DNA of 64,000 nt, taken from Paragordius varius (Eukaryota; Animalia; Nematomorpha). The stretch spans positions 9,858,001 to 9,922,000 of the forward strand of contig OZ176051.1 of NCBI GenBank assembly GCA_964247055.1, given 5' to 3'. The translations under genes and the position numbers were made by a program. A model generated the notes under the pieces. The model did not search any database, was not told the DNA's origin, and was given only the letters and a program-made list of their open reading frames with translations. Below are positions 1 through 64,000 of this stretch, one piece after another (position 1 is the stretch's first letter; each line of letters begins with the position of its first letter).

Positions 1-156
1 AGGACATTTTAATTCAACTGTTATTTTTTTAATTTAACAATAGATTACCATATATTATATTATTGTTAAAACGATTTCATATTAAATTATGTTCAAATGT
101 GTTTTATCGTTAGGAAAAAATTATTATTTAATTTACCAACTAATATACTAAATATA

Positions 157-451
157 CCATTTACAGTTCAAATTCATCCTTGAACAATTCGAATTCACCC
201 TCGAAGAATTCAAATTCACACTTGAAGAATACAAAACCCTAAAAATAAATTATTTGTTTTCGAAATAATATAACTCATTATTAATATGAAATACTTTATG
301 GCATTATTATTTTTTCAGTATTATTTTAATTTAAAACAATTTTTTTATTTTTTAAAAGTACATAATAATATAGGTAATTTTTCATAAAAAACATATATTT
401 TATTTGAGGGTCAATTTGAATTGTTCAAGGGTGAATTCGAATTGTAAATGG
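157..451. mobile_element. MITE family A, copy 1 (TA-flanked, terminal CCATTTAC, 20-bp subterminal repeats)
   Basis: Starts TA|CCATTTACAGTTCAAATTCA and ends GAATTGTAAATGG|TA. Both ends carry tandem TGAACAATTCAAATTCACCC-like units. Homologous copies lie at 16293, 26008 and about 40991. Confidence 0.85.
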
Positions 452-1067
452 TATATTATATTCATTTTTTATGGCCAAAAACTATTTTACATTTAAAAAA
501 TGATGAAATTTTTAAAACAAATTATTAATTTTTACGAGTCACAAACAACAAGGGAAATTGCGGAAATCAGTATTTTGTTTGATATCATTTACACCGCCTG
601 TTACCGAATATCTATTAACATGATAATACGAATGTATTTAATTAAAATTTTAATATTAATTGTAATTTATAAAGAAAATTAAAAAATATAGTTTTTTCTA
701 ATTGGTTAAATTAGGGTTGAATCAATTAATATGGAAATATAGGAAATCAAATCAATCACATATTTTATATTATGTTAAATATTTATGGCAAAAACTAATT
801 TAACGAGGAATAAACTGTGTGATAAAAATAAAATATCATATCAGCCGATTTTGCCTTAATATCTAAAAAATTCTATTGAAGCTTAATTTACTCGTAACCC
901 CTTAAAACAAGTGAAAAAAATAACCAAAATATTCTCTGAAATATATTTTCATCTATGAAATGAACAACAATTTATGTTTAAACTAATCTATTTTACTGCT
1001 TGTTATGGTATATGATAAAATACCTATGTATATATACAACATCAATAAAAAAATTATGGTAATAAAG

Positions 1068-1069
<2 letters not shown>

Positions 1070-1099
<30 letters not shown>
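1070..1099. repeat. (TA)n microsatellite
   Basis: Direct read. Similar tracts occur at about 1616-1641, 8022-8051, 27836-27872, 44527-44563 and 59901-59976. Confidence 0.95.
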
Positions 1100-1105
<6 letters not shown>

Positions 1106-4100
1106 TTAGTATAATATAAAAGTGTGTACAGGGGTTATATTAATTGATATGCGAAGCGTAACCTAGTTATTATTTTTTATAACTGCATAATAACTGCACA
1201 AAAATGTAGTTTTTTTTCCTATTTAATTTCGTCTTAATCACATACACATGATTAAATACTATTTAAACTTCTTAATACTTACAGTTGGAGGAATAAAGCA
1301 TAACTAATATTAAAAAATGTATGACAAGGATAATTTAGATCGCTGTTTTAACTCAATTCTTTATTATATTCCTCTAATTTACTTTAAAGTCAGTAAACTA
1401 ACTAACTATCTTAGAGCTAAGTCAACTTTAATAATTCAACTTAAAATAAAATATTTAGTTTAAAAAAAATGTAATGGAAAAAAAAACGAGGTAAAATTTT
1501 TTCAATAATGTAAGTTAATTTTTAACTGTATTAATTTTATTAATTTTTTCTGCATTTTAATATAATATATATTATACAATGCCAGAAAAACAGTTAGAGG
1601 CGATAATCAAAATTAATATATATATATATATATATATATACAATTTTTTTGGATATTGTAAAATTACAATTTTAAGTACAATGCAATCTACTGTTAATCA
1701 ACTTTGTATTCTATTTAAACCGTAATAAATGCCCCATATTTCTAAATTTTTATTTCTCACATTCTTAATTATCCACAAGTAATAAATATAAAAAAGGTTT
1801 GTTATAGGTAATTCTACTAAAACTTCGGACATACTCTGCCTAATTTTAAAATATGGAAATTACAATATGAAACTGTTTTTTTAAATTTGAGCCAATTTCA
1901 TATAATTTTAATATTCAATTTATCTTACCATTTTTTCACAAATACATACGTTATTTAAGCTACAAAAAATATTTTAAAACATTAATATTTTTATTTAATT
2001 TATGTAGCTATAAAGATTTCCCGATCATTAAAAAACAGTTTTTTTAACCTAGAAAATAAAACGATGTCAAAATACCATTAAAAAATTGTAAAAAATGAAA
2101 CGAGCTTGATATTTTAAAAACAAAATATATATATCATTGTACTTGATATATATTTATAATACATAAAAAATGACAAATGAGGTAAAAAAATATTTTTTTT
2201 ACAAAAATAAATTTTGTCTGATAAGATCAGTAAATATTATGAACTTGAATCAAATAAATAGTAAAAATGGTACTAGTTCGATCATACATATATTACACAA
2301 AATGTGTTAATATCCTTTCTATAGGATAAAAAATATGTTTTTATAACCTTAACCCTATCTTCTCTAAATAATTTGTATTATACCCATTAATATTGGTGGG
2401 TAACTCCTAATATTGCCTAGTTGATAATAGAATTTAAACAAATATATATACAAAAAAGGTTTTTTATATTTAATATCGTGTGTGGGACTTCTAGTGGTTT
2501 TTTTAAAAAGTTTATACATATTATATTGATTTTTATGTTTTAAAAGTTTTTTTGAATAAGAGCACCGGTCTTGGGCCCTCGACGTGTCTTTTGTAAAGAG
2601 ATATAATAATTATGGGTTATAATAGAAATATTTCGTTAATAACAACTAACAAATATCTAATTTTATTAATTATATTTATTGAAAAATGTTAACTTTGCTA
2701 GAAATAAAAAGACATATTAACAAAGCCCCTTCGGTCATCAAATGACAATTTGTATTTATCCACATAGCATAATTCCCAAAATATATCTGTCTAATCTAAA
2801 ACCAACCTTCTCCGCTAGATACAACTTATTTACTTGAAAAGCGCTCCGTATCTCAAACCCTTTAGTATTCCTATAATTCAAGAAAGATGCTAGCATAAAT
2901 TTTTGCATAAATAAAATGCATGGGGTAGTGAACTTATTTGTTTATTAACTGTGGCTTGCTATATAAAGAGTGAGATTAAATCCGGACCCTACAATCAAAT
3001 TATATTATATAAAAGACTTTTTAAAACTCTAACAGTTGCCTCCCTGCTGACAGTTATGATTAAATATTGCTTTTAGATTCGAACTTCCATACACGCATGT
3101 GCTAAGCCGATGCCTTAACCATACTACCCGTTTTTTTTCGAAAAATTTTCATAATAATTTAATTTTTAATAAGAGAACCTGAAAGAATGAATAAATATAG
3201 TAAAAAAATCTCTTTATATGATAATATAATCACACTCACTAAAATGATGGCCTTATGTTAAAAATGAATGTTAAATAAAACTGTAAAAAGTTAAAAGTTT
3301 TACCTTGATTTTGGAATCCGGGAAGAATATTACTTTTATAAAAAAAGATTAGGTTAAGGGAAAATGGTTGTAAAAAATATATAAAAACACAGATTAGGTG
3401 GATCCTTATATGTTATTTTACAAGAATAAGAAGGATGATATTTTCCAAGGGCGGAACCGATCTATGTATGCCATAAGTAAACAAAGGTTGATAAAAAGCT
3501 TAGTCATGTTTGACCTACTAAAGCGAAGAATATGTTTGGACAGATAATTATATTGATTGGGCAAATATTGTTTAAAAAAACAAGCGCGAAATATTACGAT
3601 GTCCAATAAAATAGAGAGGTAAAATACGATAAAATACTTGAAATCAAATAATATGTTAAAGCAATTTTTGTAGAATAATTCGGAGATTGGGCCCTTTTAT
3701 ATTGCTAGACTTTCTTTGTATGGTTTTCACAGTCAATAAATTATAATATGACGTGTTTGCCGTAGAAATAAGAATTATTAACAGTTTTATTGTCCCACAT
3801 AGTAATAGGAATAATTTAAATTGTACAGTGATTTATTATTAATATTATTATTATTAGTATTATAAATGAAAAGATATAAAGTTATAAAAAAAACTGATTT
3901 TTTACCGAACACAAAATATGCTGAAGAAAAAATGGTGAATACTTTGTATAAATATAGTATGATTTATGGAATTAATTAATTAATAACTAATATTATTAAA
4001 TTAAATAAAATTAAATAGATAAAATATATTTTTAATATTTTGCGCTAATAAAAAAGTGTGGATATGTATATATATGTAGATAATTTGAACTAGGAATATT

Positions 4101-7100
4101 ATAAAAAAATAGTTTTATCAAATTATCATCATTCATATATAACTTAAGTGTGAAAAAGCACAAGCGGATTCTGATGAAAAGCTCTAACTGTGATTACATA
4201 GGTGAAAAAGAATGCAAGTAAATATAAAAAATAACTGCATATATTTTATATAATTTTGATTATTTAATTAGTTTCGAAAAAAAAATTAGTATTGTCGCGC
4301 ACACAATTTAATCAAATACAATGGTATTATTGAATGTTAAATTTAAAAACCTAATTATATTTAAAAAAGTAAAGAAATATAAATAAAAACTATAATAACT
4401 CAAACTGTTTTGAAAGAATAAATCTAAAAAATTTTATGAAATAATTAAATTAAATCATTTTTCAATGATCTTTTAAGAAAAATATTTTATCTTGTCCATT
4501 TTTATGCTTCAATATTTTCCAGCTCCTTTATATAAAAGATAGTATAATTTAATAATGACATCAACTGTTATTATCCAGCTCAAATGATGTCAGCAAAATT
4601 ATAAATTAAATTGATAAGTCTATGATAAATATATTTCCTAATTTAGGATGCAGAAAGACAAAATTCAATATCTCATTGTATATATATTTGGATATGCTGT
4701 ATTTTGTATGTTATCGCACCTAGATGATATGAATATTTTTTTTCATAAGGGATTATTGTAGTTTATCTATAACTTAAACATAAAATGATAGCTTTTATCC
4801 AAATAAATCAGATTTCGGTTTATATCCTAGATATTTAGATAACACTCAGTTTAATGATGAAGAATAAAAATTGTTTATTGTGATAAAGTCATCACTTTTG
4901 CTATTATAAAGATAAAACAAATCAAAAAATAATGGTAGAAAAGGTTATCATAGCGCGACAACGGAAGATAACAGATTTTTATGTTTAGGTTATATTATTG
5001 TGGTTTTTACATTGTAAAACTGGTAAACTAAGGCTATTTAACCATGCATGAAAATACATAACAAACATTAGTAAATCCCTATACGAGTGATTTCATCTGT
5101 GGGGAAAATGGGAAACGAATACTACATCATTGCCCTTTGTTAAGTTCCAAATTTACTTGCTAAATATACAGAATGGATTAAAAATACATTGCTATTTTTT
5201 TATTAAATATTGCCAAATGGTATTTAACGGCTAACAAATTAATGACATGTATTACCCAGCAGCACATTTGCATGCATAGCATTTAATCATATCTAAGTTT
5301 GCATTTTAACAATAAAATAGTTTGAATACCTAACTAAGGCAATAAAAGGTGTACATAAGTGTGATTTCGATAGAATGCGTTTCAATTATAGTAAAGTGTA
5401 TATTTTATGTAAAGCACTATTTTAATTATTTTTACCATGTATTCGCGAATCCAAGAGTTACTTTTATGGACTTTATTAATACTTGTGCTGTGTCCATCCA
5501 TTTCTAATATTATCCGGATTCGTTTACTAAAATCAAGGAAAACGAAAAAAAATATTTTTTTCAGCGACCATTAATTGTGCTCAAATTGATATATTGGCCA
5601 TTTGAGCCAATAATGATTAGTAATCAATAATGCATGATACAAAAAAAATTCTATTTTTGAATAGCAAATCTTTTGCTAGTTTAGGAAAGAATGCTTAATA
5701 TTTGCCGGTATCGCATCTATTTATGGTGTAAGGCCTTTTTTTAGTCCACTGTATTCATATATTATAATAGTTATAGGTTAGTAAACCCAAAAATACATAA
5801 CCCCTTTTATTTAAATAACAATAAAAACCGTCCTCACCTATATTATGTAAGACTCGTTTTCGATTTCGATATAAGACAAATTTAGTGCCTATGACGGTTT
5901 CCCACATGCTAAGATTTCCGAGACCATTTTTTTGCAACCACTGTCATTAATTATATGGTTTTCCGTTAACGGTAAACTTAGCCCTTGCTGCGTGATTTCA
6001 AACTGAAATTGACATTTTCTTTCCATCACATTTTTTCAATATTTCTCAAATATTCCAATTATTTTTTTTCATAATGTTTTAAATTTTCTTTAAATAACGA
6101 CAACCGATTATATTTAAAGTACCTATAACACAAATATGCTGCTTATCAAAAACATAATAAATAAATTCTCTGTAACCATTTTTTTGAACTATCTTTAAAC
6201 CAAAATAATAAAAACTAAATAAATTAAATAAGGTGAGAGAAAAGAGATCCGATTTTGATGCTTAAAACACTTCCAAAGTTACTGTATCGTTTCCTGATAC
6301 AAATTAAATGGGTATAATAAACTTATTTTACAGTTAGCATTAATGTAGATGGGGGTGGTAAAGGTTCTAGAAATATTAAATTATTAGTTTCATACCAGGG
6401 ATAGCCGGCTATTGCGGTTCCGTTATTTTGTTGTTTATAATTTTTAAATCAGCATTGTAATTATAAAATTATGCTAAAGCATTCTTTTCCAAATATAGAC
6501 AATAAAAAATAGTTTTAGATTTCAAATATTAAAATATTTAAACAAAATTAAAATTTTACATATAGGCTATAAACATAAGCATAATTAATTAAAAATAAGT
6601 AGCTAGATTAATTTTTTAAAAAACTTATGAAACCACGGTTTCCACAAAAATCTGGGCCCGTCTTTTAGTTTTATTTTACCGAAATTTGTCCCTAAAAACA
6701 TAGAAAGTTTAAAAACTATCTAAAATGACAATGATTCTATGCGTTGAATGTTATTTGACCATAAATTTTTTGATATTCTAAGAACTGCTCACTATGTAAA
6801 ATTTTTAATTTGTCGCTTAATTGGTATATATGTTAACGGACTTTTGTAAAACATTTGAAAGAACATGAATGCGAGTATGTCGTTTCTTTATAAAATCCAT
6901 AGCTTGTTATCATTTGGAGAGGCAAACACATGTGGGAGAAGAATAGTTGAAAAACTATATTGCTGCGCAAATTTAATGCCCCTCCCCGGCAATTACGACC
7001 TTACTTGGTAATTTTAATATTTTTTCCAGTTTACTATTGTGTTTGCGCCTTTTGCATAATTGTCTGTGTGTGTGTGTAATGCTACAGTCGACTTTTTGCA

Positions 7101-7254
7101 ATATTGTAAATATTATTTCTCCATAAATTGCGGTTTTTATTAATGTTGAGCTCTGACAAGGTTGCGTGGGGTTCTTGTTGAAAATTGTACATCTACCTTA
7201 ACCTTCTTCGGTCCCTATTTACATGTACCGCTAACTTTACCCATCATCAAGAAT

Positions 7255-7650
7255 TTTTGAAACAGTCAAAAGTTACACATATCTCGGGAGCCTGATACGT
7301 GATGATAATGAATCTACTTCCGAGATAAAACGAAGGACTATGGACAAAACGGCCGCAAATAATTATATCAAAATTTGGGCATCCCATGATGCCAGCTTAA
7401 AAATAAATATTTGACTTACAAACGCAATCATTTTCCCAATTTTCCTCTACGGGTGTGAAGGTTGGACTTTAAAAATCCGACACACGGATAATTAACTCCT
7501 TTGAAATGTGGATGTGGAGAAAACTCTTACAAATAAAATGGACGGATAAAAAAACTAACAATGCAATTTTGAATAAAATCAATCCCACCAGACATGTCCT
7601 TGCTTGGAATGTCCATCCAAGCCAAACTATCCTATTTTGGCCACATTGGA
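7255..7650 (+). pseudogene. Degenerate RTE-clade LINE fragment (RT thumb/C-terminal region)
   Basis: Frameshifted translation gives YTYLGSLI...EIKRR...KIW, then FLYGCEGWTLK, then SFEMWMWRKLLQIKWTDKKTN, the typical RTE ORF2 C-terminus. Confidence 0.8.
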
Positions 7651-8020
7651 TCTAATTCATTGCACAATCGTACTTTTCACCTAATATCGTTTTTAAATTG
7701 TTAAAAATATTCATATTTTATTTAGGGAACTAGCAACGGAAAAATATGCGAAAACCGCCAATTTATAAAAGAGGTCAAATTCTGAAAAATAATTATTAAG
7801 AATTTTTATTAATTATTTAGTATGACCACTACACGAAAAATATTAGAAACACGAAACCTCTTAAAAATTATAAGAATTTACCATCAAAACATCCTTACAT
7901 ATATGAAAATTGATTGATGAACATCACTTACAGATGGGTTGTTATTTAAAAAAATGTTTTGAAGTTGTTAAAATTTATGCGAAAAACATAATTGTATGTA
8001 CGGACAGAAGTTCGTAAATG

Positions 8021-8055
<35 letters not shown>

Positions 8056-8439
8056 CACTTAATTATTTTGCAGCCCAGAGCAATTTTAAATTCATATATA
8101 TTGAAAACTATATAATATATTTGGCCACATTCAATATTCACTCTAGCCTTTTAGACGCATAACTTTAAGATATTGTTGATAAAAAATGTAAAATTAGTAA
8201 AGAATCACAGATTTTTTGCAGCTGTTTGTTCCTTAGCATTTTTTAAACAGCAGGTAAATATGGTTATATAAGATTCCTATTTGAATTTTCCATTAAACAG
8301 CAATATTTGGATAGATGCATAATTAAAACTTGGCCAGAGGTATCAACTTACCCCAAATTCCCAAGTTTAAATTAGCAGTTCATCCTTTTGGGGTAGTTTT
8401 ATACCCTTAAAGCCATTTAAAATTTTAATATCTTAAAAT

Positions 8440-8640
8440 ATATTTTTAGTGTTGAGCCAATATTAAAATTATCCTTTCTTTAGCCTTTTAGACGCATGGT
8501 ATAAAAAAATTTTTTAAATTGCAATAGTAAAATAATCTACATCTCAAATATCATCGCCACCATATTCATAAGTTTTTTAAATCGCTACAACAGGCAGATA
8601 TTATGGTAGGAAAATATAAATAATTAACTTTAGAAATCTT
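8440..8640. repeat. Dispersed AT-rich repeat, with a related copy at about 14660-14835
   Basis: The block TTGAGCCAA..TTTCTTTAGCCTT(T/A)TAGACG...TAAATCGCTA is shared between 8440-8640 and 14660-14835, with a partial copy at about 8180. Confidence 0.55.
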
Positions 8641-10014
8641 TCAAGCAATTACAAGCAAAAAGATTTTATTATCACTATTTTAATCGTATTTTGAGGCTAT
8701 TTAAATTCGGGATTATAGTAGTTATAAAACTGTAAAAATAAAAGTTTTTTATCTTATACAGGAGAAGAGGGTTTAATAATCTTTCATGAAACAACTTTCA
8801 AAACAGCACTTTGTTTACGATTAAGCTCTGGGGTCGAATACCCCAAAAGGTCATCAGGTACAAAAATGAAAACTAAATCAACAAGTGTTAGTCAATATAA
8901 TGAATATTTACGAATACAAAATTATGTTATATAATAAAATTGTTTATTTTATTTTTTAATATTAACTAACAGTTTGCAGTTATCAATTTGTTATGAATAA
9001 AAAAAAGTCACCAAAATAGGATTCGTTGTCGTTAAAAACGGATCTAACTGAGAACAAATAAATAATCTGGTTTATAGCAAACTGAGTATTTATTAAACGG
9101 CATAATGAAATTCCCGGATTATAGTAGGTGATACATACATTTTTTCACATTTGAAAAAAATGTGATGCTATCATACCTTTTGTGAATTAATTAATAGGTA
9201 AAAAATAATTTATTCACTCATTACTATTAATTATTTCAAAAATTTAAATTAAATTAGCATTAGAATTTTCCGTTTATTTCTCTTGGATTGATTTATCATG
9301 GTTAGGAGTCAAGGAAAAATAAATATAAATTAAAATCATATAGTGCTAGGCTGATGCGACTTTTTGACTTTTTATTGTCTCACACATGAATAAATTGTCA
9401 TTATGGTGCATTATGACACATTATGACACATTATAAATTGCACAATAGCAAAACGAATGAAGATTGTTCAAATATTTTTTGTTTTTGTTTAATACAGTTT
9501 TGTATATTATAGAATTATAGATTAAATTTAATTTTTATTTAGCATAATAAACTAAGAGAGTAAGGTATTACAGTCAAACAATTTAATTTATGCACAGTTG
9601 CGACTAAATATATATAGAAATATGAAAATTATAATTATGTCACACGTTTCCTGAAACAAATGAAATTAAGATTTGCTGGTTTCAATAAATGCATCATCAA
9701 GTAATAATGTATGAATATGCAAAAAAATTTACAAAACATCTCCATAGTAATAATTTGGTTGGTTTGGTAACAAGAAATAATAAAATTTGATTTGATTCAA
9801 TAAAATGGTCTTTGTCTTCCTTGGTTAATGGTGTGTTACCTCTTTATACTTTGTTAGCTAAAATTTAATGTAGATTTAAAAATACTTTTTTAAATTTTTT
9901 TGAGAGTTTTCATTTTATCGTTTCAGCCAATAATATCGACCACAAAGATTCACGTTCATATTGTCCTTAATAAAGTTGAAAATAATTTTTACTTTTATGA
10001 TATAAAATAATAAT

Positions 10015-10527
10015 TAGGGTTGTGCATTTGACTGCTTTTTCAAAAAAGTCCGGTCAGACCCGGTCAGACCATGGTCATGGTCATGACCACTTTAGCTAAG
10101 TAAATACCATGCGATATTGGATTGTGAAATTACTTCTGAATCTTCGAATACCTCGCTTTTAATACTGGATATCCTGTTTCTTTTACACTTGATTATTGAA
10201 ATATCCAATTATAAAATGTTTTTTCAGTTTATTAGTTCTCATAGGAATAATTGAATATTTTATAAAAAGTTGGATTGTTTTTTTTTCGAAATAACTGGAT
10301 ATGCTTAAATGCTAATGTCTTAAGGATGCATGTTTAACAATTTTAAATTTTTAAATAAGCAAATTTAAATATTTATATATTTTTTAAAAAATATATTGAA
10401 AAATAACTTACTATTTTTCTTCCAAAAAAATACCAGCAATTTTTTAAAAAAACAGCTGTTTTTTAAATGACCATGGTCAAAAAATAAATAGTATTGACCG
10501 GGTCATGACTTGGCCAGCACAACCCTA
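10015..10527. mobile_element. Non-autonomous hAT MITE
   Basis: TIR TAGGGTTGTGC...GCACAACCCTA. Exact 8-bp TSD ATAATAAT on both sides. GGTCA/TGACC subterminal repeats. Confidence 0.9.
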
Positions 10528-11812
10528 ATAATAATACTCTTTTATGATAGTAAGATTTGAGCCATGTTAAAAAAATTGCCACCATAACAGGCAACACAAC
10601 CGAAACAGTAGATATTCTTTACAGCAATTTGAACTCCTTTTTTTTCCTTTCTGTTATCTTACAATTAATTATACAGATAAATAAGAAATTAATTTAAGGT
10701 ATCCGTAAAAACGGGACTGCTCAATACGAATATTTTACGGTGATTAGCAGTTATTACCCCTAGTTTTATTATAATTATGATAATATCTAAATATTAATAT
10801 CTGCAAAATAATAAATATTTAACGCAACCGAATTATTATTAAACGAAAAATATTTTATTCATTTGACCATCTCTATCCATTTTATTGATATTGTAAAAAG
10901 AAACCATTTCCTAACGGCGATATGTTAATTCAATTCTCTGATAAAAATTCATAATATGAAATGATTTTTGAATCGGACATGATGAAAAATGGATTTTGAA
11001 CGGACCCTGCTCTATCGGAATTAGGGAGAAAACGAAATTCTTAATTATGCGTTATCTTTTTTCACTTATTATGTGCAGGTAGCGCAATTTTCACCTTGTC
11101 ATTTGGTTTTTAAGATTATTTTAATTTCCTAACGAGTTATTTCAAAAGTCCAAGTTTGAATTGATTCATCATCGCAATTTTTCACATATTTAATGAGTGA
11201 AAAAATCTTTTTGAAATTTATTAACTTGGAAGTTTACGAAAAATTTACAAAAATATCTTTTGTTTTTGTCATAATATACGCAGTTAGGAATACAATATTA
11301 ATGACCGTAGCAAATAAACCAAAATGCACTTTTCAGCCTAAATTTTGCAAGTGTATTACAGTTTGCAAAATTTCGATATATTTAACAACGGGAAATGCAT
11401 AAATAGGAGAATATTGCCTATATATGACCAAAATCTGATAATAAGCAATGACGGTTTTTTCTACATGGATAAATTGCAAAGATAACATTTAACCTAATCG
11501 AATTGAAAAGAGTTAGTTCAAATAATTAGATTAGTTTTTAACAATTATGTTCTAGACATGTCTATTCACAAACCATTTTTTGATGGAAAAACAAATTTTT
11601 ACAACATATAAATAGACTACTGATTCTTTATATTATATGAAATTATTGATATAGAAACTTAAGTTGTATCTATATTTTAAACACCATAAATTTTAATGGA
11701 TCCAAGAAAATCACTCTTTATTTAGGTTAGCTATTTTTATTAATAGGATATCAAAATAAGATATATATTTATATTTGCATCCTATCAAATTATAAGATTA
11801 TCAAGTGATTAA

Positions 11813-14800
11813 TTAAATGTATCTTTTTAATTTTGAATCAGCGGCTGAAACCATAACTATGTTGCACCAAATATTGACAGATGTTCTAAGTCGATCCCTA
11901 TAATATATAGAAATTACAATTGAGGCGTAACAAAATTTGGGTTACGGTTGAACCTATAACTTCAAAATTTATTTTATATTATGTAATGCATATTGGGCAT
12001 TTAGCAAAATTTTAACACGTTTTTATATGATAACATTTTTAATACTTTAAATTTCGAGAAATAGCTCTTGCACGTTAATCATGCATTCTTATTATAGCAT
12101 ATAATTTTTAATATTTAAATTGTAAAATATAATTTATAACTAAACGATTGTCTTGTTGTTATGTATAAAAAAGGACCAAACTTTAGCAGTGGCGTACCGA
12201 GCATTTGCGACGCCCGGGGCATAAAACTCTTATAACGCCCCCCTCTTCTTTTTGAAAGCCAATAAAATTTGGTAAAACTGATTCTCCTGGGAATTTTTTT
12301 GGCTTTCTAGCACGGGTTGATATAGTAGAACCATCCCAGTTTTAACATATAATTTTAGCTTTTATATGGCTTCCTCGCAAAGTTGATTCCGAACATCTGA
12401 TAATTCAATGGTTAAGGATTCAAGATCCTTAAATTTGATTAAAATTAATTTTAGGATCTTGCAATTTATGTTGCCTATCGATTCTTCTAAGTATTTGATA
12501 CCAGAAAAAAATTAATGTTAAATTTAAAACACTCTGAAGTAAAACGGTTGCCTCACTTCTTTTTCACTAGTATTTGAAGTGTTACTTAAATCTTCTAATA
12601 ACTCTATCAAATCATCTATTCCCTCAATAATGACATTAACTGCTTGAATTCAGCACTCCATCGGGTTTATTTTTTATATGTTTCTTCTAATAGTTTAACG
12701 TGAAAATAAGATAGATATTTTCAATTATTCCGAAACAAGTCACAACAATAACATCTTGTTTTGCTACCCTGACTACTAAATTCAAGGAATGATTGTCACA
12801 ATTGACAAATATTGATCTTTTATTTTTTTCCAGAATGCCTAATATGTGACCCGACATCACAGCTGCATTCTCATAGCATTGAGATTTACAATTGATTTAG
12901 ATTTTCTAAAATTACCTTTTCAATTGAAATTGCATCTTTGTTGAATAACTGAAAAAAACCCATCAAGGTAATCAATAAACACATACCTGACAACAATTTT
13001 GTTGGTGGGCTATATCTGGCGTTAAATCAAATATAAGTCCATAATATTTACTTTTTTTATGTCATCGATCAATTTAGTTTTAACTCTTGAAGCTAAAAGA
13101 TGTTTAAATTCGTTGTGGATTTTGGGTGAAGCATAGGATTAAGTGTTAAGAGATTTAATGTTTCTCTTGTGTTCTCCCATTTTTGGGTCAAATTGAGCTA
13201 CAAGTTTTAGTAAACATAAGAAGTTTCTAGGATTTGGTGCTGAGTCATCTGAATACATTAAACTTTCAACATATCCTCGAAAAGGGAGATTTTCGGTGAT
13301 TAGAATTCATGCAAAATATTCGATGTAAAATATTTCGCCATCGATCTTCCGAGTGTATGTGAGCTTCTAGAGCATAATCGATTTCTTTTTTATTTATCAA
13401 GCTTCTTTCTGCCTCTTTCCATGTAGTAACCGATGATGGAGGCTATTTTCATGATTGATTAATTTATCTTTTTTCCTCCACTATTAAAACCATGCGTAGT
13501 TATAAAAGATGATGGTAAAGAAATAGATCGACCAAAAAGTAGGCAACGAAAACAATACGCAGATCTGTTCTTTATTGAATATAAAAGCCAAGACCTCTCA
13601 ACTTCAAATCCTTCTTTTTTACCGACACGAAAAACCAAGATTGGGGCATTGAACAATGATTTTTTGTTTCAAAGAGATTGCATTTATTTTGAAAGCCTCG
13701 AGATCCACGAATAATTAATCATTTCTGTGCGAAGTTGATTAGATATTACGGGAACATTATTAGTAAAAGGCGACACAATTAAACTCTATAGGTATAGCGC
13801 TTGGAACTACTAATGGTATATTTGTAGTTATTTCATCTCTAAACATTGGATCTCAATAAATAGAGTTTCCAGTGTTTTTAAGTTATTATTATAGAGGTAC
13901 CGTTATGTTTGTGTCGCACACACTCTTTTTAATTTTATGGTTAGATATTTCCGTTAAATAAGATTTCATACTCATTCGCATTTTATTGTTTCATTCTCCT
14001 TCTGGATTTTTCGTTTCCTATTAGCGTAACCGCTGAGTTTAGGCACTGATATCTGACAAAATGAAAGTATTATATAAGATACAAGGCTAGATTATTAATA
14101 AAAACATCTTGTTAGAGATGGAATGATCTTAGGAATTTAAATAAATGAAATTGGGTTTTGAAATTAAATATGATTAAAATATTGCAATTATAAATTATAA
14201 GAATAAGAGATAAGGTTTGAAAGAGAAGTCATATTAATTTAATAAAGGCATAAAAGAATTAACAATATGTGCGTGTAAAGAAACGGTTTTTTAAGCCAAA
14301 AAAAATTTGCACATGTTGAAGGGAGTACCTACATGAAAGTTGTTTTTTGCATAATGTTTGCTCTTGATATCATTCATATAATTTTATATTATTTTAGAGA
14401 TTATTACGTAAATTGCTGAAAAATCTTACTTGAAAGTTGCTATTAATTTTGCAATATTTATATTTAATTAAAAATCATTTAGGCGCCCCTAAATAACGGC
14501 GCCCGGAGCATGATGCACCCCCTTAACCCCCCCCCCCCCCCCCCCTCGGTACGCCACTGAACTTTAGCTCATTTGCATCTTAAACTTTAATTTAATAAAC
14601 ATTTAGTGATCTTGGTAGCTTTATACCCGGGGTTATTTGTTTAACTAACTAAAAAACTATTATTAGTATTGAGCCAAATATATTAATATGCTTTCTTTAG
14701 CCTTATAGACGTAAAATACAAAAAACCTAAAAATGTAAAATCCTCACCTCAAACTTTTTCGACGCCATTTTTCTTTAAATTTTTGAATCGCTATGCAGGA

Positions 14801-16252
14801 TTAATGTATATCATGATAAGAAAACGTAAGTAACTTTAATTTGGCTGATATTTAATACAATAAATATCTTTAACTGAAATGGAAAAAGATGAATTACGGC
14901 AAATATGAAAAATATAATATTATTTTTTACAAAAGCCAATCAACCACAATCACACTATCAATGGCTGATTTGGGGAGGCTCGATACTTCGATTACAATCC
15001 CAGCAGCTGTAATTCCTGCAAAAGGAATCCCCGCTGTTCCCATGCTAATTGCAGTTGCCGTTACTCTGTTTTGATATGGAAAATAGAGCTATCCATATAT
15101 TTTTTATAAACAAAGTTTGCTATTAAAATTTAAATTTTCTATTGATTCAATAATAAAAGTAATAAAAAGAAAGATATGGATATGCTTACACAATTGTAAT
15201 AAGTTGTGAGATGGATAAAACATGCCCAATTTTTTTAGCTGCAAAACAAGCCACAAACACTATGAAAAATGTTGTACCATTTTTGTTGAGAATGTTACCA
15301 AAGGTACAAGCAAATTGTGAAATGCGTGAATCGACATCTGTGTCAATGCACGCTTTTATAGTGTAAGGAAGGCAAGAAGTGCTATCATAAAAAATTTATA
15401 TAAAATTAATTTTATCGTCTAACAAAACCGTATTTTTTGCAGAATAAGTTAATTTGGCCCTATAAGCACCTATATGAGATATTTGAATAATGATTTGTCA
15501 ATGCACTTCGGTATATATATTTTTATTCATAAACAAAAGTTTTTGAAATGGAGTAAATTGCCAAAGTGTGTTTTTCAATCATATTTGTCATGTCTGCCAA
15601 ACACCTGTGCCTCATAAATCACGCAATAAGACACGTAAAATTTGGTCTAACCCTTTAAACGTTGGATGAAACAGTAAAATTAGTTATACTTAGCGTTTTC
15701 GACTGGTTATGAATCTCTTTATGACCACATTGTAAAATTTTATAAGCATAAGCAGTAAAAAACCTTTAAAGATATTTAACGCCTGGTATAAAGTTTAATG
15801 GTAAAATAATGAAAATTCTGGAAATTAAGATTTTATCCTAATGTTTTTTGTGGAATTTAATATATAATGACCATTTATTAGATTAGTAATTTTGTTCATT
15901 TTTAGATTCTGCTTGGTTATGTAACTGACTGTATTTATCTAACTTTTTGATTCGTCAAAAACCTAAGTCTAGTCATAAGTTTGAAAAATATTTTTTTTAC
16001 ATAAACATATATAGACCTAGAAGCCGTTGTTAAAGCGGTAATCAAAGCTTCTTTGGAGTTCATAAATAGTTTCCATGGTTTCCTCCTTATGAGAATTATG
16101 TAGGCTGAACAAATCCCTATGGTAGCAATGATTAGGAGGCCAAAAATATTGAGTAAAAGGGCAATCATTATATCCCAAGCCGCTAATTTGATGTCACGCG
16201 TGTGGGCAATCACTTTCTCCATAATTAAACAGAAATTACCAATCGGAGATAT

Positions 16253-16294
<42 letters not shown>

Positions 16295-19200
16295 ATTTAC
16301 AATTCAAATTGACCCTCGAACAAATCAAATTCACTGAACAATTCAAATTCACCCTCGAACAATTCAAATTCACCCCTGAACAATTCAGAATCAACCCTTG
16401 AACAATTTAAAATCACCCTATAATTTAATTATGTGTTTTTGGGATAGTGTTATTCATTATTAATAATATATTTTTACGACATATTTTATAATTTATTCAG
16501 CATTATATTAATTTTAACCCATATTTTATATAAAATAAGGTAGTTCTTAATCTTAAAAAACACCTAATTTATTTTAGGTTGAATGTGAATTGTTTAAAGG
16601 TGAATTTGAGTTGTAAATGGTATATATATATATATATATATATATATCAGGGGTGGCCACACTTTTTTTGTCGCGAGCTTTTTTTGGCTTTTTTGTTAAA
16701 AAAAGAGTTCGCGGTCACCCAGAAATATTTATCAAAAAAACTCAATCAACACTTTAAATGATGTATATACCTGCTTTACAGATTAGAGCGACTTGTTTAA
16801 ACCATTTTAAAATTGTAATTTTTTTATCTATCAACCAAATACAAAAATAATTTTAATTAAAAGACAACGGGTTATTAACTACCTTAATTTTTTAACCAAC
16901 ATAAAACACTTCAAAATATTTATTTATTAAATTTCTATTATATGAAATTTTACAATATAAAAATTTAAACAATGCATTTGAAATTACAGGGGAGAATACA
17001 TTATGATACAAAAAATAAAAGAAATAAAAAATAGCATTCCAATTATAACCATAATTTGAACATAAATAAGAGTACATTAAAATTGTATCAGTTTTAATTC
17101 TATCCACATATTTTTTAGTAAATCGGCTTTTTCCTAAGCGAAAATACAACTCGATAAACATCCATATTTAATAAAGAAAAAAATATTTAAAACGCCCGAC
17201 TGCGAAAAAATTCAGAAAGTTTATCTAAATTAGGTTCAAATGAAGTCAAAGCAATTCTCAAACATGATTCTAAATGTTTATTAGTTAATGACCTCTGTTT
17301 AGTTTTGATAGCATTCATAATTGAAAAAGCCGATTCACATAAATATGTGGATCCAAAAAAAGAATTGAATAATGCAGCGGTTTTCCAAATATGGGGGTAT
17401 TTATCTTTATTTATAAATTTATATATATCTGATCCTAATGATTTTAGATGGATATCGCATTTAACATTTATTAATTCCTCTTCCAACTCTGCTAAATTTG
17501 GTACACCAAGAAAGTGGCTGAGTTTTTGAGCAATATATTCAACATTATTATTATTATTAAATGGGCATGATAAAAAAATAGCGATGTCTCCAAGTTTATT
17601 TATAGATGAAAATCGTTTTTCAAAATCATTAATAAGCAGACCAATATCATCTGCATATTTTTCAAAAGAGAGATTCTCTATTTTTTCAGACACCGCTGCC
17701 AGATTAAAAAAATGTTTTATATCTCAGTTTTTTAATTGTGTTTCTACTACTGTTAGTGTTTCCTTAAAAGATTTTAAAGCACCCATCATATCCATTATTG
17801 TTTTATCTTTTCCTTGTAATTGGATGTTTAATTTATGCAATTTTTCCGTGATATCGCATAAAAATGCAAGATCAAGCAGCCAATCTTGATCTTTCAATTC
17901 AGGGTATGAAAATTTAGAATTCTCTAAAAAAATTTCTATTTGTGGTAAAAGTTGCCTAAATCTAATTAAAAATGCGGCACGACTCAACCACCTTACATCA
18001 GTATGTAATAAAAGTTCTCCATATTCCACGCCGCATTCATTTAACAAAATTCGAAATTGGCGGCGGGACAAGCTTTTTGTTCGAATGGCGTTAACAATTT
18101 TAAAACAGGGGTTCATTACCTGATGGTATTTTAAAACTTTTGAACATAAAACTTGATTATGGATTATACAATGGTAATCAATGAACTTGGGAAATGCACT
18201 GTGATTTTTACATAAAGCGATAAAGCCGTTGTTAACGCCAATCATAGCTGGAGCTCCATCAGTAGTTATAGATGCGAGTTTTACGATGGGAAGTTCGTAT
18301 CTGTGATAAATTTATAAAAAGAATCAAAAATATCCTGCCCTCTGGTTCGTTCGTGGAGAGGTATTATAGTTAATAATTCCTCCTTTGCAGATAAATCACT
18401 AAATATCATACGAATAAAAATGCATAATTGGGCGATTCCAACATAATCAGTGGACTCATCGAGTTGCAAGGAAAAAAAATACAGTTATTAATATTTTCAT
18501 GTAAAATTTCATCAAGATTATTACTAATATCTTCAGCCATGCGCATAACGGTATTTCTCTATAAGCTTATGCTTTTAATAGCTGTCATAATATTATTTTT
18601 GTTATCAAAATTTTCAAATAAAATATCACAAGCGCTAATAAAGGCTTCTTTAAATATTTCACCATCTTGGAATGGCTTATTGTTCCGAATGAGTATTTCC
18701 GCTACCTTGAATGAAGCAATCGCAGCATTTTTATAGTCTTTGTTGTATTTAAGTATGCTATTTTGTGAGGCGGATAATTGTTCTTTTAATTCCTTTACTT
18801 TAATGTTGCGTTCTTGAGTTTGTAAGGGGTAGTTTTTGGAGTAATGTGGATGCAGAGATCTATAATGTCTTTCAATATTTGACTTTTTGGGCAAAGCAAC
18901 AGTACTATTGCATATTAGACAGGTGCATGTTTCATTTATCATAATAAAAAAGTATTCATGCTCCCAATCTTTCTTGTATCTGTACAACTTTTTTGGATTC
19001 TAAAATATAAGTTTTAAAAACCTACTTTTGGTGTATCAAATCAAATCTAACTTCACGATTATGCTTCTGATTTATGAATAAGCTTTGCTCAAAGTTTTGA
19101 TATATTCAAGGGAAATGACTGATTTTAAGTTTTAATGCAAAGCTTCAAAACATATGAATTATAATTAATAAAATAATTTTTTTACACCCTTTTCTTAGAC

Positions 19201-19372
19201 GTTTTTTTTTAATTTAAACCGTATTTTTTTGTATTTTAAATTTAAATTCGCTCAGAAGTAGCCAACTATCCGAAAAAAATCAATAAAATTTTTTAAAAAA
19301 AAAATTTTCAGGCGATCACTTTTTGAGTTGTCGCGGTCACGAAAGTGACCGCGGTCACCTCGTTGGCCACCC

Positions 19373-19431
<59 letters not shown>

Positions 19432-21048
19432 TTCTATCTTGTTACTCCTTTAAAAACCAATTTTTTACCACATAATATAATTGGCCATTTGCATTAACAT
19501 AGTATTGGCTGCAAGGAGTATATCAATGAGTGGTTTTGCCCTGACATCAAACGTCGAAAGTGTCACCCCAAACATCATGGCAACCGTGAGGATTCCAAAT
19601 AGATTTGGCCTTGCGGCTGAACCATTTTTTATTTCAATTTTTTCCACTAAGAAAAAAATTGTTGGTTTCAAAATTATTGATATAGAGTCAAATACTAGGA
19701 TTTTTGACCCGATTATAGAAATAAGAATTATTTATCCAACAAAACATTCAAAAATTTATGCATACCAAAATTTTTAAAAATATTTTTGTAATTATAATTG
19801 ACAAAATAATAAAATACATTGATCAGTTAATGCAATAACTGATTTATTTTCAGGCAGGCTTTGAAAAAATTGTAATTATTACCGGATTTATTTAAACTTG
19901 GGGACCAAACGCTTGTTTTTTTAACATCGGTTTTAAACTATTTTATTAATTATACATGGATAATTTTACTTGACGGAAAAACACTGTGATACAATGGTCT
20001 GGCATCAAATTTCTACAAAATATCAGTGAAAAAATTTATAAATCAAGCTTGATAAAATGCATTTTTGTTAAATTATCTTTTAAATTTAATCCACACCAAA
20101 TCAATCGAAAACAAATTATCACCTAAAAATGTCATAAAAGATATCGGCGACAACCCATTCTTGCGTAATTATGGCAGGTTTGAGCATTGGATTCAACGCA
20201 TAAATTGGTGATAAAAGTATATTGTAAAATAGGGAAAATATGCAAACGCAAAAACTGGAAATAAGGCACCAAGCCAGAAGCCACAAAGCTATTTTGCCAG
20301 AAAATTGTGCCGTGAACCGGCCCAAACTCACCAACAAATTTAGGAATACTAATGGAATGGAGATGAAATTCAATATGGCTATAAATAGCTGTCCGGGGAG
20401 AGCGATGAAGCGTTTTACCCGAATATCCAACTCTGGTTCTGTAATGTAAAATATGCCCCCTACATACGAAAAAAAAATAAAAGTGTGTGTTTGTGATAAA
20501 GTTTTATAGAATAATTACAACAGCATAATATCCAAAACTATATCGAATTTCCGATATGCAATTTTAATTTTGGCTTAGTAATTAACACACATTTAACAAG
20601 GACTTTTCTTAAAATTTTTAAATACTATGATTATTAATCAAAATGTCAAAAGGGGAGGTGATTGGCCAATTTTTTTATCATTTTAGATAAAATTTTAAAA
20701 AAAGGTTAAACTTTTACGATGGTTTTAGGAAATTTTCTAATAAAGTATTCAAAAAAATATTTTAATCATGAAATTTTAAATGCAAATATATTATAACTCA
20801 AATATTACAAATTTAACTTTATAATATTATTTGAATGATCGAAAACATTAAAAAATAAAGAATTAATAATTACCGATAAAAACTGTACATATTAAGCTGA
20901 TATACAGTAATCTATCCTGGTGCTTTAATGAATTGATACAATATGTTTTAACAGATGAGATTGACATAATTCGAAAAGTGTGTTCTAAAATTTTAAGGGA
21001 TACACAAAAAGAAAAATAGTTAATATATTCCTGACAAAAATCATCCAT
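11813..21048 (-). CDS. SLC1-family (EAAT/ASCT-like) amino-acid transporter, 9 exons
   Basis: Exons approx 21048-20874, 20459-20123, 20012-19970, 19937-19883, 19646-19469, 16253-16017, 15381-15196, 15066-14931, 11897-11813, joined at GT-AG sites. Motifs: LPGQLF..IPL, NLFGI..FG, IMW-ISPIG, TTASS..LP (HP1), NKNGT (TM7), ATAISMGTAGIP (HP2), VDWLLDRLRTSVN (TM8). The start codon and the exon 7/8 junction are uncertain. Confidence 0.9.
12187..14559 (-). mobile_element. hAT element with decayed, internally deleted ZMYM1/TTF-zinc-finger-type transposase, in the last SLC1 intron
   Basis: Perfect 15-bp TIR CAGTGGCGTACCGAG...CTCGGTACGCCACTG. Exact 8-bp TSD AACTTTAG. Remnant peptides RSWLLYS..AYCFRCLLF, NFLCLLKLVAQFDP and VNCDNHSLNLV on the minus strand. 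Confidence 0.9.
16293..16620. mobile_element. MITE family A, copy 2, inserted in a (TA)n tract
   Basis: TA|CCATTTACAATTCAAATT...GAGTTGTAAATGG|TA, with about six 20-bp subterminal units at the left end. Confidence 0.85.
16648..19375 (-). mobile_element. Full-length hAT (Charlie/SPIN-like) DNA transposon in an SLC1 intron
   Basis: 12-bp TIR CAGGGGTGGCCA...TGGCCACCCCTG. Flanked by ATATATAT on both sides, compatible with an 8-bp TSD inside a microsatellite. Confidence 0.92.
17187..18987 (-). pseudogene. hAT transposase of the GTF2IRD2/EPM2AIP1 type, with 2 nonsense codons and 2 single-base frameshifts
   Basis: N-terminal CLIC...RHY..H finger, LQLDESTD, TDGAPAM, HCIIH, RWLSR and the FGSTYLCESAFS dimerisation motif. 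Stops at 18559-18561 and 17724-17726. Frameshifts near 18475 and 18290. Confidence 0.9.
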
Positions 21049-21722
21049 ATATATAATTTAAAATTTAGATATCTGCAAAAATTTGCATGATATGACATTC
21101 TGAGTTACATTCACCATAAAATATTCATATTTTTAATAATGAAACCACTTTCAAATACAAATATAATTATTAAGGGTAAAAACGGATTATAATTTTGTGT
21201 TTAAATTAATGACGACACGTTCCATCCAGATAATAATTAGAATTTATGTTTTCATAACTTCCATATTTGTAAGGACAAGGGCAAAATTAGCGCAAAAATA
21301 CAATATTTTAACCATTGTAACCGTTGGTATCTCTCAGCCAAATTTTGTCTTTAATTTTGGTTTCTTATAATTTATTTTATAAATTGTTTAGTATAGTTTT
21401 ATAAATTTGTTCTCTAAAAAAATTTAGTTCGAATAATATATTGTATTATTGGTTCCGATCTTGGTTTTTAATATTTTAGTTGCAAACTTTATGAAATATT
21501 CAAATATAAAAGTTATAACATATTTATTGTGGGCAACTATATTCTTCTTGCTAGATATTTGAATACGGGAAAATGTAATAAAAATTAGCTAACACTGTAA
21601 AATTTAATATGGACCGCTACAAAAAATCTATAGTTTTGGCTCAAAAAATAACGGTTTAGGTTATAATCCCTTATAATCAATCATATTAGGTTAAATAAAT
21701 TTTGTAGGGTATTCATTTATAT

Positions 21723-24700
21723 TTATTCTTTAAACAGCTTCGAATAGATAATATATAAAATTAGAAAATTGAAAAAATGTTGAACAATGGAAATGGGTTG
21801 TCCATAAACTAAGATCACCATTTTGAATTGCTGGAGGTAAATTAGAAAGGAATCAATTAAATTATTGGGTATGTTCATTATTCCGTAAGGTTTAGATCCA
21901 ATCTCTTGCCCATAAAATTCATTTAAAGTCAAAACTTTTGCCAATTTGGAGGCCTATGTTAAAATATAATTATTTTGAGTAAATATTGATGTTCACAGTA
22001 ATATTATCAAGATACAATTTTATAAATGTAAAAACCCATAAATTCTGATAAAATTTTACTCAAATTAAATATGTTTGCAGAAATTATGGCATTTGAAAAG
22101 TAAAAATTATATAGCTACAATGTTTTTTTCATCAATTATGGTAATAGTATTCGTTAAGGCATTATTGTAAAAGTTATCTGCTATATCATTTCAAAAACGC
22201 TATCTTATTCACATATGCCAAATTATCTATTCTAGATAATGTACAATATATTTTGAAAGAAGCTAAATGTTTGAACCATATATTGATATTATTTGATACA
22301 TTTTAAAAATTTGGACATTCCTAAAACCGTGGATACCCTTCTCTTATAAAATGGTAACCGCAGAGAAAAATATTATAGTTTTATTTGAAAAAGAATGCTT
22401 AGATTGGCCTTAAAATTATCAACATTGTAACGAAGAAGTGTTTTAACTGTGGAAAATACTACTAATTAATATGAATCTTTTGAATTTGAAATTGTTTAAC
22501 GTGTAGGCAACTAACAAACTGACAAATTTGTAGCTAAAAATCTCATAATAAATAATAATTACATTATATGATATCACTCTTTCGAGCGGTCATATCCGTA
22601 AACTATTTCGCAATAGAACCTTGTCTGAGGCGTCTTAGGGTTTTAGGTTCAGTTTTGCCATGTCCCCCTAAACTGTATCTATCCATCGCGTTTAGGGGCG
22701 CCCTTTTCCCCTCTCGCCTTTCACAATATAATCATCAATATTTTTACCAATGTAATTAATCTCTTCTTTCAACATGTCCGAAACATCTTAAACGACTTAC
22801 CATCATCTTTTGCGTTACCGGTTTGATTTCCGTACTTCCTCTTTTGTAGACATTCTTCACCTTGTCATTCCTCGTTACACCGCACATCAATCTAAGCATT
22901 CTCATTTCAGTAACCTCCAAGTGCCTCTCTTCTGATTTCTTTATTGCCCATTGAGTTGTACATCATTGTTGGTTGTACAACAGTACTGTAAATCTTACCC
23001 TTTACTTTAGGGTCAATGTTTTGGTCGCACAAAACACTTGAGACCTTTTTATAATTTGCCCAACTATTTCGAATTCTTAAATTAATATCAAGCGTTAAAG
23101 AGCCATTTGCTGGTAATATCGCTCCTAAATATTTGCATCCTCCTGACCTTTTAATACCCACCCTTCTTCTAGTTCTATTTCTCGTTTTTTCCCGCCAAAA
23201 TTTATCAGTTCCGTTTTTTTTTATTAACTTTTAATCCGCATCGTCGTAATACATCAATCCATTTACCTCATAACACATTCTACAACCTTCCTTCTCCCTA
23301 TTGGCCCCTACCTCCGTGAAGCGACTGGCCGGGTCTGGCCTGCACGCCTTACAAAAAACACTCATAAAAACAAAAATACAATAAATTAGAAGAATAATAT
23401 AGATGAAAATAAATACTAAAATATATAGTAACTAATATGTAAATGCATCTAAAAAAGAATGAAAAATTTTAACCAAAAAATAATAAAAAAAAACATATTT
23501 ATAAAAATATATCAATAAATAAAAATGAAATAAAATAAAATACGCATCTTTACAACTGAGGAATTAGAATTTTGATTCGGAATATGTAATATACTTTAAA
23601 TAAAACGATAAATAGATAAAATATAAAATAAATATTATAACACTGGACAACAAATTTTAACTTTTTTTAACTGCCATTCTTGTAAATTTAAAATTTATTT
23701 CATTTAAGTACATAATTAGTGTATCTGAAAAGAAAATTGGTCTAGAATGCAAGAACTTTTTTATTAGAGTTTATCGATAATTTTTGGCCCCGATTTAACA
23801 TTGAACTCGAAGTTTCGAAAATTAAAAGTTTTAGATATGAAGCCATGTATTTTATATCATTTGAAAGAGCGCAAAAAACTGCATCTTAAATCAATCAGAT
23901 GTAAAAGTTATTTGGATTTAGATGGTCGAAATTTTCAATCCTTAAATAAGTCAAGAATTTTCACAGACAAACTAATTTGAAAATCATATAAATTATTTTA
24001 ATATATTTATTAGGGTTATATTAGTATTTAATTTAAAAAAAATGTTTGAGAAGCTTTTGGTTTGTTTTTTTAATTATAAATTAAAATTATCATAGATTTA
24101 CCTAATGGATACTAAAATGCATAGTTATAACTGTAAATTTATTGCTATAAAAGATCAAAAATACCTTAAACTTTGTTTTTATCTTTAAAATTACAAAATT
24201 ATCATTCTCGTAAAGAAAATAAATTAATATTGATGAGATGGTAATTTTTAAAAAAACAAAAACTGAAAAATGGGTTTTGAGTGACATAAAAGCAATAAAA
24301 ATGTTTTAATCAAAAAAACTTTCTTGTGTTATCTTTTTTGGACATTCATGTCCATCTAAACAAAGTTAGAGCTATTTTCATCCATTAGTTTTAAAAATAT
24401 AATAATTAAAAAAATGCTTTCGCTTCGCGCGTTTGTCGCTCATTGTTTCCAATATTAACTGTCGATTTAATACATATTAGTATGCATTTTATAGAGTTTT
24501 TATTACTCTTTCGAATAATATATTACAAATGGGTATTACTTGTATATTGAAAGAAAAACATATTTTAGTAAATTTGATAAAGAGGGCGCATAATCAAATC
24601 AATTTTTACAAAATTCTTCCATCAAATTATAATGTTTATTCGAGATTTAGTGTTAAAATGATACTAAATATCAGAAAATGCAAAAAAACTCGAGTGGCAG

Positions 24701-27700
24701 AAAAATTTGTTGTCTAGTGTAATGGTAATTTCGCGCATTTTTTGAATGAATGAGAAAAACTGATAAAAGGTAGAATATTATTAAAAATAATTAAGAATTT
24801 TTCGTTTGTGAAGTTGCGTCAGATGGGTCGAACTCGCGCGCATATAAATAAAAAAAATCCAATTTTTAATAATCGTAGAATATTAAAATATTTTATTAAT
24901 TGTAGAAAAAAAACTAATCATTAATGCAATTAAATTTAAAAAATCATTTTTTTTCGGACACAATGGGAGGATATTATACCGTTTACTTTATAACAACCAT
25001 GGTCATTATGGAGGACATACATAATATTTAAGGATATATTATAAGATCTTAGAGGTCGAAAAATTTAAAAATAATTTCCTTACTATAAAAATTAATCTTG
25101 ATCTGTTGACTGCACAGAAGCGGGGTGGTTTAGTAAGAAGGGCTCTTGACGCTTACACTGTTTGTGCGGACTGCCAGAGTTCAACAACTAAAAACTGCGC
25201 AATTTTTCGATTATCAGCGTAAGCTATGGGCAGGCGAGTGTCAAAGCTTTAACAAGTCCGCAGTTAAATTTTTACCCTTAAAAAAAGGATAAAGTGACTC
25301 TAAACTAAACTATATATTTATCTGTTATCCAAACAAAATTCACTATAATAATTAATTAATTACCTTGTGAAATATGTATAGCAAGGGGGAAATCATCAGG
25401 TATCCCGAAATTACAATCATTAATGCAACCACCCATATTGATTCAACAAGATATGTATCGATGTTGGTTGACAATTTTATATCCTTGTATATATAAAATA
25501 TTATATATACCCACTAATCGTAATTAAAAGATGTCTATTCATAATCAAAAAACAATTTTATACCCCATTATAACGATTTCAAGTGATAAAACTATACTTT
25601 TTAAGTAACTAGAAAAATTTTCAAAGTTAATTTTCCATTTCCTTAGGCTTAATTTCTAAGAGATTTTTACTTGTTACATAATCATTGTTTCGATGCTGTC
25701 ATATAGCGGGATTTAACTTTGAAAATATATTGAAAAGAGAAAAACTAAATGGCATAATTAAGCATGTATTTCATAATTTTTCTTAAAAATCCATGTTTAC
25801 TAAATTAATTTAAATTATAAATTAATTCTCTTAATATATAACTGTATCACCACTGAGAAATTAATATAATTTTAAACTAAAGTTTGCCTAGAATTTAATT
25901 AAATAAACCATATTTAATGTGAATATGTTGTTTTTATCGAAATGTTAAAAGACGTCGCATCTTTTTTACGCATATTATTTTCATTGAAAGCCATGCATTT
26001 ATATATACCATTTACAGTTCTATTCAAATTCACCCTTGAACAAATCGAATTCACCCTAAAAGAAATTATGTGTTTTTAAGATTAAAAATTACCTATATTT
26101 TTTATTTTAAAAAAATAAAATTACGTATAAAATTAATATAATACTGAAATAATAATAAACTATGCCATAAGAATATATTTTATATTGATGAGTTAAATTA
26201 GCCCGAAAACACATAATTTTTTTAGAGTGAATTTAAATTGTTCAAGGGTAAATTTGAATTGTTCGAGAGTGAATGTGAATTGTTCAAGGGTGAATTTGAA
26301 TTGTAAATAGTATACTATAATTCATTATCATCAAATCCATGTCCGTAACAATAATTTACATATATTCAAGCTTCAAAACTTTAACTTAGAACAGAATATT
26401 TATTATTATAGGACTATTCACACAATAAACCCATTAAATTATTTTAGCCTATTTATTCTACTATGTGCAAATACTATAAAATGCATATAATACCATATTT
26501 TTTGCTTGTGTTTTTGGCAGATCATGAGACATTTGCCAAATACGTGTAAAGAAAATTGTAAACATGATTCCAATTGGTAGCCCAAATTTTTCGTTTAAAT
26601 TGTCCACCCAATGCTTTATTTTGATAATTTCCTGGAAAATATAGTAAAAATTGAAAAACAAAGACCGCTATACCTTACTTGATTTTTTTTAAATAGCAAA
26701 TTATAAAATAGAGATGTAAATTGATAACACAATAAATTATATATATTACAATCGTAATTAAATAATAATCTATCCAAATATCAAATTTAATTTTAATATT
26801 ATTGTATATTTTAGCGGTTTAAACATTTTGTTAAATGAAAGTATATTTGAAAAAAAAACCTGGGCCTCGTATTTGACCTTGTGCACCCTATAACTTTATC
26901 TTTTTTGAATGGAAAATTAAATTTAAAAAAGAAATGTAACCACACGCGTAACCTTCTTTGCTGCATCCAAATCAATGGATTTATTCAAAATGCCTTCCTT
27001 TGTTTCGCATAACAGAAATTGTAAACAGTGCAGTAGAATCAGGTAAATGAAAAAGACAGTCGCCAGCATAATGTGTTGATACAGAATAGTGCTATTGACA
27101 GATATTTGGAGCACTTGAGACCTGAGTATACGTTGCAAAAATTTAGTAATACAATCTGGTAAGATATGGTAGGTTTTGAAGTTACCTCATGACAATGATT
27201 ACTTTAAAAGCAAAACCAGTCAAAATTTATTTATGTATAGAAGATAAACCAAGACTATTAAATAATTTGTGAGCTTCAGAGCTGATCCATAATTTAATAT
27301 GTAATATAAATATTACAATAATATAATAAATTATAATATAAATTTTAGTTTATTAGTATATTATTAACGGTTAAACGGCATTCATAAGCTGCCGGACTGG
27401 TCATTGATATTTTAACCGATAGTGTTGTAGGCCAACAAATGTCTGAAAAAACTCCTTTATACTATTATACAATTCCCGTAATTCATTTATATTAAAACCA
27501 AATTATATTTTCTTATATAGTAGTGTGTAAATTTAGGTCACCTTAATTTTTTAGATAAATTCTCATGATTAAACTTTCAAAACCTAAAAAAATGTTCGCA
27601 ATAGTAGAAAAATAAATGAAAAAACAGCTGATTCATTGCGATAAAATTCTGTACAGGGAAAAGCTTAAATTTTTAACATCAAGTAGTTAATACCAAAAAT

Positions 27701-27835
27701 TAAAATTTTCTACCCGCATTTTTATAATTACAATTGATAATATGTTAAAATCAAAAACACTCCGAGTATCATTTAAAAAAAATATCATCGATATGTAATA
27801 GTTTAAGAGCTAACCCTATATTTAATACACTTTGG

Positions 27836-27872
<37 letters not shown>

Positions 27873-30800
27873 AAAATAATCAATACCAAAAGCCATCCGC
27901 CACATCGTTTACCAAAATATTTAGGAATCTAATCGTTAGCCCAAACGTTAGGATAGTTAACCAAACCATTACAAACAAAAAGAGCTGTGAAAAATAATTC
28001 AAACACACTTTTTTGCGGTAACCGTTTCGTTTCTTTGTTTGTCCAATACTTATACGATGTTTCATGGCCGTGGACGTGTGTGTGGGCGAACTTGTAGTTG
28101 AGCCAGATCCCTCGCTGCTGTGCAACGAATCTGAAAGTAAATTTTCTGGATGCAATGCTTCTTCTGCCACGAGCGACGGATTGAGTTTTAAAAATGTCTC
28201 AATTTTTGTTCAAAAAAATAGATTTAAAGATTTTTCAAATGGTATATAGTAGTTAAAACCAAATTTTTATTTAATGTTGAAAAATTCTTGATAAGGATTA
28301 CAAAATTGAAGTATACTTATAAAATTGATTAAATATATATTTAAACGACTCAGAAAAAGTAAACATTATAAATATTATTTTCGATATTAATTATTAATTT
28401 TTTGGCATGCAATGTTTTATTTGATTACTTAAGTACTTAATTTATCAGCGTAATATCTTTACCCCAAAATCTAGGCCCAAAGGATTTAAATAGAGTTTGG
28501 CACCTTAAATTCTAAGCAAGCCAAGTTTTACCTATAAACTCTATTACCAGTATTAATAATCATTATTGTTAGCTATAAATGATAACCTATACATTTATTT
28601 CAGCCTTTAGCATAAGTTTAGTGATTTTCGTTGTTGTCCAAGACAAATGACTTCGCGGGCCGCATTTTTGGATCAAAAAACCGGACGGGCATTTAAATAT
28701 GAGCATTTACAAATATTTAGTTAAACATGAAGTATTATCATTTATTTTAGCAATTTTTGCTCGTTCATTGCCAAAATTCGGAACAATTTGAAACTTTGTT
28801 TCAAAAAATTACTTTTACTTAGATTAGTAGAATCTTGCATTTTAAATTTCTCGCGAGCTGAAGAAATATTTCGGAGACTATCATCAGCCCGCCAGCCGCG
28901 TGATGGACCATCCTTTAATTAATGTTTTATGGCTAAACAAAAAGCATTTGTAAATGTTATAATTGGTCTAATTATATATAATTTATAATACCGTTTCAAG
29001 AAGCGTATGAATTAATTCCCAATCTTTGTACCTCAGCAGATAAAAACAGTAAATGTACAGAAGTATAGTTAACAAGTCCAACAAAACAAATTTGTTTTGC
29101 GTAAAAGACAATCTTATAATGCCCCATATTTCATTGGAAACAGGTGGTTGGGAGAAACCGTTTTTGGATTCATGTTTCCAACATACAGGACTCTATACAT
29201 AATTGGAAAGCACAATTTTAAAGAGCGAAAGAGCTTATATTTAAATTAAAATATAATTCACGGAGTAATTTATCACTGCTAGTTTCTCATTACAAGAAAG
29301 TGTAATAAAATACTTTGGATTTAGAGAAAAGCACATTAAAATGCCTCATTTTGTTTTATTTACCACCCTATTTTCATTTTATTCATCATAGTACAAAATA
29401 TAGAATTCAACAGATTATATATAAAAATAAATAAATTATTTATTGATGCTTCAAAATATGTTATTTTAGAAAGAATATTATGCTGTGCTGACTTAGACTC
29501 GGTTTTTTGTCAATATTTTTTTACATTTGTTTCTTAATATATATATTAGGAAATATTGCAGGCAAAGATAACACTAGTCAACAAGGTTTTGCACCACCCC
29601 ATTATTTTTGCATTTTCTGATACCTAATGGCATGGAAAGGCCAAAACAAAAAAGAAAATTGAGGCCACCAATAGGATTTTTCCAAAATTTACTTTTTAAA
29701 TTTGTATTTAATTTAAAAATAACAATCATTCCTCGTGTACATATGTTTAAAAATACAAACAAGCAAGTCGATACAAGTAATATTCCATGCATGGATAACA
29801 AATTCTAGGCATTAAATAAGATACTAAACAAGCTAAGAGCCAAATTATTAAAATTTTAAAAGGGGCTTATATATAGTGTGATAGATATAGGCGGCTGCAC
29901 AAGCTCTGCATATCCCCCAAGCGATCCTATAATTATGCCAGATATGGCAAAGATAACAATAAGTAATCGTAAAGTCCGATAAGAGAGACTTGCAAGCAAA
30001 ATCTGGCAAATTGACGTCCAATTAACCAATTAACAGAATAAAGTTAGATAGATTCTACAATTAAATTAAATATAAATTAGGTAAATACAAATGGTCCAAC
30101 CCCATAACAGTAAATTCTACTAAAAGTGGCTACACAACATCTATCTAAAATTCAAAATACAAAACAACCAATAATTTCAAAAAAATAAGGTATATCCACT
30201 AGGTATAAATAAAGGATTTTTTATAAGAACCAACTCAAGAGAAAAAGTCTAATAAGTACTCGAAAGAACGAAATCTAACAAAAAAATATAACCTATCTGA
30301 AAGCCGAAGGTTTAAACCATAGAATGCCTTTTTTAGTATTTTTTTTAAAAAATTTTTATATGTGTTAAAAATTCACTTGAAAAAAAAAGACTAAATTTTG
30401 ACGTTTAAGTCCGTACTATTTTTTTCTCTCTGATATTTAAATGACATATTTATATTCAAAAGATAGAGTTTAAAACGCTTTATTAAATGATATTAAATTT
30501 ATAATATAATAACATTTTATTATAAAGTTATATTTAATTTTCTCTCGATTTTCTCTTGTTTTTGAAAAATTGAAAAACCTATAAAATTTCAAATTTTGAT
30601 TGGCGGGATCAAAATTTTTTTCAAATTCGGTTTTAAAACACTGAATGAGTGGTGGTGCTTAAAAATGTCCAAATTTGTCGACTAGTGTAATAATAAAAAA
30701 TATAATTTATGGATTTAGATTAAAGTGTAAATAAACTTGCATATATGGTTGCCACAAGTTAGTGTTACAATTATAGGCCTCTGGCAAACTCAAAATCAAA

Positions 30801-31229
30801 ATTAGAAACACAATCGCTGGATAAATTAAATTGATCGTTCGAATCAGTATATTAGGCTGATATATTATTACTGATTTGGAATAAAATGGGCGCCATCCCA
30901 ACATGCACATGAGGAAATGTAATAATTTAAAGGCCTAAACAAAAAAATATTTAAGATATCCTGATTAAAAAAGTTTTTAGAAAATTAATTACCTTGTGTC
31001 TATAATATGTGGTAAAGACGCTAGCTGAATGAATATTTTGATTTTCATATTGTGATGATTTAGTTAATATTTGTTCTGGCTGGCCATCTACGATTTTTAT
31101 TGGAGACGTATTAGCGCTCGAACCGGAGAAAAATAAATTTAAGGGATTCAATATAGTTTTAAGACTTTTTCCATTTTCTTCCGGGGGAATAATGTTAATT
31201 ACTAAAGGTGATTGAGGTTGTTTATCCAT
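21723..31229 (-). CDS. Uncharacterised multi-pass membrane protein, putative GRL/DUF3537-like 7TM ion channel
   Basis: Exons approx 31229-30993, 30934-30737, 29192-28992, 28197-about 27885, 27155-26953, 26631-26494, 25483-25364, 21953-21723. Most junctions are phase-compatible GT-AG; the 27885/27155 join is unresolved. About seven hydrophobic segments. Motifs LMCMLGWRPF, LLRYKDWELIHTLLETTFL, WVDNLNEKFG and ASKL...GQE...PY...DSFLIY. The family label is recalled similarity, not a search result. Confidence 0.7.
22570..23345 (-). pseudogene. 5'-truncated, degenerate RTE-clade LINE in an intron
   Basis: Translation includes CKYLGAILPANGSLTLDINLRIRNSWANYKKVSSVLCD..KVKGKIYSTVVQPTMMY. Locally higher GC. 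Confidence 0.85.
25121..25262 (+). mobile_element. Putative tRNA-derived SINE
   Basis: A-box-like GGTGGTTTAGT and B-box-like GAGTTCAA. The body AAACTGCGCAATTTT...TGGGCAGGCGAGTGTCAAAGCTTT is shared with 62726-62815 (minus). Confidence 0.55.
26008..26310. mobile_element. MITE family A, copy 3
   Basis: TA|CCATTTACAGTTC...GAATTGTAAATAG|TA, with the same internal sequence and 20-bp subterminal repeats. Confidence 0.85.
28630..28915. mobile_element. Degenerate hAT-type MITE
   Basis: TTGTCCAA...GCGGGCCGCA left end and GCCCGCCAGCCGCG..TGGACCATCC right end resemble Charlie-type MITE termini. No TSD found. Confidence 0.4.
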
Positions 31230-32249
31230 TCTTTTTATTTTTTAAAAAGTGTGTTTAAGACATACCATCCAATTCTTAGGTTGACCATTTAAATTTGAAT
31301 AATGTAAAGGTTTAACCGAAACAAAAATTTGAATAAGACATTTTTAAACCAAATATATGGTTTTGCCGTATATTATTACTACAAATATTTTAAATTTATT
31401 TATTTTAGAAATTAAGTCACTAAATAAAAATGTCGTTAGTTGGGTTACTTATTCAGCACTTTAAAAACTACAGAACGACTAAAAATCCATATAAAGATAT
31501 TTTTTATTTTTAAACAAATTGGATATATTAAAAATAAGCACTAGGTTTAAGACATTATCCTCTAAATGTCAATTGTATTATGCAATTCTTAAAATGAGAA
31601 AACGCCTTGAAATGAAAATTGATAATTTTCCCGATTTCAAAATATTTCTTGATATTAGCAGGAATTTTATGTTATCAGCGGATCCGGTTTCGAAATTAAT
31701 TATATGGCATCTCAAAGCTAATTTTATTGAATATAACTTTGGTATGCGGCTTTATATGGTGATAAAAATGAGGTTTTGGCCTTAAAACAATTTTTTAGAG
31801 AACATATAAGTTAAATACATTAATGGTTATATATGATTGCGCCAAAGAGAGTTGAACCAGTTTTTGAATTATCCCCTCTCGTACCCCTAATTGGGTTTTA
31901 GCAGCTATTTTCTTTAAAATTAAAGCCTCAGTTGAATTCAATTATGGCAGAATACTTTCATTATTAACAAGCTAATTATAATGGGGTATCTTTTAAGTTG
32001 TGTTCAGATCTTTTCTACGGCGGAAAATCGAGTGTTGTATTCTTCTATCATCATTGTCCAACTTTCGCTATAGGTAGGATATCCAGATTTTTTGAAGGAA
32101 AAATCGGGAATCTGAGAGGGGGGGGAGTACAACCAAAAATTTTTATACAAAAATGTATTGTAATATTTATTTATTTTTAACACAAATACATTATAAATAT
32201 AAAAAGATATTTTATTTTTTGGTATATTTTTTATTTGAGTGAATGCGAT

Positions 32250-33830
32250 TTAGCAGATTGTCATCATTTTTTAAAATATTGTAGAAGTCTTCACAAGATT
32301 AATTATATTCTACAGATTAAATGTTTAAAGTTTCAACATTTAAATTTGATTTTTCCGATCTCCACACCTGATTTACTGTGGAAAAAACGCGCCCAGTAGC
32401 AGCGTTCGTTCCAGGTAAAGATATTGCAAATTCCACTATTTTTAAAATATTAATGTATGGAACATAGTTTCAAAATGATGAAATATTTCTAACCATTTCC
32501 TACTTTATTTTTTTCTGTTGTCCATAATTTAAGTTTTTCATTATTAATATATTTTTTAACTATTGATACTTCAGAAAATTACTTTTTGGGAAATTTTGGG
32601 AGATGCAGATATAATCAAATGATTTTGAACATCGCACCAATTAAATTCTGGTTTTAATGTTATTCAATAAATATGATTGTTTTCATTAAATTGCATTGTC
32701 CAGTGTTCCATAATATCTTTAGAGTTTGTATAAAGCATTTTTATATGGTACAGGATATCTTGGCGATTTATTAAGCCTTGTTTTTCTAAATTATTTATAA
32801 TATTGCGGATGGATGGTATAAATTTATTTTTTAACCTTTCTTGACATAGGAATTTTAGGTTACAAACTTCATTGGCTACTTCGATTGGCGCAATTTTGTC
32901 ACCTTCTATCAATTTAATAACATTTTGAAAGAGAGAAGCTTGATTATATAAGAACTCTAACCATATTTTTGAAGAATCACTTTCAAAAAACTTTTTCAAA
33001 GTTGTAGGACATTTGTCCTGCGATCAAAAATAGGATTTCAAGGGATCAAACATTTTTAAAATTCTTTCGATAGCTAGCAGAAGAGCTAACCAACGAGTTT
33101 TACAATATCCAAGCAGTTTCTGATATTGAAGTTCTGAATTTTCACCGAATTCCTTAAGCGTTATAACGCGTAACGTGTATATATAAAAATATGAATATAT
33201 TTTAACAACTAAATTTTTACACCTAGGAGTAACAAATCAGCAGCTGTTTAAATAGCGTTGTGTATTATATGCGCTGCATACCCAACGCCAATAATGTTTT
33301 GATTAATATTATCTGCTAATTTATGAAAAATATTTTTTATTCCCCTCGCTTTTCCACCGAAGTTCGTATTGGTGTTGTCAGCGCAATATGCTTTGATTTT
33401 GTCTTTTAAATTATTTTTTTCTAGAATATTCATTATTGAAGTAAAAATGTCGGAATTTTCACCGGGTGGAGAAATAAAATCTAAAATTTCATTTTTACTC
33501 CGGTGTCTGGATCAAATTTTACTAAAGTGGGGAATTTTGTCTCCTTGTGATTTAATGCATCAGGGTATAGCGATATGAAATTAATTTTTGGAAAATCTTC
33601 AGCCTTTGTCATCAGCAAAACCTGGTTTCGCGTGTAAAAGATGACTCAATTCAGTAATTTTAAACGGTTGTGGATATAGTAAACCACAGGGGCAGAGTCT
33701 ACCGTCGTAAATTCAAAACTTTCTGAAAGATATCCACAGTGAATTTGATGATATCCTTTTGTATACCACTGTGAGATGGTTAAGCCTTAGCAAAGTATCA
33801 TATAGATTTTTTGTTTTGAGACATGAAATA
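32250..33830 (-). pseudogene. Degenerate hAT transposase (ADNTNTNFGG type)
   Basis: CADNTNTNFGG, GYAAHIIHN, KTRWLALLLAIERIL and the dimerisation-like LPGTNAATGRVFS, interrupted by stops and frameshifts. Termini not identified. Confidence 0.8.
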
Positions 33831-34289
33831 TTATTTATAAATGATAACAGAAAGTTTGACGAAGAAATTAATAGTGTCAAATGGTGGGTTTATTAGCCTA
33901 CCTTTGTGACATTACTTATAAATTTAGCATTATAAATACAAGTCAAGGGACAAAAATAATAACCCAATTTGCTAATGGATATTAATTTAACATAGACAAT
34001 TTATTTAATTTTATCTAATGAGATGAAATTCAGATTTCAGGAATTAAAAAATATTAAAAATTGCTTAAAACTTGAAAATCCCTGGCATATGGATATATCC
34101 AATATTAAGCAACTTGTTCGGTTTTGATCAGGTGCTATCATTGAAAAATTCATTTTTTAAAATGATTCCAATATGAAGGCTATATTCAAGGAGAATCGTA
34201 GAGTAGAAATATATGTAGTTTGCAAGATGTGTTAAATAAAAAGAAAATATAAAAAAATGTGCTCAAGTTATCCCAACTGTTTTTCCCTA

Positions 34290-34650
34290 CCCTTACACGT
34301 TTGAGACGGCATATTCAAGGATGAAGTATGTCAAGAATACATATAGAAATCGCTTAACCGATTATCATATGGACGACGTATTAAGATTGGCCTGTCATGA
34401 GGCGAAACCAAATTTGTCAAAAATTATTGGTTAATATCAAAATAAATGTTGTTCCAAATATTTTAAGTTTATTAAATGGTGCAAAACGAGTTTTTAGCTG
34501 GATTACATACGCAAAAAATTATTGTGTTAAAGTATAAATATGTGCATATGGGTCAAATACCTATAGGATATTTGCCATTATAATGTTCATGGCCCTCGAA
34601 AAAAAATATATTTAATTTGGCCCTTCAAATTTTTTTGGTGAGTACCACTG
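34290..34650 (+). mobile_element. 3' remnant of a hAT element
   Basis: Peptide YTFETAYSRMKYVKNTYRNRLTDYHMDDVLRLAC (dimerisation domain), followed by the TIR-like end GAGTACCACTG at 34650. Confidence 0.7.
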
Positions 34651-34947
34651 CTTTAGTATTTTTCAAACTCGTTTTGTTTAGCGTTTTATGGAATAAATCT
34701 GTTTTGGTAAATTAATAAACCTGTTCAAGGAAAAACGTTAAAAACTTAAAATTAATATTAAAAAAAAATTCTGCCTTATATTTACAAATTGTGTAAAAAG
34801 AATATGTACAAGAATCATAAATTAAATGGGTGTGCAATTAATCATACTTTTAAATAATTGTTTGATATTTATAGGTAAATCGTTATATACATTTTATAAC
34901 AATTTATTTTTATTTAAAAACAAACCAAGCAGAAAACCATAATTATA

Positions 34948-35151
34948 TTATTTCTGTGAATCTTTCAGTTTTTTCTCCAAGGTATTGTATAAATCAAAAA
35001 CATTTTGATCCAGCATGTAAACAAACATAACTAAACCAGATCCTCCCCAAAAAGCTGTCGTTGGTAACCTAAAAAAATATAAAAAGTTAAACCAAGTTCT
35101 TGCCCAACCAACGTCTCGTCTCAAATGCTTTGCTAAATTCATGCTTACCAT
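34948..35151 (-). CDS. UQCR11: Cytochrome b-c1 complex subunit 10 (QCR10)-like
   Basis: Removing the 24-nt GT-AG intron 35092-35069 gives ...ARTWLPTTAFWGGSGLVMFVYMLD..., matching the W-x-P-T-x-x-x-W-G single-TM pattern of UQCR11. Confidence 0.65.
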   Translation of the reverse strand: MVSMNLAKHLRRDVGWARTWFNFLYFFRLPTTAFWGGSGLVMFVYMLDQNVFDLYNTLEKKLKDSQK

Positions 35152-35188
35152 ATGCTTTAAAAATTAAAAAGCCGCATATTTTAAATTT

Positions 35189-38100
35189 ATGAAACAGGTT
35201 CAGGTAAAACAAATACAAAACACCCTTGATAATTATAAAAAGATATTGGAAACGTCACAAGGATATAAAATTTTATTAAAAGTATTACCTATTATATAGT
35301 TTAGGATGATGTATTTTTAAACTATTTGGTATTGCTATTGGATAATTTTGATGAAAGCATTGTAAATGAATCACTCCAAATTTTAATAAATATTTCTAAG
35401 ACACAATATGGATATAAATTGAAACGGTTATCCAATTTAGCAAAAGTTTTGATATATTTAGATAGCAAGTTTTATTTTGTTTAATCAAAGATATACATCA
35501 ATTATCTTAAAAGACAAATTAAAAACTCTTCAAACGCACTTAAATTCCATAGAGTATATCTTAATTAACATTCAGGGTGGAAGATTCAAGCATTATCAAA
35601 CAGATTGATGGCGTATCTAAGATGTTTGAATTTTTCATAGAAGGTTTATCCCAAGTAAAAAAAATTATAATTAAAGGAAACCATAAAATTATGCCAAAAC
35701 TGCCTGATAAAAATTAAAGGAATTTTAAGCTTTACGTTTAATTCATCCAAATCAACCTGTATTATTCGCACAACCAAACTCTTTGACCCGCATGTATAAT
35801 TTATAAAATAATGTTATTTTATATAACAATTAAAAATTATACATTATTGCTATTATCTAAGTAAATTTTTAATTGAGATTTTTGGTATAATTAAACAGTT
35901 TCAAAGAATCTGGAGTGTGACACTAACATCATATATTGTTTTGATTTATTATTATTTTAGTGTTCTGTATTTTTGGCAGACTGCATTGATAAGCGGTAAT
36001 ATCAAGTCTTAAATCTTTTTAACAAAGGTTACAGTAACTAATTTTGATATTTATGCATTAATATATTCACAGGTTTCATGTTAAAATTGAAAATAATAAC
36101 ATTAAAATTAAAGTTAAATTATTTTGTTAAATTTATTAAGGACGACATCTTCCCCTTATCAACAACTTAAAAATTATTTTATTAAAAAACTTGGCCACAG
36201 AATTATTTAGAGCTTAAAGCTCTTTGTTTCCGGACTATATAGCCAACCCTAAAAATGATATTGCAAAGAAAATATATCAAAAAATTATCAATAGTAAAAA
36301 TATTTTAAACTGCTTAAAAAATTTTTTAATATGATTTAGCTTACGGTTCTCAAACTCTTGCACAATATACAATAAATATAGAAATCTCAATTAATTACAT
36401 GTTTTTAAAAATATCAACGGTTATTTTGCAAAATAAATCGCAAACTATTGGCCAAAAACTTTAAAAATACTACCGTTTAAAAGATTGGTAACTTTTTAAA
36501 ATCAAACCCTAATCGCATTTTAGATCTAAAATATATATTTTTTAGTATAATAATGTTAATATAAGGATGTAACTAAGAATATTGGATGTTCAATCGCTTG
36601 TTTTCTAGCGCTCTATGATTGCATTAATTATACTTTACAGTCATGTATATGTAGAATTGACAGATATTCGTTTTTAAATGATTATAATTTGTTTTTAATT
36701 GTTTTAATGTTTGATATGTCAACTTTCAACATGCGCATTTTTAAGCATTAAAATAATAATAGCTTATTTATTGTAAACAATTAAAAACAAAGTAAAATCA
36801 ATTAAAAACGTATATCTGACAATTCTAAACATACATGACTGTAATAAAATAAAAACGTTTTTAAAATACATATTTCTGAAAATGTAAAATTGTAAAATGT
36901 TTCGTAACTATTCAATATCCCTATTAAAATTGGAAATAAAATTATGAGTTTTCGAACCGGTTCCGTTTTTAGGATATTTTTACCACCATATACAAGCCGC
37001 TTAAAATAAAAACCTGAATACATTAAACATTATTATATCCATATAATAAATGTTTCGTATAAAACCCAAATCCTTTTGTATTTTACATGAGTCATAAAAT
37101 AATTTAACTTTACGAAAAAATAGTTCTAAAATGGATATTTAGAATGATTTTCGTTATATGGGCCATTACTACAAAAAACACGAAAAATTTTTATTTTATA
37201 CTGCCAAAATGTTGATGTTATATAAAAATATTGATCTAACACAAAAATTGTTTACGATATTTTGGATGGTCTTACATTTAATGTGACTTAATAATTCTTT
37301 GTAATTTTTATGTCAATAAATTTTTTTTAATATTAGTTGATAATTAAAGCCCTAAAACAAATCAATATTTCAGCCAACCTGCTTGTTTTGAATGAACACG
37401 GTGAAAAGGTATTTTTTTAAACTTTAAAAAAGCATTTTTTCGATTTTGCATGGATATCTTCATATTTTTTAAAATTACAGAGGGTTTAAATTTTATTTTA
37501 GCGTTTGTTATACTTCTAAAAATTTATAAAGTAATTTATATATTTTAAATATGCGTTTTGCTTAAAAGTTTTTTAAAATAGTGCTTTTTGTATACCAAAT
37601 TTATACATATTAACTCTTAAACAATGCTCCAAAAGATATAGTTTTATATTGTATATAATATGCATTTCAAAAACTTAACCTCCGGTGATAAATTAATTAG
37701 CGTCCTAAAAATGACGTGATATTGCTATGATGATTACATTTTTTAAATTTTGAGATCGTACCTTTTTTCTTATGTTTTCATTTATTCTTCTAATACTTAT
37801 TAAATTTGGAAAAGGCAATTGAAAAAGAAGTATTAATTAATTATACTTATTTGTTATATTTTTAATTAATGTTTTATCATGAAAAATTTAATTACCACAT
37901 TTTTAAAAATTACTATTATTATTACAAAAATTTTGTAGAAAACAATTATTGCCAAAGAGAAATTAAGTAATATTACTTTATACTAATCCTACAAATTCCT
38001 ACCACAACATAAATGACAGATAAAAAAGATTATTTGGTGAAGTTTTGAATTTTCATAAAAATATACGTCAAATATAAAATAAATGAAATTCATTTTATGA

Positions 38101-38341
38101 TATTTATTAATTATTTAATCAATAGGTCCCATTAACTATAGATGATGATTACATAATAAACGACGATGTAGTACAACCAGATAAAGACGGTCACCCTACA
38201 ACATCTCCTGACACAATTGATAATTCTCAAACGGTCTGTAAAACAAATGAGGCAAATCAATCTCAAGGTTTATTTGGTAACAAAGCTTCTGGATGGTTTA
38301 AAAGCGCTAAAACCTTCATAAATGAATCGTTTTATTGGTAA
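35189..38341 (+). CDS. ARMC1: Armadillo repeat-containing protein 1
   Basis: The frame stays open across introns 35282-35304, 35469-35490, 35554-35575 and 35655-35676. Contains IDG...CQNCLIKIKGILSFTF...CIIR. Last exon 38126-38341 ends WFKSAKTFINESFYW, matching the ARMC1 W....FL..SFYW terminus. Exons between about 35794 and 37939 are not fully resolved. Confidence 0.85.
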
Positions 38342-39250
38342 AGAAGAATATAACCTATGGCATTTAATTTGATATAACGCAGGAAAATTAACTCAAATAA
38401 ATAACTTTTTTATATGTTTGTAAACATGGTTGCCCAGTATTTATTTCTTAAAAGGTGATTAAGTTAAAAAAGTTATAGTCCTAAAAACTAATTGATTTGT
38501 CCCGGAACCTTAAATGATAAACAGTAAAAATTGATAATATACTGACAAATCGTAAAAATAATATTTTTTTCTAAAAGACAACCATACACTAATTATTAAA
38601 ACTCTTTGTTTTACCATGCAATGAGATATGTAAATTGGTAATACAATCAATTATATATTTTACGACCGTATTTAAATTATTTTTAAAGGATAAATTAAGA
38701 TATAAAAGGTATGGGCTGTCTTTTGAAAAAAAATTGTCTTTATATTTTTACCTTTGTCCGTTTCAATTTTACTGTACGTTTTTAGAATTTTTTTAATTTT
38801 CTACATTATTCTTGTGACTCCACTATGTATGTAATTATAGTTTCATATTTATCAATATCTAATGTCAGGCCACAAAAGTTTATTTTAGAAGCTTTATCAA
38901 TGATAGAAAAGACTGAAATAAAAATTTAAAATATAAATAATTGGTTAGTAGGAAGCATATGAAAATATTAATTCTACAACCAATAAATATATTTATAATT
39001 AAATAAGAAGCTAGTTTCCCGGCTTTTTACAACATAGATAATTCATATTGGCCCAAAGGAATTTATACGAACAGAAAAGGGCAACCAATTCACTTATGAT
39101 TAAACCATTAAATATAACATCAATACATAATAAAAATGGGCAAATCTTATAACGAGATTCTTTGAAAACGTCTTCTTATTTATGGATTAAAACCTTAACG
39201 GTTTTTGCAAAAATAGTATATCACTCTCGATGTGTGTTTATTGTTTTAAT

Positions 39251-39747
39251 CAGGGGTGGCCAAAACGCGGCCCCCGAATGGAATCAATAATTTGCAAAAT
39301 ATTCTGACAAAACTTGGTAAAATTGATATTCCTTAGACAATTTTTTCTAAATAAGTTGATCGATATAGCGAGAATGGGAAAAATTGTTGCTTCCTGATTT
39401 CTTTTTAAAGTGTTATGTTTGAAATCTCAGAAATTATTTATGAATGCCCATATATATTTCGACCCGTCGTAATTTTGAGGTAAAAATGCGGCTTACAAAG
39501 CCATTTGTTAATATTGTCAACGAGAACGAATATTTTATGTTAAGATAATAATTTGTATTCTCGTAAAATTTATTAAATTCAAATTATATCCAAAATTTTC
39601 GATACATGAGAGTATCTTTTTCAATGGATTAACTAAAACAAAGGAAAATAATAATAAGATTAATTTAAACAAAATTTTTGGATATAGTTTGAATTTAATA
39701 AATTTTACGAGAATACAAATTAAAGCCATTTGTGTTGGACTACCCTG
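39251..39747. mobile_element. hAT MITE related to the 16648 element
   Basis: Left end CAGGGGTGGCCAA, right end TTGGACTACCCTG. TSD GTTTTAAT / GTTTTAAC (7 of 8). Confidence 0.8.
39551..39720. mobile_element. Small foldback element nested in the hAT MITE
   Basis: About 49-bp near-perfect inverted arms ATTTGTATTCTCGTAAAATTTATTAAATTCAAA.TATATCCAAAA, flanked by TA. Confidence 0.7.
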
Positions 39748-40131
39748 GTTTTAACCATGAAAAAGCAATAATTCCCATGTCTAAAAGGACAATTTTTGTT
39801 AATATAGGTAAAAAAAATTTTTAATATGCTCTAATAAGATGCCAAAACAAAGAGTGATCATTAAAAGGAAAGTAATGTGCTCACACCACTATGTCAATAA
39901 ATATATTTATTTGTTATAGAAATTGTTTAAGTGGATTGGATAATAGGTTAAAATTATAGATAAGGGTTTTGTATATATGACTGATGTAATGTTTGTGATT
40001 ATATGATTTAAAAAAATTAAAAATTTAATAAAACACCACAAAGGTTATAATAAATGTAAAATTTTATTTTTATTCCATACATATCGTAGTAAATTTAATT
40101 ATTTGTGAGCTAGCAATCGTAAAGGGCTCAT

Positions 40132-43100
40132 TTACCATTCATCCCATGAGCTTGTTTGTTTTGAATTATTTTTATTACCCTTATTGGTATGTACAGTACC
40201 AGTATTTTGTTTGGCCGCATTATTTTGAGAATGAAACCCTTGGAAACCACCAAATGAATCCTCATCATCAATTGATATGCTATTTTTATCATAAAAATGA
40301 TTTAGTAATATAATATTTCCACTATACGACCATTTTGGAATTTTTTTAATAAAGACTATTTTTGATTGTTTATTTATTTTATAAATCCTTTTGTAGGAAT
40401 TAATATATTATGACTTGGTATAAAGCATGCCTATTGACGCAAAACACACGCACATAGTTTGTTGTTAATTTAAAACTTATCACAAAATTGTAATTTTAAG
40501 CGGTCCGGTATTTAAAAAGTCTAACAAACATTTAAAAAAAAATTAAGTGTTGACAGAATGAAGTCCGCAATATTTAAATTATTCAACCAGTCCTAATATG
40601 ACAATATTTTATATTTACCTATTATTATCTATTCCACCATACGAGGTGTATTTGGTTGATTTATCCGTCCCTGTAATATTTTTAGCATTATTTACATTAT
40701 GTTTGGCTTTTGTACGATGATCTTTCCTGCTAGGCGACATGTCATGTTTATGTTTAAGGTTTGAATTTGATGAAACAAAACCGCCAAAATCATCATTATC
40801 AGTGTTGATGTCTGAATCATGGCTCAAATTAACATTGGGTATAAATGCATTTTTGTGATGCTTGCTAAATTTTACCAATATTTAAATTGAAAAGGGGTGA
40901 TATTGTTACTAAAATGATCGGATATGATCAATTAAGAAATGTAAAAGATCCAGAGACCTTAAAAAATGACTAGTTAAACTATAACATTAACCCTTCAAAT
41001 TCACCCTTGACAATTCAAATTCACCCTAAAATTATGTTTTTAAGATTAAAAATACCCTGTATTTTTCTATATTTTTAAAAAATAAAATTTTGTTTAAAAT
41101 TAAAATAGAACTGAAAAAATAATAATGCCATAAAGATATACTATTATTAATGAACAGGTTAAGCCCAAAAACATATAATTTATTATTAGAATAATTTGGA
41201 ATTGTTCGAGGGTGAATTTGAATTGTTTAAGGGTGAGGACGTGATTGAAAATATATTTAAACTGTTTAAAAATGTATAAAAATAATGGGTCAATTCTCTT
41301 AAACAATTTTCGTAAATTATTTTAAGTCAAATATTATTTGCACTTTTAGTTTAAATTCCATGATTATAACTGTAAATCGTTAAACATTTTTTAACAGCAA
41401 TCTAGTCGGTTATCATTGTCGATATCGATCAAAAATGCAAGGTAGTGTCATAAAATTAATAATATTACCTTGAATAGTCATCGTTTGGAAAATTTCCTTC
41501 ATCAATATTTCCATAGAGAGTACCTTGGTGTGAATTAGGGCTATTTATTATACCACCAAAACTATCAGGATTCAAATTGAGGTCACGATACTTTGAAGCA
41601 AGGAAAGTGGAAGCATCGTTTATACCAATTTTTGCAATATTTGTGGCCTAAAATAATATATATATGTTAAGTATTTTTGTTATGAAAAAAATTATTTTTG
41701 CTATAGCTATAAAATAAATTATTATGGCTTGTAAATAATTTATACATATTTACCTATTTTAAATTAATAAAAAAAACGGCACATATCCGTTTTTTAATAC
41801 TAATATTTTAAATGTCTCATGGGTTTAGTAAAGCCGCAATGTATTTTGGCATATGTAAGAATTGTGGTTTTAAAATTCCATAACGTTTCGACATTGTTTT
41901 GTTCCGGTAAATGTAAATCTGTGTTTTGAGTATATTCGGATAATAATTTTGGATGCTTTAATTTTGCTATATTTATTTTTTGAGGTTGAAATACAGTCTT
42001 ACGGATTTTCTCAATAATTAGAAATGCTGTTGTTATCTTGTGTTGGTAAGAGGATTAATAGTAAGTTTTGATGTTTGTTAGATGTTACCTAATGTTTTTC
42101 GGATAGCAGAATTATATGTTTTATGCTGGTCGGTCATTTTCTTAAAATGGGTATTTGCAACTATAAGTTGACTTGCATTACAAAAGTCTAGCAAACGCTC
42201 ACCCATCTTATCGAGAGTTCCAACGCCATTTCCGCCATGGTATTCATTACTATCATTACTAATATGACAATTTCAACCTCAAAAAATAAATATAGCAAAG
42301 TTAAAGGATTCAAAATTATTAACCGATTATACCAAAAACACAGAGTTACATATACCCGAACGTAACAATGTTGAAACTCTATGGGAAAATTTTAAAAGCA
42401 CAATTCTAACAGCTGCCAAAAAACATTGTGGCTTTACTAAACCAATGAGGCAACGGAAAAGCTGGTGGTGGAATCATGAAATAAAACCATTGTTGCGTGA
42501 AAAAGGCGAAGCATATAAAAAATGGAAAAGTTCCAAAAATAATGATGATAAAAAACGAGAGGTCCGAAAGGCCATTCGACACGCTATGAATGAAAAATCC
42601 GTTAAAATCGCTGAAAGTTTAGAAAAAGATTTTAAAAACCAAACGATTTTAAAAAGACTCAATAACCTTAACAATAATAATAAAGATGTTAAAACCAAAA
42701 ATGTATTAAAAATGATAATGATAATATAATTACGAATCCCTGAGTCAAAGATATTTGGAAAAAGAACTCAGAAAAACAACTCAACCAAGTACCGACCAAA
42801 CAATTTAGCACGGTTTCACCAGTAGCTGGTCCCATACAAGAAATCACTATAGATGAAGTCACAACTCCAATCAATAAATTAAAAAGCAACAAAGCTCCAG
42901 GCCCAAGCAGCCTTTCAGTCGACCTCATTCGACCCATCAGAAACACTGCAGAGTAACTGACAAAACTCTTAAACCAAATAATAATTACAAACCAAACTCC
43001 CAGCGATTGGAAGAACAGCATAATAATCCCCATTTATAAAAATAAAGGCGATCCACTAAAAACATCGTCCTACAGACCTCTGAAACTTCTGAAACATACA

Positions 43101-44521
43101 CTTAAATTATTCAAAATTATATTAGAAAACAGGCTGAGAAAACATATAAACATAAATTCGAATCAGTCATTCCGTCCAAACAGTAGCACAATCGATCCCT
43201 TGTTTGTGCTAAGACGCTTACACGAAAAATATCTGGAAAAGAAACAAAAGCTATATCATGTCTTTGTAGATCTGGAACGTGCGTTTGATCAAATACCACG
43301 CTCCACAATTCAATGGGCACTGCGTAAAAATGGAATAGAAGAATATACTATACAAATCTTATTACTGCTCTATAAAAATACAACAACCAACATTAGAACC
43401 AATATCGGCAATACAAGCCATTTCCCAACCAACGCTGGACTACATCAGGGTTCAGTCCTAAATCCACTCCTTTTTATTACTATAATGGATGCGGCAACGC
43501 AAGACATAAGAACTGAAAGCCCTTGGGAAATGTTATTCGCCGACGACCTCGTGATAACGACACGATCATGAGATCAACTGGTAAATAACTATACCAAGTG
43601 GAAAAAATGCCTAGAACAACATGGAATGATTATAAACCCAACAAAAACAAAAATAATGATAACGGGTGAAAGTGAAACATTTATACCCCTGCTCCATTTG
43701 CAGTAAGGAAGTACGTTTAAATTCCATTAAATGCATATCGCAAATGTGGGTACACAAAAACTGCTCTAAAATAAAAGGCAAGTTAACAAATGAAATAAAA
43801 ATGTTTAAATTGTTTAGACCCAAGTAATAATAATTTTAATCGACCAAAGCAACTTAACATTGATGGACATAACATCGAATTGGTAGACTCTTTTGTTTAC
43901 TTAGGAGATATCATCATATCTCAGGGAATATAAAAGGCTTCAAAAGAAGAATACAACAAGGTTGGATAAAATATAATCAGTTAAAATATGTTTTCCAAAA
44001 CAAAAATGTTAACAATCATAATAAATGGTTTCTTTACAAGGCAGGAATAACACCAGCTCTTACCTATGGTTCTGAACCTGGGCATTAAACAAAACTAATC
44101 AAACAAAACTCCTAACTAGTGAGAGCCGAATACTCGAAAGCTGCTTTCGTACACCAGAAATACCAACTTTCGTTAAAAAAAACCGATAAAATCGATTATA
44201 TCATCCAAACTAATAGATTGCTTCTCTACGGTCATACTCAGAGAAGAGACGCCACCCATCCTTTAAAAACTGTAGAAAACGTTAATGTTGATGGCAATAG
44301 AACAAAGGGACGACCACTCTTTTCTTATAATGATAATATAAAAATGAACTTGAATCAACGTAGCCTTTCCACAGAACAATGTAAAGATCGTAATTCGGGA
44401 ATTACTTCGTGGACACAAAACTCCGAATATGGAGTCCTAATATTATCCATCCATCCATTTTAAATGTAAGACAAAAGAATATTTTGAAAATAAAAGTATT
44501 TACAGTGAAAAGGTTATTGGG

Positions 44522-44567
<46 letters not shown>

Positions 44568-47500
44568 AACTTAAATTAGGCCAAGATATACCTTAGATGT
44601 TAAATCAACCAATTTTGAGGTGTGCGTAGATAGGACCTGGTTCAATTTTTCCTTATTTCCAATGTATTCATTGAGATTGGTGCTCAATTCAAAGGCTTTT
44701 TGTCCAGTTTGGGAGCCAATCTTGACGACTTTGTCGGATGAATAAGCCAAAATTTTGCCAGCATTACTGCTAAAGGCTGACCATCCCTAATGTAATAATT
44801 AATGATCAATTAACTTTCAAGTATAAATTAGAATCACGTAAAAGAATTTATTTGAAACGTGAATCATAAACACTATTTCAGTAATTAGATTGCAAGTTAA
44901 AATTGTCAAAAGTATACTCTTTTGAATTGATATTTTTATTAATTTTAAATATTCGTATCGTCTTTGTGTAATGGCTAGCCATTGTATCCGTATAGAAGTT
45001 GTCTGTAATATTTGCGATCCTGCCAGGCGTTATCATCAATGTTGGCAACACTTAAATCATTATTTATTGTTTTTTCCCAGTTGAATGTTGGTCTGCCCCT
45101 GCGATTGTTACCTTCGGGATGTAGGGATAAAATTTTATTTGTCCATTGTTCTGGAGCACGTTTGATGTGTCCGAAATATCTGAGCCTATTTTTTCTGAGC
45201 ATGACATTTAAAGGTTCAATTTGGTAGAGTTGATGTAAATTTGAATTTGACTTATTGGGTTGGAATAAATTTAGTATCCGTTTTTCTAAGTTCATTAGTT
45301 TTTTCTCGATTGAATCTGTCATCGGCCACGTTTCGCAACCATACAGGAGTATGGGACGTATGCCGGCTTTGTAAATCAAACCTTTGTTTTTTGCTGATAT
45401 GTGTTTATTTTTGAGGACAAATTTAAGTTGATGATATTTTACCCAAGTCTGTTGGGATCTATATTTAACTGATTGGTTTATTCCACCTAGGCAATGTATG
45501 ACATCACCCAAGTATTTGAAATTATTCACCAATTCGATTTTAATGTCTGCCATATAAACGTAATTTAGGGAAGTGGATGAGTGATTTATTGTTTTATTTT
45601 TACATGATTCACATATAAATTTGTCATTATTGATTAGTTTCCCTTTTATAAGCGAGCACTTTTTGTGTACCCACTTATTGCATGATGTACATAGGATTGA
45701 ATTGAGTTTAACATCTAAATCACATACTCCACATGGAAACTTAGGTCGTTCATATACAGTTTCACCCGTTATCATTACCTTTGTTTTGCTTATATTTATA
45801 TTCATTCCACCCTTTTCTAAGTGTGATTTCCATGTGTTGTACTTTTGATTTAATGCTTCCATTGATGTTGCGGTGAGGACAATGTCGTCCGCATAGATAA
45901 GTTCCCATGGTGGGCCTTGTTTTATATCTTTTGTTAGGTAATCCATTATTAAAATGAAGAGTAGAGGGCTTAGGATGGAGCCTTGATGAAGACCAGATTC
46001 GTTTGGAACAAAAGCTGTGTTACCTAGTGTTAATCTGACGCAGTTTGTTGTTTTGTAGTACATCATTTCTATTGATTTAATTATCCAATCATCTACATTA
46101 TTGGCTCGTAGTGTGGATGTGATCAACTTCCTGGGGATACAATCAAAGGCCCTTTGTAAATCAATAAAAACATGATATAGTTTTTTATTTTTCGCTAAAT
46201 AGTTCTCTTGCAATCTTCTCAAAATGAAGATGGCATCAATTGTGCTACTGTTTGGTTTATAGGCATATTGTGATTCCTGTATACTAACGATTGATATTAG
46301 TTTTGATTCAATAATGGATTCAAAAATTTTTAACGGGTGTTCCAATAACTTAAGTGGTCGGTAGGAGGAGCAAACGAGTATGTCTCTTTTGTTTTTATAA
46401 ATGGGTATGATGGTGCTTTTTGACCAATCATTAGGGATGCGATTTGTTGATAAGATTAGATTGAATATGTTAGTTAAATGTATAATGCATTGTGGTAAAG
46501 CTTTGATCATGTCACAGCTGAGTTCAGATGGACCTGTAGCTTTGTTATTTTTCATCTTGGCCAAGGCATCTCTTACATCGTCTGTTGTTATCAATGGTCG
46601 AGGACCAATTGCTGGTGGTTGGTTTATTGTTTCAAAATCATGTTTTTGTGCAAATTGTTCTTTGTAATACGTTGTCCAGACATTGCTTATGTCACTCCAC
46701 TCAGTTACTAGTTGTTGATCTTTATCTTTAATATAGGAAATTTGTTTAATGTCCTTTTTATTATTGTTAACTGAATTTATTGTTCGAAAAATCTTGAGAT
46801 TTTTCATGTCTTGTTCTAATTTTTTATTTTAAATATATAAGAAAACACAAACATTTACCATACAAATTATCAATTAGGAATAACTCATTGTTGAAAAAAT
46901 ATTAACGATTAATGCTCTAGGTGACATCCTTCGATATATATAAGCTAAAAATTAATATTTTTTTGATTGCTTCCATTTTTATTTTGAGGCCATGTTTTTG
47001 GAAACATGAATGCCATTTGAGATGTGGACTTTTCAATTTGTGTGCTGTTTTTGCAGTTATGATATCGGCGTATAGGATGTTCCATGGTGGAACTGCAATG
47101 TCTCTGCTTATATAATCCATTATTTTTATAAAAAGTAGTGGTCTCAAAGTTGAGCCCTGATGGAGGCCTATATTAATGTTAAAATAATTTGTGTTTACCA
47201 CTGGTATTTTAACGCAGCTTAGTGCGTTTTCATACAGAAGCATTATCAATTTTATTTAATATTCTTCGATTTTTTGGTACCTTAATGCCTTAATTATGAG
47301 GTGTCTAGGTATGGTGTCAAACGCTCTCTCCAGATCAATAAAGATGTGAACAGCTTCTGACCTTTTGGTAGCAGATGATTTAAAATGAAAATGAGCTCTA
47401 AATTGCTTTTACCTTCTTGAAAAGCGAATTGATTTTTATTAATTGTTATTTTTTAATTCTATTTTTAATCACTGTTTCAAGCATGTTCCACCATGGAACT

Positions 47501-50500
47501 TGCTGTACGCCGATGACTTGATCATAACTGCAAAAACAGCACACGCATTGAAAAGTTCATATCTCAAATGGCATTCATGTTTCCAAAAACATAGCCTCAA
47601 AATAAATATAGAAGTTATGATAGGGGATGAAAATATAACTATAAAATATCCCTGCTCTATTTGCCAAGAGGTTAAAACGAATGCCATTTTATCTACATCT
47701 TGTGAGGGTCCACAAAAAACGCTCTAACCTGAAAGAAAAATTAATTGACAATAATTTTAAGTGCCAGAGCTGTATATTGGGGAAACCAAACATCCCTAAA
47801 TTAAGGGAGTTTAGTATAGAAAAATTTCTGGTTCAAAATCGTGAACAATTTCACCTATCTAGGTAATATTAGTAATTATAAGGAAGCTCAAACAACCATA
47901 TCACATAGCAAACTCGGCTGGGCAAAATTAAACCGACTCAAATATGTATTAACACCTAAAGACATAACTGTAAATATAAAAACAAAATGTATAAAGTGGG
48001 TGTCCGCCCTACCCTTACCTATGACTGAGAAATTTGGGTAATCACAAAAACATAAGAATCGAGATTAAAAAGAACGGAAGACAAAATGCTAAAATATATG
48101 ATGATAAATACTACCATAAATGAACTAGAACCAATAACGGCTTTCATCAAAAATCGATTCATTACTTCGGCCACGTGGACAGATATAGTTTTTACATCTG
48201 CTAAAAAGATTCTTGATTTGATCCCTACCCCCAACCGAAAAGGGTGGCCTAAAACAACTTGGAAAATCATAGAACAAAATTTAAAATCCCTAAACATACC
48301 TCGAAACGCAACAAAGGATAGAAATATATATCGTAAATTAATCCATGAATTCCAGTATCTGGGCCGAACCAATAATACCTATATATATATCCTTTGATGG
48401 GGCTTAATTATAAATACAAAAACTTCGTGTATTAAACGACAAACCAAAACTCTGCTCGTTATTTATTATTTGCACGAACGCTATCATAGGTTTTATTTTA
48501 AATTGAGATTTATAATCAATATAATGAAGGTCAAACCACAGAAAGAGAACAAAACTTGAAAAGGGTGGTGTATAATTGGAAGTTAAATCAATTATAAAAA
48601 AATGGAATAAAAACCAAATAAACCCAAGTTCCAAGACACAAAATTTTTTAATAAAGTTATAAAAACGGATGCGGTTGCTTGCGTTTATTGCTTTGAAGAA
48701 AAAAATAAAAAGAGAGCGATTTGGTTCAAAATCAAAAATCTATCTGTATGTTGACTAAATTTGGGTACATAAAGCTTACCTTATTTCTAAAAAACAACCT
48801 AGTTATATTAATAATATATCGGATACAAAGGTTGTTTATTTATAAGTAAAAAATATATTATAAATACAAATCGTAAAATCTAAAAAAACTAACTATTTAT
48901 TCTATAAAGAATGATAATTTTTAAACAATAATTATTTTAAGTTACAAATTAAGAAATAATAATTATTGGTTACCAATTAAAATCCTTATATTAAATATGT
49001 CAGTGTTAGGGTTAATATTAGTTACCGTATTAAAGGAAGATAAAGCACCATCAAGCAGCGAAGAATCCGAATTTTTCATCAAATTATTTTTGTAGCTATA
49101 TAAAAAAATTAATAAAATAGTTTTTAAAACAATTAACTTATAAGTTATATATGATTTATATTGATAAAATATAGTAATTTTGTATAAATTTTGGCATAAA
49201 AAGTTTCTCGACTAACGAGATAAAATCTATAAAATAATCACATAACAAATAAATAGGAAAACTTGGGGTTAAACATATCAAATATTTTTAAAAACTATCA
49301 ATTTTTCATTTGTTAATTAAATAAGCAATAAAGACCCACGGATACCTCCCCCTGGGAATGGCTAAATTACAATTTTTATATTAACAGAAGAGGCCAACGT
49401 AGAAATTAAACATTCATAAGTATGACCGGTTATAAACGCAACACCCTTAATTTAACTATATTTTTATTTAAAAATAAATTTAAATAAGCAATACTTTGTG
49501 CCCTGATAGTCGGATTCATTGGAGTATGTTGTTGAAGATTGATTAAATGAGCCATTAAATGATGAGGAACCATATCCCACAAATTTATCATTTCTAATTA
49601 TAATATAGCATGAGATATATTTTTTTGTGGTGGAAATTAATATTTAAACATATTGGTTATTGTAAATTTATGCACAATCAAAAATTTATCCACTACTATC
49701 TGCAAGTTAATTACATTGTGTGTAAAAAACCAATTGAAAACGGGAAAAATTTCCTGACTTTTAATCAGCTATGTTTTAGTCTGTGTAATAACCATAATGA
49801 CATTGATAAAGGTATTGAGGGTGAAATTTTATATAAAATAGTTTTCACCTTTTAACAAGTGCGGATAATTAAATTATAAAAAATTAAAATGATAAGTTTC
49901 GATCAGATATATTGTTAAATTTAAAAACGAGATACTAGCCAAAAAAATTAGAGACGAAAACCATTAAAGACAAAAAAGAAAATGTTAGAGAAAACAAAAA
50001 GTTAAAAAACAAGTATTATATTTAAAAAACAAATAATTTTAAAGAATTATAAATTTTTGTATACAAATTGTTTGATGCAAAATGATCGGTAGAATTGTGG
50101 GAAAATATTTTAGATTTGGTATTTTTTAGGCGATTTTTTGACTCTTCAATATTCCATTCTTCCCCTTTAGCCAGAGTCGCAATCTACAATAATAAATTAC
50201 TTAACCTTATCCCTATATATTGCGGCTGATTGTGTGTTATATTTTTCATGTAAAGACATGGAATTCTTAAAATCAGGTTGATTTTCCAAAAATTGACGAA
50301 AGCGTTCGTTTCCACCTGCTTTCATTTTTTCTAATTCAATATCTTTCCATTTATCCATAGTTACTGATCTTACAAAACTGAACATTAAATTAATAATAAA
50401 CCTTAAGTGAACGCCTAACCCACGATGCTTTCCTGAGCATTCTAAGCAAATCCATATACCGTATGTAACGCTTACCCATTGAGGGTTTCTGGTTTCACAC

Positions 50501-50593
50501 TCAAAACATTTCTACAATTAATAAGTATTTTACATTATTTTCATATTTTAGCCTTAAATCCTTTAAGACCCGTTGAGTTCTTGGACTTGCCAT
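40132..50593 (-). CDS. ARFGAP1: ADP-ribosylation factor GTPase-activating protein 1
   Basis: MASPRT...[44 protein letters not shown] across 22, 24 and 22 nt introns. Later exons: KFVGYG (about 49590-49494), about 49095-49025, GWSAF (44787-44593), 41647-41469, 40866-40619, and a terminal exon ending SSWDEW-stop that needs a 1-nt correction at the T run 40169-40174. Confidence 0.92.
40991..41236. mobile_element. MITE family A, copy 4 (termini truncated)
   Basis: CAAATTCACCCTTGACAATTCAAATTCACCC...GAGGGTGAATTTGAATTGTT with the same internal sequence, but no CCATTTAC ends. Confidence 0.75.
41817..44457 (+). mobile_element. Degenerate RTE-clade LINE with an inverted 5' segment
   Basis: The forward part (about 42265-44457) has RT motifs ([25 protein letters not shown]) and an (ATCC)n tail. 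41817-42260 is minus-strand endonuclease C-terminus (GERLLDFC...NTHFKK) plus linker. The whole unit is flanked by TTTTAAATGT at 41807-41816 and 44458-44467. Confidence 0.85.
44953..46826 (-). mobile_element. 5'-truncated young RTE-clade LINE
   Basis: 11-bp TSD ATTTTAAATAT at 44942-44952 and 46827-46837, enclosing an uninterrupted RT ORF. Confidence 0.9.
44975..46807 (-). CDS. Non-LTR reverse transcriptase (610 aa) with an embedded PHD-type finger and no endonuclease domain
   Basis: [33 protein letters not shown]-x2-C...C-x2-C...H-x2-C...C-x2-[14 protein letters not shown] and GRP motifs. Confidence 0.9.
   Translation of the reverse strand: MKNLKIFRTINSVNNNKKDIKQISYIKDKDQQLVTEWSDISNVWTTYYKEQFAQKHDFETINQPPAIGPRPLITTDDVRDALAKMKNNKATGPSELSCDMIKALPQCIIHLTNIFNLILSTNRIPNDWSKSTIIPIYKNKRDILVCSSYRPLKLLEHPLKIFESIIESKLISIVSIQESQYAYKPNSSTIDAIFILRRLQENYLAKNKKLYHVFIDLQRAFDCIPRKLITSTLRANNVDDWIIKSIEMMYYKTTNCVRLTLGNTAFVPNESGLHQGSILSPLLFILIMDYLTKDIKQGPPWELIYADDIVLTATSMEALNQKYNTWKSHLEKGGMNINISKTKVMITGETVYERPKFPCGVCDLDVKLNSILCTSCNKWVHKKCSLIKGKLINNDKFICESCKNKTINHSSTSLNYVYMADIKIELVNNFKYLGDVIHCLGGINQSVKYRSQQTWVKYHQLKFVLKNKHISAKNKGLIYKAGIRPILLYGCETWPMTDSIEKKLMNLEKRILNLFQPNKSNSNLHQLYQIEPLNVMLRKNRLRYFGHIKRAPEQWTNKILSLHPEGNNRRGRPTFNWEKTINNDLSVANIDDNAWQDRKYYRQLLYGYNG
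46936..48388 (+). mobile_element. Degenerate RTE-clade LINE, also with an inverted upstream segment
   Basis: Minus segment about 47345-46965 ([19 protein letters not shown]). Forward segment from about 47485 ([13 protein letters not shown] remnant, TYLG, RKGWPK). Candidate TSD ATCCTT(C/T)GAT at 46926-46935 and 48389-48398. Confidence 0.75.
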
Positions 50594-51019
50594 AAAATGC
50601 AAGTTGACACGCTGATTAAAATCAAGGTGTATCAATACACCCACAAAAACATCTATATCAATGTTTTTTACATAAAGTATTATTTAAATTTTTAGAAACT
50701 ATTTTTAATTTTATGGCCGATTGATTGAAATAATATATATATAAAGTATATAATATTTGTGTAAAATTATAATTAATTGATACTTGTTTTTTTGGGGTAA
50801 TTAAGAAAGCGATTTTGATTTTAGGGATAGTATCGATTTACAATTTGATTATATTAAGGTAAAAAGATGAATTAAATTCTTTCTTACTCTCTTAAAAGCA
50901 TTATGAAATTTTTTAAAAATAAGTAAAATTGTAAAAAATCCTCCTCTCAAACTTTTTTGCGGCCATTTTTTATATTTTTTCATCGCTAATGTAACAGGCA
51001 AGGAAATGTAAAGAATTGA

Positions 51020-51677
51020 CACTTGGATACCCATTAATTTTCCTTCGATTCAAAATGGGCTCATACCCCAGGCTTGTTTGAAAAAAATATTTCAAAAAAT
51101 ATGGAGGGAGTTGAAACCATGGCAAAAGTTGGCACTTCGATTAAATTGGGTAATACCCCAGACAAAATTTAAAATGGTTTTAAAAACTACTGTTAGAAAT
51201 TCCAATTTGAATTTATGCTTTTATTCTAATATAAATTATATAACCAAAATTAATAAAATTTAGTTTAAATAACAAGTTCCGTTATCAAACTTTAACGCCA
51301 TTTTTACAAAATATCTTGTTTATTTTTTTAGGGTTATATTTGGGTTTACCTTTTTGTTAAAATCATATTTAACAATATTATAAACAAAAACAGTCGTATA
51401 TTTTGAATTATTATTATTATTATTATTATATTGAGCTCATGCACACATGTCATGTTAGCTAAATTTTTACCTTTTTTTACCTCTGAATAAATAATATCAA
51501 GTATTTTTAAATAATTTTTTATATTTCGGTTCTCTAATGCTATATAAGCGCAAACTTTTGCCATGGTTTTAATTCATTATATAATTTTATAATATTTAAT
51601 TTATTAAACAGACCTGAGGTAACCGATTACCCCAATTTGAATAGAAGGATTGAAAATGTGTTGTATTTGAGTGTTAA
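51020..51677. mobile_element. Two degenerate partial copies of the TTAA-flanked MITE
   Basis: CACTTGGATAC start at 51020 and GTATTTGAGTG|TTAA end at 51673-51677. Shares the CCATGGCAAAA and TACCCCAATTTGAAT blocks with 52663-53980. Confidence 0.6.
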
Positions 51678-52397
51678 TTTCAATGTGATTTTAATAAGTA
51701 CACTTAATTTTAGGCTTAACAATAAACATGATATTTTGCAAAAATGTTATAAAAAAGTGGTTAAATAGTTTGCGGAGCTTTTTTTCCTAAAACTAGATTT
51801 ATAGATATTTTGGTTTATTGTATAATTTTATTTAGGATAGAATTGGAACCGCTTCTTACAGTATTTTTATAAATACCAACCTAAATATTGTTTGAGGTTT
51901 TTAAATACCTAATTATATCGAAGTGTTAACTTTCAAAAGATTTCTTTGATATTGATCAGATGTTCGCTTCAATCATGTGAGCTGTCTCAATTTAGACTTG
52001 GAAATCACAAAACTGTTAAAAATATAAACTTTATTTATATATATGACAAGAATGTTTTTAAATTTAACTAATATTCTGTTAAAACTTTAGTTTATTTACA
52101 AAATTTTGGATTAAATAACCCTAAAAAATAATTAAGACAAAACAGTGAAAATGTTATAACGAATTAAATGTATTCTTTTTAAAAAAGAACGCCGCCATAT
52201 TTACTTTAATTTTTTTTAATTCACGGACAACTAAATGTATATTATGAAATTAAAGCAATTAGGCATCATTTTACTAGCAAATTGATATTTATTGATTTTA
52301 GCTTTTTGCTCATTTGTGTTTTGGAGCTGTCTTAAGACTCTGATATTACAAAACTGTAATAGTAAAGTTGAGAGAATTACGCATTGTATTTATGAAA

Positions 52398-52486
52398 TTT
52401 ATTAAAAAAATTAAGCTGAAATGCGTACAAATATAAAAAATTATTTTTTATATTTGTACGCATTTCAGCTTAATTTTTTTAATAAA
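52398..52486. repeat. Near-perfect 89-bp palindrome
   Basis: TTTATTAAAAAAATTAAGCTGAAATGCGTACAAATATAAAAAAT-T-ATTTTTTATATTTGTACGCATTTCAGCTTAATTTTTTTAATAAA. Confidence 0.95.
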
Positions 52487-52662
52487 ACTGTAATAGGTTA
52501 TTCTGTCTAAGAAGTGAAAATCCTATATGTCATCGCGAATAAAAAATTAAAAATCATTAATTGGTACAAGGTTAAATAAACATGGTGATATAATATGATA
52601 TTTTAATAAAATATATTAAATATAATTAATATGATTTTGTGATGACCAATACATCTCTTAAA

Positions 52663-53216
52663 CACTTCGATACAAATTGGGGTATCTAAATACCCCAGCC
52701 TAAATTTTAATTAATATTTTTAATAAACTACTGAAGGAAACGGTCCCAATTTTGAATTTATGCTTCTCCCATAAAAAATTATATAAATATGTACAAAATA
52801 TAATTTTGTTTTGAAAAAAATGTTCCATGTATATATCGACGCCATTTATTATATAAATTTTTTGCAAAATATCGTCTTTATTTAATTTTAAGGTTAAAAT
52901 TTAAGCTAATTTTTAAATTAAATTGCATCTAACATTGAGAGAAATAGCAAAAGCGCTTTATTTTGGATTATTTTTTTAATTTTACTAATTTACACATGTC
53001 ACGTTGACGGAAATTTTACCTTTCGGTTTTAGCTTAAAATAGGTAATATCAAGTATTTTTGAATAAATTTTTCATATATTTCGGTTAATTAATGTTATAT
53101 AAGTGCAAAATTTTGCCATGGTTACTTTATAAAGTATTTGATTTTAAACAAGCTTGGGGTATCCAATTACCCCAATTTGAATCGAAGGACTAAAATGAGT
53201 GTGTTGTATCCAAGTG
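52663..53216. mobile_element. piggyBac-like MITE, copy 1
   Basis: TIR CACTT(C/G)GATAC, right flank TTAA, subterminal GGGGTATC..ATACCCC. Confidence 0.75.
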
Positions 53217-53398
53217 TTAAAGCTAATTATATTTAATTTACAAACATTGATAGAAATAGAAAGTGTTTTATTTAGCATTATTTTTAATTTTACCATTGCA
53301 CACATGTAACGTTGATTAAATCTTTACCTTTCGGTTTTAGATTAAAATAAATATCAAGTATTTTTGAATAAACTTTTTTATATATTTCGGTTTATTAA

Positions 53399-53980
53399 CA
53401 CTTGGATACAACACACTCATTTTAGTCCTTCGATTCAAATTGGGGTAGTTGGATACCCCAGGCCTGTTGAAAATCAAATACTTTAAAAAGTATGGAAGCA
53501 ATCGAAACCATGGCAAAATTTGCACTTATATAACATTAATAAACCGAAATATATAAAAAATTATATTCAAAAATACTTGATATTACTTATTTTGAGCTAA
53601 AACTGAAAGGTAAAAATTTAGTCAACGTGACATGTGTCAAATTGTAAAATTAAAAAATAATACAAAATAAACCGCTTTTTCTATTTCTATCAATGTTAGA
53701 TGTAATTTATATAAAAAATAAGCTTTAGTTTTACCCTTAAAATTAAATGAAGACCATATTTTGCAAAATTTTTGTAAAATAAAAATGGCGTCGAAGTAGT
53801 TTGAGATGGAAATTTTTTTTTCAAAACAAAATTTTATCAAGATATTTTGGCATATTTATATAATATTTATCAGAATAGAAGCATAAATTTTAATTGGGAC
53901 CGTTTCCTTCAGTAGTTTTTTAAAAATTCTAACTTAAATTTAGTCTGGGGTATTTAGATACCCCAATTTGAATCAAAGTG
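53399..53980. mobile_element. piggyBac-like MITE, copy 2 (inverted relative to copy 1)
   Basis: TTAA at 53395-53398 and 53981-53984. The sequence is the reverse complement of 52663-53216 with scattered differences. A truncated end copy lies at about 54000-54107, followed by TTAA. Confidence 0.8.
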
Positions 53981-54181
53981 TTAATGTTTTATAAGGGCAA
54001 ATTTTTGACATGGTTTCGATTCCTTCCATAATTTTAAAGAATTTAATTTTAAAAAGGCTACCCCAATATGATTCGAAGGACGAAAATGAATGTGTTGTAT
54101 CCAAGTGTTAAACTCCTATTGCCATTTCATAGTATTTCATTTTTAAAATCCTCTTGTATGCATGAATGAAATTTATGTACA

Positions 54182-54527
54182 ATGGTTTGCGATAAGTGTC
54201 AGAAAAAGTTAGGTAAAGTAATTATTCCTGATCCTTGGAAGTCTGGAGCAAGAAATACAACAGGTTTTTGATTATTAATCTTTTAGAAGGTGGAAGGATA
54301 ATAGGGGAAAATAAACTTTTGACCCAGAAAAAAGCCAAATTTAATCCATATCAAAAAACATTCGAAAGATGTAGGATATGTAAAACAAGCGTTCATCAAC
54401 CACAATCTCGTTATTGTCAAGGTATATTCATATTTAATAATTAGAATGTTGTTACAAAAAAGGCATTTGCGCTATATGTGGTACCAAGATTATGGAATTA
54501 AAAAATTACATGCAGTCCACTGTTTGA
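54182..54527 (+). CDS. CRIPT: Cysteine-rich PDZ-binding protein
   Basis: MVCDKCQKKLGKVIIPDPWKSGARNTT-EGGR..GENKLL...CRICK..VHQ...YCQ-ECCYKKGICAICG...QSTV-stop, with 23-nt introns 54264-54286 and 54422-54444. Confidence 0.97.
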
Positions 54528-54562
54528 AATTGTAATATATAAAAATAAATGATAATATTTAT

Positions 54563-61712
<7,150 letters not shown>

Positions 61713-62725
61713 GTGCGCACCTAACGAGAAATGTACACTCTGATAAAATTAAACGGGCAGGCAAAACTAAAAGTGACACAATCGTATAAAATTACAATGA
61801 GAGATTCTCTAAAAATGTATCCATGATACTTTTATCTAAACCCCTAGTAGCAAATATTTATGGTGCTACATATCAGAAAATTGTAAAATATGCATGCATT
61901 TCGTTGAGTGATTACCTTCATTCCAATAAATATCTACAATAAAAATTTATTACCGAAAAATATAATATATTTAAAAATTAAATTAGCGAGATTAAAGCAA
62001 GTTTTACTGTACTCAAAGCATGGTTAAAGCGGTTTTAAGACCTTTAGATGTTATATACTTTATCTATAAATGGGATATTTTCTCTCAAATATGTTTTAAA
62101 CTTCAAGTTTTAAATAATTTATTTAAAGCACAATTTCCATGAAAATTAAATTTGTCGATAAACTACCACAAAATCTTAGGAGCAATGTTTAGCATCATCT
62201 TATAGAAAAAGTTGACTTAAATTGTATTTTTAGGGTTTCCATGCTTCAAATTACCATGAAACTCGCTTCACCAAAATTTGTGCCATAAATTAAATTTTTG
62301 ATGTCAAAATAAAAAATATTTTCATTGTGGAATCTTGCCAATTTTATATAATTATAAAAAAACTTGCCTATTTTAGACAGTTTCAAAAATTTGAGATGCA
62401 GCCCGTATGTTAAAATTCTATAAAAATGTTATTAAGTGATATTTTTCGAATGAAAATTAACTTTTCAATTATAAAATATAAATTATGCCATGATAGGGTA
62501 GGGAGCACAGTTACGATTAGCTTAAAAATATTTTTTCAATAGGTTTCGCTTAAATATTATTATAATAAAAAATATGAGAGATCAAATAATTTTTAAAAGA
62601 ATCAGACCAAGGAAAGCGAGAGAATTTGAATGTTATAATTTTTAGACATGGGATAAAGTTATTATGATGAGTTTCAGGTACTAGGCTTTTATTTAAAAAG
62701 AACCTAATTTTTTATGAGGATTGTA

Positions 62726-62815
62726 AAAGCTTTGACATTCGCCTGCCCAGTAGAAATGTGATGTTGAAAATTGCGCAGTTTCGGGATACGAACTCTGAAC
62801 CACACACACCGTTTA
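62726..62815 (-). mobile_element. Second, partial copy of the putative tRNA-derived SINE
   Basis: Reverse complement reads CAGAGTTCGTATCCCGAAACTGCGCAATTTT...TGGGCAGGCGAATGTCAAAGCTTT, homologous to 25175-25250. Confidence 0.55.
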
Positions 62816-62849
62816 AATGTCCGTTATATAGATTATATCACTGTGTGCA

Positions 62850-63984
62850 ATAGCTTATGACCAGCGTATTCATTTGCCGTAAAAATTTTTATTTGTTGAC
62901 AACCTAGTTTTTGAAATATTGAGAGAAAATCGGAATCGGGCAAAGTATGAAAAAAGATAATTAAGGATCATTTAAAAAATAATGATAAAATTTGAGATAT
63001 TATGGTTTGTTATCATTTTAAAATATATATTCAATATATATAAAGAAAAACCTATAGTTAGGTTACTAAAATCTCAGCTCAAAAGATAGCGTTTTTCTTT
63101 TAACTTACATGAAAACCAAAAAATTTTAATGAAACTATAATAATAAAATACTAATTTTTAATTAATTACTTCCTAAGCTCCCTATTAAAATCTTAACATT
63201 CATATGTTATTCATAAAAAAAACTTATATATCAAAATAAAACCAAAAATACTTTTTTTTATTTTTGGATTTTTTTTGGTTTATGAGTGTATAAAAAATTT
63301 AAATTGTTTTATATTGGAATCTTTTATGAGTGGTAATTATTAAATATATAATTTATGCAAAATAGAATTTAAAAGTAGTGGAATATCATCCAATAAACCT
63401 AACAAATCTCTGTAACAAGTCTGTTATAAGACAAATTAATTATTGGGATTTGTGCGCATTGTTGGTTGATTTTCCATTTAATCCTATTTTGGGTTATATC
63501 ATTTATAATTCGCCTTCAAGTAAGATTCCAAAATAAAACAGTATAAATATTTTATACCCTCATAAACCAGATGACAAATAAATTTAAAAATAAAAAACAA
63601 TATTTTTTGGTTTTATTTTGATATCTATTTTTTTAGTGGAATATGAATGTTAAGATTTTAATAGTGAGTTTAGCTAGTAAAGAATTAAAAAAATATTTAA
63701 ATATAGTAAAAAAATGTCTTTTGAGTGTGTTAAAAAATGCCATCTTTTGAGCTGATATTTTATAGAAACCCTAACTATAATTTTAGGCTATTTATACATT
63801 GGAAATATATCCTAAAATTATAATAAACCATATAATCTCAAATTTTATCATTCTTTTCTGAATTATCCTTAATTATCCTATTTTCACTTTTTGCCCGATT
63901 TAGATTTTCTCTCAATATTTTAAAAACTAGGTTTTCAACAAATAATAATTTTTGGGGCAAATGAATTCGCTGGTTTTAGGCTAT
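62850..63984. mobile_element. Long foldback element with inverted arms of about 450 bp
   Basis: Collinear inverted matches such as CCAGCGTATTCATTTGCC / GGCAAATGAATTCGCTGG, AAATATTGAGAGAAAATC / GATTTTCTCTCAATATTT and TCAGCTCAAAAGAT / ATCTTTTGAGCTGA, with a spacer of about 200 bp. Confidence 0.8.
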
Positions 63985-64000
63985 CTCATGAAAAAAAGTA

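What the first reader, a model, noticed from the sequence alone, without database searches (positions are those of the whole stretch)
11813..15381. SLC1 transporter with a rewritten cation-coupling site (NMDGT to NKNGT, TM8 Asp to Asn, TM7 Glu to Ile)
Seen in sequence: TM7 reads ILNKNGTTFFI and TM8 reads DRLRTSVNIWCN. Established: SLC1 members have NMDGTALYE and DRxRTxxNxxGD, where the NMD Asp and the last TM8 Asp (GltPh D312, D405) bind Na+, the TM7 Glu is the EAAT proton/K+ site, and the TM8 Arg selects acidic substrates. Here both Na+-site aspartates are Asn, the Glu is lost, the Met is replaced by Lys, and the substrate Asp/Arg are kept. Inference: this may be a Na+-independent or differently coupled Asp/Glu carrier in which the Lys stands in for a cation, as seen in some LeuT-fold transporters. 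That would be a plausible nutrient-scavenging adaptation in a parasite.
Basis: partly seen in the sequence, partly recalled or inferred. Interest (0 to 1): 0.72.

Follow-up and report, generated by a model that had tools for sequence, protein, structure and literature searches.

The report
Glutamate-transporter relative with rewritten sodium sites
An intact gene for a glutamate-transporter-family (SLC1) protein, shared with a horsehair worm, has replaced the key residue at each of the family's three sodium-binding sites, so it probably moves amino acids without the usual sodium drive, though neither its expression nor its function was tested here.

Summary
On the minus strand, TM7 reads NKNGT (15287-15273) and TM8 reads DRLRTSVNIWCN (11896-11861). 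Canonical SLC1 proteins have NMDGT and DRxRTxxNxxGD.

The finding's coordinates cover only the last three exons. The whole gene has 9 GT-AG exons (20967-11813) and encodes 451 aa without a stop.

It is not decay:
- A Gordionus (Nematomorpha) ortholog is 70% identical and keeps NKNGT and DRIRTSVNIWSN. Synonymous sites are saturated (pS 0.83, pN 0.17).
- A second intact paralog in this genome is only 29% identical, yet keeps NKNGT and the TM8 Asn. Its substrate Arg is Leu.
- The three proteins form one long-branched clade inside the animal EAATs.
- Three other SLC1 genes in this genome are canonical at these TM7/TM8 positions.

All three Na+ sites are altered: Na3 (Asp to Asn), Na1 (Asp to Asn) and Na2 (Met to Lys). 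Published GltPh data show that D405N allows aspartate binding without Na+ and that D312N abolishes Na3 binding.

Best reading: an acidic-amino-acid carrier that is Na+-independent or differently coupled, with the Lys ammonium possibly filling Na2. This mechanism is inferred. No RNA run held the gene, so expression is unshown. No paper in the library describes the motif.

The parts
20874..20967 (-). Exon 1: start ATG at 20967-20965, short N-terminus and the start of TM1. The donor is GT.
   Evidence: The start aligns with the start of the Gordionus model P0001.
20123..20459 (-). Exon 2: end of TM1, then TM2 and TM3. It holds W95 (20271-20269) and S99/S100 (20259-20254). S99/S100 correspond to GltPh T92/S93, the hydroxyl ligands of Na3, which are retained here.
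   Evidence: Pfam SDF profile positions 21-98; alignments; splice sites.
19970..20012 (-). Exon 3 (43 nt), reading RNLMPDHCITVFFRQ (TM4a region).
   Evidence: colinear with P0001.
19883..19937 (-). Exon 4 (55 nt), reading FKTDVKK..., preceded by a 32-nt GT-AG intron (19969-19938).
   Evidence: Without this exon the frame breaks. With it the ORF is continuous and matches the Gordionus FKTDVKK.
19469..19646 (-). Exon 5: TM4c and the start of TM5.
   Evidence: Pfam SDF positions 129-179.
16017..16253 (-). Exon 6: TM5, TM6 and the first arm of HP1. The acceptor lies directly after a (TA)19 microsatellite.
   Evidence: Pfam SDF positions 175-254.
15190..15381 (-). Exon 7: HP1 tip (SSTSCLP), then TM7 with the motif NKNGT (15287-15273; K348 at 15284-15282, N349 at 15281-15279). 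I355 (15263-15261) sits where EAATs have the proton-acceptor Glu.
14931..15065 (-). Exon 8: HP2. The tip reads GTAGIPFAG, against the canonical GAAGIPQAG.
   Evidence: Pfam SDF positions 321-365.
11813..11897 (-). Exon 9: TM8, reading DRLRTSVNIWCN. Residues are D425 (11896-11894), R428 (11887-11885), N432 (11875-11873) and N436 (11863-11861). N436 sits where Na+-coupled members have Asp. The stop TAA is at 11815-11813.
11736..11741 (-). AATAAA, 72 nt downstream of the stop; a possible polyadenylation signal (inference only).
   Evidence: Read directly from the sequence.

Best explanation
This is a functional, lineage-specific (horsehair-worm) member of the SLC1 glutamate/aspartate transporter family. 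It keeps the elevator fold and the amino-acid binding residues, but the key residue of each of the three canonical Na+ sites has been replaced. At Na3 the NMD Asp is Asn349. At Na1 the TM8 Asp is Asn436. At Na2 the Met ligand is Lys348. The EAAT proton/K+ Glu is Ile355.

The most likely working model has four parts:
1. The two Asn residues mimic the charge-neutralised, Na+-occupied Na1 and Na3 sites.
2. The Lys ammonium sits in or next to the carbonyl cage of Na2, under HP2.
3. Substrate binding and gate closure therefore no longer need 3 Na+.
4. The substrate would be an acidic amino acid, because D425, R428, T429 and N432 are kept. The protein would act as a Na+-independent facilitator or exchanger, or as a carrier coupled in another way.

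Shown here: the gene is intact, the changes are conserved under purifying selection, and the fold is SLC1. Inferred: loss of Na+ coupling, the role of the Lys, and the substrate. The confidence given is for the whole statement. That the gene is real, intact and selected I put at about 0.9, loss or rewiring of canonical Na+ coupling at about 0.65, and the Lys as a Na2 surrogate at about 0.3.
For: Gene and family:
- 9 GT-AG exons give a 451-aa ORF.
- Pfam SDF matches the exons in profile order.
- The ortholog P0001 matches EAAT1 at E = 1.8e-49.
- Its AF2 model has pTM 0.74, and TM7 is broken exactly at N-K.
- That model has TM-scores of 0.80-0.84 to outward-facing ASCT2 and EAAT3.

Selection:
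- Gordionus is 70% identical, with the same NKNGT and DRIRTSVNIWSN.
- pN is 0.17 against a saturated pS of 0.83 over 399 codons.
- Many synonymous codon differences lie inside the motifs, including the TM8 Asn (AAC here, AAT in Gordionus).
- A second intact paralog is 29% identical and keeps NKNGT and the TM8 Asn.
- The three proteins form one clade (SH-aLRT 100) on a stem of 2.28 changes per site.
- Of the 15 clade-specific changes at otherwise invariant columns, 7 lie in or next to TM7 (336-356), one is in TM3 (W95) and one is the TM8 Asn436.
- The three other SLC1 genes of this genome keep NMDGT and the last TM8 Asp.

Mechanistic precedent:
- The Met is a ligand of Na2, and Na3 is formed by T92, S93, N310 and D312 (PMC5110648; PMC8431971).
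- GltPh D405N binds Asp without Na+ and 'mimics Na1-bound'; D312N abrogates Na3 binding.
- H+-coupled members carry D405N and M311L, as read directly in E. coli DctA (NLDGT, TNLVGN).
- Basic side chains act as Na+ surrogates in ApcT (K158), CaiT (R262) and LaINDY (R159, H392) (PMC11782487).

Own inference:
- The loaded site has the same net charge as GltPh with 3 Na+ (two Asp/Na+ pairs removed, one Na+ replaced by Lys).
- The Lys N-zeta lies about two bonds beyond the position of the Met sulfur, which is roughly where Na2 sits.
Against: - There is no transport, binding or expression evidence. No RNA run held the gene.
- In GltPh, D312N alone abolishes the NMDGT conformational switch, so a non-transporting protein cannot be excluded.
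- The Met side chain also touches the substrate, so the Lys may be a substrate ligand and not an ion surrogate.
- The Na3 hydroxyls S99/S100 and N347 are retained, so some cation could still bind.
- The clade is enriched in residues favoured by AT-rich codons (F, Y, M, I, N, K: 0.36-0.37 against 0.27-0.30 in the canonical paralogs). D to N and M to K go in the direction of AT mutational pressure.
- The structure model is of the ortholog without TM8, and side-chain positions could not be inspected.
Confidence: 0.5

Rival explanations
1. It is a proton-coupled symporter, like bacterial GltP and DctA. A new protonatable group, for example Lys348 with a depressed pKa, would carry the H+.
For: Asn at the D405 position is a signature of H+-coupled members (PMC12668577), and E. 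coli DctA reads TNLVGN. The ApcT Lys is proposed to cycle its protonation.
Against: Three of the four signature positions of the bacterial H+-coupled type are not met. The T92 position stays hydroxylic (S99). The Met is Lys, not Leu. The putative protonation site S279E is Thr here. The EAAT proton-acceptor Glu is Ile. No acidic residue has been gained near the site.
Confidence: 0.15
2. The Lys is a new substrate ligand. The clade has changed what it carries, for example to a more anionic or different small molecule, and ion coupling is merely weakened.
For: The Met side chain makes van der Waals contact with bound aspartate (PMC12668577). The second paralog has lost the substrate Arg (Leu) but keeps the Lys. 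The residues LP-GAT before the motif and ALY after it are also rewritten.
Against: D425, R428, T429 and N432, together with the HP1 and HP2 tips, are kept in the window gene and in Gordionus. That argues for an ordinary alpha-amino acid with an acidic side chain. Both Na-site Asp residues are lost as well, which a change of substrate alone does not explain.
Confidence: 0.15
3. It is no longer a carrier. It could be a substrate-gated or constitutive anion channel, a sensor, or a protein under relaxed constraint whose site drifted under AT mutational pressure.
For: The branches are very long (stem 2.28; the C4b tip 2.19). Residues favoured by AT-rich codons are enriched. GltPh D312N loses the NMDGT switch. 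There is no expression evidence.
Against: Purifying selection is strong between the two species. The derived K, N and N are kept across a path of about 3.6 changes per site between the paralogs. The substrate-binding residues and hairpins are kept.
Confidence: 0.12
4. It is a pseudogene, or an assembly or sequencing artefact.
For: An element repeated in very high copy lies in intron 8, and decayed hAT-like ORFs lie in intron 5. No RNA support was found.
Against: The ORF is complete with nine canonical splice pairs. DNA contigs cover the exons with no alternative letter among the printed rows. The same motifs are present in another species' genome. pN is far below pS.
Confidence: 0.02

Closest known systems
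Animal EAATs (SLC1A1-3, 6, 7), for example human EAAT1 and EAAT3
   Same: Same family and fold. The ortholog matches EAAT1 at E = 1.8e-49 and has TM-score about 0.8 to outward-facing EAAT3 and ASCT2. It is nested inside the metazoan EAAT clade. HP1, HP2, the TM8 Asp/Arg/Thr/Asn substrate residues and the TM3 hydroxyl pair are kept.
   Different: NMDGT is replaced by NKNGT. The last TM8 Asp is Asn. The proton/K+ Glu is Ile and the neighbouring Tyr is Phe. There is no long TM4b-c loop and almost no C-terminal tail. Identity is only 28-30%.
Bacterial H+-coupled members (E. coli DctA, GltP) and their signature of T92-hydrophobic, M311L, D405N and S279E
   Same: Asn at the D405 position and loss of the Met. 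These are natural SLC1 members that work without Na+.
   Different: DctA keeps the NMD Asp (NLDGT), has Leu rather than Lys, has Val at the T92 position and Glu at the S279 position. None of these holds here.
GltPh D405N and D312N mutants, and the reconstructed uncoupled ancestor AncInt
   Same: D405N lets aspartate bind without Na+. AncInt reaches the high-affinity state without Na+. These are experimental precedents for ion-independent substrate binding in this fold.
   Different: They are engineered or reconstructed prokaryotic proteins. D312N alone disables GltPh. None of them carries a Lys at the Met position, and no M-to-K mutant was found in the searched literature.
Basic side chains acting as tethered Na+ surrogates: ApcT K158 and CaiT R262 (LeuT fold), LaINDY R159/H392 (an elevator-type DASS)
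   Same: A Lys, Arg or His occupies a position that is a Na+ site in Na+-coupled homologs, and the transporter is Na+-independent (PMC11782487).
   Different: The folds and families are different. Here the position of the Lys in the Na2 site is only inferred.
Other natural variants of the motif found here: teleost 'EAAT3-like' proteins (Labrus NKDGT, Poecilia NKNGT), P0039 (NKNGA), and NMNGT in Gnathostoma, Chironomus and Xenentodon
   Same: They show independent M-to-K and/or D-to-N changes in the NMDGT motif.
   Different: Every one of these whose TM8 could be read keeps the TM8 Asp (GD); the Poecilia sequence is a 110-aa fragment without TM8, and no TM8 motif was matched for the Chironomus proteins. 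They are not related to the horsehair-worm clade on the tree. Only this clade changes all three sites.

Membership tests
SLC1 / DAACS (Pfam PF00375, SDF) | Sequence match to the family profile along the whole protein | tested here: met
   Five of six exon pieces match consecutive SDF profile positions 21-365. The genome scan gives the same result. The ortholog matches EAAT1 at E = 1.8e-49. The 27-aa TM8 exon alone is too short to score but aligns by position.
SLC1 / DAACS (Pfam PF00375, SDF) | Fold with two re-entrant hairpins and a TM7 helix broken at the N-x-x motif | tested here: met
   Tested on the Gordionus ortholog, which lacks TM8. The AF2 model has pLDDT 78 and pTM 0.74, with a helix break at N346-K347 and hairpins at 302-327 and 371-405. 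TM-scores to ASCT2 and EAAT3 are 0.80-0.84. The joined window protein itself was not folded.
Na+-coupled SLC1 (EAAT, ASCT, GltPh/GltTk type) | Asp of NMDGT (GltPh D312), the carboxylate of Na3 | tested here: not met
   Asn349 (AAT, 15281-15279). The same holds in Gordionus and in the second paralog.
Na+-coupled SLC1 (EAAT, ASCT, GltPh/GltTk type) | Met of NMDGT (GltPh M311), a ligand of Na2 that is conserved in all known Na+-coupled members (PMC8431971) | tested here: not met
   Lys348 (AAA, 15284-15282), conserved in all three clade members.
Na+-coupled SLC1 (EAAT, ASCT, GltPh/GltTk type) | Last TM8 Asp (GltPh D405), the only side-chain ligand of Na1 | tested here: not met
   Asn436 (AAC, 11863-11861). 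Gordionus has AAT (Asn) and the paralog also has Asn.
Na+-coupled SLC1 (EAAT, ASCT, GltPh/GltTk type) | TM3 hydroxyl pair (GltPh T92/S93), and N310 and N401 | tested here: met
   S99/S100, N347 and N432 are present. In the second paralog the pair is Cys-Thr.
EAAT subfamily (H+ co-transport, K+ counter-transport, acidic substrates) | TM7 Glu, the proton acceptor (EAAT3 E374); this residue equivalence rests on my own knowledge | tested here: not met
   Ile355 in the window gene and in Gordionus, Tyr in the paralog. Canonical sequences read ALYE at this place.
EAAT subfamily (H+ co-transport, K+ counter-transport, acidic substrates) | TM8 Asp and Arg that bind the substrate amino group and side-chain carboxylate (GltPh D394, R397) | tested here: met
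   D425 and R428 are kept here and in Gordionus. The second paralog has Leu at the Arg position.
Bacterial H+-coupled GltP/DctA type | Signature of T92-hydrophobic, M311L, D405N and S279E (PMC12668577) | tested here: not met
   Only D405N is shared. Here the positions read Ser99, Lys348 and Thr at the S279 position. E. coli DctA shows Val, Leu, Asn and Glu.
ASCT-type neutral amino-acid exchangers | The substrate Arg of TM8 is replaced by a small neutral residue (own knowledge; the PDB title 6rvx names ASCT2 mutant C467R without giving its position) | tested here: not met
   Arg428 is retained in the window gene. The second paralog (Leu) would meet this single feature.

The most novel reading that the evidence does not exclude
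This would be a natural SLC1 elevator transporter that needs no co-transported cation. Two Asn residues would freeze Na1 and Na3 in a 'bound-like' neutral state, and a tethered Lys ammonium would occupy the Na2 carbonyl cage and latch HP2. It would be the first example in this family of a side chain replacing a coupling ion, evolved once in horsehair worms and kept in two paralogs with different substrate residues (Arg versus Leu).
Probability: 0.3. Interest if true: 0.82.

Novelty: new variant of a known kind. Interest (0 to 1): 0.62.

Why it matters
Ion coupling in glutamate transporters is an active structural question. A 2025 study needed ancestral reconstruction to obtain an uncoupled form.

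This clade offers a ready-made natural experiment, maintained by selection, in which all three Na+ sites are altered while the substrate site is kept. There are two paralogs and an ortholog to compare. Reverting or transplanting the three residues would directly test how much of Na+ coupling resides in them, and whether a Lys can replace Na2.

Biologically, horsehair worms take up nutrients across the body wall while inside an insect (own knowledge). A carrier that does not depend on a Na+ gradient could be part of that lifestyle, but this is speculation.

Tried and rejected
1. My first gene model (8 exons) needed a non-canonical splice between 19969 and 19647. The Gordionus protein showed a missing 55-nt exon (FKTDVKK) behind a 32-nt intron. 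With it, all nine junctions are GT-AG.
2. The TM8 exon alone against PDB sequences found no SLC1 match. It is too short, and the only hits were chance matches to superoxide dismutase.
3. On expression, the run search found no RNA holder. The guessed RNA runs of the same species hold next to none of the gene's words, and run X7 gave nothing on the exons. This is no evidence of silence, because those runs are tiny.
4. A profile search of 1.84 billion proteins with the two TM7 exons, and a word search with P0001, found one close relative only. Everything else is at most 30% identical.
5. The literature search found no paper with NKNGT in this sense. It found no Met-to-Lys mutant of an SLC1 transporter, and no hit linking Nematomorpha with amino-acid transporters.
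6. Pseudogene and artefact readings were rejected (see the rival explanations).
7. A precise dN/dS was not possible because synonymous sites are saturated.
8. The joined (spliced) 451-aa protein was built only inside scripts, for local alignment, dN/dS and trees. The stored ortholog P0001 served as a stand-in, so TM8 is absent from the structure model.
Full report
**What is there.** The window is AT-rich eukaryotic DNA of about 27% GC. It lies at G000:C2:9858001-9922000 in a 110.5-Mb assembly. Stop-free pieces on that strand match the Pfam SDF (PF00375) profile in order, covering positions 21-98, 129-179, 175-254, 255-320 and 321-365. phmmer aligns the TM7 piece to EAAT1 residues 345-409, with NKNGT opposite NMDGT.

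**Gene model.** Reading the splice sites gave a first model with one impossible junction. The closest database protein showed a missing 55-nt exon behind a 32-nt intron. The final model has nine exons, all GT-AG, at:
- 20967-20874
- 20459-20123
- 20012-19970
- 19937-19883
- 19646-19469
- 16253-16017
- 15381-15190
- 15065-14931
- 11897-11813

It encodes 451 aa with no internal stop. The finding's coordinates therefore cover only exons 7-9. Tiny introns are normal in this genome, as earlier notes s1-326688 and s1-373472 reported. The second paralog described below has six introns of 23-40 nt, all GT-AG. Intron 5 holds decayed hAT-like ORFs. Intron 8 holds an element repeated in very high copy: contig depth is 10^4-10^5 there, against about 400 on the exons.

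**The changes are conserved, not decay.** A profile of the TM7 exon, searched against 1.84 billion proteins, found one strong hit, P0001. This is XP_065323689.1 of Gordionus sp. m RMFG-2023, a nematomorph. It is 70% identical to the window protein and carries the same ACTFGNILNKNGT. The RefSeq model stops at DWLL. I found its missing last exon in the genomic locus at L025:22376-22456, and it reads DRIRTSVNIWSN.

Over 399 aligned codons, pN is 0.17 while pS is 0.83, which is saturated. Inside the motifs the codons differ synonymously. For example, the derived TM8 Asn is AAC here and AAT in Gordionus.

The own genome has five SLC1 loci:
- Three are canonical at these TM7/TM8 positions (NMDGT and a last TM8 Asp).
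- A second locus on C4, near 12.423 Mb, again reads NKNGT. I modelled it as seven exons and 437 aa, intact, with TM8 DRFLTIMNVYGN.
- No further NKNGT locus exists.

The two paralogs are only 29% identical. Even so, on a maximum-likelihood tree the three NKNGT proteins form one clade (SH-aLRT 100). The clade sits on a stem of 2.28 changes per site, nested among animal EAATs. Fifteen columns are invariant in the clade and differently invariant in canonical sequences. Seven of them lie in or next to TM7 (T to S336, LP to CT at 340/341, M to K348, D to N349, L to F353, A to V356). One is Y to W95 in TM3, and one is D to N436 in TM8. Keeping K, N and N over a path of about 3.6 changes per site is not expected for unconstrained positions. 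That last point is my own inference.

**Reads.** No listed run that holds the stretch is on record as RNA, and the guessed RNA runs of the same species hold next to none of its words. Laying four runs on 11800-16254 showed DNA contigs of X1 with zero differences over 11852-12231, 14527-14951, 15343-15835 and 16007-16254. Among the rows that were printed, no alternative letter falls in an exon. Run X7 gave nothing on the exons. Expression and splicing therefore remain unshown.

**Mapping to the known mechanism.**

| Site | Canonical ligands (GltPh numbering) | Source | Here |
|---|---|---|---|
| Na3 | T92, S93, N310, D312 | PMC5110648, | S99, S100, N347 kept; D312 is N349 |
| Na1 | Backbone carbonyls plus D405, its only side-chain ligand | | D405 is N436 |
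| Na2 | HP2 and TM7a carbonyls plus the Met sulfur | | Met is K348 |
| Substrate | T314, D394, R397, N401 | | T351, D425, R428, N432, with identical spacing |

The HP1 and HP2 tips are also recognisable. The position of the EAAT proton-acceptor Glu is Ile355.

So the substrate site looks like that of an acidic-amino-acid carrier, while the key residue of each of the three cation sites is replaced. The second paralog additionally has Leu in place of the substrate Arg, which suggests a different, non-acidic substrate.

**Experimental precedent.** In GltPh, D405N binds aspartate in the absence of Na+ (KD about 11 µM) and is described as mimicking Na1 occupancy. D312N abrogates Na3 binding and abolishes the NMDGT switch (bioRxiv 10.1101/2021.11.29.470416).

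H+-coupled bacterial members carry T92-hydrophobic, M311L, D405N and a putative protonation site S279E (PMC12668577). I read NLDGT and TNLVGN directly from E. coli dctA. The horsehair-worm clade shares only D405N with that solution.

Basic side chains replace Na+ in ApcT, CaiT and LaINDY (PMC11782487). No Met-to-Lys mutant of an SLC1 protein, and no mention of the NKNGT motif, was found in the searched literature.

**Fold.** The Gordionus ortholog (without TM8) was folded with a 26-sequence alignment. The model has mean pLDDT 78 and pTM 0.74. TM7 breaks at N346-K347, and hairpins lie at 302-327 and 371-405. The best structural matches are outward-facing ASCT2 and EAAT3, at TM-score 0.80-0.84.

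**Most likely mechanism (inference).** The two Asp-to-Asn changes remove the charges that Na1 and Na3 neutralise, and the Lys supplies the charge of Na2. The substrate-loaded site then has the same net charge as GltPh with three Na+. The Lys N-zeta extends about two bonds beyond where the Met sulfur sits, which is roughly the Na2 position. The protein would bind and move aspartate or glutamate without the 3 Na+ requirement, as a facilitator, an exchanger or a differently coupled carrier.

The rivals are:
- proton coupling through the Lys;
- the Lys as a new substrate ligand;
- loss of carrier function, with drift under AT pressure (residues favoured by AT-rich codons make up 0.36-0.37 of the clade's proteins, against 0.27-0.30 in the canonical paralogs);
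- pseudogene or artefact, which is essentially excluded.

**Novelty and verdict.** It is a member of SLC1. It is not of the Na+-coupled type by the defining ion-site residues, and it is not of the bacterial H+-coupled type either. Variants of the motif occur elsewhere: NKDGT and NKNGT in teleost 'EAAT3-like' proteins, NKNGA in P0039, and NMNGT in Gnathostoma, Chironomus and Xenentodon. Those whose TM8 could be read keep the TM8 Asp. This is a new variant of a known kind. It is well supported as a real, selected feature, but its function is untested.

Noticed in passing
G000:C4:12422973-12424468 (L022, minus strand): A second NKNGT-type SLC1 gene: 7 exons, introns of only 23-40 nt, intact at 437 aa. 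TM8 reads DRFLTIMNVYGN, so the substrate Arg is Leu and the Na3 pair is Cys-Thr. It may carry a non-acidic substrate.
   Followed up: partly
L025:22376-22456 (Gordionus sp. m, OX940783.2): The RefSeq model XP_065323689.1 ends at DWLL and lacks TM8. The missing last exon (DRIRTSVNIWSN...KIYL) lies about 590 nt downstream of the annotated end.
   Followed up: yes
window 19938-19969: There is a 32-nt GT-AG intron inside this gene. Together with the 23-40-nt introns of the paralog, it adds to the earlier notes on ultra-short introns in this genome.
   Followed up: partly
window 17190-18999 (minus-strand ORFs in intron 5): Decayed hAT-like transposon ORFs. They match the Spin-doc zinc finger (PF18658, E = 2e-10) and the hAT dimerisation region (PF05699, 21.1 bits, just under the cut-off), and are split over several frames.
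   Followed up: partly
window 12098-14780 (intron 8): A repeat family in very high copy. Summed contig depth is 10^4-10^5 against about 400 on the flanking exons in run X1. It is also abundant in runs labelled as two other organisms (X5, X6). X5 also holds unique flanking sequence with zero differences (11836-12086, 15965-16129), so it may be the same species or an infected host.
   Followed up: no
P0042, P0010, P0006, P0024, P0036 (teleost 'EAAT3-like' proteins: Labrus bergylta, Poecilia formosa, Xenentodon cancila): These fish SLC1 proteins have NKDGT, NKNGT or NMNGT. Where TM8 is present it reads DRxNT...GD, with the substrate Arg replaced by Asn. Labrus and Xenentodon group together on the tree (SH-aLRT 100). 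This is an independent Met-to-Lys change that appears uncharacterised.
   Followed up: no
P0018 (Gnathostoma spinigerum), P0021/P0043 (Chironomus riparius), P0039 (unnamed Logan contig): Further natural variants of the motif: NMNGT in the first two and NKNGA in P0039. Gnathostoma and P0039 have a canonical TM8 Asp; no TM8 motif was matched for the Chironomus proteins. Loss of the Na3 Asp seems to recur in animals.
   Followed up: no
G000:C4:564800-570200 (L020/L024): One of the three NMDGT-bearing SLC1 genes of this genome has TM8 DRFRAMTNVLSD, with Thr to Ala at the GltPh T398 position and Gly to Ser. It sits on a long branch (1.65).
   Followed up: no
window 16255-16292: A perfect (TA)19 microsatellite lies directly against the acceptor AG of exon 6.
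   Followed up: no
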